Shown here one piece after another: positions 1-64,000 of a stretch of 64,000 nt of DNA. The stretch's first letter is position 1. Each line of letters begins with the position of its first letter. The stretch is from Candidatus Cloacimonadales bacterium (lineage in GTDB: Bacteria > Cloacimonadota > Cloacimonadia > Cloacimonadales > JAFGVF01). The stretch lies in contig CAXXJV010000002.1 of NCBI GenBank assembly GCA_963663475.2, positions 64,001-128,000 on the forward strand. Reading direction: 5' to 3'. A model generated the notes under the pieces. The model was not told the origin of the DNA and made no database searches. It saw nothing but the letters and a program-made list of their open reading frames with translations. Both the position numbers and the translations under genes were made by a program.

Positions 1-115
1 CGATAAGAATGACCATAGCTGCTATGGCTAAGAAGATTCCTATTCCATGAACAATAGAAGAAAATATCTCTTCTCCTAGTGATTGATGACCAGAAATTGG
101 ATTTTCATCGTACAT
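1..115 (-). CDS. Hemolysin III / PAQR family membrane protein, N-terminal part (runs off window start)
   Basis: Not in ORF track. Reverse strand reads MYDENPISGHQSLGEEIFSSIVHGIGIFLAIAAMVILI, matching the 'EE..NS..HG.G' HlyIII N-terminus; GAGGA RBS upstream. Confidence 0.8.
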   Translation of the reverse strand, partial: MYDENPISGHQSLGEEIFSSIVHGIGIFLAIAAMVILI

Positions 116-151
116 AAAATTTCCTCAAAATATTTGGTTTAGATGTTTTGT

Positions 152-2551
152 TTATTTTTTTAAGTATTCTAGAACTAAAGTTCTTACTAAGAAAGAAGTG
201 TCATTTTGCATTTTGCTTATTTCTTGTCTAGCTAAATGACTATCTATAGTTTTCAAAGCAGAAGCAATAACAAACCTAACTTTCTCATTTTCAGACTTAT
301 AATACTTGCTAATCAAAGGGATATATTGATCATCTTTAAAGGCTGCTAGGGCAGAAATACAGCTAGTAATATACTTGTCTGATTCGTAAAAATCAATAAT
401 TAAAGGGAGAAATTCTTCTAATTCTAAGCTAGCTACTAAGGCAATAGTATTCTTGTTGGCTAGGCTATCCTGACTTATCATAGGGTCGAGTAATCTACTT
501 TGTGAACTGCTACTATTCTCAAAAAAGTCTTTAATAGCCCTGTATTCCTTAGTGTCACGGGTGGACATCTTATGATTAATAATATATTCAACACTTTCAG
601 TCTCACGTGAGACTAGGATTTCTCTAGCCCTAGTTACTCTATTTACTACATTACCAACTTGCCATTCAGCTGCAAAAGCAAAAATATCTTCAATTGGACC
701 TAGAGAATCAATACTAGCAGGTAACTGGACAATGCTTGAGTTAGTTTCCATCTTTTCTGGTCCTAGTAAATCTATTCCTATACCCATTAATCCTTGCTCC
801 CATTCTAAAGAATCTTGCATACTTGCATGTGGATAAAAGTCTTTTCCTCCACCATCTATGAAAAGTCCTATACTTGCTGAAGAACGAGCAGCTTTACCAT
901 AACCATAATTAGAATTAGTTCCATTCTCATACCTATCATTTCCTGCCTTATCTAAAAAGATACCTACAGAATTAGTAAGACCTAAACCATTTCCTCCCTC
1001 AATCGAATAATGGTCATCACCTTGCCCATCAATTAGGATGCCAAGAGCAAAGTCATGTCCTGCTCCTTGACCTGGTCCGTGTTTTGAATAATAGCTATCC
1101 TGACCAGCTTTATCATAGAGCAAGCCTCCAGCTAAATGAATACCAGAACCTTGGGGATAATAAACAGCATTATAAAAGTCATTTCCTTCTTGGTCAAGTA
1201 AGATGCCTAATCCGTACCAATAACCTACTCCTTGGGCATAAACTCCACCTAGATACCTATCATTTCCTGATTTATCACTTAGTGTTGCAATACCGCCAGC
1301 AAAGTTAGGTCTCATACCGAAACCCATTCCTTGGCCCATAGATCTATAATCATCTGGAGCTAATGGAGCATGAAATTCATTAGTACCGCAGATATAAGTA
1401 TCGCTTCCAGCTTCATCCAAAAGGAAAGAAAAACCCCATGTGGAAGCAAAGGCTTGACCATACTGACCAGTTGAATAAATATCATCACCATTTTTGTCAA
1501 TCATGAGAGACGCCCCGAAAGCACTTGCACTCCAAGCAAAAGAATCAGCTCTGTAGACATCAGCACCTGCAAAATCAATGAATTCGTTAAAACCAAAGAT
1601 AGCTGAAATAGCTTGTTTATCTGCAGAATAATAGTCATCTCCCATTAAGTCATAGGCATAAGAAAAACCAAAATTAGCAGAGAAGAGAGAGTTCTCAGAT
1701 ATGTATCTATCATTACCTGAGGCGTCAAATAAGAAGAAATTCGCTTGATTATTGTCTAAGAAGCTATAGCTGTCATTACCAGCAGGTTCAATAATAGCTA
1801 TTGCATTATCAATAATATGTTGGTCATCATAGATTGATGCAATAATAATTTCACCTAAAGGACTTTGGTGAATTATATTCTCTTCTTGCCACATAATTTT
1901 ATCAATATTTGCATGAAGAAATTCAAACAAAGATATTATGGTAAGTTTTTCTTGGAGATAGTCTTTTCCTTCAATTACTACTGGTTGGTAAAAGATATAC
2001 CAGTTTATCTTCTTAATTATTTCTTCAAATTCTTGACTTGAAATGTCAATAGTCTCAGACTCCTCCTCCTCATCAGAGAATAATGTTTTACTAAAAGCTA
2101 GCAAGATTTCTTTTTCAGATTGATCAAGATTGGTAAACATTTGGTCAAAATGGAAGCGTTTTATGGTTAAATAACTTTCTATAAGATCAATAAGTTCATT
2201 AACCTCAATATTAGCTTTTAAGGATAAATCCGAAATATCAGGATAGCTTAAGTCTATCCTCTCATTATTAAGGAACTTATAAGCCATTTCATTAAAAAGG
2301 TCTGGTTGAGTTATCCCAGCAAGTTGGCTAGCATAATCAAGGAAAAAGTAAGGATTATTAATAGAAGAAGTAATTATTTGATTTTTTAGATAGGTCTCAT
2401 CTGACCAATCCTTTAAAAACATGAGATCTTGGGACGAAAGTTGAAGTTTGCTGAGAGCTTGTTCAACTAAGAGAGAATCTTCTTGAGTGAAGATATCAGC
2501 CCAAGTTAGACTTATAGATAGTATTAAGGCAAATATTAGTATTAATTTCAT
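152..2551 (-). CDS. Secreted protein with tandem DxxG[DN]DxY repeats and C-terminal HEAT-like repeats
   Basis: Signal peptide; about a dozen D-x-x-G-[DN]-D-x-Y units (DASGNDRY, DLMGDDYY, DKNGDDIY, DKSGNDRY, DQEGNDFY, DGQGDDHY, DKAGNDRY); helical 'EKVRFVIASAL...FLVR' tail. Confidence 0.7.
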   Translation of the reverse strand: MKLILIFALILSISLTWADIFTQEDSLLVEQALSKLQLSSQDLMFLKDWSDETYLKNQIITSSINNPYFFLDYASQLAGITQPDLFNEMAYKFLNNERIDLSYPDISDLSLKANIEVNELIDLIESYLTIKRFHFDQMFTNLDQSEKEILLAFSKTLFSDEEEESETIDISSQEFEEIIKKINWYIFYQPVVIEGKDYLQEKLTIISLFEFLHANIDKIMWQEENIIHQSPLGEIIIASIYDDQHIIDNAIAIIEPAGNDSYSFLDNNQANFFLFDASGNDRYISENSLFSANFGFSYAYDLMGDDYYSADKQAISAIFGFNEFIDFAGADVYRADSFAWSASAFGASLMIDKNGDDIYSTGQYGQAFASTWGFSFLLDEAGSDTYICGTNEFHAPLAPDDYRSMGQGMGFGMRPNFAGGIATLSDKSGNDRYLGGVYAQGVGYWYGLGILLDQEGNDFYNAVYYPQGSGIHLAGGLLYDKAGQDSYYSKHGPGQGAGHDFALGILIDGQGDDHYSIEGGNGLGLTNSVGIFLDKAGNDRYENGTNSNYGYGKAARSSASIGLFIDGGGKDFYPHASMQDSLEWEQGLMGIGIDLLGPEKMETNSSIVQLPASIDSLGPIEDIFAFAAEWQVGNVVNRVTRAREILVSRETESVEYIINHKMSTRDTKEYRAIKDFFENSSSSQSRLLDPMISQDSLANKNTIALVASLELEEFLPLIIDFYESDKYITSCISALAAFKDDQYIPLISKYYKSENEKVRFVIASALKTIDSHLARQEISKMQNDTSFLVRTLVLEYLKK

Positions 2552-2586
2552 TACTTCTCCTAATTTAGCTGTTTAACTTACTTAAA

Positions 2587-2747
2587 CCCAAATAATGCAT
2601 TAGACCTCTGTGAATAGCACAATATTCTTCTGCAAAAGTAAGATCCATAATTTCTCCGAATATATAAATATATGCGTCAAAATTCTGTAAGCTATTTTGC
2701 TAAAAGAATCTAGCTATCTTCATCAAAGTTCAAATGCACTATTCGAG
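2587..2747 (+). mobile_element. MITE family copy A (full length, 161 bp)
   Basis: TIRs CCCAAATAATGCA / TGCACTATTCGAG; core near-identical to copies at 4856, 12147, 50960; flanks TTAAA/TTTAA. Confidence 0.85.
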
Positions 2748-2822
2748 TTTAACCTAATAGAAGTGAGCTATTAAAGTAGTCAAGAAAAGATATTGACTTT
2801 TTTTTATCTATCTATGTATTAA

Positions 2823-2895
2823 CCTCAATAGTGCCGTAAGCACTTGTGAATAGAATAATCTGCACTTTTACTAAAATCCTACTAGACCACTTGGG
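2823..2895 (+). mobile_element. MITE copy B (73 bp internal-deletion derivative)
   Basis: CCTCAATAGTGC...CACTTGGG with perfect ATTAA direct repeat on both flanks. Confidence 0.75.
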
Positions 2896-2925
2896 ATTAA
2901 GGACAAATAAAATATGAAAATGAAG

Positions 2926-2950
2926 TGTAACCAAATAAGAATACAACGTT
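2926..2950 (+). promoter_or_regulatory. Possible autoregulatory ECF-type promoter
   Basis: TGTAAC-N15-CGTT just upstream of the ECF sigma gene; resembles the AAC/CGT ECF consensus, spacer slightly short. Confidence 0.4.
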
Positions 2951-2971
2951 ATAAAATGTGAGACGCAAAAT

Positions 2972-3511
2972 ATGGATGATAAAGAATTAGTATTAAAAGC
3001 TAAAAAAGATATTAATGCCTTTGATGAATTGTACAAAAAGTACTTTCCTTTGATTAACAGATTTGTTTATCATAAGGTAAGTGAAGAAGAAGTGCGTCGA
3101 GATATAGTAGCTAATGTCTTTTTTAAGGCTCTGAAAAATATATATAAGTTCAAATATATGTATAAGGGTGCTTTCTCTGGATGGCTATACCGGATAGCTA
3201 TTAATGAAGTAACTGACTACTATCGTAAGAATGGAAGAAGTAAGAAATTAGTTCAAGATGTGAAATTAAATCAGATAAGTCCTTTGAGTGAAGATATCAA
3301 AATTGAATATGATAACTTAAGGATAGCAATAAAAAAGCTAAACGATAAAGAACAAAATGTCATTATTTTACGATATTTCGAAAAAATGAGTAACCAAGAG
3401 ATTGCCCAAATACTCGGCAAGAAAGAAGGTGCTGTAAAAGTGCAAGTTCATAGAGCTATGCAAAAACTGAAAGCTATAATGATTGAATTAGAAGGAAGAA
3501 ATGATGGATAA
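2972..3511 (+). CDS. ECF RNA polymerase sigma-70 factor
   Basis: Region 2 'FSGWLYRIAINEVTDYYRK'; region 4 'LRYFEKMSNQEIAQILGKKEGAVKVQVHRA'. Confidence 0.95.
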   Translation: MDDKELVLKAKKDINAFDELYKKYFPLINRFVYHKVSEEEVRRDIVANVFFKALKNIYKFKYMYKGAFSGWLYRIAINEVTDYYRKNGRSKKLVQDVKLNQISPLSEDIKIEYDNLRIAIKKLNDKEQNVIILRYFEKMSNQEIAQILGKKEGAVKVQVHRAMQKLKAIMIELEGRNDG

Positions 3512-4049
3512 ATTTGAAGATAAACTTTTGAATTTAAAAATACCTGAGATTACTGATAAATATTTAGAGTATGAATTAAAGGAAAGACTAGAAAAGAAAT
3601 TCTTTTATAATAAGTTTAAGATTCCTTATCGAATTGCCTTTTCTTCCGCCTTAGCAATGTTCTTCTTAACTATTAGCTTTGTTATTAATCCAAACATTGC
3701 TAATAAAATTAACTATGCTATAAGGGGAGAAAATAATAAGCAAATTGTTCAAAACAAGGAAGATAATCAAGCAGAACTCTCAAATATTGCCTCTTCACAA
3801 GACTTCATTGGCTTTGAAGGACTGTCTCAAATTGCAAATGATAATGTAGCAATAGACCAAAGTAAGCTTACTAGTGTTGCAGATAATAAGGGCAATATTA
3901 AAACAATTAAATACCTTAATCCTGACGACTTTGAAGAAGGTAAAATTTATATGATAAGAAAATATAAGTCTCAAGATCAACAAGGTATAATTATGATAAA
4001 TGAAATTCAAAATCAAAATTCTGCTAAGGATGTAATCCGTAAAATGTGA
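3501..4049 (+). CDS. Putative single-TM anti-sigma factor
   Basis: Overlaps sigma gene; short cytoplasmic N-terminus, one hydrophobic helix, extracytoplasmic tail. Confidence 0.6.
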   Translation: MMDKFEDKLLNLKIPEITDKYLEYELKERLEKKFFYNKFKIPYRIAFSSALAMFFLTISFVINPNIANKINYAIRGENNKQIVQNKEDNQAELSNIASSQDFIGFEGLSQIANDNVAIDQSKLTSVADNKGNIKTIKYLNPDDFEEGKIYMIRKYKSQDQQGIIMINEIQNQNSAKDVIRKM

Positions 4050-4056
4050 GGATATT

Positions 4057-4773
4057 GTGAAAATTAAAAGATTCTCTTATTTACTCATCTTATTTGTCTT
4101 AATAGCTACTTCTATCTCTGCAGATGTGTATCTCGGACTCTACTTAACTGAAATAGATAGCGAGAAATCTAATTCTCAACAATTATCAGGGGTCTATGTT
4201 CATAATGTTATCAAAGATTCTCCAGCTGCTAAAGCAGGACTGCAAACTGGTGATATTCTTACTGCTGTTGATCAAGAAAAATTGAAGTCAATAGACCATT
4301 TTGTTGACCTTCTTGATAAATACCAAGCTGGAGATAAACTTAACTTAGCTTTCATTAGAAATAAACAAGAACTTACCAGCACCCTTATCTTAGCAGACAA
4401 AACTAAACATGAAAAATCTCTTTTCGAAAGCAAAATACAAGAACTCTTACAAGAAAGTAAAACCTTTATCTTTAGATTTGAATCTCAAGAAGATAATGTT
4501 ATCGGTGTGGAAATAGAAACAAATGATACTCAAGATAGTCTGGGTGTACTTATTACTCAAGTTATTCAAAATTCTCCAGCTGAAAAAGCTAATCTCCAAA
4601 TTGGAGACCTGATTCTGAGAGTTGATAAGAAGGATATAAGAAAAGCTTCTGACTTAGTTGATTATTTACAAAAAGTAGATGTTGGCGATAAAGTAATCCT
4701 TACTATTCTCAGGAATCAGAAGAAACTTGAAGTGCCTGTTCAAGTAGTTCAAAGAAAAACAATATTCGAGTAA
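4057..4773 (+). CDS. Secreted tandem-PDZ domain protein
   Basis: Signal peptide; two PDZ motifs 'GVYVHNVIKDSPAAKAGLQTGDIL' and 'GVLITQVIQNSPAEKANLQIGDLI'; no protease domain. Confidence 0.9.
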   Translation: MKIKRFSYLLILFVLIATSISADVYLGLYLTEIDSEKSNSQQLSGVYVHNVIKDSPAAKAGLQTGDILTAVDQEKLKSIDHFVDLLDKYQAGDKLNLAFIRNKQELTSTLILADKTKHEKSLFESKIQELLQESKTFIFRFESQEDNVIGVEIETNDTQDSLGVLITQVIQNSPAEKANLQIGDLILRVDKKDIRKASDLVDYLQKVDVGDKVILTILRNQKKLEVPVQVVQRKTIFE

Positions 4774-4855
4774 ACTTTCCTAACTCAATTTACAAATTTA
4801 GTGTTTTCTATATAGGTTATATCTAATATAATAAATTAGGCAAAACTAACATAAT

Positions 4856-5016
4856 TCCAAATAATGCAGTAGACCTTTGTGAATAACACTATATTCTTCT
4901 GCAAAAGTAAGATCCATAATTTTTCCGAATATATAAAATATATGCGTCAAAATTATGTAAGCTATTTTGCTAGAATAAACTGCACTCTTCACTAAAGCTC
5001 TACTACACTATCTAGG
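4856..5016 (+). mobile_element. MITE copy C (161 bp)
   Basis: TCCAAATAATGCA...TACACTATCTAGG; perfect ATAAT TSD. Confidence 0.85.
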
Positions 5017-5089
5017 ATAATACAATTTTATAAATACCTGCTACATAAATTCATAGTATCTATTATAGTCCTAGAGGAGGAAAAAGTAT

Positions 5090-5155
5090 TTGACAGAAAG
5101 TTAGTAACGGCTAACTTGTCATCAAATATTATAAAAAGTTAGTTATGTATAACTA
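5090..5155 (+). promoter_or_regulatory. Sigma70-type promoter overlapped by two 7-6-7 palindromic operator sites
   Basis: TTGACA at 5090; AAGTTAG-N6-CTAACTT at 5098-5117 and AAGTTAG-N6-ATAACTA at 5136-5155. Confidence 0.7.
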
Positions 5156-5169
5156 ATCGAGGAGATATT

Positions 5170-6186
5170 ATGAAAAAGGTAATTTTAATATTTACCATTA
5201 TTGCTACTTTTGTTGTTATTAATGCTCAGCTAAGCCTTCCTCAAGTGCATGCTGGATTAATGTTAGACTTTAATAATTACAGTGGAGATAATGCAAACAC
5301 TGGATTTTACAACACTTCTAATCGCTTTCAAGTGAGAAAAGCAGCTGTAACTATTACAGGAAATGCTGGAGATTATGTTGATTATGCAATTGAAACAGGA
5401 ATCTGTTCTTGTGTTGGAGCTGGTACAGGCTTGCAGTTACTGGAAGCTGAAATTGATTATCATATAAATGATAATATCAGTTTAGGGCTTAGACAAGGCC
5501 ATGTTCTAAGAGGCTTTGCTGGTTCAACTGATTGTCTAGCTAGAATTCCTTTAGAAAGACCAGTTTTTGCTTTAGCAATGACAAACTGCCATCCAACAGG
5601 ATTTGTTGCTAATTTCCATTATGATCTACCATTTAATTCTGATATTGAGTTTGAAAGTGCTTTTATGAATGGGGGAGGAAGTAATACTTTAGATGGGGAA
5701 AAGGATTATAATTTCGGAACTATTATCAATACTCCTATTACTGGTTTAGCTCTAACAGGAGCCTATAATCTAATTTCCAAAGAATACTATATCGATGATA
5801 GAATGCAAAGTAAAGATGGACATCGCCTTATCGGAGGTATGAAATATGATTTTGCTGATTTTAATATTACAGGTGAATATTATTCTGGTAAGGGATTTGA
5901 AAGCAAAGATACAGAAAATGATGCTTACTATCTATTAGCTTCTTATAGAATTTCTGCAGATTTAGCAAGGATTGATTATATTCAGCCATATGTTAGATAT
6001 TCTTATTGGGATAAAGCTGCTCAGCTAACAAGTGGAATGGAGTATGATTATCTTGATGCAGGCTTAATAATCTCTTTAGATGCTTATACTAAGCTTAAGT
6101 TCAATTATAACAAGAATCTATCTCATCCAGATGCTTTATCGGAAGAAGCTGCAAGCTTCATTGCCAGAATTCAGCTTAGTATATAG
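5170..6186 (+). CDS. Outer-membrane porin, phosphate-selective porin O/P-like fold, Cys-containing
   Basis: Signal peptide, 'FQVRKAAVTITG', 'LLEAEIDY', alternating beta-strands, C-terminal 'ARIQLSI'. Confidence 0.7.
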   Translation: MKKVILIFTIIATFVVINAQLSLPQVHAGLMLDFNNYSGDNANTGFYNTSNRFQVRKAAVTITGNAGDYVDYAIETGICSCVGAGTGLQLLEAEIDYHINDNISLGLRQGHVLRGFAGSTDCLARIPLERPVFALAMTNCHPTGFVANFHYDLPFNSDIEFESAFMNGGGSNTLDGEKDYNFGTIINTPITGLALTGAYNLISKEYYIDDRMQSKDGHRLIGGMKYDFADFNITGEYYSGKGFESKDTENDAYYLLASYRISADLARIDYIQPYVRYSYWDKAAQLTSGMEYDYLDAGLIISLDAYTKLKFNYNKNLSHPDALSEEAASFIARIQLSI

Positions 6187-6196
6187 GAGGGAAAAA

Positions 6197-7075
6197 ATGA
6201 AGAATATTATTATTATAACATTTTTAGTCTTTGTTTTATCTTTATCAGCTGAAAGTATAAGCCTTTATCCTGTAAGTGATAATTATACAGATGTAGAGCA
6301 TGTAGGAAGTGATAATGTATTAACCGAATTATGGACAGCTAATTTTGTACCTGCAGGAAACTATCAGCGGATTAATCTTGATTTCGATATCAGTCCATAT
6401 TTGCAAAGTGGTTTTCAAAGTGGGCAGCTTAATTTAACCCGTTTCTTCTCTTGTCCGTCAAGTGGTACAACAATGATAAAAATCTACCCAATAACTCAAG
6501 TTTGGGATGAGACAAGTTGTGATATCCATCAACATCTTGATTATGAAGAAAGTATATATACTCAATATCATTTAACAGGAACTCCAGGTTCTAGTATAAA
6601 ACACTTTTCTCTTGATGTTACAGACATACTAGATGAAGTAATAAGCAGTAATATTGAATTTCATGGTTTCTTGATAAAGGCAAATGAAAATCAGAAATTT
6701 TCTAAGTTCTATTCAAAAGAGTATTCAAATGTGGATTATAGGCCTAGTTTAGACATCGTTTATTCTGGTGTGAGTAATGATATTAATCAAATCTCTCCAT
6801 CTGAACTTAAGCTTACTGTTTTCCCTAATCCATTTAATCCTACAACAAGCATAGAATTTTCTAATCCTCACTCTTTAGCTAGTCAAATTTCAATTTATAA
6901 TATTAGGGGTAGATTAGTAAAGAGAACAAGTTTGGCAGGAAGTAAGGGAAGTAAAAGTAGTTTTACTTGGAATGCTAGGAATGATAATAATGAAGAAGTG
7001 GCTTCGGGATTATACTTTTGCAGGGTGCAAGTTGGTAAGCAAGAAGAAATCAAGAAAATTATCTTACAAAAGTAG
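6197..7075 (+). CDS. Secreted DNRLRE-like domain protein with FlgD/T9SS-A-like C-terminal domain
   Basis: Start moved to ATG 6197 after GGAGG RBS; signal peptide; 'WDE', 'DVT', 'HGFLIK', 'FYSKE...RPSL'; 'FPNPFNPTTSI...SGLYF' CTD. Confidence 0.75.
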   Translation: MKNIIIITFLVFVLSLSAESISLYPVSDNYTDVEHVGSDNVLTELWTANFVPAGNYQRINLDFDISPYLQSGFQSGQLNLTRFFSCPSSGTTMIKIYPITQVWDETSCDIHQHLDYEESIYTQYHLTGTPGSSIKHFSLDVTDILDEVISSNIEFHGFLIKANENQKFSKFYSKEYSNVDYRPSLDIVYSGVSNDINQISPSELKLTVFPNPFNPTTSIEFSNPHSLASQISIYNIRGRLVKRTSLAGSKGSKSSFTWNARNDNNEEVASGLYFCRVQVGKQEEIKKIILQK

Positions 7076-7084
7076 GGGATAGAG

Positions 7085-7564
7085 ATGAAGACTTTTCTTT
7101 TTACCATACTTCTAATCATAAGTGGAGTAAACTTACATTCTCAGTCTAACAATTCTCAGCTATTAAGAGAATATTTAGCAAGCAAGTCTGATTTTCTTAG
7201 TTATGAAATAATAGAGTCTGATGATGAAGTTTACGCCACAATAATGACAAGCGATAAACAAGAAGTTTATGTATTTATTAGTAATGAATCAGAGGAGCTT
7301 AGAGGTTATCAAGGATATAATAAATTAATAGTTCAAGTTGATCATCAGCAACAAATCAAGAAGCTAGAGCTTATTAAAAGTGGAGATACAGCTTCTTTTG
7401 TGAGAAGGGTAAAAGCTAGTGATTTTCTCCAACAATTTGTGAAGTGGACAAAGGGTAAGGAAATCAGATCAGTTACTGGTGCGACCTTAACTTGCAAGTC
7501 TATAGAAGCGACCTTAGCAAATATGATTTCGAGGATTCAGGCTATTCAGTCAGATATGAATTAA
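7085..7564 (+). CDS. Secreted FMN-binding (flavinylated) domain protein
   Basis: Signal peptide; 'RGYQG', 'SVTGATLT' = [S/T]GA[S/T] ApbE flavinylation motif. Confidence 0.8.
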   Translation: MKTFLFTILLIISGVNLHSQSNNSQLLREYLASKSDFLSYEIIESDDEVYATIMTSDKQEVYVFISNESEELRGYQGYNKLIVQVDHQQQIKKLELIKSGDTASFVRRVKASDFLQQFVKWTKGKEIRSVTGATLTCKSIEATLANMISRIQAIQSDMN

Positions 7565-7624
7565 TTTATTCATTCTTAAGCAAGATAGTATTTATGTAAG
7601 CCATACACATATCCTAAAAAAAGT

Positions 7625-7655
7625 GAGGGTAGAGTTATTCCTACCCTCCATTTTT
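7625..7655. terminator. Likely bidirectional intrinsic terminator
   Basis: GAGGGTAG...CTACCCTC stem between convergent genes, A-run before and T-run after. Confidence 0.7.
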
Positions 7656-7659
7656 ACCA

Positions 7660-8157
7660 TTAATATTTAAAACTATTTTCTCCAACATTTATTTTAGAAT
7701 TAATCTTCTCTTTATTATAAAGTTTTCTAACTTCGATAAGGTTGAGCACATCATAATCATTAGAGGCCAAGAATTTTATCATCTTATGGTTATTAGGATG
7801 AACATTAATAAAAGCAGTTTCTTTGCCAAGGTCATTTGCTCTTTGATTGGCTATACTTAGCAATTGTCTAGCATATTTATTTCTTCTTGCTTCCTCAAGG
7901 ACAAATAATTGTTCAAGCCAGACAGTCTTATCAAAAACTCTTAAAATACAATAAGCTATTGCCTTATCAGCTTTATCAGCTAAATATACTTCATATTCAG
8001 AGGTAAAGTAGTCTGAAAGTTCCTCTTTAGCATCATCTCTACTATATGTAAGTTTTCTCTCCTTGAGGAGAGCTAACTCATGTCTAAAACAATAAAGTAA
8101 GCTTGCCAGGTCATCTAGTCTAGCTTCTTTACAAGTAATTTTATTAATTTTAAGCAT
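7660..8157 (-). CDS. GNAT family N-acetyltransferase
   Basis: 'LEQLFVLEEARRNKYARQLL', 'VHPNNHKMIKFL' GNAT motifs A/B. Confidence 0.85.
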   Translation of the reverse strand: MLKINKITCKEARLDDLASLLYCFRHELALLKERKLTYSRDDAKEELSDYFTSEYEVYLADKADKAIAYCILRVFDKTVWLEQLFVLEEARRNKYARQLLSIANQRANDLGKETAFINVHPNNHKMIKFLASNDYDVLNLIEVRKLYNKEKINSKINVGENSFKY

Positions 8158-8402
8158 ATTCCCACCTTATTTAATTCAATTATTAGTATTTTAGCAAGTA
8201 TGTAAAGAAAAAAAAGAAATTGAGATTTTTTTATTGACATTTTAGCTAAAGTAATTAAATTAAGAATATGATTCGAAACAAAAGGAGAAATCTGCTTGTT
8301 TGGAATAAGAATTAGAGATTATAAATCCTGAGATTAAGGTAAATACTAAATTCAAGGGATGGAGAATCAAGAGTAGATTAATTATAGGATAATTATATAT
8401 AC

Positions 8403-8430
8403 ACTCCGTCCTGAAGGCGGAGTTTTTTTT
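8403..8430 (+). terminator. Terminator-like hairpin that also sequesters the RBS of the next gene
   Basis: ACTCCGTC-CTGAA-GGCGGAGT followed by a T run and immediately ATG 8431. Confidence 0.7.
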
Positions 8431-8679
8431 ATGGAAAAAAAGGTAAGAACAGTAACAATAACAGTTCATGATAGAGAGAAATCTTTTCAACAAGTTTCAA
8501 CAATTCTCCATGATTTAGCAGATAGTATTATGTTACGGGTAGGCTATCCTATGCCTGATCAGAATATATCTATCATTTTTATTATAATCAAGTTAACAAA
8601 TGATGAACTAGGTGCTTTCACTGGCAAGTTAGGGCAAATCCCATCTGTTAATGTAAAATCAACAAGTTTAAAAATTTAA
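8431..8679 (+). CDS. TM1266 family iron-only hydrogenase system putative regulator (ACT-like)
   Basis: 82 aa; 'RVGYPM', 'FTGKLGQIPSVNVKS'; directly upstream of hydG. Confidence 0.8.
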   Translation: MEKKVRTVTITVHDREKSFQQVSTILHDLADSIMLRVGYPMPDQNISIIFIIIKLTNDELGAFTGKLGQIPSVNVKSTSLKI

Positions 8680-8703
8680 AAAAAAGATAAATAGAGGTAA
8701 AAA

Positions 8704-10116
8704 ATGGTAAAGATTGACACAAGTGGTTTAGAATCATTCATCCCAGAACAAGAGATTTTTGATATATTAGAAAAAACTAAGAATCCAAGTAAAGCTAGAG
8801 TCCAAGAGATTATTGCTAAATCTTTGGATAAAAACAGACTAAGTCCTGAAGAAACAGCAACCCTCATAAATTGTGAAGACCCAGAATTAATTCAAGAAAT
8901 ATACAAGGGAGCTAGGGCATTAAAAGAGAAAATTTATGGAAATAGAATAGTACTTTTTGCTCCTCTCTATGTTGGTAATGAATGTGTGAATGATTGTGTT
9001 TATTGTGGTTTCAGAGTCTCTAATAAAGAAACTCATAGAAATACTTTAACAATGGATCAATTAGAAGAAGAGGTTAAGGCATTAGAATCACGTGGTCATA
9101 AACGTCTGATTATGGTTTATGGTGAACACCACATGTATTCTCCTGAATTTATTCGAGATACTGTCTTAAAAACTTATGAAACTAAAGAAGGAAAGGGTGA
9201 AATCAGAAGGGTTAATATTAATGCTGCTCCCTTAGATGTTGAAGGTTTCAAGACTGTAAAGTCTGCTGGAATTGGGACATATCAGATTTTCCAAGAAACT
9301 TATCATCAAGAATCATATAAGAAATTCCATCCAACAGGACCTAAGAGTAATTATTTATGGCGTTTATATGGTTTAGATAGGGCTATGCAAGCTGGTATTG
9401 ATGATTTAGGTATTGGAGCTTTGATGGGGCTATATGATTGGCGTTTCGAGGTAATGGGACTTCTTTACCATACTATTCATTTAGAAAAAACCTTTAATAT
9501 AGGACCTCACACTATCTCTTTCCCAAGAATTGAACCTGCAAATAACACAGAGATAACCGAGCAACCTCCTTATGCAGTGTCCGATGATGATTTTAAGAAA
9601 TTAGTTGCCATTCTACGTTTAGCAGTTCCTTATACAGGCTTAATTCTTACTGCTCGTGAACCAATTGCCATCAGAAATGAAGTTATTGCTTTTGGCGTTT
9701 CTCAGATTGATGCAGGTTCTAGCATTGGTATTGGAGATTATTCTCATAAAGATGAGGAGTCTTTCAAGAAAAGTCAGTTTGTTTTAGGCGATCAAAGGTC
9801 TTTAGATGATGTAATAAAAGAACTAGCTACACATGGTTTCCTCCCTTCATTCTGTACAGCATGCTATCGTTTAGGTAGAACAGGTGAACACTTTATGGAG
9901 TTTGCTATACCTGGATTTGTTAAGAAATTCTGTACTCCTAATGCTATTTTAACTGTTTCAGAGTATGTGCATGATTATGGTACAGCAGATACAATTAAAG
10001 CAGTTAACGAACAGATTAACAAAGAAATTGAAGAAATGGAAGATGAAAAGATAAAGATAGAGCTAAAGGAAAAGTTAGCTAGGGTAGCTAAGGGAGAACG
10101 TGACCTTTACTTCTAA
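8704..10116 (+). CDS. hydG: [FeFe]-hydrogenase H-cluster radical SAM maturase HydG
   Basis: 'FAPLY', CxxxCxxC (CVNDCVYC), 'FQETYH', C-terminal CxxC-x22-C (CTAC...FCTPNA) which ThiH lacks; ends 'GERDLYF'. Confidence 0.93.
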   Translation: MVKIDTSGLESFIPEQEIFDILEKTKNPSKARVQEIIAKSLDKNRLSPEETATLINCEDPELIQEIYKGARALKEKIYGNRIVLFAPLYVGNECVNDCVYCGFRVSNKETHRNTLTMDQLEEEVKALESRGHKRLIMVYGEHHMYSPEFIRDTVLKTYETKEGKGEIRRVNINAAPLDVEGFKTVKSAGIGTYQIFQETYHQESYKKFHPTGPKSNYLWRLYGLDRAMQAGIDDLGIGALMGLYDWRFEVMGLLYHTIHLEKTFNIGPHTISFPRIEPANNTEITEQPPYAVSDDDFKKLVAILRLAVPYTGLILTAREPIAIRNEVIAFGVSQIDAGSSIGIGDYSHKDEESFKKSQFVLGDQRSLDDVIKELATHGFLPSFCTACYRLGRTGEHFMEFAIPGFVKKFCTPNAILTVSEYVHDYGTADTIKAVNEQINKEIEEMEDEKIKIELKEKLARVAKGERDLYF

Positions 10117-10245
10117 GCTAATGAATAAATAGAAATTAGGAAAAATAACTAAAGAAAATGATAGTGGATAAAATAAAAATATTAACTTTTTCTTGACATA
10201 ATTCAAGCTAGTTAATAAAAAGGTTTTACTCAGTATAAATGATGT

Positions 10246-10321
10246 GGCGGGATAGCTCAGTTGGTAGAGCAGAGGCCTGAAAAGCCTTGTGTCCCCAGTT
10301 CAAGTCTGGGTCTTGCCACCA
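10246..10321 (+). tRNA. tRNA-Phe(GAA), copy 1
   Basis: 76-nt cloverleaf; anticodon arm GAGGC-CTGAAAA-GCCTT; TTCAAGT T-loop; encoded CCA. Confidence 0.97.
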
Positions 10322-10346
10322 TACCAAAAATAATCAAATTAATAAA

Positions 10347-10422
10347 GGCGGGATAGCTCAGTTGGTAGAGCAGAGGCCTGAAAAGCCTTGTGTCCCCAGT
10401 TCAAGTCTGGGTCTTGCCACCA
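10347..10422 (+). tRNA. tRNA-Phe(GAA), copy 2 (identical)
   Basis: Exact duplicate after a 25-bp spacer; followed by a GGCACTC/GAGTGCC terminator hairpin. Confidence 0.97.
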
Positions 10423-10488
10423 TATTTAAGGCACTCAATTCGAGTGCCATTTTTGTTTGTAAAACCTGATAATCTCTAAGGAGAATAA

Positions 10489-12036
10489 ATGTATATTATT
10501 AAGAATATATCAACTAGATTAGCCCATCATCCTGACTTAGCCCAAGTAATAGCTCATAAATTTGGAATAACTGAATCTGATTTTAAAATTATAAATATTA
10601 CTAGAAGATCTATTGATAGTAGAAAAAGAAATAATGTTTGGTTAAACTTCACTGTAGAAGCCGAATTTTATGGTAATCCTCCTCTTCATCATGATATTGT
10701 TGAAGTTAAAGACAAGAAGATAAAGGATATAATAAGTATAAATCTTTCAGATATAAATCCCCTAATCATAGGCTGTGGCCCAGCTTCTCTCTTTGCAGGT
10801 TTAGCATTAGTAGAAGAAGGTTTTAAACCTCACTTTTTTGAGCAAGGAGAAAGAATAGAAGCTCGTGATGAAAAAGTGGATTATTTATGGTTACATAATC
10901 AGCTTGATCCAGATTCAAATGTTCAATTTGGTGAAGGTGGGGCAGGTGCCTATTCTGATGGTAAGTTAACTGCTCGTAATAGAGACCAATATTCTGAGAA
11001 AATATATAATTATCTTACTCAATTTGGTGCTGATAAAAAAATTAGCATTGATGCACTTCCTCATCTAGGAACTGATGGAATTAAGGCTGTTACAAGCAAA
11101 ATCATTAGCTATTTAGAAGATAAGGGTGCTGTTTTTCATTTCTCTCATAAAGTCACCGATATAAAATCAGTTAATGACAGACTTGAACTTACTATAAATG
11201 ACCAGAAGATTCAACCAGAAATATGTTTGTTAGGAGTTGGTAATTCTGCAAGACAGCTTTTTACTAATATGAAGAATAATGAAATTGCTATGGAAGCTAA
11301 ATCATTTGCCATAGGTTTTAGAATTGAACACAGTCAAGAATATATAAATAACTTATTTTATGGAGAGAAATGTGATTTTAATGTCACAGGACCTGCAAGC
11401 TATCGTTTAACAGCTAAGGCTGGAGATCATAGCGTCTATAGCTTCTGTATGTGTCCTGGTGGCACTGTCGTGTGTGGATCTTCTGAAGCTAATAGTATTG
11501 TAACCAATGGTATGAGTTATGCACAAAGAGATGGCAGATACGGTAATTCTGCCTTAGTAGCCTCTATAGAACCAAAGCATTTTGGCAAGGATATCCTAGC
11601 TGGTATGAATTTACAAAGACAAATTGAGAAAAAAGCTTTTAAAGAATTTTATAATGCTCCAGCCCAATTAGGTAGAGATTTTTTAAAGAATAAGCAAAGT
11701 GCCAAACTTCCTAAGGCAACTTATAGACCAGGTATCTATAGTGCTAGCATGGGACAACTTTTCCCTATCTATATCACTAAGGCCTTGGTTACAGGAATGA
11801 AGCATCTAAATAAAAGCTATAAGGGTTTTATTGATAATGGACTTTTGATAGGTCCTGAAACAAGAACTTCCTCACCAATTAGAATTTTAAGAGACCACTA
11901 TACTGGTCAAAGTATAAATACTAAAGGCTTGTATCCAATTGGAGAAGGTGCCGGATATGCTGGAGGAATTATTTCTTCGGCTGTTGATGGTTATAAAGCT
12001 GGTTCAAGATTTAGATTAAATCAAATAGTGGGGTAG
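10489..12036 (+). CDS. Uncharacterised FAD-dependent oxidoreductase (COG2509-like)
   Basis: 'IIGCGPA', 'NVQFGEGGAGAYSDGKLT', 'FCMCPGG', 'ETRTSSP', 'GEGAGYAGGIISSAVDG'. Confidence 0.9.
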   Translation: MYIIKNISTRLAHHPDLAQVIAHKFGITESDFKIINITRRSIDSRKRNNVWLNFTVEAEFYGNPPLHHDIVEVKDKKIKDIISINLSDINPLIIGCGPASLFAGLALVEEGFKPHFFEQGERIEARDEKVDYLWLHNQLDPDSNVQFGEGGAGAYSDGKLTARNRDQYSEKIYNYLTQFGADKKISIDALPHLGTDGIKAVTSKIISYLEDKGAVFHFSHKVTDIKSVNDRLELTINDQKIQPEICLLGVGNSARQLFTNMKNNEIAMEAKSFAIGFRIEHSQEYINNLFYGEKCDFNVTGPASYRLTAKAGDHSVYSFCMCPGGTVVCGSSEANSIVTNGMSYAQRDGRYGNSALVASIEPKHFGKDILAGMNLQRQIEKKAFKEFYNAPAQLGRDFLKNKQSAKLPKATYRPGIYSASMGQLFPIYITKALVTGMKHLNKSYKGFIDNGLLIGPETRTSSPIRILRDHYTGQSINTKGLYPIGEGAGYAGGIISSAVDGYKAGSRFRLNQIVG

Positions 12037-12093
12037 ATTTTTGTGAATAGAATAATCTGCACTCTTCTCTAAAGCTCTATTGCACCATTTGGG
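12020..12093 (+). mobile_element. MITE copy D (about 74 bp), supplies the stop codon of the oxidoreductase
   Basis: Degenerate left TIR ATCAAATAGTGG, right TIR GCACCATTTGGG; TAG 12034-12036 lies inside. Confidence 0.7.
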
Positions 12094-12146
12094 TTGAATT
12101 AAAAAAATAGAAAGAAAGGCTCAAGTTCAAGTCTGGTGGGAATAAT

Positions 12147-12307
12147 CCCAAATAATGCAGTAGAACTTTGTGAATAGCACTATATTCTTCTGCAAAAGTA
12201 GCTTCCATAATTTCTCCGAATATATAAAATATATGCGTCAAAATTCTGTAAGCTATTTTGCTAGAATAATCTGCACTCTTCACTAAAGCTCTATTGCACC
12301 ATTCGGT
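12147..12307 (+). mobile_element. MITE copy E (161 bp)
   Basis: Near-identical to copies C and M. Confidence 0.85.
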
Positions 12308-12320
12308 TAAACTTGAAGAT

Positions 12321-13136
12321 TTACTTTTGAATTATATGAATATCTCTTTGAGGGAATGGGATATTAATACCATTAGTATCAAAGGATTTCTTAACTTTTT
12401 CAATTACATCAAAATGCACATTCCAGAATTCAGCTAATGGAACCCAGGCTCTAGCTTTGATATTAACCGAAGAATCTGCTAATTCACTAACTCTAGCAAA
12501 TGGTGGTGGATCTTTCAAGATTCGACTATCCTCTTCCAAAACTTCCATTATGAGTTTCTTAGCTTTCTCAAAATCATCGCTATAAGCAATACCAAAGACC
12601 CATTCATCTCTTCTAGTTTCTTGAGCTGTATAGTTAACAATATTTCCATTAGAAAGAGGTCCATTAGGGATAACTATCTTTTTATTATCAACAGTCTTTA
12701 AAACAGTATGGAAAATCTGAATAGAATCAACAGTTCCCATGTGGCCTTGAGCTTCAATAAAGTCTCCATTCTTAAATGGTTTTAATAGAATAATAAGAAC
12801 TCCTCCTGAGAAGTTACTTAAAGAACCTTGGAAGGCCAAACCTATAGCAAAGGCCATAGCACTTAAGATAGCTATGAAGGATGTCATTTGAATACCAATC
12901 ATAGTAGCTACACTTACTACAACAAGTACTTTAAGTATTATTCCTATTATATTTGTTAAGAATTCTAATAGGGTAACTTCTACTTTTGATTTCTCTAATG
13001 CTTTATGAACTATTCTTGTTATGATTCTGGATACCCAAAATCCAATTATCAGGGTAAGAATTCCTAAAAGCACTTTTGGTGCGTATTGAATTGCCATATC
13101 TGTGATTTTCTGTAAAATTTCTTCCCAATTAGGCAT
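12321..13136 (-). CDS. mscS: Small-conductance mechanosensitive channel
   Basis: 'AIGLAFQGSLSNFSGG', 'KPFKNGDFI', 'IPN', 'INIPFPQRDIH'. Confidence 0.93.
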   Translation of the reverse strand: MPNWEEILQKITDMAIQYAPKVLLGILTLIIGFWVSRIITRIVHKALEKSKVEVTLLEFLTNIIGIILKVLVVVSVATMIGIQMTSFIAILSAMAFAIGLAFQGSLSNFSGGVLIILLKPFKNGDFIEAQGHMGTVDSIQIFHTVLKTVDNKKIVIPNGPLSNGNIVNYTAQETRRDEWVFGIAYSDDFEKAKKLIMEVLEEDSRILKDPPPFARVSELADSSVNIKARAWVPLAEFWNVHFDVIEKVKKSFDTNGINIPFPQRDIHIIQK

Positions 13137-13225
13137 AATCTACTCCTTAGATTTTTTATTATAAGATGATTGTTTTTCTTAAAAAAACAATTTAATATTT
13201 AATAAATTTTTACTTTGAGCTTAAA

Positions 13226-13305
13226 GCCATATAATGCAGTAGATCTTTGCGAATAACACTATATTCTTTTGCACTCTTCAGCAAAATTCTACTGCATCAT
13301 TAGCT
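13226..13305 (+). mobile_element. MITE copy F (about 80 bp, degenerate)
   Basis: ATAATGCAGTAGATCTTTG...CTACTGCATCATT. Confidence 0.7.
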
Positions 13306-13348
13306 TCAATAAAAGAAAGAAGAAAGATTTACTTGCCCTTTTAATGAT

Positions 13349-13415
13349 TTATCCTTCCTTTACAGTCTTTCGATGAAAAGCGGACTTTCATCGAAAGACT
13401 GTAAAGGAAGGATAA
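13349..13415. repeat. Long palindrome, family 2, copy 1 (30-bp arms, 7-nt loop)
   Basis: TTATCCTTCCTTTACAGTCTTTCGATGAAA-AGCGGAC-exact reverse complement. Confidence 0.9.
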
Positions 13416-13478
13416 GGGATGAATAGAGATATAAGGAATGTCTTTTGCATAAAAAAAGTCAGTAGTCCTATTGTTAAA

Positions 13479-13528
13479 CCCAAATGGTGCAATAGAGCTA
13501 TTCTCAAAGATCTATTGCATTATTTGGG
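13479..13528 (-). mobile_element. MITE copy G (50 bp, inverted)
   Basis: CCCAAATGGTGCA...TGCATTATTTGGG; perfect TTAAA TSD. Confidence 0.8.
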
Positions 13529-13663
13529 TTAAAACATGCAAATTACTCTCTAAATTCTGCTGTTTAAGTAATATAAATTGCTTTTAAGTTAATTAAATTG
13601 ACATGATATGAACTTTGAATTAATATATATAAGAAGGAAAAACTAATAAAGAAAAGAGGATAT

Positions 13664-16357
13664 ATGAGACGACTTACAGTTTTACTTTTGGTATTATTAC
13701 CAATAATGTTGTTTAGTGCTTACGTAAAAGATGTTCCTATGCAAGTGGAACAGCCAAATGGTGATATCTTAGATATTTATGCTTCTGGTGATGAATATCA
13801 TCATTGGTTCCATGATAGCCAAGGATACACAATTACTAGAGATGAAAAAGGTTTTTACGTGTATGCCCAGAAGGTTAATGAAAAAATACTTCCTAGCAAA
13901 TACCTTGTAGGTGAAGCAATTCCCTCAGAAAAGGGTATAAGACCTAACCTCAACATAAGTCCTTCTGAATGGAAAGCAAAAAGAGATATCTTCTATGAAA
14001 ATAATCCAAGAGCAGAGGAGAGAACTCCCACAACAGGCCAATTAGTTAACTTAGTGATTTTTATCAAATTCCAGGGTGAAAGTGATTTCGCTACTGATAT
14101 ATCTTTTTATGATGATATGTTAAACGACACTTCTTTGGATGCTAATTCTACTTATAACTATTACCAAGAAGTTTCTTACGGTCAATTGGCTGTTACAGGT
14201 GAATTTTTCCCTCCAGTTTCTCCTCAAAACACAATAGTAGCTTATGAAGATCCCCATCCAAGAGGTTATTATGAAGCTTATTCTCCAGCCAATCCCATAG
14301 GCTATCAAGGTGGCGACCATGGAGAAGAAAGAGGCTATAGGGAACATACCTTATTAGCTAATGCTGCTGAGTATGTAGAATCAATGATTCCTGAGGATTT
14401 ACCAATAGATGGTGATAATGATGGTTATGTTGATAACGTGATTTATATAATTAAGGGTAGTCCCAACAATTGGGCATCATTACTTTGGCCTCACCGTTGG
14501 TCTCTTTATTATGCTGATGCTTATATCCATGGCAATAGAGTTTGGGATTTTAACTTCCAGTTAGAAACTCATCTAAACTCAAGTGGTAATAGTGTCATGT
14601 GTCATGAACTTTATCACTCTTTAGGTGCCCCAGATTTATATCGTTATGAATCAGATGGAGACCCTGTAGGAATGTGGGATTTGATGGCAGGTAATACAAA
14701 CCCACCTCAACATATGAATTCATATATGAAATATTACTATACAAACTGGATACCAGAAATACCAAAGATAGAAGAGAGTGGGACCTATTCTCTTTCTCCA
14801 GTTTCTTCAAATGAAAATCAAGTTTTCAAAATTCAATCATGGAACTATGCAGAAGATATTTATTTCGAATATAGAAGAATTGACCCACTATTTGAATCAG
14901 CACTTCCCAGCCAAGGCTTATTAGCTTATAAAATTAACAATGCTTTAGCTGGTGAAGGTAATGCAGGTGGACCTCCAGATGAAGTATATATTTACCGTCC
15001 AGGTGGTAACTCTAATGGTGGAGGTTTATTAACTTCTGCTCCTTTTGATGATAATAGTAACTATTTTGGCTTTGATTCATTCCCTCCAGCAATTGGAACA
15101 AACGGCAACTTTACTGGTGTTGATGTATATGATATTGTTGTAGGACCAGAAGAAATTACCTTCAAAGTAGATGTTTCAAATATATATTTCACCTCTTTAA
15201 ACAATGGAGAATCACTAATTGCAGGCGGAGTAAACAATATTACCTGGATTAGGAAAAATAATGTTACTACAATTGATTTAGAATATAGTACAGACAATGG
15301 AGAAAACTGGGAACTAATTGCTCAGGTTAATGCTAACACTGGCTCTTATAACTGGGAAATTCCAGAAGTAAATTCTGATCAAGTTTTATTGAAAGTTACT
15401 GAATTAGCTACTGGTAAATATGACCTTATAAATCAACCTTTGACTGTTATTTCTGAATTAGCTGTTCCTCAACTGCTTTATCCTCAAGATAGTGCAAGTT
15501 CAATAGCAACAAATCCTGAAATAAGCTGGCAACAAGTTATGGGTGCAACTGCCTATGATTTAGAAGTATCAGAAAGTCAGACTTTTGAATCTACCATCTA
15601 TTCAGATGAAGTTGAGGCTACAAGTGCTGAAATTGATAACTTAAACGCTTACACAAGTTACTATTGGAGGGTTAAAGCTCTCAATGGTCCACTAGCAAGT
15701 GACTATTCTCCAATTTATTCTTTCACTACTGGATCTTTCACTTCTGCTCCTGATAATGTTAGTCTCCAAGAACCAGTTAATAATGCGATAAATATGAGCT
15801 ATGAAAGTCTTGAATTATCTTGGCAACAAGTTTTTGCAGCAGAAAGTTATACTTTGCAAGTATGTAAGAATGTATATTTCTATACTGATTTAATTGAAGT
15901 TTCTGAGATTGAAACTGCTACATATCTTGTAACAGACTTAGATCCTTTAACTAGATATTACTGGAGAGTAAGAGCCCATAATTCTTTTGGTGATTCAGGT
16001 TGGTCTTCTATTAATCAGTTTGTTACAAGTCAAGCTGTTTCCAACGATAATAATAGTGTTCAGCTGGTAAATTCTTACCAAGGAAATTATCCAAATCCTT
16101 TCAATCCAGAAACTACTATTTCCTTTACAGTGGGTGCTGGCACAAGAGGTCAAACTCAAGCTGTTTCAGCTAGAATTTATAATCTAAGAGGACAGTTAGT
16201 TAATGAGCTTGTTAATGCAAATCTCAAGAGTGATAATTATAAGTACACTTGGAAGGGTAAAGATATGTCTGGAAAAGATGTAGCTTCTGGTGTTTATTAT
16301 CTTAGATTGCAAATTGGTAATGATATCAAAACTGGTAAAATGGTATTGATGAAATAG
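13664..16357 (+). CDS. M6 (immune inhibitor A-like) metalloprotease with FN3-like repeats and FlgD/T9SS-A-like CTD
   Basis: 'QPNG...GDEYHHW' propeptide, 'WPHRW', HExxH 'HELYHSLGAPDLY', 'WDLMA'; two 'YYWRV' repeats; 'NYPNPFNPETTI'. Confidence 0.92.
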   Translation: MRRLTVLLLVLLPIMLFSAYVKDVPMQVEQPNGDILDIYASGDEYHHWFHDSQGYTITRDEKGFYVYAQKVNEKILPSKYLVGEAIPSEKGIRPNLNISPSEWKAKRDIFYENNPRAEERTPTTGQLVNLVIFIKFQGESDFATDISFYDDMLNDTSLDANSTYNYYQEVSYGQLAVTGEFFPPVSPQNTIVAYEDPHPRGYYEAYSPANPIGYQGGDHGEERGYREHTLLANAAEYVESMIPEDLPIDGDNDGYVDNVIYIIKGSPNNWASLLWPHRWSLYYADAYIHGNRVWDFNFQLETHLNSSGNSVMCHELYHSLGAPDLYRYESDGDPVGMWDLMAGNTNPPQHMNSYMKYYYTNWIPEIPKIEESGTYSLSPVSSNENQVFKIQSWNYAEDIYFEYRRIDPLFESALPSQGLLAYKINNALAGEGNAGGPPDEVYIYRPGGNSNGGGLLTSAPFDDNSNYFGFDSFPPAIGTNGNFTGVDVYDIVVGPEEITFKVDVSNIYFTSLNNGESLIAGGVNNITWIRKNNVTTIDLEYSTDNGENWELIAQVNANTGSYNWEIPEVNSDQVLLKVTELATGKYDLINQPLTVISELAVPQLLYPQDSASSIATNPEISWQQVMGATAYDLEVSESQTFESTIYSDEVEATSAEIDNLNAYTSYYWRVKALNGPLASDYSPIYSFTTGSFTSAPDNVSLQEPVNNAINMSYESLELSWQQVFAAESYTLQVCKNVYFYTDLIEVSEIETATYLVTDLDPLTRYYWRVRAHNSFGDSGWSSINQFVTSQAVSNDNNSVQLVNSYQGNYPNPFNPETTISFTVGAGTRGQTQAVSARIYNLRGQLVNELVNANLKSDNYKYTWKGKDMSGKDVASGVYYLRLQIGNDIKTGKMVLMK

Positions 16358-16422
16358 AATTTTTAAAATTATAAGACCATAGTTTAGTGCTAACTAGATT
16401 ATGGTCAATTAAATATTTAATA

Positions 16423-16460
16423 TGTAGAGACGCAAGAGAAATGTGTCTCTACTTTTTTTT
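16423..16460 (+). terminator. Intrinsic terminator
   Basis: GTAGAGACGCA/TGTGTCTCTAC stem followed by a T run. Confidence 0.75.
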
Positions 16461-16503
16461 ATTGACAAGCTTGATTGCCTTTTAATTATCAAAAATAACT
16501 AAA

Positions 16504-16693
16504 CCTAAATAATCTAGTAGATCTTTGTGAATCGCAGAATATTCTTATGCAAAAGTAACTTACATAAATTTTATGAAAATATATATTATATGCTTTCAAA
16601 TTCTGCAAGTTATTTTGCTATGATAATCTCCACTCTTCACCTGTGATACCTAGCTTTAGTGATGTATTACTAAACTCTACTGCATCATCTAGA
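16504..16693 (+). mobile_element. MITE copy H (about 190 bp, diverged, with an insertion)
   Basis: Collinear but diverged similarity to the 161-bp consensus plus about 30 bp extra near the right end. Confidence 0.7.
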
Positions 16694-16714
16694 TTAAAAA
16701 CCTATTGGAGAATT

Positions 16715-17248
16715 ATGAAAAAAATATATCTAATACTAATCTTATTCCTTGTTTTATTATCCTTTGCTTGTAAGAAGACTCCTAGTGAAAAGTCTCTTGC
16801 TCCCATTAACTTAAACTATGATTCCTTATTAGTAAAAGACAGACTAATGCTTTCACCTACTATTAAAGTTGTTCATTTAAAAGAATGGTTAATTGATGAT
16901 AAGGCTTCTGAAGGTAAAGAGAATATGTTATTCTTCCAAAATACAAATCTGTCTGGAATGATAACTATCAAGGGCTATATGGATGGAAATGCCACTAATT
17001 ATTTAAAAGAAGTTGAGCCTACTTTTGCTGGAAAAGAGATAATTTCTAAGAGCAATTTTACTTTCCAAGGCAAAAATTATCATCAGTTCATGGTTAGATC
17101 TCAAGAATATATTATTCTAAAAGCTGTGATTGAAATTGATGAAAATAATTATGTTGATACAAATCTTTTATTCAAGGAAGAGAACTATTTACAAATTAAA
17201 GCAATGATTGAAACTTATCTAGCCTCAATAGCCATAATGAATCAATAA
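16715..17248 (+). CDS. Hypothetical lipoprotein
   Basis: Start moved to ATG 16715 (GGAG RBS); MKK-hydrophobic-'SFAC' lipobox. Confidence 0.7.
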   Translation: MKKIYLILILFLVLLSFACKKTPSEKSLAPINLNYDSLLVKDRLMLSPTIKVVHLKEWLIDDKASEGKENMLFFQNTNLSGMITIKGYMDGNATNYLKEVEPTFAGKEIISKSNFTFQGKNYHQFMVRSQEYIILKAVIEIDENNYVDTNLLFKEENYLQIKAMIETYLASIAIMNQ

Positions 17249-17261
17249 TATTATCTCTTTA

Positions 17262-17879
17262 TTACTTATAAAAAAATCTACCCATACCTGTAAGAAAAAC
17301 AATTAATCCTAAGATAGAATGTTCAATAGTTACTAGCATGAGAGAACGTTGGCGATAATAATTAAGGGTAAAAACTAGGCCTGATATTAAAGTAAGTATT
17401 AGGGCTGGAAGATTATTATATATGATGTGCAAGAAACTAAAAGCTAGCATGTTTGTCATTAGCATTTGCTTATCAGAGAGGATATCTTTATAACGTTGGA
17501 AATAAAAAGGACGATAGATTAATTCTTGAGGAAAGGCAGATATCAGAGGATAAAAAATAGATATAATCAGCATTAAATGAGGTCTTTCTCTTAGCAAAAT
17601 AAAAGGCTTTTCGTCTAGAAAAAAGTAGATATAAGCAATAAAGAAGCTAAAAGTTCCTAAGTAAATTAAGGTCATTTTAATCCAGTATTGCTTATTTAAC
17701 TTAGGTAACTTATACCAGTTTTTATCAATATACTTGAACTTTATTGAAAGAAAAAGAACAAAGAGGAAGACAATTAAGAGTGTTAACAAGCGAGGGAGAG
17801 GTATGATATTATATTTCATCAATAGGGGAAGAACTACAAAAACAGTAAGCAACTCCAGATATTTCCATGTTTTTAACAT
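17262..17879 (-). CDS. CPBP (Abi/CAAX) family intramembrane glutamic endopeptidase
   Basis: Multi-TM; 'QELIYR', 'FSFLH', 'IEH' motifs. Confidence 0.85.
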   Translation of the reverse strand: MLKTWKYLELLTVFVVLPLLMKYNIIPLPRLLTLLIVFLFVLFLSIKFKYIDKNWYKLPKLNKQYWIKMTLIYLGTFSFFIAYIYFFLDEKPFILLRERPHLMLIISIFYPLISAFPQELIYRPFYFQRYKDILSDKQMLMTNMLAFSFLHIIYNNLPALILTLISGLVFTLNYYRQRSLMLVTIEHSILGLIVFLTGMGRFFYK

Positions 17880-17985
17880 ATTAGACCTCAGTAATTTTTT
17901 TATAACAGAATAACTACATTTTTTGATTTGACAAAGATTAGTCTTATTTTTAATAGTAAATTATCTAATAAGCTGAGGTGATAGG

Positions 17986-19086
17986 ATGAGTAAGATTAAC
18001 CAAATAATTGAAATTCTTGAAAACAATGATAAAGAAAAACACCAGGTTCTAGTGGGATTTGATGGTTTTGTTGATGAAATCTGTCAAGTAGTAGAAGAAA
18101 GATTAACTGCTACAAGTTATCGACCAATAAAAACTATTTCTGACTATGCTAAAAAAGTAGCTAAATATGCTGGTTTAAGTATGAATATTGAAATTGTACC
18201 AAAACTAGTTAAGCTGGGTGGAAATGCTCCAATAATGGGCAACTGTTTGGCTGAACTCGGCAATAGCATTGATTTTATTGGGGCTATTGGTAAAGATAAA
18301 ATTCATCCTCTCTTTCAAGATTTTGCTAGTAAGTGTAGGAAGTGTTTCTCAATCTCAGACCCAGGTCATACTGATGCCTTAGAATTTAATGATGGTAAAA
18401 TAATGCTAGGTAAAATTGAACCCATGGATAGGGTAAACTGGCCAAATATACTTAAATCAGTAGGAGAAAAGCAAGTTCTTGAGATCGTTAGGGAATGTGA
18501 CTTATTAGCTTTTAATAATTGGACTCTTATCTTTGGTATGAATAGTATTATTGAAGGTATGAGGGAAATACTGAAAAAAACAGGTCATAATCCATATATC
18601 TACTTTGATTTAAGTGACCCTACTAAACGGGATAAACAGGATTTGAGAGAGGCAATCTATTATATTAGTAGTATGCAAAATGTTGGAAAAGTTGTGCTAG
18701 GACTCAACAAAAATGAGTCCGAATTAATCTCCCAGATTCTGAAGAAAGATCAAGCTGATTTAGCCCAAAGAGCCTTAATGATAAAAGAAAAAATGGCTAT
18801 CTATGCTTGTGTTATTCATGATATAAAAGGTGCTTGCTGTGGCTATGAAGATAGTGGTCTATGGCAAGATGGACCTTTTACCCCAAATCCAAAACTATCA
18901 ACAGGAGCTGGAGATAACTTTAATGCTGGCTTTTGTTATGGACTTCTCAATGGCTTAAATCCAGAACAAGCCCTCCTTACAGGCGTCTCTACTTCAGGCT
19001 TCTACGTTAGACAAGAAAGATCACCTCAATCTCATGAATTAAGAGAATTTATGCTGAAATTTTGTAATAATCAAATAGGAGACTAA
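17986..19086 (+). CDS. PfkB family carbohydrate kinase-like protein
   Basis: 'LGGNAPIM', 'NKNE', 'STGAGDNFNAGF'. Confidence 0.85.
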   Translation: MSKINQIIEILENNDKEKHQVLVGFDGFVDEICQVVEERLTATSYRPIKTISDYAKKVAKYAGLSMNIEIVPKLVKLGGNAPIMGNCLAELGNSIDFIGAIGKDKIHPLFQDFASKCRKCFSISDPGHTDALEFNDGKIMLGKIEPMDRVNWPNILKSVGEKQVLEIVRECDLLAFNNWTLIFGMNSIIEGMREILKKTGHNPYIYFDLSDPTKRDKQDLREAIYYISSMQNVGKVVLGLNKNESELISQILKKDQADLAQRALMIKEKMAIYACVIHDIKGACCGYEDSGLWQDGPFTPNPKLSTGAGDNFNAGFCYGLLNGLNPEQALLTGVSTSGFYVRQERSPQSHELREFMLKFCNNQIGD

Positions 19087-19090
19087 GAGA

Positions 19091-19540
19091 ATGGATAAAA
19101 TAAGTAGATATAAAAGAGTAGCAGATCAATTGCAAGAATTGTTTTCCAAGACAGATGACTTACAGGCAAGAATGGCTACAACTTGTGCAGTTCTGCATCA
19201 CAAATTTAAGTATTTCTTCTGGACTGGTTTTTATTCCCTAAAAGAGGGTGAATTAACAGTTCAGACCTATCAAGGCCCCCTAGCTTGCCTAGTTCTTAAA
19301 AAAGATAGTGGTGTCTGTTGGGCAAGTATTAATGAAAAGAAAAGTATAATCGTTGCAGATGTGGAAAAGTTTCCTGGTCATATAGCTTGTGATTCTCGTT
19401 CTAAATCTGAGATTGTTATTCCTCTCTTCAAAGGAAAGGAAGTCATAGCTGTCTTAGATGTTGATAGTAAGGAGTTAAATTCATTTGATGAGGATGATAG
19501 ATATGGTCTAGAGATGATTGTAGAATTGATTGTTCATTAG
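19091..19540 (+). CDS. GAF-domain protein, free methionine-R-sulfoxide reductase (MsrC/fRMsr)-like
   Basis: 'WTGFY', 'YQGPLAC', 'GVC', 'FPGHIACDSRSKSEIVIP', 'VLDVDS'. Confidence 0.88.
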   Translation: MDKISRYKRVADQLQELFSKTDDLQARMATTCAVLHHKFKYFFWTGFYSLKEGELTVQTYQGPLACLVLKKDSGVCWASINEKKSIIVADVEKFPGHIACDSRSKSEIVIPLFKGKEVIAVLDVDSKELNSFDEDDRYGLEMIVELIVH

Positions 19541-19571
19541 TTCACAAAGACTAGAGTGGCAAAAAAATACT

Positions 19572-19630
19572 ACCAAATGATAGGGGAAAAAATATAGTGC
19601 TATTCTCAAAGCTCTATTGCACTATTCGGA
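19572..19630. mobile_element. MITE remnant I
   Basis: Right end AAAGCTCTATTGCACTATTCGGA matches the family; left end decayed. Confidence 0.55.
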
Positions 19631-19723
19631 TAAAAGTGATTTATAATCAATTTGTACTATTCTGATTTTTTAAATGAATATTAATTGGTTGAAAAAATAT
19701 TAAAAAATTATTTATATGGTGAC

Positions 19724-20437
19724 CTATAGATCCTTTACAAGAATAGGATTAGGAAGATGCTTTAAATCTAAATTCAAGATTGAATTATAGAGGTTATCTT
19801 CAACCTTTATGTGGGGGTGGTCTGAGCTTATTTGCTTAATTAAATTCTTGATATATTGCCTTTTAGTATGTCCATCATAGATACATGATTTTTTAACAGC
19901 AGGAAAGTCCTTAGCGTAATTGGCTAAGAGAATCTCAGGGACTTCATAGAGAGGTCTAATAACTTGAATTTTTCCTGCAAAGAGGTCTTGTTTGGGCAAC
20001 ATTGTGGATATTTTTCTTGAATAGATCATATTCATTAAAAGTGTTTCATTTACATCATCCCGATTATGAGCAAAGATAACTTTCCTTATCCCTTTACTAT
20101 ATGCATATTCGAAGATGGCTTGATTACGTCTTCGACTGCAAATAAAACATGGATTTTTCGGAGAATTGCTTGCTTCTTGCATGATAGATGTTTTGATAAC
20201 ATCAATAGGGGAGTATTGTTCAACAAAAGAAATAAAAGAGAGGTCTGAACTTGAATCTAGACTTACATGAACACATAGTGTCTTAGCTAAGTAATCAGAA
20301 AGAATAGTCAAGAGGGCTAAAGAATCTTTACCTCCAGAAATAGCAAGAAGATAAGTTTCCTTAGTGTCTAACAAGTTCCATTTACTATTACTAGACTCAA
20401 TAATAGTTTTGATTTGTGCCTTAATCTTTAAGTTCAT
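19724..20437 (-). CDS. tRNA 2-thiocytidine biosynthesis TtcA-like PP-loop ATPase
   Basis: 'SGGKDS', 'PCFICSRRR', 'HNRDD', 'IRPL'. Confidence 0.8.
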   Translation of the reverse strand: MNLKIKAQIKTIIESSNSKWNLLDTKETYLLAISGGKDSLALLTILSDYLAKTLCVHVSLDSSSDLSFISFVEQYSPIDVIKTSIMQEASNSPKNPCFICSRRRNQAIFEYAYSKGIRKVIFAHNRDDVNETLLMNMIYSRKISTMLPKQDLFAGKIQVIRPLYEVPEILLANYAKDFPAVKKSCIYDGHTKRQYIKNLIKQISSDHPHIKVEDNLYNSILNLDLKHLPNPILVKDL

Positions 20438-20488
20438 AAGAAAAAATAAGGGAAGAATATCACTAGTAATCTCCCCTCAATTAGTAAT

Positions 20489-20686
20489 TTATTTGTAAAA
20501 TTCTTCTAAAGAATTTAATATCTCTTTTAATACTTGAGTACCATTCTCTACATCATAAGTTTCATTATCCCCATTATCAAATTGCAGAATTATACTGCCT
20601 AGAGATAAAGAAACCTTACGGATTTTACTGATTACAACATAGACTTTCGCACCATGATTATCAACAAAAGTATAAACAGCTTTCAT
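20489..20686 (-). CDS. Small hypothetical protein
   Basis: 65 aa, TAATG overlap with the PPIase gene. Confidence 0.6.
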   Translation of the reverse strand: MKAVYTFVDNHGAKVYVVISKIRKVSLSLGSIILQFDNGDNETYDVENGTQVLKEILNSLEEFYK

Positions 20687-21480
20687 TATTTAATTACTAC
20701 CTTTTCGATTATAGCTTGGTTTTCAGCTAGTGGATTATCTTTTTTATCACGTGGAAGTTGCTCAATTTCATGAACAATATCCATTCCTTTTGTTACTTTG
20801 CCAAAGACAGTGTGTTTGCCGTTAAGCCAAGCTGCTCCTTCTTTTTTAGTAACAATAAAGAATTGAGAACCATTAGTGTTTGGTCCTGAATTAGCCATGC
20901 AAAGTGTACCATAATCAACACTTGCTATAAGTTCTCCTTTGGAAGTAAGAGCTGGCAAACCTGTTTTATCATAAAAATACTCATAAGTTTTAGCCATTAT
21001 TGGAGCACCTGACTGTTGTTCAGCTATATTTTTCATGATATTAGAAATTTCACTATCTGCTTTGTCTCCATTTGCTTGCATATAAGGTACAAGTATTTCT
21101 TGATATAAGCGAATAGCTTCTTGTTCAGAAGTAATCTTACCAGTTAACTTCTTTGCACCAATAGTTGAATATGTCTCATCTTCAAACTTATATCCAGGAT
21201 TACCTGTGCCATCATCAGCCCTATTTTTGTTAAGGGTATTAGGACAGCCACCTTGGATCATGAAATTAGGAATAACTCTATGGAAGTAAATACCTTCATA
21301 GAAACCTTCATTAGCTAGTTTGACAAAGTTATCAACAGTTTTTGGGGTTAAATCCTTAGTTAATTCAACCTCTATATCTCCCAAATTGGTCTTAATAAGA
21401 GCTGTAATGTTTTTGGCACTAAGGGTTAGACTTAAAGAAAGAAAGATAAGTCCAACTAGTAATATTTTGTAAATCTTCAT
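20686..21480 (-). CDS. Secreted cyclophilin-type peptidyl-prolyl isomerase with a large insertion
   Basis: 'FHRVIPNFMIQGG', 'MANSGPNTNGSQFFI', 'WLNGKHTVFGKV'. Confidence 0.93.
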   Translation of the reverse strand: MKIYKILLVGLIFLSLSLTLSAKNITALIKTNLGDIEVELTKDLTPKTVDNFVKLANEGFYEGIYFHRVIPNFMIQGGCPNTLNKNRADDGTGNPGYKFEDETYSTIGAKKLTGKITSEQEAIRLYQEILVPYMQANGDKADSEISNIMKNIAEQQSGAPIMAKTYEYFYDKTGLPALTSKGELIASVDYGTLCMANSGPNTNGSQFFIVTKKEGAAWLNGKHTVFGKVTKGMDIVHEIEQLPRDKKDNPLAENQAIIEKVVIK

Positions 21481-21510
21481 ATTTCCTCCGTTTTTTTATT
21501 TATTATTAAA

Positions 21511-21587
21511 CCCAGATATTGCATTAGAACTTTCAGCAAGTGTAGAGTTTATTCTGCTATTCATAAAGGTCTCCTGCTTTGTTTGGG
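21511..21587 (-). mobile_element. MITE copy J (77 bp, inverted), encodes the last codons and stop of the LpxH-like gene
   Basis: Perfect TTAAA TSD; C-terminal NPNKAGDLYE* matches the translated MITE left end. Confidence 0.8.
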
Positions 21588-22306
21588 TTAAAGTATTTTA
21601 AATGAGCTTTACCATCAACAATTTCAATATAAGAATTATGAACTATCCAGTCTCCACTATTAAGATAAAATCCCTGATCTAATTGTATCTTTTGTGGATT
21701 ATGGGCATGGCCCATGATAACAAGCTGATATCCATCTTTGATTTTTTTCTCTGCAAAATCAATTAATCCTTGGTTTTTCTTCTTAGTAATCTCAGGTGAA
21801 TCCTGTCTATCTCGACTAGAACGCGATAATTTCTTACCAATATTAAGAGATAACTCAGGGTGAATTAGATTAAAGATAAACTTAGTTACCTTATTTCTAA
21901 GCAGGTTACGGAAGATAAAGTATCTAATATCGTTAGATGTATGTTTATCTCCGTGAGTGAAATAAATTTGATTCTGTTTATCAATAGTTATATAATAATC
22001 AGAATAGATTTCGATACCTAATTTTTCTAAAAATCCATTGAACCAAAAATCATGATTCCCAGCTAGCATGACTACTTTTATTCCTCTGCTAATAATTGTT
22101 TTAAGCTCATGAATAAAATCATAATAACCAGCAATAATTACACTATTCCAGTCAAACCAAAGGTCAAAGATATCACCATTAAGCACAAGCATGTCAGTAT
22201 CTGAAGAAATACTTTGCAAGAAGTTTGTTACACGAAGTCGTCTTGCTTTATCTTCATCATTCTCATTAAATTTAATATGGGTATCTGATATTACTATAAT
22301 TTTCAT
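21557..22306 (-). CDS. UDP-2,3-diacylglucosamine diphosphatase (LpxH-like metallophosphoesterase)
   Basis: 'SDTH', 'GDIFDLW', 'GNHDFW', 'HGD', 'MGHAH', 'NSGDW'. Confidence 0.8.
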   Translation of the reverse strand: MKIIVISDTHIKFNENDEDKARRLRVTNFLQSISSDTDMLVLNGDIFDLWFDWNSVIIAGYYDFIHELKTIISRGIKVVMLAGNHDFWFNGFLEKLGIEIYSDYYITIDKQNQIYFTHGDKHTSNDIRYFIFRNLLRNKVTKFIFNLIHPELSLNIGKKLSRSSRDRQDSPEITKKKNQGLIDFAEKKIKDGYQLVIMGHAHNPQKIQLDQGFYLNSGDWIVHNSYIEIVDGKAHLKYFNPNKAGDLYE

Positions 22307-22308
22307 AA

Positions 22309-22959
22309 TTATCTGGTAAGCAGGTAGTATAAGATGTTAGTTCCAAACTGCAAAGCTTTTAATCTCGTCTGTTCGGAATTCTGATGGGTAGTGTAGTCTG
22401 CCCAACCATCAGAGATATTTGACTCGTAAGTATATAGAAGCATCATTCTACCATAATCATCGAAAATAGCAAAAGACTGAGGTCTTTTTTTATCATGTTC
22501 ATGGATTTTAGGAGTAGCTTGTGGAAAGTTGTAGTAAACATTAAAAAGTTCATGCCCTTTGGGAAGTTCAACTAGTTCCTTGTTGGGAAATAATCTTTTA
22601 ATCTCTTGTCTGAATGACTTGTCTAAGCCATAATCATCATCACAATAAAGAAAACCACCATTCAAAAGATAGTCTCTTAAATTATCAATCTCCCGATTAG
22701 AAAACTTAACATTTCCATGACCTGTCATATAGATAAAAGGATAATCGGCAAGTTGAGAATCTGTGAGCTGGATGACTTTTTCATCAAGAGAAAAGTTGGT
22801 ATTTAACTCCTTATTAACGTACTTAGCTAGATTAGGTAAGACTTCTGGATCATTATACCAATCTCCACCACCTGTGTAGTGAAGTCGTGCTAATTGCATC
22901 TGACCAAAAGCAAATGTAGCTACTAATAATATTGCTAATCCGAAAATAATTCTCTTAAT
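22309..22959 (-). CDS. DUF4159 domain protein; probable ATT start giving a signal peptide
   Basis: 'GGGDWY', 'YPFIYMTGHG', 'GGFLYCDD', 'DGW'; upstream in-frame IKRIIFGLAILLVATFAFGQ starts 6 nt after AGGAG. Confidence 0.8.
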   Translation of the reverse strand: MKRIIFGLAILLVATFAFGQMQLARLHYTGGGDWYNDPEVLPNLAKYVNKELNTNFSLDEKVIQLTDSQLADYPFIYMTGHGNVKFSNREIDNLRDYLLNGGFLYCDDDYGLDKSFRQEIKRLFPNKELVELPKGHELFNVYYNFPQATPKIHEHDKKRPQSFAIFDDYGRMMLLYTYESNISDGWADYTTHQNSEQTRLKALQFGTNILYYLLTR

Positions 22960-23208
22960 ATTCAGCTCCTTAAAGACTTTTAGTTACATAAAATAGGAAT
23001 AAGGATAAAGTCAAGTAATTTGTTATGAGTTTTATGCTTAAGATAAGAATACCCAATAAAACACTAGTAAGAGGGCATTAGCCAGTAAGAAATTTAAACA
23101 CTTAGAAAATGACCCATGAATCTCAAACCGAAGAAGTTGAGGAGTGTTGATAACTTCAATACTCTCTCAAAAAAAGAGATTTAGTAAGTATTTTCAATAA
23201 GAAGTGAA

Positions 23209-24498
23209 TTACTTATTTCTTTGATTAGTAATAGTATCATGGAAAATTTTAAATTCATTAATATTGAACATGTTATAGTATTCCATTAATTGTGCCTTAT
23301 GAATCCAATGATAACTGGAAACAGTGTTGGTGTGTTTACAATAACGTGAACCATCAACACCATCAATATCCCATAGAGGATAATGGTCAATAACAGAGGC
23401 AATAGATCCCTGGAAAAGTCTCAAAGCATCATTATCTCTTGTAATGCAATAGTATTCCCATAAGCCCCAAGTAGCGAATAATTTACCATTGAGAACATGA
23501 CAGAAGTCACTACTTGGATATTCTTCATACCATAGATAATCTTCATCATCTATATAAAAATTCCAAGAAGTAGCATTATTGGTATGCATAGTCACAAAAA
23601 ATTCATCAGCTGCTTGAAGATATTTCTCATCTCTTGAATTATGGTAGGCTATGCACATCAAGGCTAATGCTTGACCTTGAGCCATTGCAGATGTCCAACC
23701 GAAAGGTAAAGTTACAGTTTCATGTGTATTCTCAAAAGCGTACTTCAGAAAAGAATCACTATCTTTATAATCTATTATCCAATCTGCGTTTACATAGAAC
23801 CAGGCTAAATAATCTTGATTATCGGTTTTGATATACTGATCATAAAATCCAAAGGCATTATTACAAGTTAAAACTGGATTATAGTAATTTCCAAAAGGAT
23901 AAGGATATACTGGGATCATATTTTCATCTAAAAGATGCCATAAAATACCGTGTTCCATTAAGAAGTTCATAGGTGTATTACAATATTGATCAGCAATAGC
24001 CTCAACATTTTCAATTTTATATTCTTTGAAGAATTTATCTAGAGCTGTGAAATTATAGAAATCAGAAACAGCAACACTTCTTGCAGGGTTAGTGTCAAGA
24101 GTAAGAATTACATTCTGATGATAGTATTTTGCCTTAAGATTGCCAATAAAATTATTTTCATCAATCCTAAATTTTGAGTATGCACTTCGATTAGAATCAC
24201 CCCAGTAAAGAGTTGTATTAATAGTACTTTCTGTTTGTGCATCAAAGTCTATGTTTATATATAATTCCATTTGACTTTGTAAATGCTTATATGTAAAGTA
24301 ATTAGTTTTATTACTGTTTCCAACAGAGATGATTAGACTATCTGGTATTATATTGTTATTATAAAGTTCTTCAAATTCAACTTCAATTGTCCCAGTAATT
24401 TCAGAAGCTTCCGAGTTTGTTGCTTTATCTTGACATCCACTAACTAACAAAAAAATTAATACAAATCCTAATAATAAGCAAATTCTAAAACTTTTCAT
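23209..24498 (-). CDS. Lipoprotein with D-glucuronyl C5-epimerase C-terminal domain
   Basis: 'LVSGC' lipobox; 'WTSAMAQGQAL', 'WYEEYP', 'HVLNG', 'YHWIH'. Confidence 0.8.
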   Translation of the reverse strand: MKSFRICLLLGFVLIFLLVSGCQDKATNSEASEITGTIEVEFEELYNNNIIPDSLIISVGNSNKTNYFTYKHLQSQMELYINIDFDAQTESTINTTLYWGDSNRSAYSKFRIDENNFIGNLKAKYYHQNVILTLDTNPARSVAVSDFYNFTALDKFFKEYKIENVEAIADQYCNTPMNFLMEHGILWHLLDENMIPVYPYPFGNYYNPVLTCNNAFGFYDQYIKTDNQDYLAWFYVNADWIIDYKDSDSFLKYAFENTHETVTLPFGWTSAMAQGQALALMCIAYHNSRDEKYLQAADEFFVTMHTNNATSWNFYIDDEDYLWYEEYPSSDFCHVLNGKLFATWGLWEYYCITRDNDALRLFQGSIASVIDHYPLWDIDGVDGSRYCKHTNTVSSYHWIHKAQLMEYYNMFNINEFKIFHDTITNQRNK

Positions 24499-24956
24499 AA
24501 AATCTCCTTCAAGGGCTTACATAAATACATAAATATTTGATTATCTGTTTTGTCAAGATAATGTTTTAAAATTATAGCTATAAACTATATATAATGATAA
24601 AATTAATTATATAAGGCAATTAATCTTGATGTTAATCATTATGTTAAATTAGGTAACATTTGAAAACTGTTTAGTTGTAATTAACAATCCATTAAATTAT
24701 GCCTTTATTTTTACAACTCGATATAATTCCGATGATTAATAGAAATAGTAATAATGAAGGAATAGACTAAACTTAATACTGGCAATTTATTACAAGCTTT
24801 TGTACTAAAACTTGAATCACCCTGTTAACTATCTCTATTTAAAAAAAAGGGATAAAAACTTAGAGGTGCTGACTATATCAAGACTATGGGTGATAAAATC
24901 ACTTGACGATTTCTCAAAGAATATAAGATTGGAAAAAAATCTTAAGGAAATAACAG

Positions 24957-26030
24957 ATGAAAATTATCCATATAGTAGGAGCACGTCCACAATTTGTGAA
25001 ACTAGCTCCATTATATAAAGAAATTCAAAATAAGGCTGAACAGTTAATAATACATACAGGACAACATTACGATGAGAAGATGTCGAAGATTTTCTTTGAA
25101 GATCTAGCTATCCCCAAACCAGACTTTAATTTAAATATTAATCAAGGTTCTCATGCTTATCAGACAGCTGAGATGATGAAAGGGATTGAGAAGATTCTCT
25201 TAGAAGTAAAAGATTGCCTATTAGTTATATATGGTGACACAAATTCAACTCTTGCTGGAGCATTGGCTGCTGCGAAATTAGAGATTCCTATTGTTCATAT
25301 TGAAGCAGGTTTAAGATCTTTTAATCGTTCTATGCCAGAGGAAGTTAACAGAATCTTAGCAGATAGAATTTCTAACTATCTCTTTGCACCAACTCCTACT
25401 GCAGTAGAAAACCTTAAGAATGAGGGAATTTCTAAGATTACTTATCTGACTGGTGATATCATGACTGATTCAATTGCTCAAAATATTGCCATTGCTAAAG
25501 AAAAATCAGATGTTATCAATAGACTTAAACTAACAAAAGAAGATTATTATCTACTAACTCTCCATAGACCCTACAATGTTGATGACCCTGAAAAATTAAT
25601 TAATATTCTAACATTACTAAATAATTTAGATAAAGAAGTGCTTTTCCCGATTCATCCAAGAACTAGAAAAATATTAGAGGCTAATCTTACTGCAAACTTA
25701 TCAAATATAAGATTAATTGAACCTCAAGGTTATTTAGATTTTCTTATCTTACAAGAAAATGCTGATAAAATAGTTACTGATTCAGGGGGTATTCAGAAAG
25801 AAGCTTGCATCCTTAAAAGACCTTGTATCACTCTTAGAAGCGAAACTGAATGGGTGGAGACTGTTCGTGAAGGTGTAAATTTACTTGTAACTAGGATAGA
25901 AGAAGGATTAACTCAGAAAATTATGTCTTTTAATCCTGTCTTCCCAAGTTATGGTATCTTTGGGGAAAAAGTGAGTGAGAAAATGTGTGAAATTATAACT
26001 GACATTTTGAGGAAAGCTTATGCAAAATAA
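24957..26030 (+). CDS. wecB: UDP-N-acetylglucosamine 2-epimerase (non-hydrolysing; WecB/WbpI-like)
   Basis: 'GARPQFVK', 'HTGQHYD', 'GDTNST', 'HIEAGLRS', 'TDSGGIQKEA'. Confidence 0.92.
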   Translation: MKIIHIVGARPQFVKLAPLYKEIQNKAEQLIIHTGQHYDEKMSKIFFEDLAIPKPDFNLNINQGSHAYQTAEMMKGIEKILLEVKDCLLVIYGDTNSTLAGALAAAKLEIPIVHIEAGLRSFNRSMPEEVNRILADRISNYLFAPTPTAVENLKNEGISKITYLTGDIMTDSIAQNIAIAKEKSDVINRLKLTKEDYYLLTLHRPYNVDDPEKLINILTLLNNLDKEVLFPIHPRTRKILEANLTANLSNIRLIEPQGYLDFLILQENADKIVTDSGGIQKEACILKRPCITLRSETEWVETVREGVNLLVTRIEEGLTQKIMSFNPVFPSYGIFGEKVSEKMCEIITDILRKAYAK

Positions 26031-27213
26031 TAATAAAGATATAACTCTCTTTGATCTATTAATATCAATTGCTAGAAAAAAATGGTTTATAATAATATTT
26101 ACATCAATATTCTCTATTGTTGCTGTGATTTATTCACTCGTCACTCCTGAAATTTGGGGGTCTTCAAGTACATTTATATCTGTTTCAGATCAAATGAGTG
26201 CTAAGGGGATTGGTGCCTCAATGCTAGGGAACTTAGGTTTAGGAATGTTTGGGAACATGAGTTCTTCAGAAGCTCTTAACAACATCATGTACTTAGATAG
26301 CAGAGAATTAAAAAAACAAGCAATAAGAAAATTTGATTTGATTGCCTATTTTGAAATTACAGAGGAAGACAGCTTAAAAGCAATGGAAATAGCCTTAGAT
26401 AACTTTGATCAAAAGATTTATGGGTCATTCTATGATGTTGAAACAGAAGCAATCACAGTGCGTGCTCATACAAAATCTCAACTTTTATCTAAAGAGATAG
26501 TAGAGTTTTTCCTTGAATCTTTAAAAGAGTATAATTTAAATACTAGAATGACAAAAGGAAAACTGCAGAGAGAATTTTTAGAAAAAAGGGTTAGTGAGAT
26601 TGATAAAGAATTTAATGATTTAATCTCTCAACTAAACAAATTTCATAAGGATACTAAGTTTATTTCTACTGAATCTCAGACAAATCAGATGTTAAGTGTT
26701 TATTCAGAAATTATTGCTGAAGATATGGCCAATGAGGCCATGATTTCTGTGATAAAGAAAGTATATGGAACAGAAAATCCAAATTACAAAGAATTGATAA
26801 TCAAGAGAGATGAACTAAAAAGTAGTATTACAAGTCTCGAGAGTGATAAGAACTTCTATAAATACTTTGTTCCAATAGATCAGATTCCTGATTATTTGCT
26901 AACTTCAGAGCTTTTAGAGATGAGGATAAAAATTAACAGAGGTATATATGAATACATATATCCACAATACGAAATGGCAAAAATCGAAGAGATAAAAGAT
27001 CTACCTACTATAGAAATAATTAATTATCCAGATATTGAAGGATTAAGAGTAAAACCCAAAAGAGCACAAATATGTGTGATAACTTTTCTTTGTTCGCTGT
27101 TAATCTCAATGGCTATTGCAATAGTAGTCGATAATACAAGTCCTGAAAATAAAGAAAAAATACAACAAGCAATAAGAATATTCTTTGGAAAAAATGATAG
27201 TCAAATTAGTTAA
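26020..27213 (+). CDS. Wzz/GNVR-type polysaccharide chain-length regulator
   Basis: N- and C-terminal TM helices, coiled-coil periplasmic region, 'KPKR' before last TM. Confidence 0.85.
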   Translation: MQNNNKDITLFDLLISIARKKWFIIIFTSIFSIVAVIYSLVTPEIWGSSSTFISVSDQMSAKGIGASMLGNLGLGMFGNMSSSEALNNIMYLDSRELKKQAIRKFDLIAYFEITEEDSLKAMEIALDNFDQKIYGSFYDVETEAITVRAHTKSQLLSKEIVEFFLESLKEYNLNTRMTKGKLQREFLEKRVSEIDKEFNDLISQLNKFHKDTKFISTESQTNQMLSVYSEIIAEDMANEAMISVIKKVYGTENPNYKELIIKRDELKSSITSLESDKNFYKYFVPIDQIPDYLLTSELLEMRIKINRGIYEYIYPQYEMAKIEEIKDLPTIEIINYPDIEGLRVKPKRAQICVITFLCSLLISMAIAIVVDNTSPENKEKIQQAIRIFFGKNDSQIS

Positions 27214-28468
27214 TGTAAATTTTATTGTTAAATTAATCTTTATTATTTTTGTTTTGGGTATATTTATGCCATTGTCTGGACTGCTTAATTTTTTTTTGAT
27301 TGGCATTTCTTTAGCTTGTATGGTGTTTTATGTTTCCAAAAATCAAATTGATATTTCCTTTCTGGGTTACCCTAAGTCGACAACATTATTTTTTCTAACA
27401 TACTTAATCTATCCATGGATTACTTTTTTTTGGGTGGAGAATTACAGGTATTTTTATTCTCAGGTTAGATTTATAATTCTTCATTGGCTAGTATTTTCGA
27501 TTTCGTATTTTTTTTTAGTCAAAGTCTTTACTAATCATGAAAAGTTTTTAAAAATTATTATTGCAATTGGTGTGGTATATATTGCTGTTTCTTTTTGGGA
27601 ATTGTTAACAGGAAATCACCTTAGTTTATCAAGATATTATGGTATCCCTATACCAATCCCAACAGGTTTCTATTATAATGAGAATAACCAAACTATTTTA
27701 ACCTCTATGATGTTACCTATTGCAGGTTATTTTATTTTAAGTTCAAAGAAATATTATCAAGAAGTGTTTTATACTTTAGTGATAATTCTATTCATAGCTA
27801 TCTCAGCTTTAGCTGGAGCAAGAATAAGCATGATGATTTCAGTACCTTTTTTCATTTATATTCTGATTAGAAAACGCTCAATCCGAGTAACAGGTTTATT
27901 ACTGCTACTTTTTATTTTACTGATTAATTATGCTTCGATTTATAAAAATAAGGAATATACTTTAGCTAAAGAATATTTAAAGCACCAATACAAATCATTT
28001 GGGGCTGAAGTAAATAATTATCGTATTGGTTCAACTAAAATAAGAATTAATATGATAAAGAAAGCAATTAGTTATTTTGATGAATCAAAGTACCTAGGAG
28101 TTGGTGCAGGTAATTATGATTATCATGCTAAACAAGGCTGGTATGCTGAAATTGGTTGGATTGAAAATACTCATGCCTATATATTTGAGTTATTAGCAAA
28201 TTATGGAATATTTGTTATTATGGCTTTTCTATTTTTTGTTATTGGCCTTAGTTATAAATTGATAAAGATATATAAGACAGCAATAGGTAAAGCGAAGATT
28301 TTAGCTGAGATGAACTTGTTTCAAATTCCAATTTTCCTCATGATAGGTTTTATCCCCTCTAGTATCTTTCCAATTATCCAAATATGGGTAATTATGGGAT
28401 ACTTGGCCTCTTATATTTATCTTAATTCTGTAGAAACAAAATATAATAAAATTCAATCAAATGTTTAA
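27194..28468 (+). CDS. O-antigen polymerase/ligase family (Wzy/WaaL-like)
   Basis: Many TMs; 'GFYYNEN', 'GAR', 'LGVGAGNY', 'THAYIFELLANYG'. Confidence 0.8.
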   Translation: MIVKLVNVNFIVKLIFIIFVLGIFMPLSGLLNFFLIGISLACMVFYVSKNQIDISFLGYPKSTTLFFLTYLIYPWITFFWVENYRYFYSQVRFIILHWLVFSISYFFLVKVFTNHEKFLKIIIAIGVVYIAVSFWELLTGNHLSLSRYYGIPIPIPTGFYYNENNQTILTSMMLPIAGYFILSSKKYYQEVFYTLVIILFIAISALAGARISMMISVPFFIYILIRKRSIRVTGLLLLLFILLINYASIYKNKEYTLAKEYLKHQYKSFGAEVNNYRIGSTKIRINMIKKAISYFDESKYLGVGAGNYDYHAKQGWYAEIGWIENTHAYIFELLANYGIFVIMAFLFFVIGLSYKLIKIYKTAIGKAKILAEMNLFQIPIFLMIGFIPSSIFPIIQIWVIMGYLASYIYLNSVETKYNKIQSNV

Positions 28469-29744
28469 CAAACAAAAAAAATCAATTATATCTCTTGTAG
28501 AAAAAGGGTTTTTCCATATTTTTGGAGCAAACACTCTCTCTAAATTCTTCTTCATGCTCTCATCAATCTTTTTAGTTAGGTTGTTAGATGTAGAAGTATA
28601 TGGTTTTTGGTCCTACGCTTTAAATATCTTTACATTAATAACTCTTTTGCAAGGAGCAGGTTCGAGTGTAGGTATTCTACAGTTTTGCAGCAAAGAACAA
28701 AGTGATAATAAAGCTAGAAAACTATTCCTATTCGGTAATAAATTAAATTTCTATGCAAACTTGATTCTATTTTTAGTTAGTTTAACTATTCTATATTTTT
28801 ATGATTTTCATATACCTAATACAAGCAAGCTGGTTAGTATACTTGCTGTTTCCATGTTTTTTTTAGGATTAGCAGATAATTATAAAAATTACTTTAGAGC
28901 CACTTTACGCAACAGAGCATTCTCATACTCAGTATTGTTCTATGCCTTATATCGCTCTACTTCATTGTTAGTACTAGGTTATTTCTTTTCTTTAACAGGT
29001 CTTGTAATATCCCAATTAAGCAGTTATTTCTTTGATTATCTTCTCTGCAGATATTTAGATAAAGATAAGATAATTAATTTGCCCAAGTTACAAACACAAG
29101 AAAAAAGAGATTTTATAAAGTTCTCTGTTATTTCATCAGCAAATAACCTGATCTCTCGACTTCTCTACTTGATTGATACATTTTTGGTTGGGCAAATTCT
29201 TGCTTCTAGTTTACTTGTAGCACATTATAAAACTGCTACGTTATTACCTTCAAACTTAATTTTTATTCCTCAGTCTGTTATTCTTTTTGTTTATCCATAT
29301 ATTAGGAAGAATGTTAATGATAAAGAATATATCAAAAGCAAGTATATCCAAATTGTCAAAAAATTAGCATTAATAAACTTTTTATTGACTGCAGTATTAT
29401 TCATTTTTACTCCTTTAGTTGTGAGAATACTTTTTTCTGCTAAATATACTGACTCTATACCAGCAATGAGAGTTCTATTGATTGGGTTTTTCTTCGCTGG
29501 CACTTTTAGAATTCCTGCAGGTAACTTTATTGCAGCAATTCACAAACTAAAAATTAATGTAATAATAACAAGTATCAGTGGTATTTTAAATATAGGTTTA
29601 GACTATGTGTTAATTTTAAAATATGGAATAATTGGTGCAGCTTATGCAACAACTTTTGTTTTCATAATAAATTCGATTATGAGTAATGGTTATTTAATCT
29701 ATTATTTTAAGAGAGGTAAATATGAAAGTTCTTTATCTGAATAA
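28461..29744 (+). CDS. Wzx-type oligosaccharide flippase
   Basis: About 12 TMs; 'VRLLDVEVYG', 'LKYGIIGAAYAT'. Confidence 0.85.
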   Translation: MFNKQKKSIISLVEKGFFHIFGANTLSKFFFMLSSIFLVRLLDVEVYGFWSYALNIFTLITLLQGAGSSVGILQFCSKEQSDNKARKLFLFGNKLNFYANLILFLVSLTILYFYDFHIPNTSKLVSILAVSMFFLGLADNYKNYFRATLRNRAFSYSVLFYALYRSTSLLVLGYFFSLTGLVISQLSSYFFDYLLCRYLDKDKIINLPKLQTQEKRDFIKFSVISSANNLISRLLYLIDTFLVGQILASSLLVAHYKTATLLPSNLIFIPQSVILFVYPYIRKNVNDKEYIKSKYIQIVKKLALINFLLTAVLFIFTPLVVRILFSAKYTDSIPAMRVLLIGFFFAGTFRIPAGNFIAAIHKLKINVIITSISGILNIGLDYVLILKYGIIGAAYATTFVFIINSIMSNGYLIYYFKRGKYESSLSE

Positions 29745-30918
29745 TTATGATACTTCTTTCATTCAGAATCAAATCATTGATTTAAAAAAAATTGGAAATA
29801 TAGAAGCCCACTTTAATATTCATTTGAGTTATTGGAACTTGCTTAGATATCATAAAGGTAAAATTAATAATGTCATAAGTAATACTCAACAAGAATCTTT
29901 ATCTAATAGTGAGAAATCTGTGACTCTGCATTGGGGCTTACCAAAAAACTATCTTGTTGAACATGAACCTTGGTTTGTTGCACAGAGATTAATGAGAAAG
30001 TTTAAGAAAGGGAATTTTGATTTAATTCATGCACAGAATGGTTTTCCCTCTGGCTATGTTGCAATGTTATTAGCTATGAAGTGGGACATTCCTTACATGA
30101 TTACAAGTCATGGTATGGATACCTACAAATGTTTACCAAATTCTTATGAATTAGGGCAAGCATATCCCTTCTCAGCCAAGGTAGTAAGTTACTATAAAAA
30201 AGCATTAGTTAACGCAGATTGTGTTGCAGGGGTTTCTGAAGATTTTGCTGACTTTATGACATCAATATTTCCTGAGGTTAAAATTATAGCAACACCAAAT
30301 AGTTATAACTATAATTTATTTCGTAGGGTTGACTCTCAGAGCTTTAGACAAGAACTTAATATAAAAGAAGATGACTTCATAGTTTTATCTACTGGTTATT
30401 TTATTGAAAGAAAAGCCCACAAGGATATAATAAAAGCTATTTCTCAAGTAAATATAAGTAAGTTAAAGTTAGTTTTAATTGGTGGTGGACCTTTGGAAGA
30501 CCAACTAAAAAACCTAGCAGATGAGTTAGGAATACGAGATAAGTTAGTGTTGATTAATAATATACCTCAAAAATCATTGGTTAAGTGGTATAACATTGCC
30601 GATGTCTTTGTCTTTCCATCTCTCTACGAACCTTTTGGTTTAGGTTTAGTAGAAGCCATGGCTTGTGGAGTTCCTTCAATAGCAACTAATACATGGGGAC
30701 CAAATGAGATTATCGAAGAAAATGAAAATGGTTTCTTGGTTCACAAGAGTTCACCTGAAGAGATAGCTGACAAGATACAATACCTTTTTGACAACCCTAT
30801 CAAAAGAAAAGAAATGCAAGTAAATGCAGCTCATTCAGTACTTAAGAAATATGCTATGAGGAACCATGATCTCTTGAATATTTACCAAGGAATAATTACT
30901 AATTATGAGAAGAAATAA
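29722..30918 (+). CDS. Glycosyltransferase family 4
   Basis: 'HAQ', 'HGMD', 'EPFGLGLVEAMACG'. Confidence 0.9.
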   Translation: MKVLYLNNYDTSFIQNQIIDLKKIGNIEAHFNIHLSYWNLLRYHKGKINNVISNTQQESLSNSEKSVTLHWGLPKNYLVEHEPWFVAQRLMRKFKKGNFDLIHAQNGFPSGYVAMLLAMKWDIPYMITSHGMDTYKCLPNSYELGQAYPFSAKVVSYYKKALVNADCVAGVSEDFADFMTSIFPEVKIIATPNSYNYNLFRRVDSQSFRQELNIKEDDFIVLSTGYFIERKAHKDIIKAISQVNISKLKLVLIGGGPLEDQLKNLADELGIRDKLVLINNIPQKSLVKWYNIADVFVFPSLYEPFGLGLVEAMACGVPSIATNTWGPNEIIEENENGFLVHKSSPEEIADKIQYLFDNPIKRKEMQVNAAHSVLKKYAMRNHDLLNIYQGIITNYEKK

Positions 30919-32179
30919 GAAGATTCTCATGCTTATAAACGAGTTCCCTCCCACTGGAGAGAGTGGTGTTCAGAGACCATTGAAATTCCTCAAATATTTA
31001 GCAAGAATGGATTATCAAACTTATGTGATAACTCCAAAGGAACCTGTCAAAGAAGTATTGGATGAAAGCTTACTTTCAGAAATACCAAACTCTACAAAAA
31101 TCTACAAAACTGAAAGCTGGGGAATTAAAGCTAAGAACTTAACAAAAATTGATCAGGTTAGATATCAAAGCACATCTAAGAAGAAAAGTATCAAATGGAA
31201 GATTCTAAAAACTATAAATGACTTCCTTTTTCCCATAGATAAGCAGATAGGATGGCTTCCTTTTGCTTACTCTAAAGCTGTTAAAACTATAAAAAAAGAG
31301 AAGATCAAAAATATCTATATTACTGCCTATCCCTTTTCTGCTTTTTTAATTGGACTTCTCTTAAAACTTAGATTTGGCAATAAAATCTTTTTCTTAGCTG
31401 ATTACCGTGATTCCTGGTCTTTTGAACCTCTTTTAGAAGAGAAAGTTAACAAATACAGACTAAATATTATGAGATCTTGTGATAAATTAGTTCTTAGACA
31501 TGCAGATCATATTGTTTCGGTTACCAAACCCATTTTAGATGAATATGTTTTGCATTATCCTAAAATTAAAAACAAAGTATCCTTGATTACTAATGGGTAT
31601 GACGAAGATGATTTTAATACCCTTAAAGCTAAATCTTATAAAAAAAGAACCATTCTATATATGGGAAAGTTTTATCAGTTCAAAGGCAACCCCATTGCTT
31701 TCCTAGATGCTTTATCTAAGTATAGAGAAGAGCATAAGGAAGACATAGAATTTGTACATATTGGTACTGGGTATCAAGAGTTATTTGATTATGTGAAAGA
31801 AAGAAATTATACTTTCTACAAGTATTTAGGTTATAAATCTCATCAAGAAGCGCTTGAGTATGCTTTAGGTGCTGATTATTTGCTCCTATGCATTAATGAT
31901 GACCCCAATTCAAAATATGTTTATTCAGGTAAGTTATTCGAATATATTAGACTGGGTAAACCAATAATTGGCTTGGTTCCCCTTGATGGTATTGTAAGTG
32001 AACTTATTAACGATTATTCATTAGGGACTGTTGCTCCCATCAATAATCATATGAAAATATATCAAGCTCTTTTGCAATTAGATAAACAACAGATAAAAAA
32101 AATACCTCAAGATCTTATCTATAATTTCTCTAGGGAAAAGCTAACGAAGGATTTAATAGCTATTTATGAAAAAAATTAA
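30905..32179 (+). CDS. Glycosyltransferase family 4-like
   Basis: 'FPPTGESGVQRP', 'DYRDSW', 'NGYDE', 'SGKLFEY'. Confidence 0.85.
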   Translation: MRRNKKILMLINEFPPTGESGVQRPLKFLKYLARMDYQTYVITPKEPVKEVLDESLLSEIPNSTKIYKTESWGIKAKNLTKIDQVRYQSTSKKKSIKWKILKTINDFLFPIDKQIGWLPFAYSKAVKTIKKEKIKNIYITAYPFSAFLIGLLLKLRFGNKIFFLADYRDSWSFEPLLEEKVNKYRLNIMRSCDKLVLRHADHIVSVTKPILDEYVLHYPKIKNKVSLITNGYDEDDFNTLKAKSYKKRTILYMGKFYQFKGNPIAFLDALSKYREEHKEDIEFVHIGTGYQELFDYVKERNYTFYKYLGYKSHQEALEYALGADYLLLCINDDPNSKYVYSGKLFEYIRLGKPIIGLVPLDGIVSELINDYSLGTVAPINNHMKIYQALLQLDKQQIKKIPQDLIYNFSREKLTKDLIAIYEKN

Positions 32180-33245
32180 TAAAATATTAATTATGATTAT
32201 AGTTTGGGTGTGGTATAAACTCAAATCTCTGATAAAAAGTAATAAAAGGGAATTTTCTAACATACTAATATTAGATCTTATGGGAATTGGAGATGTTGTC
32301 TGCTTAACTCCATTTATAGAAAGATTAAAAGAATCTGGACATTTTAATAAGATTACAGCTTGCTTTAGTAATATAGCTACTGACTTATCAAAAAGTTTTG
32401 TAAGTGTTGATGACTATATTTATCATAAAGATTATAAGTCAACAATTAAAGCTATAAGACAAGCAAACTTTGATTTGATAATTATTCCAGGCTGGGGTCT
32501 AAAACACACAATAATAGCTTTATTATCACGAGCTTCACTAATAGGATATTTACATGATCTAACCTTCTCAAACAGATATATAAACTCATTTAAACTGCAG
32601 ACTTTTGGAGCTAAACCATCTTCTCTTTCTCAAAAGTGGACAGATATGGGTAAAGTTCATTTATCACAACGCCCAAATTCAATATTAGAGTATTTTTCTC
32701 TAAAACCTATCTCTAATATTTTAGAAATCGACTATACAGAACTAAAAGATACTCAAGAAAACTATGCAGTTTTTCATTGTTCAGCTGATTTTGAAGGAAG
32801 ACAATGGGATTTACAGAGATTTAGGGAGTTAGCTGAGAAAATGCTTGATTTAAGTATGGTTGAAAAGATTTATTTGATTGGAGCAGACTATGATGCCCCC
32901 AAATATGAAGTTATTACTAGTGACTATATCTTAAATGTAGCTGGTAAGATGAACCTCTTAGAAACTAAGGAACTTATATCAAAAGCTAAGATGTTTGTGG
33001 GCAATGACAGTGGACCTATGCATATTGCTACTTTCTCAAGAGTTCCCACTTATGCTCTAATGGGACCTAACTTGCCAATTATATCAGGAACTATTTCTTC
33101 AATAGGACATAACTTTTTCCACAAGCAAGCCTGCTGTCCCTGTAACCAACGTGGATGCCCTTATGGATATAAATGTATCAAAGCAATAAGCGTTGAAGAA
33201 GTCTTAAACCACATTATTAAGGATTATAAGGTGTACTATGAGTAA
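32166..33245 (+). CDS. Glycosyltransferase family 9 (heptosyltransferase-like)
   Basis: 'GIGDVV', 'GNDSGPMHIA', C-terminal CxPC...C...C. Confidence 0.88.
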   Translation: MKKINKILIMIIVWVWYKLKSLIKSNKREFSNILILDLMGIGDVVCLTPFIERLKESGHFNKITACFSNIATDLSKSFVSVDDYIYHKDYKSTIKAIRQANFDLIIIPGWGLKHTIIALLSRASLIGYLHDLTFSNRYINSFKLQTFGAKPSSLSQKWTDMGKVHLSQRPNSILEYFSLKPISNILEIDYTELKDTQENYAVFHCSADFEGRQWDLQRFRELAEKMLDLSMVEKIYLIGADYDAPKYEVITSDYILNVAGKMNLLETKELISKAKMFVGNDSGPMHIATFSRVPTYALMGPNLPIISGTISSIGHNFFHKQACCPCNQRGCPYGYKCIKAISVEEVLNHIIKDYKVYYE

Positions 33246-34407
33246 AATAAAGGTATTAAGAATTGTTACAAGATTGAGTGTTGGAGGAGTCCCTCTTCAC
33301 TGCTCAAATTTAGCCAAACTATTAGATAAAGATAAATATGAACATTTACTGGTGCACGGCTCTTTAGGTGAATCAGAAGGAGATATGCGCTATCTTATAG
33401 ACGATGAACCAAATGTGTTTATTCCTGAACTAATTAGAGAACTAAGCATTAAACAGGACATCAGAGCCTTTTTTAAGATAGTTAAACTAATCAGAAAATA
33501 TAAACCTGATATTGTTCATACTCATCATGCCAAAGCTGGAATGCTGGGAAGAGCTGCTGCTAAAATGTGTGGTGTTCCTGTTATTATTCATACATTCCAC
33601 GGAAATGTCTTTCAAGGATATTTTAGTCCCCTTAAGTCCAAATTATTTATAAATATAGAAAGGTTCTTAGCCTTAATATCTTCTAAAATAATTGCTATTA
33701 GTAAGATTCAGAAAGAAGAGCTGCTTCAATTTAAAATAGCTCCTGCAAAGAAAATTGAGATCGTCAAATTGGGCTTTAATTTTGCCAATGTAAGGCCGGA
33801 AGCTGATTTTACATCAGATTTTCGAGAGAGATATAATCTTGCTAAAGATGATATTTTAGTAGGAAGTATTGGCAGAGTTGTTCCTATTAAGAATCAAAAA
33901 ATGTTGGTTGATATTGCTGAAAAAGTAATAAAAAGCACAAAAAGAAGTGTGAAATTTGTTATTGTCGGAGATGGTGAAGAGAGAGAAAATATTGCTAATT
34001 ATGTTGCTGAAAAACATTTGCAAGCTTACTTCGTTTTTACAGGATTTACTAGAAATCTTAAAGAAATATATCATGAAATGGATATTGTTGCTTTAACATC
34101 ACTTAATGAAGGAACACCAGTAGCAATTATTGAAGCAATGGCTAATAGGAAAATAGTGTTTTCCACTAATGTTGGCGGAATTGCTGATTTTATTGAAGAT
34201 AACAAATCAGGTTTCTACTTTGATGTTAATGATACTCACGCATATTCACAGAAACTAAGCGAAATAATTAACGTATTTGACTCTAAAGAGTTAGACAATA
34301 TAAGAGAAAAAGCTCATGAAGTAGCTCTCAGTAACTTCTCAGTTCAAAGGTTGATTGCAGATATTGACCATTTATATAGTAAGTTACTGACTAAAAAGCG
34401 AAGATAA
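33238..34407 (+). CDS. Glycosyltransferase family 4
   Basis: 'HTHHAKAG', 'HTFHG', 'SLNEGTPVAIIEAMA'. Confidence 0.9.
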   Translation: MSKIKVLRIVTRLSVGGVPLHCSNLAKLLDKDKYEHLLVHGSLGESEGDMRYLIDDEPNVFIPELIRELSIKQDIRAFFKIVKLIRKYKPDIVHTHHAKAGMLGRAAAKMCGVPVIIHTFHGNVFQGYFSPLKSKLFINIERFLALISSKIIAISKIQKEELLQFKIAPAKKIEIVKLGFNFANVRPEADFTSDFRERYNLAKDDILVGSIGRVVPIKNQKMLVDIAEKVIKSTKRSVKFVIVGDGEERENIANYVAEKHLQAYFVFTGFTRNLKEIYHEMDIVALTSLNEGTPVAIIEAMANRKIVFSTNVGGIADFIEDNKSGFYFDVNDTHAYSQKLSEIINVFDSKELDNIREKAHEVALSNFSVQRLIADIDHLYSKLLTKKRR

Positions 34408-34439
34408 ACGCTAATCTGCTTTATTAGATAGGAGGAGAT

Positions 34440-35435
34440 ATGAAAATATTAATAACTGGATCAACTGGATTTGTGGGTTCTAGATTAATGTGGTTTTTAG
34501 AAGACAAAGGCCATCAGGTTTATGGAATAGATATTACTGAGCATTGCTTAAGAGATAAACATCCACAAACTCTAGTTGGTGATATAAGAAATATTGATGA
34601 TTTTGCTTCTTTCAGGAAAATTGGTATTGATATGATTATTCATTGTGCAGCTTCAAAACATGATTTCGGAATATCTAAAGAAGAGTATTATTCAAATAAT
34701 GAATATGGTACTGAAATTGTTATGAAGTTTGCAGCAGAAGAAGGTATTAAAAAGATAATTTACTACTCTACAGTTTCTGTTTATGGACACAAAGCAGTTC
34801 CATGTGGTGAAGATGGTCCATTATGCCCAGATAATGAATATGGGGCAAGTAAGCTTGCTGGTGAAAAGGTTATTGAAAAATATGTCGCAAAAGACAGAAG
34901 TTTAGAAATCATTTTTTTACGCCCTTCTATTATTTATGGACCTAACAATTTTGCTAATATGTATAATCTAATTTCTATGCAAAACAAGAGAATTTGGGTA
35001 ACTATTGGTGATGGTTCACACATTAAATCTATGGTATCTTTGGAAAATCTGATTGATATGACCTATTGGTCTTTCGGACGCCTAAAGCCAGGTATTCAAA
35101 TATATAATACTCTTGATAAACCCTATATTTCTGTAAAAGAACTAATGGATATAATAGCATCCCATGAAGGATTTTATCAGCCTGCTTGTAAAGTGCCTTT
35201 AGGATTTGTCTTACTTGTTGGGAAATTTTTTGATATTATTGCAAAAGTTCTCAACAAAGATTTACCAATCAATAGCGATAGAATGCAAAAATTTGCAACT
35301 TCAACTGAATATTATTCTGAAAAGATTAGGGAAGATGGGTTTATTCAAAAATATTCAACCCAAGATGAACTGAAAAGAACTATCGAATGGTATAACCAGA
35401 ATAAACATAGAAGAAAAGAATTAGATGTTCATTAG
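34440..35435 (+). CDS. NAD-dependent nucleotide-sugar epimerase/dehydratase
   Basis: 'ITGSTGFVG', YxxxK 'YGASK'. Confidence 0.9.
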   Translation: MKILITGSTGFVGSRLMWFLEDKGHQVYGIDITEHCLRDKHPQTLVGDIRNIDDFASFRKIGIDMIIHCAASKHDFGISKEEYYSNNEYGTEIVMKFAAEEGIKKIIYYSTVSVYGHKAVPCGEDGPLCPDNEYGASKLAGEKVIEKYVAKDRSLEIIFLRPSIIYGPNNFANMYNLISMQNKRIWVTIGDGSHIKSMVSLENLIDMTYWSFGRLKPGIQIYNTLDKPYISVKELMDIIASHEGFYQPACKVPLGFVLLVGKFFDIIAKVLNKDLPINSDRMQKFATSTEYYSEKIREDGFIQKYSTQDELKRTIEWYNQNKHRRKELDVH

Positions 35436-35531
35436 AATATCAAAATATATTGATTATGTGTAAAAACTTATTGACAAGTTTATATTAATAAACTTTTATA
35501 TAAATAATGAGTATTGAATAGAGGAGTATCA

Positions 35532-36566
35532 ATGAAAAAAATTAGATTAGGTCTTATTGGTTGTGGAAGAATTTCTAAAAATCATTTTGAATCTATTAAA
35601 CAAATTGAGGAAGCTCAATTTGTAACTTGCTGTGATATTATTGAAAAGAGAGCTAAAGAAGCTCAAGAAACATACAATTTAGATAGCTATTATACAGACT
35701 ATATAGAAATGTTGGAGAATGAAGATCTTGATGCAGTTTCTATCTGTACTCCAAGTGGAATTCATCCTCAAATAGGTATTGAAGTAGCCAAAAGAAATAT
35801 CCATGTGATTACAGAAAAACCAATGGCTATTAATATAAAAGATGCTGATTCTCTAATTCATGCTTGTGATAAATACAAAGTACATCTATTTGTGGTAAAG
35901 CAAAACAGATTAAATGCTACCATGCAACTTTTAAAAAGAGCTATAGATAAGGACCGTTTTGGTAGAATTTATATGGTTCAATCTAACGTATTTTGGACTC
36001 GTCCACAAAGCTATTATGATATGGCTAAATGGCGTGGAACTTGGGAGTTTGATGGTGGTGCTTTCATGAACCAAGCAAGTCATTATGTTGATGCTATGTA
36101 CTGGTTAATCGGCAATGTTGATTCTGTTATGGCTGAAACTGCAACCATGGAAAGAAAGATTGAAGCTGAAGATACTGGCTCAGTGATTATCAAATATAGA
36201 AATGGTGTTATTGGTACAATGAATGTGACTATGTTAACTTATCCAAAGAATTTTGAAGGTTCTATAACTATTTTAGGAGAAAAAGGAACTGTCAAAATTG
36301 GTGGAGTCGCTATCAATAAAATAGAAAAATGGGAATTTGAAGATTATGATGATGATGATAAGATGGTTGAAGAAGCATCTTACTCTACAACTAGCGTGTA
36401 TGGCTTTGGCCATATCCCTTATTATCGTAATGTAATTGATGTTCTGCTTGGGAAATGCGAACCTTCTACTGATGGTAGATGTGGTAGAAAATCTTTAGAG
36501 ATTATCCAAGCTCTTTATAAATCAGCAAAAACTGGAGAAAAAGTTAGTCTTCCCTTAAATATTTAG
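35532..36566 (+). CDS. Gfo/Idh/MocA oxidoreductase, WbpB/WlbA-like UDP-sugar 3-dehydrogenase
   Basis: 'GCGRIS', 'CTPSGIHP', 'EKPMA', 'VKQNR', 'WRGTWEFDGGAFMNQASHYVD'; start after GAGGAG. Confidence 0.85.
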   Translation: MKKIRLGLIGCGRISKNHFESIKQIEEAQFVTCCDIIEKRAKEAQETYNLDSYYTDYIEMLENEDLDAVSICTPSGIHPQIGIEVAKRNIHVITEKPMAINIKDADSLIHACDKYKVHLFVVKQNRLNATMQLLKRAIDKDRFGRIYMVQSNVFWTRPQSYYDMAKWRGTWEFDGGAFMNQASHYVDAMYWLIGNVDSVMAETATMERKIEAEDTGSVIIKYRNGVIGTMNVTMLTYPKNFEGSITILGEKGTVKIGGVAINKIEKWEFEDYDDDDKMVEEASYSTTSVYGFGHIPYYRNVIDVLLGKCEPSTDGRCGRKSLEIIQALYKSAKTGEKVSLPLNI

Positions 36567-36636
36567 TTTAATTTTTTCTTGACATAGATACTAATCAAAT
36601 AAAAGTAAAAATATAAAAAATGTTAGGAGGCCTATT

Positions 36637-36807
36637 ATGGCAGTTAAAATTGACAAATCTACTTGTATTGGATGCGGTGCTTGTGTTGATGTATGTCCTG
36701 TTCAAGCACTTTCAATGGTTGATGACAAAGCAGTTGTTGATGAAGCAACTTGTATTGACTGCGGTGCATGTATCTCTACATGTCCTGTAAGTGCAATTTC
36801 TGAATAA
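36637..36807 (+). CDS. 2[4Fe-4S] clostridial-type ferredoxin (56 aa)
   Basis: Not in ORF track. MAVKIDKSTCIGCGACVDVCPVQALSMVDDKAVVDEATCIDCGACISTCPVSAISE; AGGAGG RBS; TTGACA upstream. Confidence 0.95.
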   Translation: MAVKIDKSTCIGCGACVDVCPVQALSMVDDKAVVDEATCIDCGACISTCPVSAISE

Positions 36808-36828
36808 TTATAATCATATCTACAATAT

Positions 36829-36857
36829 GAGGCTGAAGTATTTCAGCCTCTTTTTTT
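36829..36857 (+). terminator. Intrinsic terminator
   Basis: GAGGCTGAA/TTCAGCCTC stem plus T7. Confidence 0.85.
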
Positions 36858-36864
36858 CTTGTAG

Positions 36865-36943
36865 CATGACTTATCCTTCCTTTACACTCTTTCGATGAAA
36901 GTCCCACTTTCATCGAAAGAGTGTAAAGGAAGGATAAGTCATG
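36865..36943. repeat. Long palindrome, family 2, copy 2 (38-bp arms, CCC loop)
   Basis: CATGACTTATCCTTCCTTTACACTCTTTCGATGAAAGT-CCC-exact reverse complement. Confidence 0.92.
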
Positions 36944-36960
36944 GATAAGGGTAAAATTAA

Positions 36961-37055
36961 CCTAAAATAATGCAGTTGGTCTTTGAGGATAGCAGAATAT
37001 TCTTTTGCTAAAAGAATCTAGCAGACTTCATCAAAGTTCTACTGCATCATTCCGT
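36961..37055 (+). mobile_element. MITE copy K (about 95 bp)
   Basis: AAATAATGCAGT...ACTGCATCATT; right half resembles copy A subtype (CTAAAAGAATCTAGC). Confidence 0.7.
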
Positions 37056-37063
37056 TTAATTTG

Positions 37064-39184
37064 TTATTTGAGCAAGAGAGCTTTTTTAATAACTTCCTGT
37101 TTATCAGATTTATATTTAAAGAAGTAGATACCGGAAGCAACTCTTGTTCGTCTTTGATTTCTACCATCCCAAACAATTTTCTCCTGGTCAATATTATGAT
37201 AAGTTTTTACTATCTGTCCTTTGATATTGTAGATAATAAGCTGATTATTATTACTATCAATAGGAAGTTTGAGAGTAACTTCTGGATTAAAGGGATTAGG
37301 GTAAAGTAACATATCAGTTAAAGAGGCTTGGCTATCAGTCTCATTACTAAGAGCTTGCAATTCAAGAGGACCTAAATCTAAACCACCATTAAAAAATCTA
37401 CTATTCCCCATTATATCAAGTTGGGGAACTTGTAATTGATAGGGGATATCACTAGTCGCAGAATCAATAATTTCGGGGTTAAGACTAAAGTTATAGATTC
37501 CGTTATCATCAATCTCAAAAGCAAGTTCATTTACAAATATATTGTTTAATCCAAAAGAAAAATCCAAAGCATTGAATCTAGTATGATAGGCTTTAGCTGA
37601 AAATAATTGATTATCCATGAAGAAGTTATCAATATTCTGATAAATAATATTATTATAAATAATAGCTTTTGAAATATAAGTTTCAATTATTCCAGTTGAG
37701 TGGAAATCATCAGTATTCAAGACTTCATTATTACAGATAGTATTGTTTATAATTCTGGGATTTGAATAATTTATTAAAGCAAAAGAGCCTCCTAGCTCTG
37801 CTTTATTATCATTAACCTGATTGTTAATAAATGAAATATTAGAATCTTTATTTAAGGCTAAAACGCTTCCATAGTTGGCATAATTATATCTAAAAATCGA
37901 ATTTTCTATTCTTATTTTATCGAAATCATAGACATTGAAAACAGCTCCCGCATCAGTAAAAGAACTTTGCTGGTTAGCAAGAGCTTTTGCATATTCAAAA
38001 ATAGCATATTGAAAAAGTGAAGCTTGGTTACTATCATTAGTCTGGTTATATTTAAAACCATTCCAACATCCTGCTAAATCATTATCATAAGTAAAAAGAT
38101 AAGGGTCTGCTGCTGTGAAAGTAATTCTCTCATCAGCATTTCCTTGAGCAAGAAGAGTGCCTTGGACATCAATATGATAAAATTCATTAAAACTAATATT
38201 AGCTCCTGGAGAAAAAGCTAAAGTTACACCATTTTCTATTAGAACATTATCAGTAACTTGGATATCCAAAGAAGTTAAAAGTAGAGATTCAGAGATGGTT
38301 CCAGACAAAGTAGTCCTATCATCAGGAGTTAAATCTCTTTTATGTTTATTTTCTGATGTATATAGCTTACCAGTATCAAAAGTTTGGCATCCATATCCTA
38401 TAGCTGGGCTATTAGCCTGTAAAGTATAGTCTCCATTTACAGGGTCAGTTAATAATGGATCTAGCATAGAAATATTATTATAAGAGCTGGCATCCTGCCA
38501 AGTAGCTGGAGCAACTCAGCCATAGTCACAGAAAAGGCCATAATGATTCATAGCTATTTCATTAGCCCGCCAATCACTAAAATAAGACCAATTATCTGAA
38601 ACAGTAGGTGGCCCATAAGTCTCAATAAAAATTGTAGAGACAAGGTTATGGCCAGTTGGTAGCCATTCAAGACTTTCACTTGTATAATTAACAAAATCAT
38701 CACCAGTTGAATATGTATCTACAAAGATGTTATTAGTAATAGAAATACCTTGTCCTGCTGAATGAATTCTAACTGCATAATCTTCAGCATGATAAAAGGT
38801 TACGTGGCTTACAGATCCTTGAGGTATAAGATTAGTCCCTTCTGTAGAACCCCTAAATTTTACACCACCATTAATTATTACGCAGTCACTAATATCTAAT
38901 CTTTTATCAGTATATTGAATAGTGATAAAGCCTCCCTGTAAATCAAGGATAGCACCATTACCTATAATATTCACATTAGCACCCAAGGTATCTGTAAAGG
39001 TTCCAGGAATATGGTTATAGAGACCTCCAATAAGCAAAGAGCCTGTATAGACTTGGCCAGTATTTAGAATCAGCACTTTGTCATAAAGAGCTGTACCCTC
39101 AGCGTTATCATAAACTTCTTTTAAGCTTGTTCCATTTAGCAGAACAGCTAATATTAATAGCATTGTAGTTAGATATATTTTCAT
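37064..39184 (-). CDS. Candidate selenoprotein: secreted parallel beta-helix protein with FlgD/T9SS-A-like CTD, 706 aa with in-frame TGA at codon 223 (38516-38518)
   Basis: The two track ORFs share a frame and are joined by TGA plus 16 sense codons (VAPATWQDASSYNNIS). Only the first has a signal peptide and only the second has the CTD. SECIS-like hairpin follows the TGA. Confidence 0.7.
38484..38515 (-). promoter_or_regulatory. Putative bacterial SECIS element
   Basis: UGA-GUUGCUCCAGCUACU-UGGCA-GGA-UGCCA-GCUC: G-led apical loop about 20 nt after the UGA, GC-rich in an AT-rich gene. Confidence 0.6.
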
Positions 39185-39193
39185 CTTATTTTC

Positions 39194-39721
39194 CTATTTC
39201 ATTAAATGTATCTTGCGTATTTTAGAATATCCTTGAGGAGAAGATACTTTGTAAAAATATATTCCGCTATGACAAGTATTCCCCTCATTGTCTTTTCCAT
39301 CCCAATCTAAGCTATGATGTCCTTGAGAAAACTCTTTCTTAACTAGATCCCTTACTAAATGGCCTTTCATATCATAAATCTTTACTTCTATTAAAGCACT
39401 TTTAGGAAGAGAAAAATAAATGTTAGCTTCAGGACTAAAAGGATTTGGATAATAAGCCTCATTAGATATTATATTTTCTTTGTATTCAGCTTCTTGGAGT
39501 AACTCAGTCTTCCTACTAACATCTACAATATCTAGGGTATCGGATATAGTAGTTGAATCAATGTTACTTTTGGCAGAGTATATGTTTAAACTATCAGGAG
39601 AAACTGAGTTAGTAGATGTTAAAGAAGAATAATATCTCATGGAAGTAAAAGAATTATCTTTACAAGCAATAAGGTAGAATATTATAAATAATGCTAAACC
39701 AAGTATAAGTGCTTTTTTCAT
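39194..39721 (-). CDS. Lipoprotein consisting mostly of a FlgD/T9SS-A-like domain
   Basis: MKK start after GGAG; 'LIAC' lipobox; 'YPNPFSPEANI...WDGKD...SGIYFY'. Confidence 0.75.
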   Translation of the reverse strand: MKKALILGLALFIIFYLIACKDNSFTSMRYYSSLTSTNSVSPDSLNIYSAKSNIDSTTISDTLDIVDVSRKTELLQEAEYKENIISNEAYYPNPFSPEANIYFSLPKSALIEVKIYDMKGHLVRDLVKKEFSQGHHSLDWDGKDNEGNTCHSGIYFYKVSSPQGYSKIRKIHLMK

Positions 39722-39800
39722 TATAACTCCTTTTTTATAAGACAAGCAAGTAAGGTAAGAGTCAGCAAATCTACTTTAGATGTTATAAGAATCTCTTATT

Positions 39801-40973
39801 TTATTTAATCTTAATCTGTTTAATTACTGTCACTTCTCCCAGTGAATTTTCAAACTTAAATAAATAAATTCCACTAGAGAAATTAGTAAGCTTAAGATTT
39901 GAAGTTTTAGAGGAGTTTACTCGGGAAGAATATATCTTTTGTCCTTTAATATTATAAATACTTATTTTCTCGATTAGATTTTTTGAAGAAAAATTAACTT
40001 CATCAATAAAAGGATTAGGATAAAGAGAAACAATAAAATCATTAGCAATAACATCATTATCTGAGTTATTAACTACTTCTTCATAATTATAATCGTATTT
40101 ATAGGAGTTGTTCCATATTTGATTTTCATTATCCCATAACTTGGATATAAGCTGGCTAGTATTCAAATTATCATTATAGTAATACTGGTAGTTATCATAG
40201 TATTGCCATTGATTATCAGCAAAAGTTATCCCTTCAGTGTAATTTATAAGGCCATTTGTATCGTAAGTATGATTATATTGAAGATAACTTAGCCAAGTTG
40301 TTTCAGACCATGATTGCCAGTCTTCATGAATAATTGAACCACTATCATTACGCTGATAAATACCTTTAATATAGTTGTTCCAGTTAACATCATCAGTTGA
40401 GTAAGTCCAAGTCTCAACTTCTACTCTCCCTTGACTATCATATTCATAAGCTACATCATAAATAGCATCAATTTCTTTGGCTGAAGAGAAGTAAGTCCAT
40501 TCTTCATTAATAAGAAAACCCTCATTATCATAGATATAATCAATATGTAAATATGGTTGCCAAGTGTCATTAGACCAGAAGTCTTGCTGATAAGTAAGAA
40601 TTAAATCTTCTTCATTATATGTATAAGTTTCTTGTTGATAATTTATCCAACCATTATCATAAATTTGATAGATTTCTTGAAGTATTCTATCTTCTTGGTA
40701 AGTATAAATATAATTTTCAATTTCTAACCAGTTATCTTCTATATTTTGCTTTACAAGTACAGATTCTAAGCTTGCATCTTGATAGCTATATTCAGCTTTA
40801 TAAGTTTCAATAAAATCATAAGTTAAGCTATCAGCTAGACTATAGATATAACTTACAAGGTGGTCATCTCTAAGAGGTGATTTATGCTTAATTTCTGGTT
40901 TTTTTAGTATATTAAGACTCCACAGAGAAGTCATAAGAAATATAATAAACAAGAAGAGGGAAAGTTTCTTCAT
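39801..40973 (-). CDS. Secreted protein with W/Y-rich beta-hairpin repeats and T9SS-A-like CTD
   Basis: Signal peptide; about 7 'W.....Y.Y....' repeats; 'LYPNPF...SGIYLF'. Confidence 0.75.
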   Translation of the reverse strand: MKKLSLFLFIIFLMTSLWSLNILKKPEIKHKSPLRDDHLVSYIYSLADSLTYDFIETYKAEYSYQDASLESVLVKQNIEDNWLEIENYIYTYQEDRILQEIYQIYDNGWINYQQETYTYNEEDLILTYQQDFWSNDTWQPYLHIDYIYDNEGFLINEEWTYFSSAKEIDAIYDVAYEYDSQGRVEVETWTYSTDDVNWNNYIKGIYQRNDSGSIIHEDWQSWSETTWLSYLQYNHTYDTNGLINYTEGITFADNQWQYYDNYQYYYNDNLNTSQLISKLWDNENQIWNNSYKYDYNYEEVVNNSDNDVIANDFIVSLYPNPFIDEVNFSSKNLIEKISIYNIKGQKIYSSRVNSSKTSNLKLTNFSSGIYLFKFENSLGEVTVIKQIKIK

Positions 40974-41902
40974 TAGTTTTCTCCAACATTTTTTTCTATA
41001 ATAAAACGACCTTGATTATTGACAAGTAAAATTATACAATTACCAAAGATAGTATATTGGTCAGGATTATTTAATTCTTCATCATAATGGAATATTAGCT
41101 GGCTTCCATTAGGAAGAATCTGCTTCACAAGTAAATTAGCTGAGTCTAAATCAGCTTCTACAGGTATATATAATATAGGGTAGAGGTCTTGTCCTGGATT
41201 GTTTATTACCATATTGAAAGATACAGGGAAATCACTGAGTTTGAGGTCATATTCTGCTAAAAAAGATGAAGTTTTTCTCTCTAAAGTGATTTGAGAAACT
41301 CCTAGAGGAAGTAAATTTCTCGGAAGAATAAACTGGGCTTGATAAAGAGATAAATTAATGTCATCAGTATCAGCAGGATCAATGACTAAAGTAACTGAAC
41401 TCGTAGCTTCATTTTCATAAAGTGTTTGATAAAATCCACTATCACTGAGGATAAAATAACAAAAGTCATTCTCTAAGTATGCTCCGAAACCATTAATACT
41501 ATCAGACTTTGGATAAGGATAAAAACGTGAGTAAGCACCTTGATACTTAAGACCTAAATAAGTGAAATCATCTGTTGGAATAGCAATTATCGGTGTAAAA
41601 TCAGAAGTTGTTACTAGGTCATTTTCCTTATTAATTAGTTCAATTAGATAAGAATAGGAAGTATTAGTGAAGTTGTAAAAATCAGCAATAAAGGAAAAAT
41701 CATTACTTTCTCTTAGCTGAACTCTTATTAACAAAGAATCATTCTCTGTTGGGTATATTCCTTCAGAAGTAATATAGATAGCTTGATCTATTAAATCAAA
41801 AGGAGATAGACCAGCAGGTAAGCTCTCATCTTCTCTAAGATTACAGCCTATAAACAAGAAGGAAATTAGACTTAATAAAAGAAATCTAAAATACATATCC
41901 AA
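40973..41902 (-). CDS. Hypothetical lipoprotein
   Basis: 'LFIGC' lipobox; overlaps both neighbours. Confidence 0.65.
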   Translation of the reverse strand: MDMYFRFLLLSLISFLFIGCNLREDESLPAGLSPFDLIDQAIYITSEGIYPTENDSLLIRVQLRESNDFSFIADFYNFTNTSYSYLIELINKENDLVTTSDFTPIIAIPTDDFTYLGLKYQGAYSRFYPYPKSDSINGFGAYLENDFCYFILSDSGFYQTLYENEATSSVTLVIDPADTDDINLSLYQAQFILPRNLLPLGVSQITLERKTSSFLAEYDLKLSDFPVSFNMVINNPGQDLYPILYIPVEADLDSANLLVKQILPNGSQLIFHYDEELNNPDQYTIFGNCIILLVNNQGRFIIEKNVGEN

Positions 41903-43064
41903 ATCCTAAGCTATAAGAATTTCTTTCATAATCTTCATTTGCATAACCTATAAGTAATGTATAATCACTCAAGCTTATTAGCCAAGTAATAGCTTGCTTT
42001 ATCTTAGCGATATCATAATTATCATAAGGCATTAAATACTTGTTATAAGCAAAATTACTTTGACCTAATGTTAGATCATAAGAAAAAGAAATATTGTAAA
42101 TAGGTTGATAAGTAAGATTAGCATGATAGAGAAGGTCTTCTTTATCATAATCAGGAGTAATGTAATCTAAATATAGGTAACTTACACCACATGCAATATC
42201 AATTTGAGAAAAATCTAGCATATAATTTGCTCTTATTTCTTGGGCAGATAATGATTCATAGTAAGAATAACCTGTCATTAAGGACAAGTTATTATGAAAA
42301 TATAGACTAGGAATGATATAAGAAGATTGCATAGCTATACCATAAGCATCATATAATTTCTTAAAATCCCCTTTAGCTGAAAAACAAGCTAATTTGAAAG
42401 TTAATTTTTTATAATTAATAGCTGTTTGTAGGCTAATCAAATCTCTTTTAGCATTATCTCCAGAATTATGATTCCAGTTTATCCCTAGAGAATATTGACC
42501 TTTAATCCAATTATAGGATAAATTTGTATTATAAGTAGCATTGGCTTTACTTGTTGCTAAGAAAATACTATTACTTCTCCAATTATCTTCTAAATATTCA
42601 AGTGATAAAGTATCATTATTTACCTTTAGAAGCTTTAAATCTGGATAAGCTAGACCTGAATTCCCTATAAAATATGCAGACCAGCCTCTTCCTAAAAGAT
42701 CTAAATCTGAATTATTTGCCTGCTTACTAGCTTTATTATAATAGAAATAAGCAGGATAATACTTAGCTAGCATATAATATGAATAGGCTAAGTTTCTATA
42801 ATATCTAGCATCATCACATTGATAATTCTTACTAAAATCAATAACTTCTTTGAATTTCTCTTGATAAAGTAAACTCGAACTTAATCCTATTAATACTTCC
42901 TTTTCCTGATTACCAGAATCTATTAAATCTTGATAAAGATATTCAGAAATAATATAATAACCTAAATCAAAGTTTCTTTTTGCTTCTTCTAAACTAGTGG
43001 AAAAGAGAGAAATAAAAGAGAATACAAAAAAAAGAAAGCAATATCTACTTAAGTTTACTCTCAT
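41886..43064 (-). CDS. TPR-containing putative outer-membrane beta-barrel protein
   Basis: Signal peptide, N-terminal TPR-like helices, alternating beta-strands, terminal 'LGFGYVF'. Confidence 0.65.
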   Translation of the reverse strand: MRVNLSRYCFLFFVFSFISLFSTSLEEAKRNFDLGYYIISEYLYQDLIDSGNQEKEVLIGLSSSLLYQEKFKEVIDFSKNYQCDDARYYRNLAYSYYMLAKYYPAYFYYNKASKQANNSDLDLLGRGWSAYFIGNSGLAYPDLKLLKVNNDTLSLEYLEDNWRSNSIFLATSKANATYNTNLSYNWIKGQYSLGINWNHNSGDNAKRDLISLQTAINYKKLTFKLACFSAKGDFKKLYDAYGIAMQSSYIIPSLYFHNNLSLMTGYSYYESLSAQEIRANYMLDFSQIDIACGVSYLYLDYITPDYDKEDLLYHANLTYQPIYNISFSYDLTLGQSNFAYNKYLMPYDNYDIAKIKQAITWLISLSDYTLLIGYANEDYERNSYSLGFGYVF

Positions 43065-43653
43065 ACATCTCTATAAATTCATTACTTGGATTCATCTTTT
43101 TTAATTTCTGAAAAACACTTTTAGCTTTATTAATCTGATTAGATTCAACTAAAGAACTCAAGTAATATCCTAAACAAGATATGTTATATGAGTAAATATC
43201 ACAGGCCTGTTGATAATAGCTAGCTGCATTTTGCCAGTCTTGAAGAGCATAATAGGAATAAGCAATTTTGGCTAAAGTTAAAAAACTCTGGGGATTTATA
43301 CTTATAACCTGTTTACCATACTCAATAGTTTCTTGCCAGTTACCAAGCATATAGTTTGACACTACAATTCCTTCTAGTGCTTCTAAATTATTATCTAGAT
43401 TATAACTTACTGTATAATATTTCAAAGCATCTGTATAGTTATAAAGGGAATAATACAACCAGGCAGTACGTAAATTATAATAAGCATCTGATGGGGCTAA
43501 ATGAGTAACTGCAAACATATTTGTTAAGGCTTGCTGATAATTGCCATTATTTTCATATTCGTAAGACTTTTCTACTAACTCATCAACTTTTGTTCCTGCT
43601 AATAATAGGGAACTGAAAACTAATACCAAGATTATAAGAATTGATTTTTTCAT
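43045..43653 (-). CDS. Secreted tetratricopeptide-repeat protein
   Basis: Signal peptide MKKSILIIL...; repeated 'AWLYY..Y..AL..Y' / 'AYSYY...W..AA..Y' TPRs. Confidence 0.8.
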   Translation of the reverse strand: MKKSILIILVLVFSSLLLAGTKVDELVEKSYEYENNGNYQQALTNMFAVTHLAPSDAYYNLRTAWLYYSLYNYTDALKYYTVSYNLDNNLEALEGIVVSNYMLGNWQETIEYGKQVISINPQSFLTLAKIAYSYYALQDWQNAASYYQQACDIYSYNISCLGYYLSSLVESNQINKAKSVFQKLKKMNPSNEFIEMYESKLK

Positions 43654-43654
43654 T

Positions 43655-45814
43655 TTATTCCTCAATTAATTCTACTTTCATTATTTCTGTATTACCATCA
43701 TTTAAGGTAATTTTGGTAATACCTATTAAATCTTTGATCTCAACTCTTCCATTAAAAGATCTTATTCTTTTCCCCATTATATTAAGTTCTGTTTGTGTGG
43801 CAACAATAATTGTCTTGTCTTCCATACTAACCCTTGATTTACTCCTAACAGTTGAAACTTTACCTAATGATTGAAGTAAGATTAAGGTGTTTTCCCAGAA
43901 AGGATTAAGAACTATTGAATATGGCGGTAAATCTTGCCATTCTAAACCTTCATCTTCTTGATAAAGGGGAAGTCTACTCATTAAAATTGCTAAGGCTTGA
44001 AGTCCACTCTTTTTATTACCTTTAAAATCTAATACATTAAATATTCCATCATAAACAGAAAATTCAAGACTAGTCTTCTTGTCAGATTTAATATAGAATC
44101 TTCCTAGTAAGTCAACTTCAACAGTCCATTTCTCAACAAAGGTCTCATTTCCGTAGCTGACTTTAAAAGATGAGGTATCTTCAACTTTCAGATGCAACAA
44201 ATCTTGTAGATAATTAACAGGGATTAAAGCAGAAATTAGGTCATCTTTTTCAGGTATTGCATAAGCATTAAAGGAGAGCTTATCCTCTCTTTTTTTATAG
44301 TTCAAGAGGTTAGATTTAATAGTTTGACTACCTGGTTCTGCTCCTCTTTGAATATTAAAATGAAGGTGGGGAACAGCTGATCTTCCAGAATTACCTACTA
44401 AAGCAATTTTCTCACCTTTAGCTATCCATTCTCCTTTTTTAACTTTAATAGTTCCTTTTTTAATATGACAATACATAGAATATATACCAAATCCGTGGTT
44501 TAGTACAACAAAGTTACCCCAGTTTTCTCTTGTATTAATCTGGCCAATTGGATTATCTTCAATACCATCAATATAATTAGCTACCCAGCCAGCAGCAGAG
44601 GCTAAGATAGGCTTACCATAACAATAAAAATCTTTGGTACTTTGGCCATCTCCCCTGTACTTACTTCCTTGTTCATCAGTAATTTCAAAGTCCCATGCAT
44701 AAGCCCATTGTTCTCGATGGGTAATTTCTCCATGGTTACCTTGAGTAACTTTCCATTCTCCCACAAAAGGAAGATAGAATTGAAGTCCATCAGCTTGATA
44801 AAATCTCCTAATTTTTGAGTAATAATATTTTAAATTATCTTCAGGTATAAAGATGCCAAAGTTAGCAATGTTTGGGTGTTTATTTTGTAGTCTTAAACGT
44901 AAAGCAATAACTATAACCATAACTGTAATGTTCATAGGAAAGGCATAAGGAGCTACATAATAATTCTCGAATAAAAACTGGAAGGCATAAGTTATGATAA
45001 AACCAAGGATACAGGAAAAACCAGCTATAATGTATGATGCTAAGGAAGGTATAAAAAATACACCACCAATACTGATTGCAATTAACATCAGATTTAAGGC
45101 TGTATAGGATATTTGGTATAAACCAATCGTTTCTAAGTAAGCAGTATTAAAGATTGATACAAAGTAGAAGGATATTCCAAAACCCATTAAGGAAAGGAAA
45201 AAACCAATTCTAGAGGTAAGAATTAAGGCTAAAGCAATTAGTAAGCCGGACAGGATATAGGGTGTGAAAAAGATAGAACCTAATGATTGCAAGTAATAGG
45301 TTATAATATTTGTTTCCATAAACTCATTACCCAAGACTATGAACCTATCTTGAACACTTGTTACTTGACCAATTCTCATAATAAAGAAGGAGAAAAGGAT
45401 TGCCACGATAGAAAAAGATATACTCATAGAGGGCATATTCAGATAAGTTGTAGTAAGATAATTTAAGGTAATGAATAAGAGTAAGGTTATAACAGATGAA
45501 CCAAATAATACTAGCCAATAGGATGAAGTCCAGAAGAGTTCATTAGGCATAAAGAAGCCTATCCCTAGAGAAATAAGCATTGAATTAAAGCCATGAATTC
45601 CGCTTCTTGATGTCCAGTCTTCAAAAGAGAGAATTCTTGCAAACAAGATAGCAATCAGAGCTCCCAAGATACCTGTGAGGCCTGTTAATGGTTCGACTAA
45701 TGTTGCTAAAAGAATAAATAAGCCTACCTCTATCTTCTCACTGAAAAGAATAGAGGAGTAGGCATTTATTATTGATAATCCAAGGTTTTTTAGATTATTA
45801 AAGAAACTTGTCAC
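43655..45814 (-). CDS. Urea-transporter-family membrane domain fused to an M23 peptidase domain
   Basis: 'GIHGFNSML', 'LGSIFF', 'YAFPMN' UT-like TMs; 'H...AWDF', 'GNFVV', 'GNSGRSAVPHLHF' M23 motifs. Confidence 0.8.
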   Translation of the reverse strand: MTSFFNNLKNLGLSIINAYSSILFSEKIEVGLFILLATLVEPLTGLTGILGALIAILFARILSFEDWTSRSGIHGFNSMLISLGIGFFMPNELFWTSSYWLVLFGSSVITLLLFITLNYLTTTYLNMPSMSISFSIVAILFSFFIMRIGQVTSVQDRFIVLGNEFMETNIITYYLQSLGSIFFTPYILSGLLIALALILTSRIGFFLSLMGFGISFYFVSIFNTAYLETIGLYQISYTALNLMLIAISIGGVFFIPSLASYIIAGFSCILGFIITYAFQFLFENYYVAPYAFPMNITVMVIVIALRLRLQNKHPNIANFGIFIPEDNLKYYYSKIRRFYQADGLQFYLPFVGEWKVTQGNHGEITHREQWAYAWDFEITDEQGSKYRGDGQSTKDFYCYGKPILASAAGWVANYIDGIEDNPIGQINTRENWGNFVVLNHGFGIYSMYCHIKKGTIKVKKGEWIAKGEKIALVGNSGRSAVPHLHFNIQRGAEPGSQTIKSNLLNYKKREDKLSFNAYAIPEKDDLISALIPVNYLQDLLHLKVEDTSSFKVSYGNETFVEKWTVEVDLLGRFYIKSDKKTSLEFSVYDGIFNVLDFKGNKKSGLQALAILMSRLPLYQEDEGLEWQDLPPYSIVLNPFWENTLILLQSLGKVSTVRSKSRVSMEDKTIIVATQTELNIMGKRIRSFNGRVEIKDLIGITKITLNDGNTEIMKVELIEE

Positions 45815-47166
45815 TAGATTATCCTTAAGTATTCAGGTATTTTTTCTCTAGAATTAATATCGCTTAATCCTTCTCTTTCTCTGATTAGGTTAGTCTGACC
45901 AGTTTCAGAAATCAAACAAACACCAGGTCTATATTCAATGAATTGCATCCATTGAGTAACATTATAAGCACCAACAGGGAATACTATCAGTTGGTCACCA
46001 ATCTTCAAATCAGGATATGGGGTTGAATGTTTAACAATATCAATGTTCATACATAAAGGCCCATAGAATATAGTAGGCATAGAAGAACCAGAAATTGGTT
46101 GGGCTGGAAGGATTTTAAGGTTATACCACCAAGTAGTGAAGAGGATATTAACACCTGCATCTATTACAACAGCTCTTTCCCCAGTTGGTAAGTCTCTTTT
46201 TCCAATAACTTGGGTAATGAGAGTACCTGCTTCATCAACTAAAACTCTACCAGTTTCTAAGATTAGGCGAGGTTCTTCATCTTTGGCAAATTCTGATTCA
46301 TTAAAAGCTTTACCTATAGCAGTAGCATACTGGTCGAAAGAAGGAGAAGAAAACTCACCTGGAGTATATTGATTGTGGAGAGTATTTTTAGAAGCAAATC
46401 CTCCACCTAAGTCAATATATTTTACAACTATATCAAAGTTATCTTTTACTTTTTGGGCAAGAGTTAAGAGTTTTGAAGCTGAGATATAGTAAGGGTTAGC
46501 ATCAAGCATAAAAGTTCCAATATGGGCATGGAGGCCAATTAAATCCATTTTATTACCTTGAATTAATCTTTGCAAAGTTCTATAGGCTTCTCCGTTATCA
46601 TAGTTGAAACCAAATCTTTGCCATTGAGGATAAATACCCGTATCCATATTTACCCTTATTGCTACTTGTGGACGAATAGCTAACTCATCAGCAACTTCTT
46701 CTAGCATAATAAGTTCATGAAAATGATCAATATGAATTGTTACTCCATCTTCAACCACTCTTAGTAAATCATCTTTACGTTTGCCAGGACCATTGAATAT
46801 AATATCTTTGCCTTCAATACCTAGGTGCTTAGCCATTTCGTATTCCATAATAGAAACTACTTCTGCTTTAGCTCCTTCTTGGTGGAAAATAGAGCAGATT
46901 GCTCCTAGATAATTTGTTTTATAAGACCATGATACTTCGCTATTACTATAAAATTGTTTTAGAATAGAAGTTAACTCGCGATAAGAGTCTCTAATTTTTG
47001 CTTCAGAATAAACAAATAAAGGAGAACCGTATTTTTCTGTTAAAGATTTAACTGGAACACCAGCAATTCTATCTTGGAAGTTGATGGCATTTTTGTTATG
47101 TGCTATTTTATTACTCAACCCTGATTGATTTCTTAATATTCTAGGTGGATTATATTGTTTTTTCAT
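45814..47166 (-). CDS. Fold-type III PLP-dependent decarboxylase (LysA/Orn-DAP-Arg family)
   Basis: 'YGSPLFVY', PLP lysine 'SYKTN', 'FNGPGK', 'HAHIG', 'DLGGG', 'ETGR', 'GPLCMNID', 'VGAY'. Confidence 0.85.
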   Translation of the reverse strand: MKKQYNPPRILRNQSGLSNKIAHNKNAINFQDRIAGVPVKSLTEKYGSPLFVYSEAKIRDSYRELTSILKQFYSNSEVSWSYKTNYLGAICSIFHQEGAKAEVVSIMEYEMAKHLGIEGKDIIFNGPGKRKDDLLRVVEDGVTIHIDHFHELIMLEEVADELAIRPQVAIRVNMDTGIYPQWQRFGFNYDNGEAYRTLQRLIQGNKMDLIGLHAHIGTFMLDANPYYISASKLLTLAQKVKDNFDIVVKYIDLGGGFASKNTLHNQYTPGEFSSPSFDQYATAIGKAFNESEFAKDEEPRLILETGRVLVDEAGTLITQVIGKRDLPTGERAVVIDAGVNILFTTWWYNLKILPAQPISGSSMPTIFYGPLCMNIDIVKHSTPYPDLKIGDQLIVFPVGAYNVTQWMQFIEYRPGVCLISETGQTNLIREREGLSDINSREKIPEYLRII

Positions 47167-48236
47167 TTCTTTTCTCCTCTGATTAGTTGTCCCATAGCTG
47201 ACAAAAGTCCCATTTCATTGATGTCAGCAATAATATCTTCTGCATGCCTAATAAACATGGTTCCTGTTTTGTATTCTGTAAATGGTTGAACCTCTTCTTT
47301 AAGAGCTAATTTAACCACCATAGCAGGTAAGTTTTGTCCTGCTCCTTCAGCTAGTCTAATCCAAGCAGGGAAACGAGGATTAATTTCAATTAAGTAGAAG
47401 TTATCCTTGCTATCTTTAATTAATTCTAGTTCACAAGGTCCCTGCCATTTTAAAGCTGAGATAACGTTTTGGGTGAATTCATTTAGTTTTTTGTTATTAA
47501 CTACAACCCCTCCAAAACCTTTACCTTTATCAGTAATGATAAGTTTTCTTTGAGGTATCATCCCTAAAATATTACCTTGTCCATCACCTACTAAAGATAC
47601 ATTAAATTCATCTCCCACTACTTTTTGCTGGGCTAGTACAGGAAGTCCCCATTTCTCTCTAATTAAGTTGAAATAATAGATTGCTTCGTTGATATTATTA
47701 GCTTGATAAGCTTCATATAAATTACCTTTGATGAAGAGAGGAAATTTAATTTCTTTTTCTAAGTCAAAGATTTTACTGGCATCTACTAAAAATTCTGTTT
47801 TAGGAACATCTATACCTTTTTCAGGGAAGGTTTTAAATATTTTTGCCTTATCTCGGAGAAGTAATTGGTCTTCGCTGGGAAGATAAGTTTTTATACCTCT
47901 AGCAGCTAGTTCTTTAGCTAGTCTTATATAGCCAATAATTTCTGAATCTAGAGTTGGGATAAGGACATCAATCTTGGTATGAGATAGAATATAGTCAATT
48001 CTATTTAGAATAGCATCCTTTCCTTCCGAAGGGTAAGGCATTTGGTAAACTTCTTGTGCTAGGTCAGGATAGTAGATACCTGATTCTAAATTGTCATAGA
48101 TTAGACCTACTATTTTTCCTTTGAAACCTGCATTTCTAATTGATCTAATGATAGGAACACCAGGTTGTGGATTATCGCCTGTCTTTAGACCAGAGACAGC
48201 TATAACCAAATCAGAGTGGTCTAATTTAATAGACAT
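47163..48236 (-). CDS. ATP-grasp domain ligase (small CarB-like)
   Basis: 'IPTLDSE', 'DK', 'FPLFIKG', 'YLIEINPRFPAW'. Confidence 0.85.
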   Translation of the reverse strand: MSIKLDHSDLVIAVSGLKTGDNPQPGVPIIRSIRNAGFKGKIVGLIYDNLESGIYYPDLAQEVYQMPYPSEGKDAILNRIDYILSHTKIDVLIPTLDSEIIGYIRLAKELAARGIKTYLPSEDQLLLRDKAKIFKTFPEKGIDVPKTEFLVDASKIFDLEKEIKFPLFIKGNLYEAYQANNINEAIYYFNLIREKWGLPVLAQQKVVGDEFNVSLVGDGQGNILGMIPQRKLIITDKGKGFGGVVVNNKKLNEFTQNVISALKWQGPCELELIKDSKDNFYLIEINPRFPAWIRLAEGAGQNLPAMVVKLALKEEVQPFTEYKTGTMFIRHAEDIIADINEMGLLSAMGQLIRGEKK

Positions 48237-48486
48237 GGCTACGTTCCACAAGATTGTAATTTTCTAATACACGCATAAAATACTCAATGTCGGAAATAGC
48301 TTCATCTCTGTTAACTTCATACTCTTGTACTAAAGCATTAACTAATTCTTCCATATCTGAACCTGCTATAATTTGATTGATTATCCAAATAGCAGTTTCA
48401 TTAGCATTATAAGAATAACCTGTTGTCGGATCAAAGATAAAGCCACTTTGATTAATTGCTAAGTCTGTTAGTTTTTCTTTATTCAT
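48226..48486 (-). CDS. PqqD family / RiPP recognition element (RRE)-like protein
   Basis: 86 aa; 'GFIFDPTTGYSYNANETAIWI...LVQEYEV...DIEYF...L...NLV'. Confidence 0.85.
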   Translation of the reverse strand: MNKEKLTDLAINQSGFIFDPTTGYSYNANETAIWIINQIIAGSDMEELVNALVQEYEVNRDEAISDIEYFMRVLENYNLVERSHVY

Positions 48487-48589
48487 AATAAACCTTCTTT
48501 TGTTTATTTTTATTTTAAGACTATTAAGACTTATATTCCCTGCAATTTATTTTCCAAAAAGTGAATTTTATTATTTTTCTTCCTTTTAA

Positions 48590-48611
48590 CCCAAATAATG
48601 CACTATTCGGG
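48590..48611. mobile_element. Minimal 22-bp MITE derivative (ends only)
   Basis: CCCAAATAATGCACTATTCGGG flanked by a perfect TTTAA direct repeat. Confidence 0.75.
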
Positions 48612-48612
48612 T

Positions 48613-50124
48613 TTAATACTTCAGTTTTTGTCCAGGATAAATTAAAATCAAACCATTTTTATTCTTTTTTAAATTGTTTTTGGAAATAAGAAGTTTCTGA
48701 CTAACCTTGAGCTTGGAGGAAATACCAGAAATTGAATCACCTTTTTGCACTGTATAACTACCTTTACTAGAACCTGCATTACCATAGAGTTTTAACTTTT
48801 GGCCAGGTCTAATCATATTAGAAGTCATACCATTAAGCTCTTTAATTTTGGCCACACTTGTTTTATATTTTCTAGCAATATTGTAGAGATTATCACCTCT
48901 TTTCACCACATGATGGGTAAAGAAACCAGCATTGCTATTGAGGAATTGCTTTTCAATTTCAGCAACTTTCAGACTATCAGGAACTGCTTCAATAGGAACT
49001 AAAATATTATGAATACCTGCAGGTAAGACAACATCATTAATGTCAGAATATTTCTTTCTACTCTGACGATATATCTTAATCCATGGGTTTAGCTCGTATA
49101 CAGAACCAATATTAGTTCCTTGAGCCTTAGCCCATTCATCAAGCTTATAGTGTCCTTTTAAGGTAATTGGAATTACTTTAGTTGTTTGAAGCATATCTGG
49201 TTCTCTGTCAAATTTAGAACCAAAAATCTTTTCTTCATTCTCAAAAATATATTTAATGGCAATGGCTTTCCAAACATATTCATTTGTTTCTTGAGTTCTA
49301 AAGACTAAATCAGTGAATTTACTACCTCCTTGAGCTTGGAGAACCTTATTAACATTCCCCATACCTGCATTATAGGCACAGTAGGCTAAAAGCCAATCTT
49401 CAGCTCCCTTATTTGAGAAGTACCTATAGGTATCATTGAGTAATTGAGCAGCTACTTGTGTGGATTTATAAATATCGCGTCTTTCATCAACAAAATCATT
49501 TATCAGCATTTTGTAATGTTTTCCAGTATTGGGCATGATTTGCCAGATACCATCAGCCCCCATAGGAGAATGAGCTCTATAACTTAATCTACTTTCAGCA
49601 ATAGCTAGATATTTAGTGTCTGTTGGCACACCTGCTTGAGTAAAAATTGAATCCATTAAGGAAAAATAACGTCCTGACCTAGGGATGAATCTGACAGCAG
49701 ATTTGACTTCACTATTATAAGCTTTTTCAAATCTTTCTAGGTTTCTCTCAATAGTTAAATCAATAGTTTGGCCAGCAAAATCGATTTGGCGAGGAAAACC
49801 AAGGTCTGTAATAACAATATTATCTTTGTATCTGCTTATCTCAAAAATCAAAGAATCAATCAAGGCTTCTTTGTCAGCTAGTTCTAGATAAAGAGAATCA
49901 ATAGTAGTTTGATACTTGAATATTTTCTGATCAAATTCAATGTTTGTGATATCATCAGATTGAATTTCCTCTGAATCTTGTGAGTAGTTATCACTATTGA
50001 TATAGTCGTTTTTATTACTAGTTTCCTGAATATTTTCTGAACTTTCATTCAAGGGAATAAAAGAACTACAGCCACTTAAAAGAAAGACAAAGATTAGTCT
50101 ATATATTAATTTTAACAATTTCAT
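48613..50124 (-). CDS. MltD-like lytic transglycosylase lipoprotein with two LysM domains
   Basis: 'LLSGC' lipobox; 'YLAIAES', 'GIWQIM', 'AYNAG', 'ETNEYV'; LysM 'HVVKRGDNLYNIA', 'YTVQKGDSI'. Confidence 0.88.
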   Translation of the reverse strand: MKLLKLIYRLIFVFLLSGCSSFIPLNESSENIQETSNKNDYINSDNYSQDSEEIQSDDITNIEFDQKIFKYQTTIDSLYLELADKEALIDSLIFEISRYKDNIVITDLGFPRQIDFAGQTIDLTIERNLERFEKAYNSEVKSAVRFIPRSGRYFSLMDSIFTQAGVPTDTKYLAIAESRLSYRAHSPMGADGIWQIMPNTGKHYKMLINDFVDERRDIYKSTQVAAQLLNDTYRYFSNKGAEDWLLAYCAYNAGMGNVNKVLQAQGGSKFTDLVFRTQETNEYVWKAIAIKYIFENEEKIFGSKFDREPDMLQTTKVIPITLKGHYKLDEWAKAQGTNIGSVYELNPWIKIYRQSRKKYSDINDVVLPAGIHNILVPIEAVPDSLKVAEIEKQFLNSNAGFFTHHVVKRGDNLYNIARKYKTSVAKIKELNGMTSNMIRPGQKLKLYGNAGSSKGSYTVQKGDSISGISSKLKVSQKLLISKNNLKKNKNGLILIYPGQKLKY

Positions 50125-50370
50125 TCTCCACTAAATTTATATTATGCATTAAAATTTTGCTTGCTATAGTGTCAATATTTAAATAGATTTAAGAAAGGAA
50201 TTCCAAACATAATCTCGCGAACTGATCTTTTTCAGAATACGACTACACTATCTGGATTAAAGGAAGGAATAAGGATGCTATAGGTAAGCAAAAAAATAAT
50301 AATTTGCTAAAAGGGGTAAACACTTTATATTAATTATAAAATTAGATTAGAAAATAAAGGAGATTTCAAG

Positions 50371-50871
50371 ATGGCTAAAATAACATTACAAGGTAATGAA
50401 ATAAATACTAATGGCAATTTACCTAAAGTAGGCGACAAGGCTGCTGATTTTGTCTTAGTTCAAAAAGATTTAAGTGTAGCAAAATTGAGTGACTATAAAG
50501 GTAAAAAGGTAATATTAAATATATTCCCAAGTTTAGATACAGGCGTTTGTGCTGCTTCTGTTAGAAAATTCAATGCAGAACTTAACAATTTAGAAAATAC
50601 AGTAGTATTATGTATATCTAGAGATCTACCATTTGCCCAAGCTAGATTCTGTGGCGCGGAAGGATTGGACAGAGTGATTACTCTTAGTGAAATGAGAGGA
50701 GACGATTTCTCTAAGACATATGGTGTGCAAATAGTAGATGGCCCAATGGCTGGATTAATGGCTAGGGCAGTTGTAATACTTGATGAAGATGGTAAAGTTA
50801 CTTATACAGAGTTGGTTCCTGAAATAGTACATGAACCAGACTATAATAGTGCTTTAGCAAGTTTAAAATAA
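50371..50871 (+). CDS. tpx: Thiol peroxidase (atypical 2-Cys peroxiredoxin)
   Basis: 'FPSLDTGVC', '[12 protein letters not shown]', 'ARAV', 'EPDY'. Confidence 0.95.
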
Positions 50872-50893
50872 GCTAATTTCGTAATCTTTTACA

Positions 50894-50924
50894 AGCTGGT
50901 AGTATCATTACTACCAGTTTTTTT
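50894..50924 (+). terminator. Intrinsic terminator
   Basis: CTGGTAGT/ACTACCAG stem plus T run. Confidence 0.8.
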
Positions 50925-50959
50925 GTTTGTGTAAATTTCTACTCCATTATCTAGATAAA

Positions 50960-51120
50960 CCCAAATAATGCAGTAGACCTTTGTGAATAGCACTATATTC
51001 TTCTGCAAAAGTAAGATCCATAATTTCTCCGAATATATAAATTATATGCGTCAAAATTCTGTAAGCTATTTTGCTAGAATAATCTGCACTCTTCACTAAA
51101 GCTCTACTACACTATCTGGG
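50960..51120 (+). mobile_element. MITE copy M (161 bp)
   Basis: CCCAAATAATGCA...TACACTATCTGGG; perfect ATAAA TSD. Confidence 0.88.
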
Positions 51121-51169
51121 ATAAAAAAAACAATTGACTTGCTTTATCAAATCCTAAAAATTATTATAA

Positions 51170-51249
51170 CCCAAATAATGCAATAGATCTTTGAGAATAG
51201 CAGAATATTCTTTTGCAGTCTTCTCTAAAGCTCTATTGCACCATTTGGG
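51170..51249 (+). mobile_element. MITE copy N (80 bp)
   Basis: CCCAAATAATGCAATAGA...TCTATTGCACCATTTGGG; ATAA on both flanks. Confidence 0.8.
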
Positions 51250-51277
51250 ATAAAAAACAAAAAATGGGTAATAAATA

Positions 51278-54200
51278 ATGATAAGAGTATTAGATAAAGA
51301 AAAAACTATATCCTATTTTGATTGGTTAGAAGAAATAAAAAATGATGAAGAAAGTGAGCTTTCAAGTCGAATATTAAAACTTAGAAACTTAATGGAATCT
51401 TTTTATCAAGATATTTCTAAGGATTTTAAAGAGTCTTTCCCAAACTTGTACAGTCGCTTTACTTATGCTAACGAATATTATAATATTGATAATGATTTAC
51501 AAGCAAATCTTAATGGAATTAGGATATTTTTAAACAAGGTAATTCACAATGAAATCAAAGAGTATTCTCAGCATAAGCTAACAAGTATATTATTTTATCT
51601 CTATGAATTAATATGCCAGTTTACAGATAAGAGGTTAGTAAGTTTTGATAATCAGGTTAAAAATATAGAATTAGTTAGTTTCACTAAGCTAAAGAAGAGT
51701 AATCATAAGCAAATAGATCAGATAAGCTTGCGAGTTACAGAATTTGAACTTATTCAGCAAGATAATCATTCTTATAAAAGCCAAATTGAAGGTTATGAAG
51801 AAGATGGGGAAGAAGCTATCAAAGTATTGGTCTGGGATATCAAAGATTCAAATACTAATCATGATACTTACTTATATGGCAAGAAAATTGGTTCTATTGC
51901 TAAACTAGTCTGGAAAGGATGTCAGCTAACATTTTATAATATAAAACAAAATAGCAATGATGAGAAAGTATATTTTACACAAGCTACAAGTAAAATTATC
52001 CTTGAATCAGACTTTTTAATTGATGCTACTACTATAGCTAAGTGTTTTCAAAATAAAATAGCTTATCATAAGCTTGCTCTTGTCTCACTCTTTGATAAGG
52101 TAGGGATAAATATACCAATAGTTATAGGTAATTTTGTTAATCAGATGCTAGATAGGATGATAGCATCTAAGACAGGTGATTTTACTAGTTTGTTCAAAGA
52201 ATGTGTCCATACATCAATATTAACATCTTTGAGCTTAGGTGTTAAGAATCTATTAGCAATTATGGAAGAAATAAGAACAAATCACTTTAGTAATCTAGAA
52301 AATTTATGTGAGAAAATCAAAGATATCAAGGTAACTACTGAACCAACTTTTTACTCACCTGAATATGGCCTATTTGGACGTTTAGATGGGCTTTTGGAAG
52401 ATGAAACAGATGACCCTAACCGTCGTTCAATCTTTGAATTAAAAAGTGGAAGTCTACCTCAATATGGGGTGTGGATTAACCATGCTGTCCAAGTTTATGT
52501 TTATGATATGCTTCTTAGATCTCTTTATGGTGAAACAAGAACAGGTTCTTCTATGATTTTCTATAGCAAGGATAAAAAAGAAGAGCTACGTAATGTTCCT
52601 CCAGCTCCCTTTATGGAGCAACATATTCTTATGGTAAGAAACTGTATTGTTAGTGAATTTAAGGCAATTGCTGAGGGAAGAATTGATATTGTTGAGTATT
52701 TTAATGAGATAGATATTACTAAAATTCCTAAATTCTCCAAAGAATCTTTTCTAGCATTGAAGGATTCCTTTAAAGATTTATCCTTGCAAGAAAAAGCTTA
52801 CTTTAATCAGTATCTTTCTTTTCTCTTTAGAGAAATTTGGGCTAGCAAAACAGGAGATTATAGACTTGGGGCAGATCTTAATTCAAGTAAAACAGCTTTT
52901 AGTGGTCTGTGGAAATCAAGTCTGTTAGAAAAGCAAGCTAATCCTCGAGCAATAACTAATCTAAGATTTGTTGGTCAAGAGGATAATCAACTTGTTTTCG
53001 CCAGACCTCAAGAGAAAAAAACTCTCAGTTTACGTGAGGGGGATAGGGTTATTCTTTACCTCTTCCAAGATAAAGTTGCTTCTCAAGTTCTTAAGTGTTC
53101 TCTTTTACAAATTGAAGCTAACTACATATATCTCAAACCGAAGCATGCTGAGATTAATAAGAATATCTTTTCTAATGAAGAAAACTGGGTTATTGAAGCT
53201 GATAAGAATGATGCCAATCTTTTTGGTCTGATTTCTTCTCTATCTGATTTTATGACTTCATCTAGTTTAAATCGGCAATTACTCCTAGGGCAAATACAAC
53301 CACGTTCAAAATCTACTTTATCTTATCAAGATGCTGATGAATATTTAAATCCTATTGTTCAAAAGGCACTATCTGCCCAGGATTACTTCCTCTTACAAGG
53401 ACCTCCAGGTACAGGTAAAACGTCATCTTTTCTGATGAAATGTATAAGATATCTGGCGGAAAATACAAGTGAAAAACTACTCATATTAGCTTTTACTAAT
53501 AGGGCTATTGATGAAGTATGCTTGAAGTTAAATAAAGCTCAACTAGATTATCTGAGGCTGGGAAGTCAGAATGATGATGAAATTAAGAGTCTAACAGATC
53601 TTTGTAAGCCAGAAAGTAAGTTGCAAGAGATTGCTAGTCAATTAGATAATTATAGGATATTGTGTTCAACTGTAGCTTCTTATCACTCTAATAAAGAAGC
53701 TCTGCATAGTATAATTTCTTTCGATACACTTTTTGTTGATGAGGCTTCTCAGTTGATTGAACCAGAATTAATCGGTATAACCAAGAACTTTCAACGTTTT
53801 ATCTTGATTGGTGACCAAAATCAACTTCCAGCAATTAGTATTCAAGATGATGAAAATCAGAAATGTAATGATACTAACTTGAATAGCATGAGTATTCATA
53901 ACTATCGTCAGTCTCTTTTTGAAAGACTCTTTGCTAATGCTCAAGCGAAAGGGTGGACACAAGCCTATCATACCTTAACTTATCATTATAGAATGCATCA
54001 AGATATTGCTCATCTAATTAATATAAACTACGATAATAAACTAAGAACTAGAATTGACCGGCAAATAAATCAAGACTTTTTACTTAATTACCAAACAGCT
54101 AAAGCCAAGCCCCTAATTAATATCCTTAAATCTTCTAGATGTATATTTATTGATTTACCTGATAAAAGATCAAGCAAGATATCACTTAGAGAAGCACAAG

Positions 54201-54646
54201 CATGCCGTACTTTAATTGCTACAATAAAAGAAGCTTTAGGCAAGAAATTTAACTCTAATAGCCTTGGCCTTATCTGTAACTGGAGATCGCAAATAAATCT
54301 TATAAAAGAAATAACTAGGGAATTACTTGAAGAGAATGAGGTAACAATTGATACTGTTGAACGTTATCAAGGTTCTGAAAGAGATATAATAATTTATTCT
54401 CTTACAGTTAATTATCACCATCAATTAGACCTTCTTCAATCTCTTACTCAAAATAGAAAAGTTGACAGAAAACTCAATGTAGCACTTTCTCGTTCTAGAG
54501 AGCAAGTTATTGTTCTAGGAAATGCTTCACTGCTAGCTTCCTTACCTCAATATGCTGCTTTAATTGACCTAATCAAGCGTTCTTTTTTATTTATTAGTTT
54601 TAATGAAGCTGAAGAATGTTTACTTAAGAAAACGGAGATTTTATGA
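51278..54646 (+). CDS. Dna2-like PD-(D/E)XK nuclease / Upf1-type SF1 helicase
   Basis: 'GLFGRLD...FELKSG...QVYVY' nuclease; 'QGPPGTGKT', 'FTNRAID', 'VDEASQ', 'IGDQNQLP', 'SLFERL', 'HYRM', 'DTVERYQGSE', 'LNVALSR'. Confidence 0.9.
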   Translation: MIRVLDKEKTISYFDWLEEIKNDEESELSSRILKLRNLMESFYQDISKDFKESFPNLYSRFTYANEYYNIDNDLQANLNGIRIFLNKVIHNEIKEYSQHKLTSILFYLYELICQFTDKRLVSFDNQVKNIELVSFTKLKKSNHKQIDQISLRVTEFELIQQDNHSYKSQIEGYEEDGEEAIKVLVWDIKDSNTNHDTYLYGKKIGSIAKLVWKGCQLTFYNIKQNSNDEKVYFTQATSKIILESDFLIDATTIAKCFQNKIAYHKLALVSLFDKVGINIPIVIGNFVNQMLDRMIASKTGDFTSLFKECVHTSILTSLSLGVKNLLAIMEEIRTNHFSNLENLCEKIKDIKVTTEPTFYSPEYGLFGRLDGLLEDETDDPNRRSIFELKSGSLPQYGVWINHAVQVYVYDMLLRSLYGETRTGSSMIFYSKDKKEELRNVPPAPFMEQHILMVRNCIVSEFKAIAEGRIDIVEYFNEIDITKIPKFSKESFLALKDSFKDLSLQEKAYFNQYLSFLFREIWASKTGDYRLGADLNSSKTAFSGLWKSSLLEKQANPRAITNLRFVGQEDNQLVFARPQEKKTLSLREGDRVILYLFQDKVASQVLKCSLLQIEANYIYLKPKHAEINKNIFSNEENWVIEADKNDANLFGLISSLSDFMTSSSLNRQLLLGQIQPRSKSTLSYQDADEYLNPIVQKALSAQDYFLLQGPPGTGKTSSFLMKCIRYLAENTSEKLLILAFTNRAIDEVCLKLNKAQLDYLRLGSQNDDEIKSLTDLCKPESKLQEIASQLDNYRILCSTVASYHSNKEALHSIISFDTLFVDEASQLIEPELIGITKNFQRFILIGDQNQLPAISIQDDENQKCNDTNLNSMSIHNYRQSLFERLFANAQAKGWTQAYHTLTYHYRMHQDIAHLININYDNKLRTRIDRQINQDFLLNYQTAKAKPLINILKSSRCIFIDLPDKRSSKISLREAQACRTLIATIKEALGKKFNSNSLGLICNWRSQINLIKEITRELLEENEVTIDTVERYQGSERDIIIYSLTVNYHHQLDLLQSLTQNRKVDRKLNVALSRSREQVIVLGNASLLASLPQYAALIDLIKRSFLFISFNEAEECLLKKTEIL

Positions 54647-55713
54647 AAATAAATAATGACTGTATCTTCTTCAAAGGAGATATGCCCTGCAAACCTCATA
54701 AAGAACATGGCTATCATTGCTGTGATTGTCCTGAATACCAGCCTTTTGACCACCAAATACTTATTATAAAACTTGGGGCTAGTGGAGATGTTTTGCGAAC
54801 TAGTCCTATCTTACACCCAATCAGAAAGTCCTTCCCTAATGCTCACATTACTTGGATAACTAAAACTAGTGAATTTGTTCCAAAATCTCACGTAAATACT
54901 ATCCTTCAATGGAGTACTGACAATATTTTATGGTTGAAAGAAAGAAACTTTGATATTGTTTATAGTTTAGATAAAGATAAAGAAGCTATAGCCTTAGCCT
55001 CTTCTTTGAAGACTAGTCACTTAAAAGGTTATACAATGGATGAATGGGGAAATTGTCAAGCAGCAGATCAAGATGCCTGTCATAAATGGCAAACTGGTCT
55101 TTGGGATGATCTTTGTAAAGAGAATACAAAATCTTATCCTCAAGAAATTATTGAACTATGTGGATTTGATTATCATAAGGAAAAATATATTATTAATAAA
55201 CCTAGTCCTGTTTATCGTTATGGTATAGATCCTACTATGAAGATAGTTGGACTTAACCCTGGTTGTGGTAATCGTTGGTTAACCAGACTATGGGGTGAAG
55301 AAAACTGGATACAACTCTGCAAAAAATTAAATGCAAATGGTTATACACCAATAGTTTTTGGTGGAAACTATGAAAATGAGATGAATATGCGTATTTCTTC
55401 TCGCGGAAAAGCACTTTATTTTGGCGTAAAACCCTTACAAGAATTTATCTCTATTGTTAACTCTTGTGAATTAGTAGTAACTTCAGTAACTATGGCTATG
55501 CATGTAGCTATTGCTCTGGAAAAGAAGCTAGTTCTTTTAAATAATATTTTTAACAAACATGAATTTGAACTCTATGGCTTAGGTTCAATATTAGAACCAG
55601 ATAAGCCTTGTAAGTGTTGTTATAAGAATACTTGTGAAGAAGCTTGTATGGAAACAATACCAGTAGAATCTGTTTATGCTGAAATTGTTAAACTAATTGG
55701 AAAAGCTGAATGA
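54643..55713 (+). CDS. Glycosyltransferase family 9 with N-terminal Cys/His cluster
   Basis: 'KLGASGDVLR', 'MAMHVAIAL'; N-terminal 'CIFFKGDMPCKPHKEHGYHCCDC'. Confidence 0.85.
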   Translation: MKINNDCIFFKGDMPCKPHKEHGYHCCDCPEYQPFDHQILIIKLGASGDVLRTSPILHPIRKSFPNAHITWITKTSEFVPKSHVNTILQWSTDNILWLKERNFDIVYSLDKDKEAIALASSLKTSHLKGYTMDEWGNCQAADQDACHKWQTGLWDDLCKENTKSYPQEIIELCGFDYHKEKYIINKPSPVYRYGIDPTMKIVGLNPGCGNRWLTRLWGEENWIQLCKKLNANGYTPIVFGGNYENEMNMRISSRGKALYFGVKPLQEFISIVNSCELVVTSVTMAMHVAIALEKKLVLLNNIFNKHEFELYGLGSILEPDKPCKCCYKNTCEEACMETIPVESVYAEIVKLIGKAE

Positions 55714-56816
55714 GAATTGCCTTTATAGGTCCTGCTTATCCTCTGAGAGGGGGAATAGCTCAATTTATAGCTATCTTAGCCAAGAAATTGCAAGCTAGGG
55801 GACATGAGATTAAGATTTTCTCATTTAAGAAGCAATATCCTCAGCTAATTTTTCCAGGTAAAGAGCAAATAGAAAATAGTAAATTAATCATAGATCTTCC
55901 TATAGAATCATATTTAATTCCTTATAATCCTTTAACTTATGGAAAAACAATCAGGGAGATTATTAAGTTTAAACCTGATGTGATTATACTCAAATATTGG
56001 ATACCCTTCTTTGCTCCGGCTTTTGGATATATTAGCAGAAAGATTAAGAAGAAAATAACTTGTAAAATTCTTTATATTATTGATAATATAGATTTTCATG
56101 AAAAGTGGATTGCTGGGGATAGTCTAACTAAGTATGCCCTTAAAAAAGCAGATTTTTTTATTACTATGTCTCAAAGTGTGAAAAAAAGTCTTCATAATCT
56201 TTTTCCTAAGTTAGCAGATAAGAGAGTTAGTATGCTAGAACACCCAACTTATGATTTTTATGCTTCCAAAGATAAAGAAAATTATGACTTTCAATATCAT
56301 CTTCTATTTTTTGGCTATATCAAAGGCTATAAAGGTCTAGATGTTCTACTTGAAGCCTTACCTCTTGTAATTAAGCAAATACCTCAAATCAAGCTTACAA
56401 TAGCAGGGGAAGTCTATGGCGATGAGAGAATTTATCTTGATCTTATAAACAAATACAAGCTTAAAGAGTATATAAACTTTCAGAATAGGTATATAGCTAA
56501 TGAAGAGGTAAAAGATTTCTTTCTTAGTGCTGATGTTGTAGTTTTGCCCTATAAACAGGCTACTCAGAGTGGGATAATTCAGCTTGCATATGCTTTTGGA
56601 CTACCTGTTATAGCGTCAGCAGTAGGTGGAATACCTGAAGTAATCACGCAAGATAAAACTGGAAGCCTTGTTGCTGCAAATGATCCTCAAGCTCTGGCAC
56701 AAGCAATAATTGATTTCTATAATAAATTTGATTTAAAAGAAGCTTATCAAGCAATTATGCAAGAAAATAGTAAATATTCTTGGCAACCCTTTATCGAACA
56801 AATAGAAAGCTTATGA
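55710..56816 (+). CDS. Glycosyltransferase family 4
   Basis: 'GPAYPLRGGI', 'FFGYIKGYKG', 'LPYKQATQSG'. Confidence 0.9.
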   Translation: MRIAFIGPAYPLRGGIAQFIAILAKKLQARGHEIKIFSFKKQYPQLIFPGKEQIENSKLIIDLPIESYLIPYNPLTYGKTIREIIKFKPDVIILKYWIPFFAPAFGYISRKIKKKITCKILYIIDNIDFHEKWIAGDSLTKYALKKADFFITMSQSVKKSLHNLFPKLADKRVSMLEHPTYDFYASKDKENYDFQYHLLFFGYIKGYKGLDVLLEALPLVIKQIPQIKLTIAGEVYGDERIYLDLINKYKLKEYINFQNRYIANEEVKDFFLSADVVVLPYKQATQSGIIQLAYAFGLPVIASAVGGIPEVITQDKTGSLVAANDPQALAQAIIDFYNKFDLKEAYQAIMQENSKYSWQPFIEQIESL

Positions 56817-58069
56817 AGAAACTACTTCTAATTAGTTATTATTTTCCTCCCTGTGGAGGAGCTGGAGTGCAAAGATGGTTGAGAATTTTAAAGTACTTAC
56901 CAGCAGAAGGTTGGGAAATAAGTGTCTTAACAACTAAAGATGGTGATTACCCTATAATAGATAAGAGTCTAACAGAGAAAATTCCGTCAGAAGTGAAAGT
57001 TATAAGAGTAAAGACACCTATTTTTGGTAATTTATATAAAAAAGTAACTAAAGATAAAGAGGGAATTCCATATGGTAGCCTAATTTCTCATAAAGATGAT
57101 AGTTTTTTGAAAAGACTTCTTTATTGGATAAGAATAAACTTAATAATTCCAGATGCTAGGATTGTTTGGAACAAGTATGCTGTTAAAGAAGCTGAAAAAT
57201 TAATCAAAAAACAAAATTATAATCTAGTGGTAACTACTTCTCCACCCCACTCAAGTCAGTTAATTGGTTTAAAATTAAAAAGAAAATGCAATATTAAATG
57301 GGTAACAGACTTTCGTGATCCTTGGGCTGATATTTTTTATCTAAAACTAGCAAAACAGAATAAAATATCTTATCTAATAAACCGTTACTTAGAAAGGAAA
57401 GTTATAGCTAAGGCTGATTTAAATCTGATAGTCTCTCATCATATTAATCAAGAATTGCCTGCTGGTAATAAAGTAACTTTCACTAACTCTTATGATCCTC
57501 AAGATTTCCCACTTTCTCTAAAGGTTAAATCTGATAAATTCAGAATAAAATATATTGGCAAGGTTACCCAAGGTCAAGATATTAATAGCGTCATCTCTGC
57601 TCTCAATAGATCACCTGAAATTTATGACCAAATTGAATTAACTTTCGTTGGAACTTATCTAGAAAATCCTTTCAATACTAAATTTCCTCTTATTATTAAA
57701 AACTTCTTGCCTCATGACCAAGCAGTTAAGGAAATGATTAATTCTGACCTTTTGATTCTCTTGATTAATGATTATCCTCAAAACAAAGGAATGCTAACTA
57801 CTAAACTTTTCGAATACTTAGGAAGTCAAGTGCCAATAATCTGTATTGGTCCTAGAGATGGTGATGCTAAGGAGATTATCCAAGAGTGTAAGGCTGGAAC
57901 TTGTGTAAATTATCATGATATTCAAGCAGTAAAGCAGACTATCTTAAGCTATTTATCTAAATGGAAGGCTAAGCAAGAACTAGCAATTACTGATAACAAG
58001 AAATATTCCATTATTGAGCAAATTAAAAAACTTGATCAAATCTTAACAAATATCAGCACATTAGATTGA
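56813..58069 (+). CDS. Glycosyltransferase family 4-like
   Basis: 'YYFPPCGGAGVQRW', 'DFRDPW', 'KLFEY'; ATGA overlap with the previous gene. Confidence 0.85.
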   Translation: MKKLLLISYYFPPCGGAGVQRWLRILKYLPAEGWEISVLTTKDGDYPIIDKSLTEKIPSEVKVIRVKTPIFGNLYKKVTKDKEGIPYGSLISHKDDSFLKRLLYWIRINLIIPDARIVWNKYAVKEAEKLIKKQNYNLVVTTSPPHSSQLIGLKLKRKCNIKWVTDFRDPWADIFYLKLAKQNKISYLINRYLERKVIAKADLNLIVSHHINQELPAGNKVTFTNSYDPQDFPLSLKVKSDKFRIKYIGKVTQGQDINSVISALNRSPEIYDQIELTFVGTYLENPFNTKFPLIIKNFLPHDQAVKEMINSDLLILLINDYPQNKGMLTTKLFEYLGSQVPIICIGPRDGDAKEIIQECKAGTCVNYHDIQAVKQTILSYLSKWKAKQELAITDNKKYSIIEQIKKLDQILTNISTLD

Positions 58070-58210
58070 ACATTAAACGTTTCTAACTACTTGTTTTTCA
58101 TATAAATAAAAAAATAGTAAAAAAACTATTGACAGGAATATGCTAATTCATTTTTTTCACTTATAGAAAATTATTATCAAAAAATAAAAGATAGATTAAT
58201 TGGAGGAACA

Positions 58211-58480
58211 ATGCCAAATAGTAAGTCTCCCGAAAAGAGATTAAGACAGGAAGCCAAAAGAGCTGCGAGAAATCATTATGTGAAAAAAACTTTATCTACT
58301 CTTGACAAGAAGATGCATTCAAACATCTCTTTAGAAGAGAAAAAAGAACTTATTAATACTATTTATTCTAAGTTAGATAAAGCTGCTAAGAGTAATGTTA
58401 TTCATAAGAGAACAGCATCTAGAAGAAAAGCTAGAATTGCTGCTTATCTTGCAAAAGAATATAAAATAAACGCAGAATAA
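58211..58480 (+). CDS. rpsT: 30S ribosomal protein S20
   Basis: 'MPNSKSPEKRLRQ...RN...K', 'LDKAAKSNVIHKRTASRRKARI'. Confidence 0.95.
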   Translation: MPNSKSPEKRLRQEAKRAARNHYVKKTLSTLDKKMHSNISLEEKKELINTIYSKLDKAAKSNVIHKRTASRRKARIAAYLAKEYKINAE

Positions 58481-58503
58481 GTTTATTACAAAATTAAGAT
58501 ATT

Positions 58504-58530
58504 GAGGTTGGTAACAACCTCTTTTTTTTT
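58504..58530 (+). terminator. rpsT terminator
   Basis: GAGGTTG/CAACCTC plus T9. Confidence 0.85.
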
Positions 58531-58713
58531 GGGGAAAAATAATTAAGTTTATATAAGACAGTTAACTTATTATTAAACCCTAATTATGCCTATCATAAAG
58601 TTATAGTAGTTTCTTGACTTTTATTAGCTTAATTTTGTCTTTTTTTATTGACAAAATTTTTTAAGATTCTTTAATATACTCTAGTGTTTAATTCACAGGA
58701 TAAGGAGATAATT

Positions 58714-60396
58714 ATGTTTCTTAAAAGAGTTGAAATAGATAGATTTAGAAATTTCCAAAATGCAGAAATAGAATTTACAAAGAATGATTTTTCAAAAGTC
58801 TATTCTATTGCTAGTATAAATGGAGGTGGTAAGAGTACTCTCCTACAATTCATCTTCATAATGTTATCATGTTTTCGTGATAAGAAACTCCATAAGTATA
58901 TCATTAATCTTTTAGAAACAGAAAAATATCCTAGAGATTATCAGAACAGAATTGCTAGATTTGAACTTTCAGCTGATGAGGATATAGAGCTAGAATACAT
59001 GGTTTTACCAGCTGAAAATGAACTTTTCAACTGTAACCTCCTTAGAGATATTGAGATATTAGAGAATGATATGAAACTTCATAAAGAGGCTTTAGAGCAT
59101 TCTGCTAGCTTTATAAAGTTCTACCGTGAGTTAAAAAAGGCTGACAAGGTTACTTCTAAATTACGGGATTTAGCTCTAGTTTTTAATCCTAAAGTCCTTT
59201 TTCCTAAAAGCAAAGACTATGATATTTACCATAAGATTGAGCATTCCGACAGACTGAAAGATTTTGCAGATTTTGCAGACTATATTCAAAGACGTGATAA
59301 TTATATAGTTGAAGACAAGTTAGATGATATGAGAGAACATAAGGCACTTCTGAATGAGAAAATGCAGATGCAGAAAGATCAACTCAAGGCTCAAGGATTT
59401 AATTATATTACAACCTTCTCAGATAATAAACTCCTTCTTTTGCTAAAATCTAATGTGGATAATAGAATTCTCGATAAACTAAGTCGAGTAACATACTTGA
59501 ATGGTCCTGATACCCAAATCTATCTCTTTATGTCAAAAGAAGACAAACAAACACTTCTTAATAATACAACTACTACTCATTATTTTGATTATGATAAGTT
59601 TGGAAATGAAATTTATGTTGCTAATAATTATAATGATAGGATTAGAAAGGTAAAAAAAGACTTAAAGAATTATTATACATATGATTTTGTCTCTAAAAAA
59701 ATGATAATTAAGGCTTGCAAAAAGGCTTTTGAACAAGATAATAAAGAAAAATTAAGAACAAATAAGTTTGGTTCAAATTACGATGCCTTCATCAAAGATT
59801 TAAATACCTTCTTTGATGATAAAAGAATTGTTATTACTGATGAAATGAGTGATGTTAAATTTTATCTAGCATCTGAGAATAAAGAACTTAATCCAGAAGA
59901 CTTAAGTCATGGTGAACTAAAAAGATTAAGTATTTTCATCTGGCTAAAATATTTAATAGACAATGAATCAATTGTTCTCATGGATGAAATAGATATTGCT
60001 TTGCATCCAAAATGGCTTTATCAAATATGTAATGACTTAGATAATTGGGCCTTACATAACCAGATAGTTTTAGCAACTCATTCTCCTCAGATAGTTTCTT
60101 CAACCTACTATAAGAATATTATTAAGCTAGAAAATGAAAACTCGATTGTTAAGGTTAAAAAGTATATTAAACCACCACTTGATCGGGATATTAATGCCAT
60201 AGTAAGAACCATTATGGATGCACCTGATTTCCCTCTGGAATTACTAGAACTTCACAAGAAATACAGGAAATTAATAGAAGAGGGGAAAGCTAACAGCCCA
60301 GAAGCAATCAAGCTTAAGGAAGAAATACTTGAACATGAAAGCGAGAATTCTGCCTTCTTCCAAGATATAGGCTTTGATTTGGAACTTATGGAATGA
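58714..60396 (+). CDS. ABC/AAA-type ATPase, Septu PtuA-like
   Basis: Walker A 'NGGGKST', signature 'LSHGE', Walker B 'VLMDEID', 'LHPKW', 'ATHSPQ'; start after AAGGAG. Confidence 0.8.
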   Translation: MFLKRVEIDRFRNFQNAEIEFTKNDFSKVYSIASINGGGKSTLLQFIFIMLSCFRDKKLHKYIINLLETEKYPRDYQNRIARFELSADEDIELEYMVLPAENELFNCNLLRDIEILENDMKLHKEALEHSASFIKFYRELKKADKVTSKLRDLALVFNPKVLFPKSKDYDIYHKIEHSDRLKDFADFADYIQRRDNYIVEDKLDDMREHKALLNEKMQMQKDQLKAQGFNYITTFSDNKLLLLLKSNVDNRILDKLSRVTYLNGPDTQIYLFMSKEDKQTLLNNTTTTHYFDYDKFGNEIYVANNYNDRIRKVKKDLKNYYTYDFVSKKMIIKACKKAFEQDNKEKLRTNKFGSNYDAFIKDLNTFFDDKRIVITDEMSDVKFYLASENKELNPEDLSHGELKRLSIFIWLKYLIDNESIVLMDEIDIALHPKWLYQICNDLDNWALHNQIVLATHSPQIVSSTYYKNIIKLENENSIVKVKKYIKPPLDRDINAIVRTIMDAPDFPLELLELHKKYRKLIEEGKANSPEAIKLKEEILEHESENSAFFQDIGFDLELME

Positions 60397-61034
60397 AGTA
60401 TGTAAAGAAAACTAAAGCTCCTAGATTCTTTAAAGTTGATACTCAGCATTTAAAAGACTGGGGTAAATATAAATCCAAGAAAAAAAGAGAGCTTAAATTA
60501 CATATACTGCGTAATGAACAGTTTTTCCTTTGTATCTACTGTGAAGGTAAGGTTACCATGAAAAACTCTCATATAGAACATCTTAGACCAAAAGATGTTA
60601 ATAAATACCCTGGTAAGCTTTTTGATTATAAGAATTTAACCGTCTCTTGTAATGGCGATTGCCAAGAATACTGTCTTGACGACCAACCTCATACTTGTGG
60701 TCATGCTAAGGCAAATCAATATGATGAAAAATTATTTCTAAATCCCACTGAACTTGAAGATATAGAAGATTATTTTGTTTATGATAATGAAGATGGTAGA
60801 ATTTTACCTTCAGAGAAAGATCCTCAAAGAGCAATGTATATGATTTATACTGTTCTTAAATTAAACGATCCTCAGTTATGTATGGCTAGAAAAATAGCCT
60901 TAAGGACTCTGCAACAGAAAGTAGCTTCTTATCCTAAAGAAAAAAGAAAAATTGTTCTAGCAGGACTGCTGCGTAAGGAGAGTTTAGCTTTTATTAGCTT
61001 TTTACGTTATCGCTATAAAGCACTTCTTAAGTAA
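60393..61034 (+). CDS. HNH endonuclease, TIGR02646 / PtuB-like
   Basis: 'EQFFLCIYCE', 'HIEHLRPK', 'YKNLTVSC', 'CGHAK'; ATGA overlap with the ATPase. Confidence 0.82.
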   Translation: MKYVKKTKAPRFFKVDTQHLKDWGKYKSKKKRELKLHILRNEQFFLCIYCEGKVTMKNSHIEHLRPKDVNKYPGKLFDYKNLTVSCNGDCQEYCLDDQPHTCGHAKANQYDEKLFLNPTELEDIEDYFVYDNEDGRILPSEKDPQRAMYMIYTVLKLNDPQLCMARKIALRTLQQKVASYPKEKRKIVLAGLLRKESLAFISFLRYRYKALLK

Positions 61035-61281
61035 TCTTACTTCTTGTAGATGATTATTAGACTATGTAATGATTGTTGAGTATATATTAGGTAATTAATA
61101 GGTATTGATTAAAGAGTAAAGTAATAGAGGCCTAATAAAGGACCAATAGACCGTTAAGGAAATATGAAAACTAAAAGTTTTGCTAGAGAAACTAATGATT
61201 CAGCAAATTCAGCTAAAGATAAACTTAATAACTTGCTAATTGACAAATTGAAATCAGAGAATTTAAATAATAGGATTAATC

Positions 61282-61775
61282 ATGAATTTTCAAGACTTAT
61301 TGCATACCCAAGATAAGAAGTTTTACAAAATTTCAGAAATAGAAAAAATAGCTAAGCAAGAAGCCCAAGACCATATCTGTGAGCGAAGTAAGATAAGTAA
61401 ACTAACTCATAAATTAGGAAGTCAGCAAACAGCTATTGATGTCTTTCGGGATTTACAGGATGATCTAGATTTATCTTTGAAGGAAAAAGACTTTCTGAAC
61501 TACCCCTATATCAAGATTTAATCTCTCTCTATCTTAGTTTGAAAGATAATATCAAGGACTTCCACAAGGATTTTAAGATTAGTAAGTTACAAGAAGCTAA
61601 AACTTCTCTAAAGTATCTCCAAGAACATGAAATAGCCCAGCCAGTTGTAAAAAAACTAAAAAAATCACTTCAAGAACTTTATATTTTTGTTATTAGAAAA
61701 GCAGTTGAGGATATTAGAAAAGCCCAATCTGTCCTTCTTCCCGGTATTCTGGAAATTGAGGAAAAGTTTAATTAA
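61282..61775 (+). pseudogene. Frameshifted hypothetical gene (or assembly indel)
   Basis: Adding one T at GACTTT|CTGAAC (about 61493) joins ORFs 61282-61521 and 61539-61775 (…KEKDFSELPLYQDLISLYLSLKDN…). Confidence 0.45.
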
Positions 61776-61853
61776 TAAGTATGGATCTCTTTTAAGTAGA
61801 GTTGCTACTACTATAATATTAAAAAAATACTAGAATTTTTTCTTGAAACTAAT

Positions 61854-62222
61854 GGCGGACGAGGCCGTCCAGACTGTGTAAAAAGAAATAGTCTATCCAC
61901 GGATTACACGAATTTCACGAATTACTTTTTGCTAAAAAGCAAAAAAAAGAGAAGATAGGAGATCCTTAATACAGAGTTCACAGAACTTGCCACAGAGTTA
62001 CACAAAGTTTAGGGAAAAAATAGCTTGCTAAAAGTCTGCCCGTATTTGGGTCGCGGGATTCCAGCCCGCGTTTACGCAGATGACAAGCGGTTACGGGGCC
62101 TATGGAGTGGAAGCGTCTCGCTTCCACAAAACCAAGCTTGAAAAGCTTGGTGCGGCAGGGATGCCCACGTTCCCAGTTAGTGTGGCAAGATGCCTTTATG
62201 GAGTGGAAGCATCCTTGCTTCC
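61854..62222. repeat. Cluster of GC-rich REP-like hairpins and short degenerate tandem repeats
   Basis: GGACG/CGTCC, CGCGGG/CCCGCG, GTGGAAGCG/CGCTTCCAC, GGAAGCA/TGCTTCC; TATGGAGTGGAAGC occurs twice. Confidence 0.7.
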
Positions 62223-62291
62223 TGTCAATGGAAGTTTAAACTGGTACACTTTTGGAAGTCATAACTGGTACACTGTTGTAAACATTTTTTT

Positions 62292-63020
62292 CTACATTTT
62301 TCCTTTCATTCGATAGCTATTTCCATCGATCAGGATAGTTTCAGCATGATGGACTAATCTGTCGACTATTGCTGTAGTGATAACATTATCTCCAAAAGAT
62401 TCTCCCCATTCTTGAAAAAGTCTGTTTGAGGTTATTATGACTGATCTGAATTCATAAAGTTCATTAACAAGCTTAAAGAATAAACTTGCATTAACTGCCT
62501 TAATAGGTAAATATCCTATTTCATCAATAATGATTAAATCATTTTTTACTAATTTAGATATCCACTTTTTAAAATCATTTTCATTATTGGCTATAATCAT
62601 TTCATCGATTAATTCATTCATATTGTAAAATATTACCTTGTATCCTTTCAAAATAGCTTCATATCCCAAGGCAATAGATATATGCGTCTTACCAACCCCT
62701 GGAGGTCCCATTAATATTTTGTTTTCTCTGTTATCGATCCAATTAAACTCCTTCCACTCTGTTATCATTCTTTTAGTTACTGAATGCTGATATTTAAAAT
62801 CGAACTCATCAAAATTCTTTAATATTGGGAAATTTGCCCTTCTTAATTGCAAAGATATCAATGTCTGATTTCTGCTATTGCATTCATTTTCAATAACATA
62901 AGATAAAAAACTAAGATATGATAATTCTTTATCTTGTGCATATTTTAAATATGATTCTAAATTATTAATTGTATGTCTGCATCTAATTCTTAATAAATTT
63001 TTCCTTAAATTTTCTATCAT
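62292..63020 (-). CDS. istB: IS21 helper ATPase IstB
   Basis: 'GPPGVGKTH', 'LIIIDEIGY', 'ITSN', 'AIVDRLVHH', 'GNSYR'. Confidence 0.95.
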   Translation of the reverse strand: MIENLRKNLLRIRCRHTINNLESYLKYAQDKELSYLSFLSYVIENECNSRNQTLISLQLRRANFPILKNFDEFDFKYQHSVTKRMITEWKEFNWIDNRENKILMGPPGVGKTHISIALGYEAILKGYKVIFYNMNELIDEMIIANNENDFKKWISKLVKNDLIIIDEIGYLPIKAVNASLFFKLVNELYEFRSVIITSNRLFQEWGESFGDNVITTAIVDRLVHHAETILIDGNSYRMKGKM

Positions 63021-64000
63021 TTTATTATCCTATCATATATTGATAAATCTCTTTTAATTAAAGATTTTTTAGTGTTTTCTTGATTGTATGAATTAGCCTT
63101 TTTGATGTTTAGCAATTTGTATTTTTTGTTTTCTTCATTAACTATACTTTCAATTTTAGTTGCTCTTATATCTTCTAATTTAAGAACTTTGGAAATTATT
63201 ATTGACCAATTAAGATGTTTATTATTATTAATAAATTTAAGTAATGCTAAAAGTTGCTCTCTTGGATTTTTGCTGTTGTTTGAAATAAGAGAATCTAGCA
63301 AAATGGAGATATTAATCTTATTGGGGAATAATGCCTTAATTTCTTCTTTTAATTTCTCAATTGTTTGAGAATAATCGATATAATGACATTGAGATATAAT
63401 AGGTCTTCTTTTTTCTTGTGATAATCTGTGAGAAGCAACTTTTTTTCTACTCTTAGTATCTAATATTTCCAAAGAAGTTCCATTCTCTCTTACATATACA
63501 CTCTTTTGCTGATAGAGATAAGGTACAGAATATTTATTTCTTTTCCAGGATATTAATCCTGTTTTATCTACTTTTCTAAGTTCTTCGATATATAAATTAT
63601 AGGATCTAAGGATCTTCTCTTCTTCTTTAAACATATTGCGTGGAGTTTCATTTAAGGAACTGTGAATTCGATTATTAACCTCTTCAAACCAATCTTTTGC
63701 TCTAACTCTTACTTCTGACAAACCACTAAAAACTTCACCATAAAGAAAATCTTCTTTTACTTCTCTAACTGCTCTTTCAACTAATCCCTTACTCTCAGGA
63801 TCATAACCCTCACAAGAATATGGATTTATTGATAGATTGTTCATAAATTGGAAAAACTTACTATTATAAGTAACCTCTCTATATATTTCTTTGATTACTA
63901 CTAGTTTTGTTTGATCATAAATCATTGTCTCTGGTATATATCCGTAATATTCAAAACATTCTTTATGAGCACTAATAAAATCATCTGTATTATATGGCTT
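63017..64000 (-). CDS. istA: IS21 transposase IstA (5' part outside window)
   Basis: Frame stays open to the window edge (KPYNTDDFISAHKECFEYYGYIPETMIYDQ); 'PESKGLVE', 'NNRIHSS', 'NKYSVP'. Confidence 0.92.
   Translation of the reverse strand, partial: KPYNTDDFISAHKECFEYYGYIPETMIYDQTKLVVIKEIYREVTYNSKFFQFMNNLSINPYSCEGYDPESKGLVERAVREVKEDFLYGEVFSGLSEVRVRAKDWFEEVNNRIHSSLNETPRNMFKEEEKILRSYNLYIEELRKVDKTGLISWKRNKYSVPYLYQQKSVYVRENGTSLEILDTKSRKKVASHRLSQEKRRPIISQCHYIDYSQTIEKLKEEIKALFPNKINISILLDSLISNNSKNPREQLLALLKFINNNKHLNWSIIISKVLKLEDIRATKIESIVNEENKKYKLLNIKKANSYNQENTKKSLIKRDLSIYDRIIK

Follow-up and report, generated by a model that had tools for sequence, protein, structure and literature searches.

Two open reading frames on the minus strand of the window, a 64,000-nucleotide stretch of DNA from a Candidatus Cloacimonadales bacterium, lie in one common frame: an upstream frame of 222 codons (38516..39184), which ends in TGA, and a downstream frame of 467 amino acids (37064..38467). 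The listing of open reading frames and their translation bear out what the sequence-only reading had stated, namely that just this TGA and 16 sense codons separate the two, and reading through yields a product of 706 residues. The locus thus raises the question of whether the TGA ends a short protein, marks a damaged gene or encodes an amino acid, and which one. We consider it very likely that 37064..39184 is a single gene for a 706-residue selenoprotein, a conclusion drawn without direct selenium, RNA or protein data, as the public runs listed include none of RNA. Full-length orthologues comprise 689–797 residues.

Table 1. Features of the proposed selenoprotein gene and its product, in window coordinates.
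Feature	Position	Strand	Basis or remark
Whole selenoprotein gene (proposed)	37064..39184	-	706 codons plus TAA stop (37064-37066), single in-frame UGA
Ribosome-binding-like AGGAAAA, 7 nt 5' of ATG (39182-39184)	39189..39195	-	Direct reading
N-terminal signal peptide (inferred), residues 1 to ~20	39125..39184	-	Hydrophobic stretch MKIYLTTMLLILAVLLNG
Beta-helix domain 1, residues 23-271, holds Sec loop and C-terminal cap	38372..39118	-	AlphaFold2 pLDDT 95.7, pTM 0.93
Cys219 codon TGT, first position of [C/U]xxxU motif	38528..38530	-	TGA in 25/99 TGA-bearing relatives
UGA codon 223, proposed selenocysteine	38516..38518	-	Same column TGA across relatives; Cys in exceptions
SECIS-like hairpin UGGCA-GGA-UGCCA	38488..38500	-	5-bp stem, begins 15 nt after UGA (16th nt)
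Internal ATG, Met240, caller-assigned start of '467-aa protein'	38465..38467	-	Judged no real start
Cys266 in conserved SPAxGYGCQTF cap	38387..38389	-	No variation among 30 full-length sequences; conservation of 90% or more among 96
Domain 2, beta-rich (beta-helix), residues 283-611	37352..38338	-	Full-length AlphaFold2 model, pLDDT 87.5
T9SS type-A C-terminal sorting domain, residues 625-706	37067..37312	-	PF18962, TIGR04183, structural matches

The codon 223 column reads TGA in 19 of 20 orthologues from related genomes, at identities down to 37%, in 54 of the 55 matches covering residue 223 when 232 genomes from the phylum were scanned, and in 80/80 metagenome loci. Distinct sequences drawn from related genomes and metagenomes carry it in 99 of 100 cases, and analysable species-representative genomes in 77 of 78. 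TGA-bearing sequences span 29–73% G+C and several labelled phyla, and both sequence and frame are conserved straight across the UGA in all relatives examined. Strain variants from four independent metagenome assemblies differ at 30–34 listed positions, none of them at 38516-38518; 8 further differences lie outside that listing. A pseudogene, or a sequencing or assembly error, in which a nonsense mutation had split a single gene, has nothing beyond the bare stop codon to recommend it. It is confronted with an identical TGA in independent sequences of widely differing composition, with two halves that are still conserved in frame and with retention of the codon in independent assemblies. Judged by sequence comparison, this explanation can be regarded as already refuted, and we leave it practically no chance.

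Where the column departs from TGA, it carries Cys: TGC in L042/L175 (G030) and a Cys in P0009, a hypothetical protein of Candidatus Cloacimonadota. Such forms are very rare (1/100 and 1/78). Loss of the Sec machinery as an explanation of the Cys form is ruled out, as G030 retains selA. The sequence-only reading had expected either a conserved TGA or an aligned Cys, with conservation on both sides; the first is the rule and the second occurs in these exceptions. It had also held that Trp, Arg or Gly at this position, or halves found as separate genes in other frames, would refute it. TGG, CGA and GGA are absent at codon 223 from every relative with readable DNA, and separate genes in other frames were never seen.

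Four residues before the UGA, Cys219 gives the CxxxU motif that had been pointed out from the sequence. Residue 219 itself alternates between TGT or TGC and TGA, the latter in about a quarter of the TGA-bearing relatives. Because almost all relatives appear to keep Sec at 223, and about one quarter appear to have exchanged Cys219 for another Sec, we infer that the selenol of Sec223 is functionally essential. Cys266 in the downstream cap is a possible partner of Sec223, for which we have no distance data.

In principle, the TGA could instead stand for one of the standard amino acids, Trp, Cys or Gly, through a suppressor tRNA or a variant code. Four database proteins (P0010, P0020, P0028 and P0029) do show Trp at 223, two of them at 219 as well, and genuine Trp forms are not excluded, the DNA behind these four entries being unread. 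However, their Trp residues sit where TGA and Cys alternate, which is the output expected of a gene caller using table 4. Moreover, TGA is a normal stop elsewhere in the window, as the sequence-only reading had noted: it ends 7 of the 32 stop-to-stop frames of at least 300 codons, and several orthologues terminate with it. A complete Sec machinery that co-occurs with the family, and a structured RNA element that follows codon 223, also speak against a standard amino acid, which we rate as very improbable.

The selA, selB, selC and selD genes, which the sequence-only reading required for selenocysteine, are all present in the window's genome. It encodes a tRNA-Sec with anticodon tca (62.5 bits), adjoined by both selA (508 bits) and selB (333 bits), and a selD (358 bits) that itself contains a TGA. 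Across the phylum, selA was found in 51 of 56 family-positive genomes, the five without it being fragmented MAGs. In f4, the largest family in the phylum, selA is absent from all 98 genomes, and there was no strong match. Carriers labelled as other phyla had selA and tRNA-Sec in 5/5 sampled cases.

A GC-rich hairpin with a G-led loop some 20 nt past the UGA had likewise been proposed from the sequence; it is present, with its GGA loop at +21 to +23, and is conserved in relatives. In the bSECISearch model, the apical loop lies 16–37 nt from the UGA and has a G among its first bases. By the position and first base of its loop, the hairpin fits this criterion. Taken alone, the hairpin is unremarkable: a 91-nt piece of the window's own sequence with the UGA in it folds no better than its shuffled versions (z = -0.17), and 16% of the gene's other windows reach an equally good fold. 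We accordingly dropped the single-sequence fold as proof of a SECIS element, and support comes only via relatives. In these, the 36 nt after the UGA have a mean folding energy of -11.9 kcal/mol, compared with -6.2 kcal/mol for other windows of the same genes, and fall in the lowest 10% for 72 of 99 sequences. The hairpin is paired in 90.6% of cells in 17 relatives and in 82.3% in 70, with slid-partner controls at 17–59%.

Covariation divides the family. In subfamily B, 95.2% of cells are paired and 25 are compensatory, a result reached by 0/500 shuffles. Subfamily A, to which the window's own gene belongs, has 82.3% of cells paired and 18 compensatory cells (0/500 shuffles for covariation), confined to the closing pair, which is unpaired in 32 of 70 sequences. 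Conserved Trp and Ala codons make up the stem core in subfamily A, and the protein thus accounts for part of the hairpin conservation. RNAalifold on 17 sequences returned a different, weak structure (-3.2 kcal/mol) without a compensatory pair. From these alignments, support by covariation appears strong in subfamily B and modest in the window's subfamily A. A second hairpin noticed by eye in high-GC members, GCC-GGUUC-GGC, proved not to be general (59.5% paired against 32–46% in slid controls).

The start of the gene lies immediately behind a neighbour: its ribosome-binding-like sequence overlaps the TAG stop of an upstream 183-aa gene with a T9SS tail (39194..39745, minus strand), and the two genes are therefore probably co-transcribed. 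No terminator-like site was found between the two open reading frames. By direct reading, the stretch before the internal ATG, UAUAAUAAUAUUUCU-AUG, holds no purine-rich ribosome-binding site, in keeping with the earlier claim that the downstream half lacks one. In an alignment of 20 orthologues, Met240 is Met within the genus only and Gly, Ala or another residue elsewhere, and in the AlphaFold2 model it falls inside the folded beta-helix domain. Non-conserved, without a ribosome-binding site and within a predicted fold, the internal ATG is thus, on alignment and model, not a genuine start.

The predicted product comprises, in order, an inferred signal peptide, a beta-helix with the [C/U]xxxU loop, a second beta-helix and a type IX secretion system (T9SS) sorting domain. 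AlphaFold2 models domain 1 as a single right-handed parallel beta-helix, continuous and confident across the UGA site; this agrees with the proposal that the residues after the TGA form the cap that completes the upstream helix. Directly before this cap comes the 8-residue loop with Sec, H-[YF]-x-x-L-[C/U]-[DE]-Y-G-U. In the full-length model, residues 2-15 form a low-confidence helix and the linker between the domains (residues 272-282) is also of low confidence.

These features bear on a further possibility, that UGA-223 mainly terminates translation, leaving a 222-residue secreted fragment, with the downstream part made rarely or as a product of its own, either through reinitiation or by starting at the internal ATG. 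In its favour, the two pieces are precisely what gene callers predict and public databases contain, and Sec insertion is generally inefficient, which makes some truncated product likely. Nevertheless, according to the model, the beta-helix of the 222-residue piece would be left uncapped, and the downstream piece has an export tail yet no signal peptide. The poor conservation of the internal Met beyond the genus, the missing ribosome-binding site and the conservation of frame and sequence across the UGA also argue against termination as the main outcome, to which we assign a slim chance. Read-through with selenocysteine remains the preferred reading.

The upstream half begins with a hydrophobic N-terminus, consistent with the signal peptide claimed for it. 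The claim of a C-terminal sorting domain in the downstream half is likewise supported: the sole Pfam or NCBIfam domain of the protein is Por_Secre_tail (residues 627-702), with 36.9 bits for PF18962 (cut-off 27) and 36.4 bits for TIGR04183 (cut-off 23). The sorting domain matches the C-terminal domains (CTDs) of PorZ, PorU and RgpB and of T9SS-bound substrates structurally (rmsd 2.7–3.6). The window's genome contains a SprA homologue over cut-off (487 bits summed) and a PorV-like match below it (139.6 bits; cut-off 250). Nearly all of the 129 matches to the protein in its own genome cover the tail only, and own-genome paralogues align to residues 400-705. The protein resembles T9SS cargos with a type-A CTD (RgpB, PorZ, mirolase) in its signal peptide, here inferred, and its beta-sandwich CTD of ~80 residues. 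In contrast to it, no cargo found in our literature search is described as a selenoprotein. Planctomycetota-labelled genomes have the same Sec beta-helix core with other tails, some of them, by eye, Asp/Gly-rich and dockerin-like.

Following established Sec insertion, SelB with Sec-tRNA(Sec) would recognize the small hairpin that follows UGA-223 after 15 nt, and selenocysteine would be inserted in place of termination, although incorporation of selenium is undemonstrated. The signal peptide would then direct export via the Sec translocon, and the sorting domain would hand the protein over to the T9SS, as inferred from what is established for both routes. Its final location would be outside the cell or on the cell surface.

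The fold gives little indication of function. VIA-align pairs domain 1 best with 7dmk_A, a PL6 alginate lyase (Z 14.3, rmsd 3.1 over 185 aligned residues), and the matches to domain 1 are generic beta-helices only; Foldseek against the PDB returned nothing for domain 1 at E <= 0.001. NosD (7o0y, Z 10.8) was set aside as a specific match, being indistinguishable from the surrounding lyases and tailspikes. For the full-length model, Foldseek ranks PL6 alginate lyases of the two-domain type highest (7dmk, E 3.6e-5). The protein shares with these lyases (BcAlyPL6, 7dmk; AlyGC, 5gkd) and the pectate-lyase superfamily the right-handed parallel beta-helix, two such domains standing in tandem. It differs in having only 10–16% identity and no Pfam match, up to E 0.1, to a lyase or PbH1 model, and its N-domain aligns with the C-terminal part of 7dmk (residues 526-747), not the N-terminal part. 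We know of no lyase that uses Sec.

Genomic context is equally uninformative as to function: no conserved neighbours were found, synteny holding only within the genus. Clustering of the flanking ORFs of 160 loci gave lineage-restricted neighbours only: a PrsW protease (22 loci) and an aldo-keto reductase/Fe-S protein (18). One database cluster, P0024, has two rhodanese domains fused to the Sec beta-helix domain. A rhodanese link was not upheld, as neither a second fused cluster nor a rhodanese gene beside any locus examined was found. With no conserved neighbour and generic fold matches, any function is pure inference.

E. coli FdhF is the type case of bacterial selenoproteins decoded by SelB and a SECIS hairpin within the reading frame. 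The family resembles this type in its in-frame UGA, its hairpin with a G-containing loop ~20 nt downstream, Sec/Cys exchange in homologues and selABCD in the genome. It differs in being a parallel beta-helix rather than a thioredoxin-like or molybdopterin enzyme, in its CxxxU/UxxxU motif and inferred cell-surface export, and in the near absence of Cys homologues. Envelope or extracellular selenoproteins offer a second comparison: the FCYXU-type TonB-dependent receptor (NF049945), the GSU2204 outer-membrane family and the multiheme cytochrome ExtKL (PMC13188914), as well as MccSep, the subject of a preprint (10.1101/2025.11.18.688581). These also place Sec outside the cytoplasm in a Gram-negative envelope, and the TonB receptor type has a C-x-x-U-like motif, where the new family has CxxxU spacing. 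However, they show no sequence relationship to it (no NCBIfam match), have other folds (beta-barrel, cytochrome) and are not known to include a T9SS cargo.

Public databases hold the gene as two pieces, the N-terminal fragments stopping exactly at residue 222. A near-length protein search with residues 1-300 returned C-terminal fragments only and no annotated full-length form, and every database copy found of the TGA form is either split at the UGA or has Trp at its site. As a consequence, annotation pipelines overlook a conserved protein of ~700 residues in carrier genomes. An NCBIfam (release 20) scan matched no selenoprotein model, only the T9SS tail. Table 1 of a 2026 review lists 119 selenoprotein families (PMC13188914), none of which is entered as CxxxU/UxxxU, beta-helix or T9SS. 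Together with our literature searches, this agrees with the initial remark that no exported beta-helix family with Sec had been described. The family is common among Cloacimonadota from digesters, wastewater and sediments, and it also occurs in genomes that carry a Planctomycetota, Eisenbacteria or other label. We conclude that it is a widespread selenoprotein family so far unlisted in NCBIfam and in that table.

What the Sec site does can only be inferred, with low certainty. The [C/U]xxxU motif may form a selenylsulfide, a diselenide or a selenolate site, and may perform extracellular chemistry, be it redox, sulfur/selenium transfer or metal binding; another option is that it preserves a cross-link where conditions are strongly reducing. 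As a tentative proposal, possible rather than probable, the family would be the first selenoproteins displayed on the cell surface as T9SS cargo. With its near-obligate Sec, and UxxxU in a quarter of lineages, it would use the beta-helix as scaffold for an extracellular centre (selenolate, selenylsulfide or diselenide) that acts on extracellular sulfur, selenium or metal species or as a cross-link. If true, the cross-link would stay oxidised even in habitats too sulfidic and too strongly reducing for disulfides to do so.

Prokaryotic selenoproteins are seen mainly as intracellular or periplasmic redox enzymes, mostly thioredoxin-like and many with Cys homologues. This family departs from that picture in its beta-helix fold, its inferred export to the cell surface, its CxxxU/UxxxU motif and a Sec that is almost never Cys. 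Because Cys homologues are almost absent, it would have escaped Cys-homology searches. It provides a test case for Sec-finding methods that are independent of Cys homologues, and for the need for selenium outside the cell in anoxic habitats.

The probable selenoprotein gene (37064..39184, minus strand) consists of two open reading frames that the sequence-only reading had joined across a TGA. Both were recovered in one frame, separated only by that TGA and 16 sense codons; read-through yields a single 706-residue protein with the TGA at residue 223. The sequence AGGA lies 7 nt ahead of the first ATG, and direct reading found nothing resembling it upstream of the internal ATG. TGA terminates 7 of 32 long frames in the window (31.6% G+C) and is therefore an ordinary stop here, as had been claimed. 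Two more small proteins with a type IX secretion system (T9SS) tail are encoded immediately upstream, both with conservation restricted to the genus; the stop of the 183-aa gene overlaps the ribosome-binding site of the selenoprotein gene. Elsewhere in the window, a 719-aa ORF carries an unusual fusion of a urea-transporter (UT) domain and an M23 peptidase domain.

Coordinates of the features discussed (residues refer to the 706-residue protein; G000, the window's own genome; L numbers, gene loci)
Feature	Position	Strand	Remark
Upstream ORF	38516..39184	minus	222 codons; closes with TGA 38516-38518
Downstream ORF	37064..38467	minus	467 codons
Hairpin UGGCA-GGA-UGCCA	38488-38500	minus	starts 15 nt after UGA
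T9SS-tail protein, 183 aa	39194..39745	minus	
T9SS-tail protein, 390 aa	39801..40973	minus	
UT-M23 fusion ORF	43655..45814	minus	
tRNA-Sec/selA/selB cluster	G000 C1:2346376-2349783		L001, L009, L010; side by side
selD	G000 C1:619467-620393		L018; away from the cluster
Signal helix	N-terminus		full-length model
Helix domain 1	residues 23-271		full-length model; linker after
Second beta-rich domain	residues 283-611		full-length model; linker after
Beta-sandwich tail	residues 625-706		full-length model

The sequence-only reading had proposed that a TGA, or a Cys codon, conserved in relatives would support recoding. Among 20 full-length orthologues from 61 related genomes (37–81% identity), the aligned codon is TGA in 19 and TGC in one (genome G030), and the Cys four residues upstream is also TGA in four. 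Across the phylum, 58 of 232 genomes contain a match; where a match covers residue 223, TGA is present in 54 of 55 cases, with G030 again the sole exception. Of 215 metagenome loci, the best 80 all have TGA. So do 77 of 78 analysable loci from one-genome-per-species contigs (best 80 of 138 loci, two of which lacked the anchor pattern and were left out of scoring), with TGC in the other. After pooling and de-duplication, all but one of 100 distinct sequences have TGA, and the double form UxxxU accounts for 25 of those 99. Close strains in four independent metagenome assemblies show 30–34 listed differences from the window, none in the TGA; eight further differences fall outside those listed. 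By record title, carriers belong to Cloacimonadota (including Tenebribacter and Zophobacter), Planctomycetota/Phycisphaerae and Candidatus Eisenbacteria, with single Acidobacteriota, Gemmatimonadetes and Krumholzibacteriia genomes, although such metagenome labels may be wrong.

Database copies are often truncated. Many of the 112 matches to residues 1–300 among 1.84 billion representative proteins are fragments ending exactly at residue 222, and a near-length search returned C-terminal pieces of 467–470 residues from NCBI/ENA records: the gene is thus annotated in two parts. Five proteins run through residue 223. P0009, which clusters with a Candidatus Cloacimonadota 'hypothetical protein', has the Cys that had been anticipated, and P0010, P0020, P0028 and P0029 have Trp, with a second Trp at residue 219 in P0010 and P0028. 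Because these Trp residues coincide precisely with the two sites that vary between TGA and Cys, they probably come from a gene caller applying table 4 to TGA; the underlying DNA was not seen.

The Sec machinery, whose presence had been named as a check, is encoded in the window's genome (3.3 Mb, two contigs). tRNA-Sec scores 62.5 bits (cut-off 47; ARAGORN anticodon tca) and is directly adjoined by selA (508 bits) and selB (333 bits). The gene selD (358 bits) contains one in-frame TGA, and is therefore also a selenoprotein gene. All five sampled carriers outside Cloacimonadota have selA and tRNA-Sec above cut-off. Within the phylum, 56 genomes give a strong match and 51 of them have selA, the exceptions being G016, G155, G168, G173 and G180 (completeness 64–97%, 20–500 contigs); the Cys-form genome retains selA. 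In the phylum scan, none of the 98 genomes of the largest family (f4) has selA or a strong match, and the whole family seems to have lost Sec use or never gained it.

The hairpin after the UGA is not significant on its own by single-sequence folding, and post-UGA folding in the window's gene ranks only at 16%. Across 99 sequences, the 36 nt 3' of the UGA average -11.9 kcal/mol vs -6.2 for windows elsewhere in these genes; 72 of the sequences rank within the lowest tenth and 55 within the lowest twentieth. Two arrangements were found. Subfamily B (28 sequences, peptide U-x-P-P-Q-x-V-S-W-A) forms a 6-bp stem with loop AGUUG, with 95.2% of cells paired (21–51% in slid controls). Three of its pairs contribute 25 compensatory cells, at positions that are synonymous or neighbouring, and none of 500 shuffles does as well. 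In subfamily A (70 sequences, the window's among them), UGGCN-GGA-NGCCR is kept, with 82.3% of cells paired vs 17–59% when slid; the 18 compensatory cells are confined to the closing pair, which fails in 32 of the 70. Constraint on the protein alone can hardly explain this pattern, since the hairpin–UGA distance is constant although the subfamilies differ by two residues in the register of the encoded peptide.

The protein appears to be one continuous fold. An AlphaFold2 model from 96 aligned N-domains (pLDDT 95.7, pTM 0.93) shows a right-handed parallel beta-helix. Strand 215-218 leads into an 8-residue loop formed by [C/U]xxxU, and the cap DPxLxDPxNGDY...SPAxGYGCQTF comes next. For the full-length protein, a model from 30 sequences reaches pLDDT 87.5. 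The closest solved structures are the two-domain PL6 alginate lyases (N-domain Z 14.3; full length E 3.6e-5); many other beta-helix lyases and tailspikes also match, as do T9SS CTDs to the tail. No lyase Pfam model matches the protein. The proposed export signals held up: a hydrophobic, signal-like N-terminus and a T9SS sorting tail (residues 627–702), the only Pfam/NCBIfam domain. The window's genome has a SprA homologue and a PorV-like gene with a sub-threshold match; its 129 matches to the selenoprotein, nearly all to the sorting tail alone, suggest that very many proteins are secreted by a T9SS-type route for a genome of 3.3 Mb. Short forms joining the N-domain directly to the tail exist (P0020, P0028 and P0029; 319–355 aa). 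Genomes labelled Planctomycetota have other C-termini instead, some Asp/Gly-rich and dockerin-like by eye, so the surface-anchoring module is swapped between lineages. Six loci labelled Planctomycetota/Phycisphaerae (L168, L172, L199, L202, L209 and L232) encode a two-beta-helix selenoprotein with such repeats and no T9SS tail.

NCBIfam release 20 has no model matching the family. A 2026 review (PMC13188914) tabulates 119 selenoprotein families, and none of the entries in its Table 1 involves CxxxU/UxxxU, a beta-helix or the T9SS. Deep-Sep (PMC12013277) reports nine new families, and in the part of that paper available this family is not among them. The only Cloacimonetes mention found in the selenoprotein literature concerns tRNA-Sec shape (PMC5330540, available in part). 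Full-text searches linking selenoproteins to type IX secretion, Cloacimon-, parallel beta-helix or Planctomycet- returned nothing relevant; an earlier mention cannot be excluded, because subscription journals and supplementary files were not covered.

We conclude that the family is real and widespread, and apparently undescribed. The data establish that the UGA is conserved and looks recoded, that Sec machinery is present, that a structure downstream of the codon is conserved, and that the protein has one continuous fold and carries export signals. From established knowledge of these systems, Sec would be inserted by SelB at the UGA, and the protein would be exported via the Sec translocon and delivered by the T9SS. 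No conserved neighbour gene was found at the selenoprotein loci. In P0024, a 528-aa database protein, a lipoprotein-type signal (…LFSC) and two rhodanese domains precede the family's beta-helix domain, which ends just before the C/U position; this hints at possible sulfur/selenium transfer, a function inferred from a single cluster, and no further rhodanese-fusion clusters were found. The recoding looks canonical, and the protein context is unusual. The near absence of Cys forms and the existence of UxxxU variants argue that selenium chemistry itself is under selection.

Follow-up and report, generated by a model that had tools for sequence, protein, structure and literature searches.

A widespread, undescribed operon with a lasso-type RRE adaptor, an ATP-grasp ligase, an unusual decarboxylase and a urea-channel/M23 fusion that probably makes and exports an amine-bearing compound

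The closest described chemistry is that of rhizoferrin synthesis in Francisella (FigA/FigC, or FslA/FslC) and of the enzymes SbnH and AcsE of NIS siderophores, in which side-chain amide ligation is followed by the action of a decarboxylase with the alanine-racemase fold. The clade comprising FigC, SbnH, AcsE, MccE and BtrK works on tethered amino acids, and BtrK acts on the 87-aa carrier BtrI (available sections of PMC7857480). In this butirosin system (BtrI/BtrJ/BtrK), an ATP-grasp ligase has as its partner a PLP decarboxylase, related to the one studied here, that acts on tethered glutamate. A second point of reference is the lasso machinery, which combines an adaptor (the B1 RRE), a leader peptidase (B2), an ATP-dependent lactam synthetase (C) and an exporter (D), that is, the same logic of adaptor, peptidase, amide former and membrane exit. 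The complete fold of the urea transporters (dvUT, Yut, UT-A/UT-B) is the third. Its fusion to an M23 peptidase has been recorded as a bacterial domain combination with no function assigned, while other UT fusions have C-terminal ankyrin or EF-hand domains (available part of PMC12998343).

The locus compared here with these systems lies on the minus strand of the window, a 64,000-nt stretch of a Candidatus Cloacimonadales genome (contig CAXXJV010000002.1), to which all positions below refer. As an earlier note on this DNA had it, four open reading frames fill positions 43655-48486 exactly, and Pfam bore out their proposed identities: a PqqD-family RRE protein of the lasso-B1 type (48226..48486, 86 aa; PF05402 PqqD, E 5.7e-12, 46.2 bits against a cut-off of 23.4), an ATP-grasp ligase (47163..48251, 362 aa; ATPgrasp_Ter 1e-10, ATP-grasp_3 1.9e-5), a FigC/FslC-like PLP decarboxylase of the alanine-racemase fold (45814..47166, 450 aa; Orn_Arg_deC_N 3e-32, Orn_DAP_Arg_deC 9.5e-12) and a UT-M23 fusion (43655..45814, 719 aa; UT and Peptidase_M23). 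In this order the genes overlap by 26, 4 and 1 nt in the ORF list; the ligase possibly starts at an ATG at 48236, giving a first overlap of 11 instead of 26 nt. The coupling described in the note is real, but its unit of four genes was cut too short, since overlaps run into four further genes. These encode a TPR protein with a signal peptide (43045..43665, 206 aa; TPR_2 5.9e-14 and others; 11-nt overlap with the fusion), an outer-membrane barrel-like protein with a TPR-like N-terminus (41886..43064, 392 aa; 20-nt overlap), whose signal peptide and terminal aromatic residue were read from the sequence, a lipoprotein-like protein (40973..41902, 309 aa; 17-nt overlap) and, as the last coupled gene, a protein with a T9SS-type C-terminal tail recognised by eye (39801..40973, 390 aa; 1-nt overlap). 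The 309-aa protein matched no Pfam family; it is a lineage-specific add-on related to parts of ~900-aa proteins that other Cloacimonadota encode at this position (cluster c9). The 390-aa protein groups via its tail with other secreted proteins (cluster c5). The cassette is, overall, a unit of six genes or more that spans the envelope and includes the TPR protein and the outer-membrane barrel.

The order PqqD, ligase, decarboxylase, UT-M23 was kept in all 10 loci of relatives. In a set of 90 loci from several phyla, the decarboxylase followed in 78 of 78 loci with room for it and the UT-M23 fusion in 72 of 73. The PqqD gene lies immediately before that of the ligase, and of 91 sources 67 yielded a PqqD-like ORF. 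Related loci with the core order occur in Cloacimonadota, Bacteroidota, Ignavibacteriota, Chlorobiota and Myxococcota, one of them (L094) in a cultured organism, Lutibacter sp. B1. Behind the fusion, tblastn places a TPR protein in 58 of 68 loci and clustering does so in 24 of 27, and the barrel counterparts of three phyla were related by hhalign (clusters c6/c7 93.7%, c6/c11 90.3%, c7/c11 79.6%). The literature searched held no description of this cassette or pathway, and the match to a characterised pathway that would have spoken against the note's proposal did not turn up. The cassette is the core of a widespread, undescribed operon, and the Cloacimonadota copy would be one of a conserved envelope-spanning biosynthesis/export set.

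Among its solved relatives, the decarboxylase is closest to FigC (7kh2, E 2.8e-56), followed by LysA (1twi, 2.2e-41) and BtrK (5e-30). It reached the cut-off neither of the NCBIfam FslC model (NF041039; 224.7 bits, cut-off 500) nor of the lysA equivalog (TIGR01048; 222 bits, 221.6 in the genome search, cut-off 297.9). The active-site loop GPLCMNID (residues 369-376; 46039..46062) does not vary among the 27 cassette decarboxylases, nor does the PLP lysine stretch; the loop's counterparts in the alignment are GPSCMQHD in FigC and GGLCESSD in LysA. After the catalytic Cys, the query has Met where the LysA of M. jannaschii has the acidic Glu, and Cys-Met is common to the query and FigC/FslC. The altered specificity position, read earlier as a sign of a different substrate, was thus upheld, and it is that of FigC/FslC, whose substrate is an N-acylated ornithine; in FigC, this Met packs against the aliphatic portion of the N-citryl ligand as docked (available sections of PMC7857480).

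One alternative, on which the earlier proposal would have failed, is that the PLP enzyme is the organism's diaminopimelate decarboxylase LysA and that its clustering is incidental. The source genome (99% complete) has DapA and DapF and no LysA over the cut-off, so absence alone does not dismiss a LysA role here, and the cassette enzyme is its best match to the lysA model. Against this speak the score of that match, the invariant Cys-Met instead of Cys-Glu and the strict synteny across phyla. Moreover, a separate LysA over the cut-off was found in three of five carriers searched, all three in other phyla (G041, G042 and G043, with 378, 336 and 406 bits), beside cassette copies scoring 201, 223 and 236 bits. 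Among the 41 genomes of the order, a single one has a LysA over the cut-off, and of the 23 that lack a full ligase orthologue, 22 have no such LysA either. This explanation is already disfavoured and, in our judgement, has hardly any chance of being right: by sequence comparison, the cassette decarboxylase is not the housekeeping LysA.

The ligase is a member of the ATP-grasp superfamily by fold and Mg-ATP residues, with E289, N291 and R293 invariant across 37 sequences. Its structure model (pLDDT 90) matched biotin carboxylases and 2pn1 (2e-19) and L-amino-acid ligases in Foldseek, the E values ranging from ~1e-19 to 1e-17. The NCBIfam match was PRK12767-like and below cut-offs, no subfamily cut-off being reached, and the fold is generic, without a clue to the substrate. 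The cassette has an ATP-grasp enzyme where the rhizoferrin/NIS route has an NIS synthetase, and no such synthetase was found among nine proteins scanned against Pfam and NCBIfam. It also lacks the siderophore receptor and MFS exporter of that route and adds the RRE, the UT-M23 fusion and the TPR/barrel pair. As opposed to butirosin, there is no phosphopantetheinyl or acyl-carrier domain among the cassette proteins (Pfam), the 86-aa partner has the PqqD/RRE fold, and the aminoglycoside context is missing.

A profile of 25 RRE homologues matched TbiB1 (1e-13) and TfuB1 (8e-10), with PqqD itself at 0.03. That no precursor gene lies upstream of the PqqD gene, as the earlier note had remarked, holds: the 126-bp spacer before it (48487-48612) contains no ORF conserved in other loci. 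Conserved ORFs of 12-120 aa were absent from the gaps and from 600 bp upstream, and the search for conserved small ORFs around homologous clusters, which the note had proposed, found none 15-90 aa long on either strand up to 8 kb away in 91 sources from several phyla. A leader-like stretch is present on the decarboxylase, in the N-terminal tail of residues 1-22 (47101..47166; Y5-x-x-P8-x-I10 ... N19-K20-I21-A22), the LysA homology beginning near residue 35. All 27 cassette decarboxylases carry the motif Y..P.[LIVM] within their first 45 residues; the remaining four core families have it in no member, and among 405 other ORFs it turned up in 6. Its Tyr stands 14 positions before [NG]K[FYIV][GA] in all 27, the G/A falls exactly at Y+17 in each of them, and the N-K ahead of it reaches a conservation of at least 95%; L022, the copy that diverges most, shows the identical motif and spacing. 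Since YxxPxL occupies positions -17 to -12 in lasso leaders (available part of PMC10368454), the conserved G/A would correspond to +1. Position -2 is Lys, as opposed to the usual Thr of lasso leaders.

Because the tail fits this geometry and the RRE is nearest to lasso B1 proteins, the adaptor probably grips the decarboxylase's own tail, as far as sequence can tell. Of the picture of an RRE lacking its peptide, the missing precursor gene stands, while the partner is probably this tail instead. The tail could alternatively be part of the enzyme's fold. The likeness to lasso systems consists of the B1-type RRE and of YxxPx[ILV] at lasso spacing to the conserved G/A. The differences are an M23 peptidase instead of the transglutaminase-like Cys protease B2, an ATP-grasp enzyme instead of the asparagine-synthetase homologue C, a leader on an enzyme instead of a precursor peptide, the Lys at -2 and the added decarboxylase.

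An ordinary RRE-dependent RiPP pathway would require a precursor encoded elsewhere in the genome, which the ligase and the decarboxylase would tailor before M23 removes the leader. The peptide-binding type of the RRE agrees with it, and a fusion of a peptidase with a membrane protein resembles the leader-peptidase exporters. However, the leader-like motif is located on the enzyme, small conserved ORFs are lacking in the 8-kb neighbourhoods, and a folded peptide would not fit through the narrow UT pore; in addition, a PLP decarboxylase requires a free alpha-amino acid, and a residue inside a peptide chain does not provide one. We consider this pathway improbable.

The fixed geometry of the tail also allows the idea that the tail itself is the substrate or carrier. 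The RRE would present it, M23 would cut at the lasso-like -1/+1 position before Gly/Ala, or the Lys at -2 would be used, and the ligase and decarboxylase would build the product on that amine, as BtrJ/BtrK do on BtrI, until M23 lastly frees it at the channel. The invariant G/A with its conserved N-K, the lasso-leader placement of the motif, the relatedness to BtrK and the lack of an ACP or other carrier in the cassette (Pfam) favour such self-scaffolded chemistry, and M23 enzymes favour bonds adjoining Gly. On the other hand, stoichiometric use of an enzyme's own tail as a carrier would be unusual, and no Asp/Glu is found in the tail at ring distance for a lasso-like closure. We rate it as unlikely, with a small but appreciable chance.

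The membrane domain of the fusion (residues 15-304; 44903..45772; UT 5.3e-38) has the urea-transporter fold: PF03253 scored 131.3 bits against a gathering threshold of 25, and the domain is complete, has no additional helix and aligns end to end with dvUT (3k3f, E 6e-7). Compared with true urea transporters, the similarity is weak, yut (TIGR03441) reached 60.3 bits against a cut-off of 274.6, the signature is altered (the first motif is LPxLSxPF and the second is not placeable in register), and there is no urease context. Past the last membrane helix, the linker holds 4-10 Lys/Arg in all 25 homologues. It is followed by a domain (~residues 342-525; 44240..44791; Peptidase_M23 4.4e-18 at residues 399-493) belonging to Peptidase M23 by its fold, His/Asp metal ligands and HxH. 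It resembles DipM, Csd, EnvC, LytM and lysostaphin (VIA-align Z 14.7-12), and its metal/catalytic residues H366, D375, H450, H483 and H485 are invariant across 25 sequences, with an H-to-D spacing of 9 instead of the usual HxxxD. The C-terminal domain (residues 534-719; 43658..44215) is modelled as an open beta-barrel (pLDDT 91.8), poorly conserved in sequence; its likeness to the putative lipoprotein 4fvs (Z 10.0, 161 aligned, rmsd 4.2), ApoB/vitellogenin barrels (Z 10-9.8) and LolA (Z 7.7-6.9) is a fold resemblance only.

We infer that the M23 domain faces the cytoplasm, which argues against a direct role as cell-wall hydrolase. M23 enzymes are normally extracytoplasmic, and this habit, together with the barrel's likeness to periplasmic lipid or lipoprotein carriers, would better suit a periplasmic location. 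Envelope or peptidoglycan modification has to be weighed in this connection: the ligase would attach an amino acid to a precursor in the cytoplasm, either one of the cell wall or one linked to a lipid, the decarboxylase would turn it into an amine, the M23 and barrel domains would handle the stem peptide or lipid carrier, and the TPR and outer-membrane proteins would bind the modified wall. The peptidoglycan-peptidase fold of M23, the carrier-like C-terminal domain and an MltD-like gene adjoining the cassette in this genus are in line with it, and ATP-grasp enzymes such as Ddl and D-aspartate ligase do add amino acids to wall precursors. However, the MltD-like neighbour is limited to close relatives (L015, L024, L025 and L043), the distribution is patchy (the cassette was found in 26 of 301 sampled Bacteroidota), the cassette has no flippase or glycosyltransferase (Pfam), and the role of a lasso-type RRE is left unexplained. 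Such a modification is, to our mind, decidedly improbable.

Periplasmic TPR proteins and outer-membrane barrels form known export pairs, as in AlgK/AlgE, PgaA and BcsC. The cassette resembles these in that genes for a periplasmic TPR protein and for a barrel with a TPR front follow that of an inner-membrane component; it differs by having no glycosyltransferase synthase and by barrels outside the Pfam barrel families. For five barrel proteins, neither YaiO (PF19413) nor any other Pfam barrel family was matched by hmmscan at E up to 1, so that Pfam does not bear out the lead given by the Atlas, where the neighbours of the 392-aa protein carry TPR+YaiO (score 0.96). A bolder version, which we hold to be very improbable, is a lasso-like machine rebuilt from unrelated parts and producing a linear polyamide. 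The RRE would present the decarboxylase tail, M23 would cut before the conserved Gly/Ala to give a new amine, and the ATP-grasp enzyme would add a side-chain-linked amino acid whose carboxylate the decarboxylase removes, in repeated cycles (BtrJ/BtrK: twice). The resulting unbranched, uncharged chain of amide units would thread the urea-channel-like pore, with its filter suited to planar amides, and the TPR protein and barrel would carry it onward in the manner of synthase-dependent polymer export.

Joined to a UT-like/peptidase protein, an adaptor, an amide-forming ligase and an unusual decarboxylase point to an operon that probably makes and exports an amine-bearing compound. The gene anatomy fits the sequence proposed in the earlier note, from ligase to decarboxylase to cleavage or export at the UT-M23 protein, and most likely an amino acid tethered via its side chain is first ligated, then loses its carboxylate and is set free at the channel. 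What the sequences and models establish is which genes there are, how they are ordered and conserved, the families and folds they belong to, and the motif in the tail; the chemistry at each step, the docking, the topology and the route of export are inferred. The cytoplasmic ATP-grasp enzyme would form the tethering amide, and the FigC/BtrK-like PLP decarboxylase would strip off the alpha-carboxylate to leave an amine-bearing amide. The PqqD protein, as a lasso-B1-type adaptor without a separate precursor, would grip the YxxPx[ILV] tail and thereby gather the enzymes on the channel's inner face. An amide bond may then be cut by the zinc M23 domain, either to release the product or to process the tail; the product would exit via the UT-like pore, and the TPR protein and outer-membrane barrel would take charge of it in the envelope. 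The narrowness of a UT pore and the altered signature of this one count against the reading. We hold this complete reading, an envelope-spanning biosynthesis/export cassette with tethered-amino-acid chemistry, RRE docking on the tail and UT exit, only tentatively, at somewhat less than an even chance.

If it is true, an RRE serving as an enzyme-docking adaptor instead of a precursor chaperone would be new, as would a urea-channel fold that bears a cytoplasmic M23 domain and lets out the product of a biosynthetic pathway. Genome-mining tools that require a precursor gene would overlook the cassette. Since a cultured carrier exists in Lutibacter sp. B1, the question is directly testable. The carrier groups are common in sediments, digesters and guts, and an amine-bearing metabolite or polymer would then be made by hundreds of species, including Bacteroidota, Ignavibacteriota, Cloacimonadota and other diderms.

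The core of the cassette consists, as the earlier note had claimed, of four coupled genes, found as minus-strand ORFs exactly at the limits that it gave. These encode a PqqD-family RRE protein (48226-48486; 86 aa; Pfam PqqD 5.7e-12), an ATP-grasp ligase (47163-48251; 362 aa; Pfam ATPgrasp_Ter 1e-10), a PLP decarboxylase of the Orn/DAP/Arg type (45814-47166; 450 aa; Pfam 3e-32 and 9.5e-12) and a fusion of a urea-transporter-fold (UT) domain with an M23 peptidase (43655-45814; 719 aa; UT at residues 15-304, 5.3e-38; M23 at residues 399-493, 4.4e-18). The overlaps are 26 nt (PqqD/ligase; 11 nt if the ligase starts at the ATG at 48236), 4 nt (ligase/decarboxylase) and 1 nt (decarboxylase/fusion). 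The unit does not, however, stop at four genes as had been proposed, and the overlaps run on through four more, for a TPR protein (43045-43665), a barrel-like protein of 392 aa (41886-43064), a lipoprotein of 309 aa (40973-41902) and, last, a protein of 390 aa that ends in a secretion tail (39801-40973). A promoter and terminator scan gave sites at the level of shuffled sequence (76 against 65.1 expected, and 5 against 5.1). Eight contig pieces of a close relative's cassette were present in a marine sediment metatranscriptome (X1), seven of them at least 95% alike (window 43459-48184). The decarboxylase is covered, as are most of the ligase and portions of the fusion, and one contig of 1466 nt crosses the fusion/decarboxylase junction. 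This establishes presence in an RNA library only and is not proof of transcription; the stretches 41800-43416 and 48268-48700 had no contig cover and are uninformative. A MltD-like lytic transglycosylase with two LysM domains is encoded on the same strand at 48613-50124, 126 bp upstream of the PqqD gene, and this neighbor is retained in close relatives only (loci L015, L024, L025 and L043).

A full ligase orthologue was present in 18 of the 41 genomes of the order, the window's own genome counted, and the order PqqD, ligase, decarboxylase, fusion was intact in all ten relatives' loci fetched. Among 301 evenly sampled Bacteroidota genomes, 26 had a ligase orthologue. A scan with one genome per species found at least 536 loci encoding a ligase relative; the 80 retained for analysis belong to Cloacimonadota, Bacteroidota (including the cultured Lutibacter sp. 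B1), Ignavibacteriota, Chlorobiota, Myxococcota, WOR-3 and Thermodesulfobacteriota. Among 90 loci overall, the decarboxylase followed the ligase in 78/78 loci with room and the fusion came next in 72/73. The TPR protein was next in 58/68 loci by tblastn, and four of the ten misses have a TPR ORF by clustering. Of 91 sources, 67 yielded a PqqD-like ORF. The barrel-like proteins after the TPR protein differ by phylum, but comparison of their profiles shows a relationship (93.7%, 90.3% and 79.6%). An Atlas lead to the 392-aa protein as a TPR plus YaiO barrel found no confirmation in Pfam, searched to E 1. Because of these gene order and conservation counts across loci and phyla, the unit is a cassette of six genes that spans the envelope and is patchily but very widely distributed.

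The sole fusion-less locus (Bacteroidales; L093:4703-9748) has the PqqD gene, the ligase and the decarboxylase; the place of the fusion is taken by genes for an HAD acid phosphatase, an LRR protein and two DDE transposases. It was rejected as an informative variant, since the transposases break the locus after the decarboxylase, a rearrangement. In the relative G013, the ATP-grasp gene is split (L023:9170-10612) by an insertion of about 1.8 kb encoding a 480-aa ORF, which we take to be a transposase, and the cassette is probably dead in this genome.

An unlikely rival explanation is that the decarboxylase is a plain LysA, a reading that the earlier note had itself set against its own. The cassette enzyme scored 222 bits on the lysA model (cut-off 297.9) and 224.7 bits on the FslC model (cut-off 500). 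The only other lysA-model match in the window's genome is a 386-aa ODC-type decarboxylase outside the window (L002:1453-2613; 189.5 bits; motif GPTCDSQD). For the window's genome taken alone, where DapA and DapF are both above their cut-offs, a LysA role of the cassette enzyme is still compatible with the data. Three of the five carriers searched had a separate LysA above the cut-off (G041, G042 and G043, from other phyla, with 378, 336 and 406 bits), beside cassette copies at 201, 223 and 236 bits on the same model. In the order, LysA exceeded the cut-off in just 1 of 41 genomes, and of the 23 genomes lacking a full orthologue of the ligase, 22 likewise had no LysA above it. Since the cassette-less genomes lack LysA too, its absence is an order-wide trait independent of the cassette. 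With LysA so scarce across the 41 genomes, and DapA and DapF encoded in the window's own, the order looks like a lysine auxotroph which still makes diaminopimelate for its wall.

The nearest solved structures were FigC/FslC (2.8e-56), then LysA (2.2e-41) and BtrK (5e-30). The claim of a changed specificity residue was borne out: the active-site motif reads GPLCMNID, against GPSCMQHD in FigC and GGLCESSD in LysA, and is unchanged in 27/27 cassette decarboxylases, so that Cys-Met, common to FigC, stands in place of LysA's Cys-Glu. According to one study, the FigC Met after Cys contacts the aliphatic portion of a docked N-citryl ligand, and the clade of FigC, SbnH, AcsE, MccE and BtrK acts in specialized metabolism on amino acids tethered to something larger (PMC7857480).

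The reported lack of a precursor ORF upstream held when the search was widened to 8 kb around the loci. In 91 sources, no conserved small ORF was found in the cassette gaps or in the 600 bp upstream, nor any conserved ORF of 15-90 aa on either strand up to 8 kb away; the searches yielded only the PqqD gene itself, tails of neighboring genes and shadow frames of conserved genes. In the favored reading, the RRE would grip the N-terminal tail of the decarboxylase (residues 1-22). A precursor peptide encoded in trans is one rival explanation here, and another is that this tail itself serves as the carrier or substrate. The motif Y..P.[LIVM] occurs within the first 45 residues of 27/27 cassette decarboxylases; it is absent from all members of the other four core families and present in 6/405 other ORFs. 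A second conserved element, [NG]K[FYIV][GA], follows this Tyr at a spacing of 14 in 27/27, and the most divergent copy keeps that spacing. LysA homology starts only near residue 35, and the tail motif therefore sits in an N-terminal extension. In lasso leaders, YxxPxL occupies -17 to -12 (PMC10368454); numbered in this way from its Tyr, the tail has its conserved Lys at -2 and its conserved Gly/Ala at +1. A profile of the PqqD proteins matched the lasso B1 proteins TbiB1 (1e-13) and TfuB1 (8e-10) first, and PqqD itself at only 0.03. The co-fold of the PqqD protein with the ligase scored 0.13 (mark 0.32), which counts neither way.

The UT domain of the fusion matches dvUT end to end, and no hydrophobic segment was found after residue 309; the 43 residues that come next include 4-10 Lys/Arg in 25/25 homologues. 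In solved UTs, both ends are cytoplasmic. Ankyrin or EF-hand modules are found at the C-terminus of other UT fusions according to PMC12998343, which also records the UT-M23 architecture, there with no function assigned. Together, these features suggest a cytoplasmic location for the M23 and C-terminal domains. Modeled residues 330-719 (pLDDT 91.8) contain an M23 fold (DipM at Z 14.7, with 134 aligned and rmsd 4.6) and an open beta-barrel (4fvs at Z 10.0, with 161 aligned and rmsd 4.2; LolA at Z about 7). The M23 metal-ligand and catalytic residues are invariant among homologues. For the C-terminal 221 residues, Pfam gave only a chance-level BrxC_BrxD match (0.026). The linker from the last membrane helix to M23 (residues 305-333, window 44815-44901; consensus of this region SPExNLYxxxNRxxRF) is conserved, with Pro324 and Glu325 invariant, and may be a docking site.

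Proteins with secretion-type C-terminal tails flank the cassette (37064-38467, 39194-39745 and 39801-40973); in other phyla, 11 loci (including L058, L060, L065, L067-L070, L073 and L086) encode such proteins immediately upstream of PqqD. On our reading of the tails they would be T9SS substrates, and the adjacency could be chance; a functional link was set aside because genes of this kind are presumably common in these genomes.

The cassette and its enzymes fit none of the known types compared, whether LysA, FslC, the lasso and classic RiPP systems or the butirosin module. Neither a description of the cassette nor a match to a characterized pathway was found in the open-access literature searched; the 2009 amidoligase survey of Iyer et al., a subscription paper, may bear on the novelty. 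Peptide-scaffolded assembly with an ATP-grasp enzyme is described for fosfazinomycin in a preprint (PMC13622209), a parallel in concept only.

Sequence and fold searches with the ligase returned generic ATP-grasp neighbors only, with no substrate clue, and modification of a wall or lipid precursor is a further rival explanation. The best-supported scheme, drawn from family chemistry and anatomy at every step, has four steps. The ATP-grasp ligase would tether an amino acid through its side chain, and the decarboxylase, its tail docked by the RRE, would strip the alpha-carboxylate from the tethered amino acid. At the mouth of the UT-like pore, the M23 domain would then cleave an amide. Beyond the inner membrane, the TPR protein and the barrel would act.
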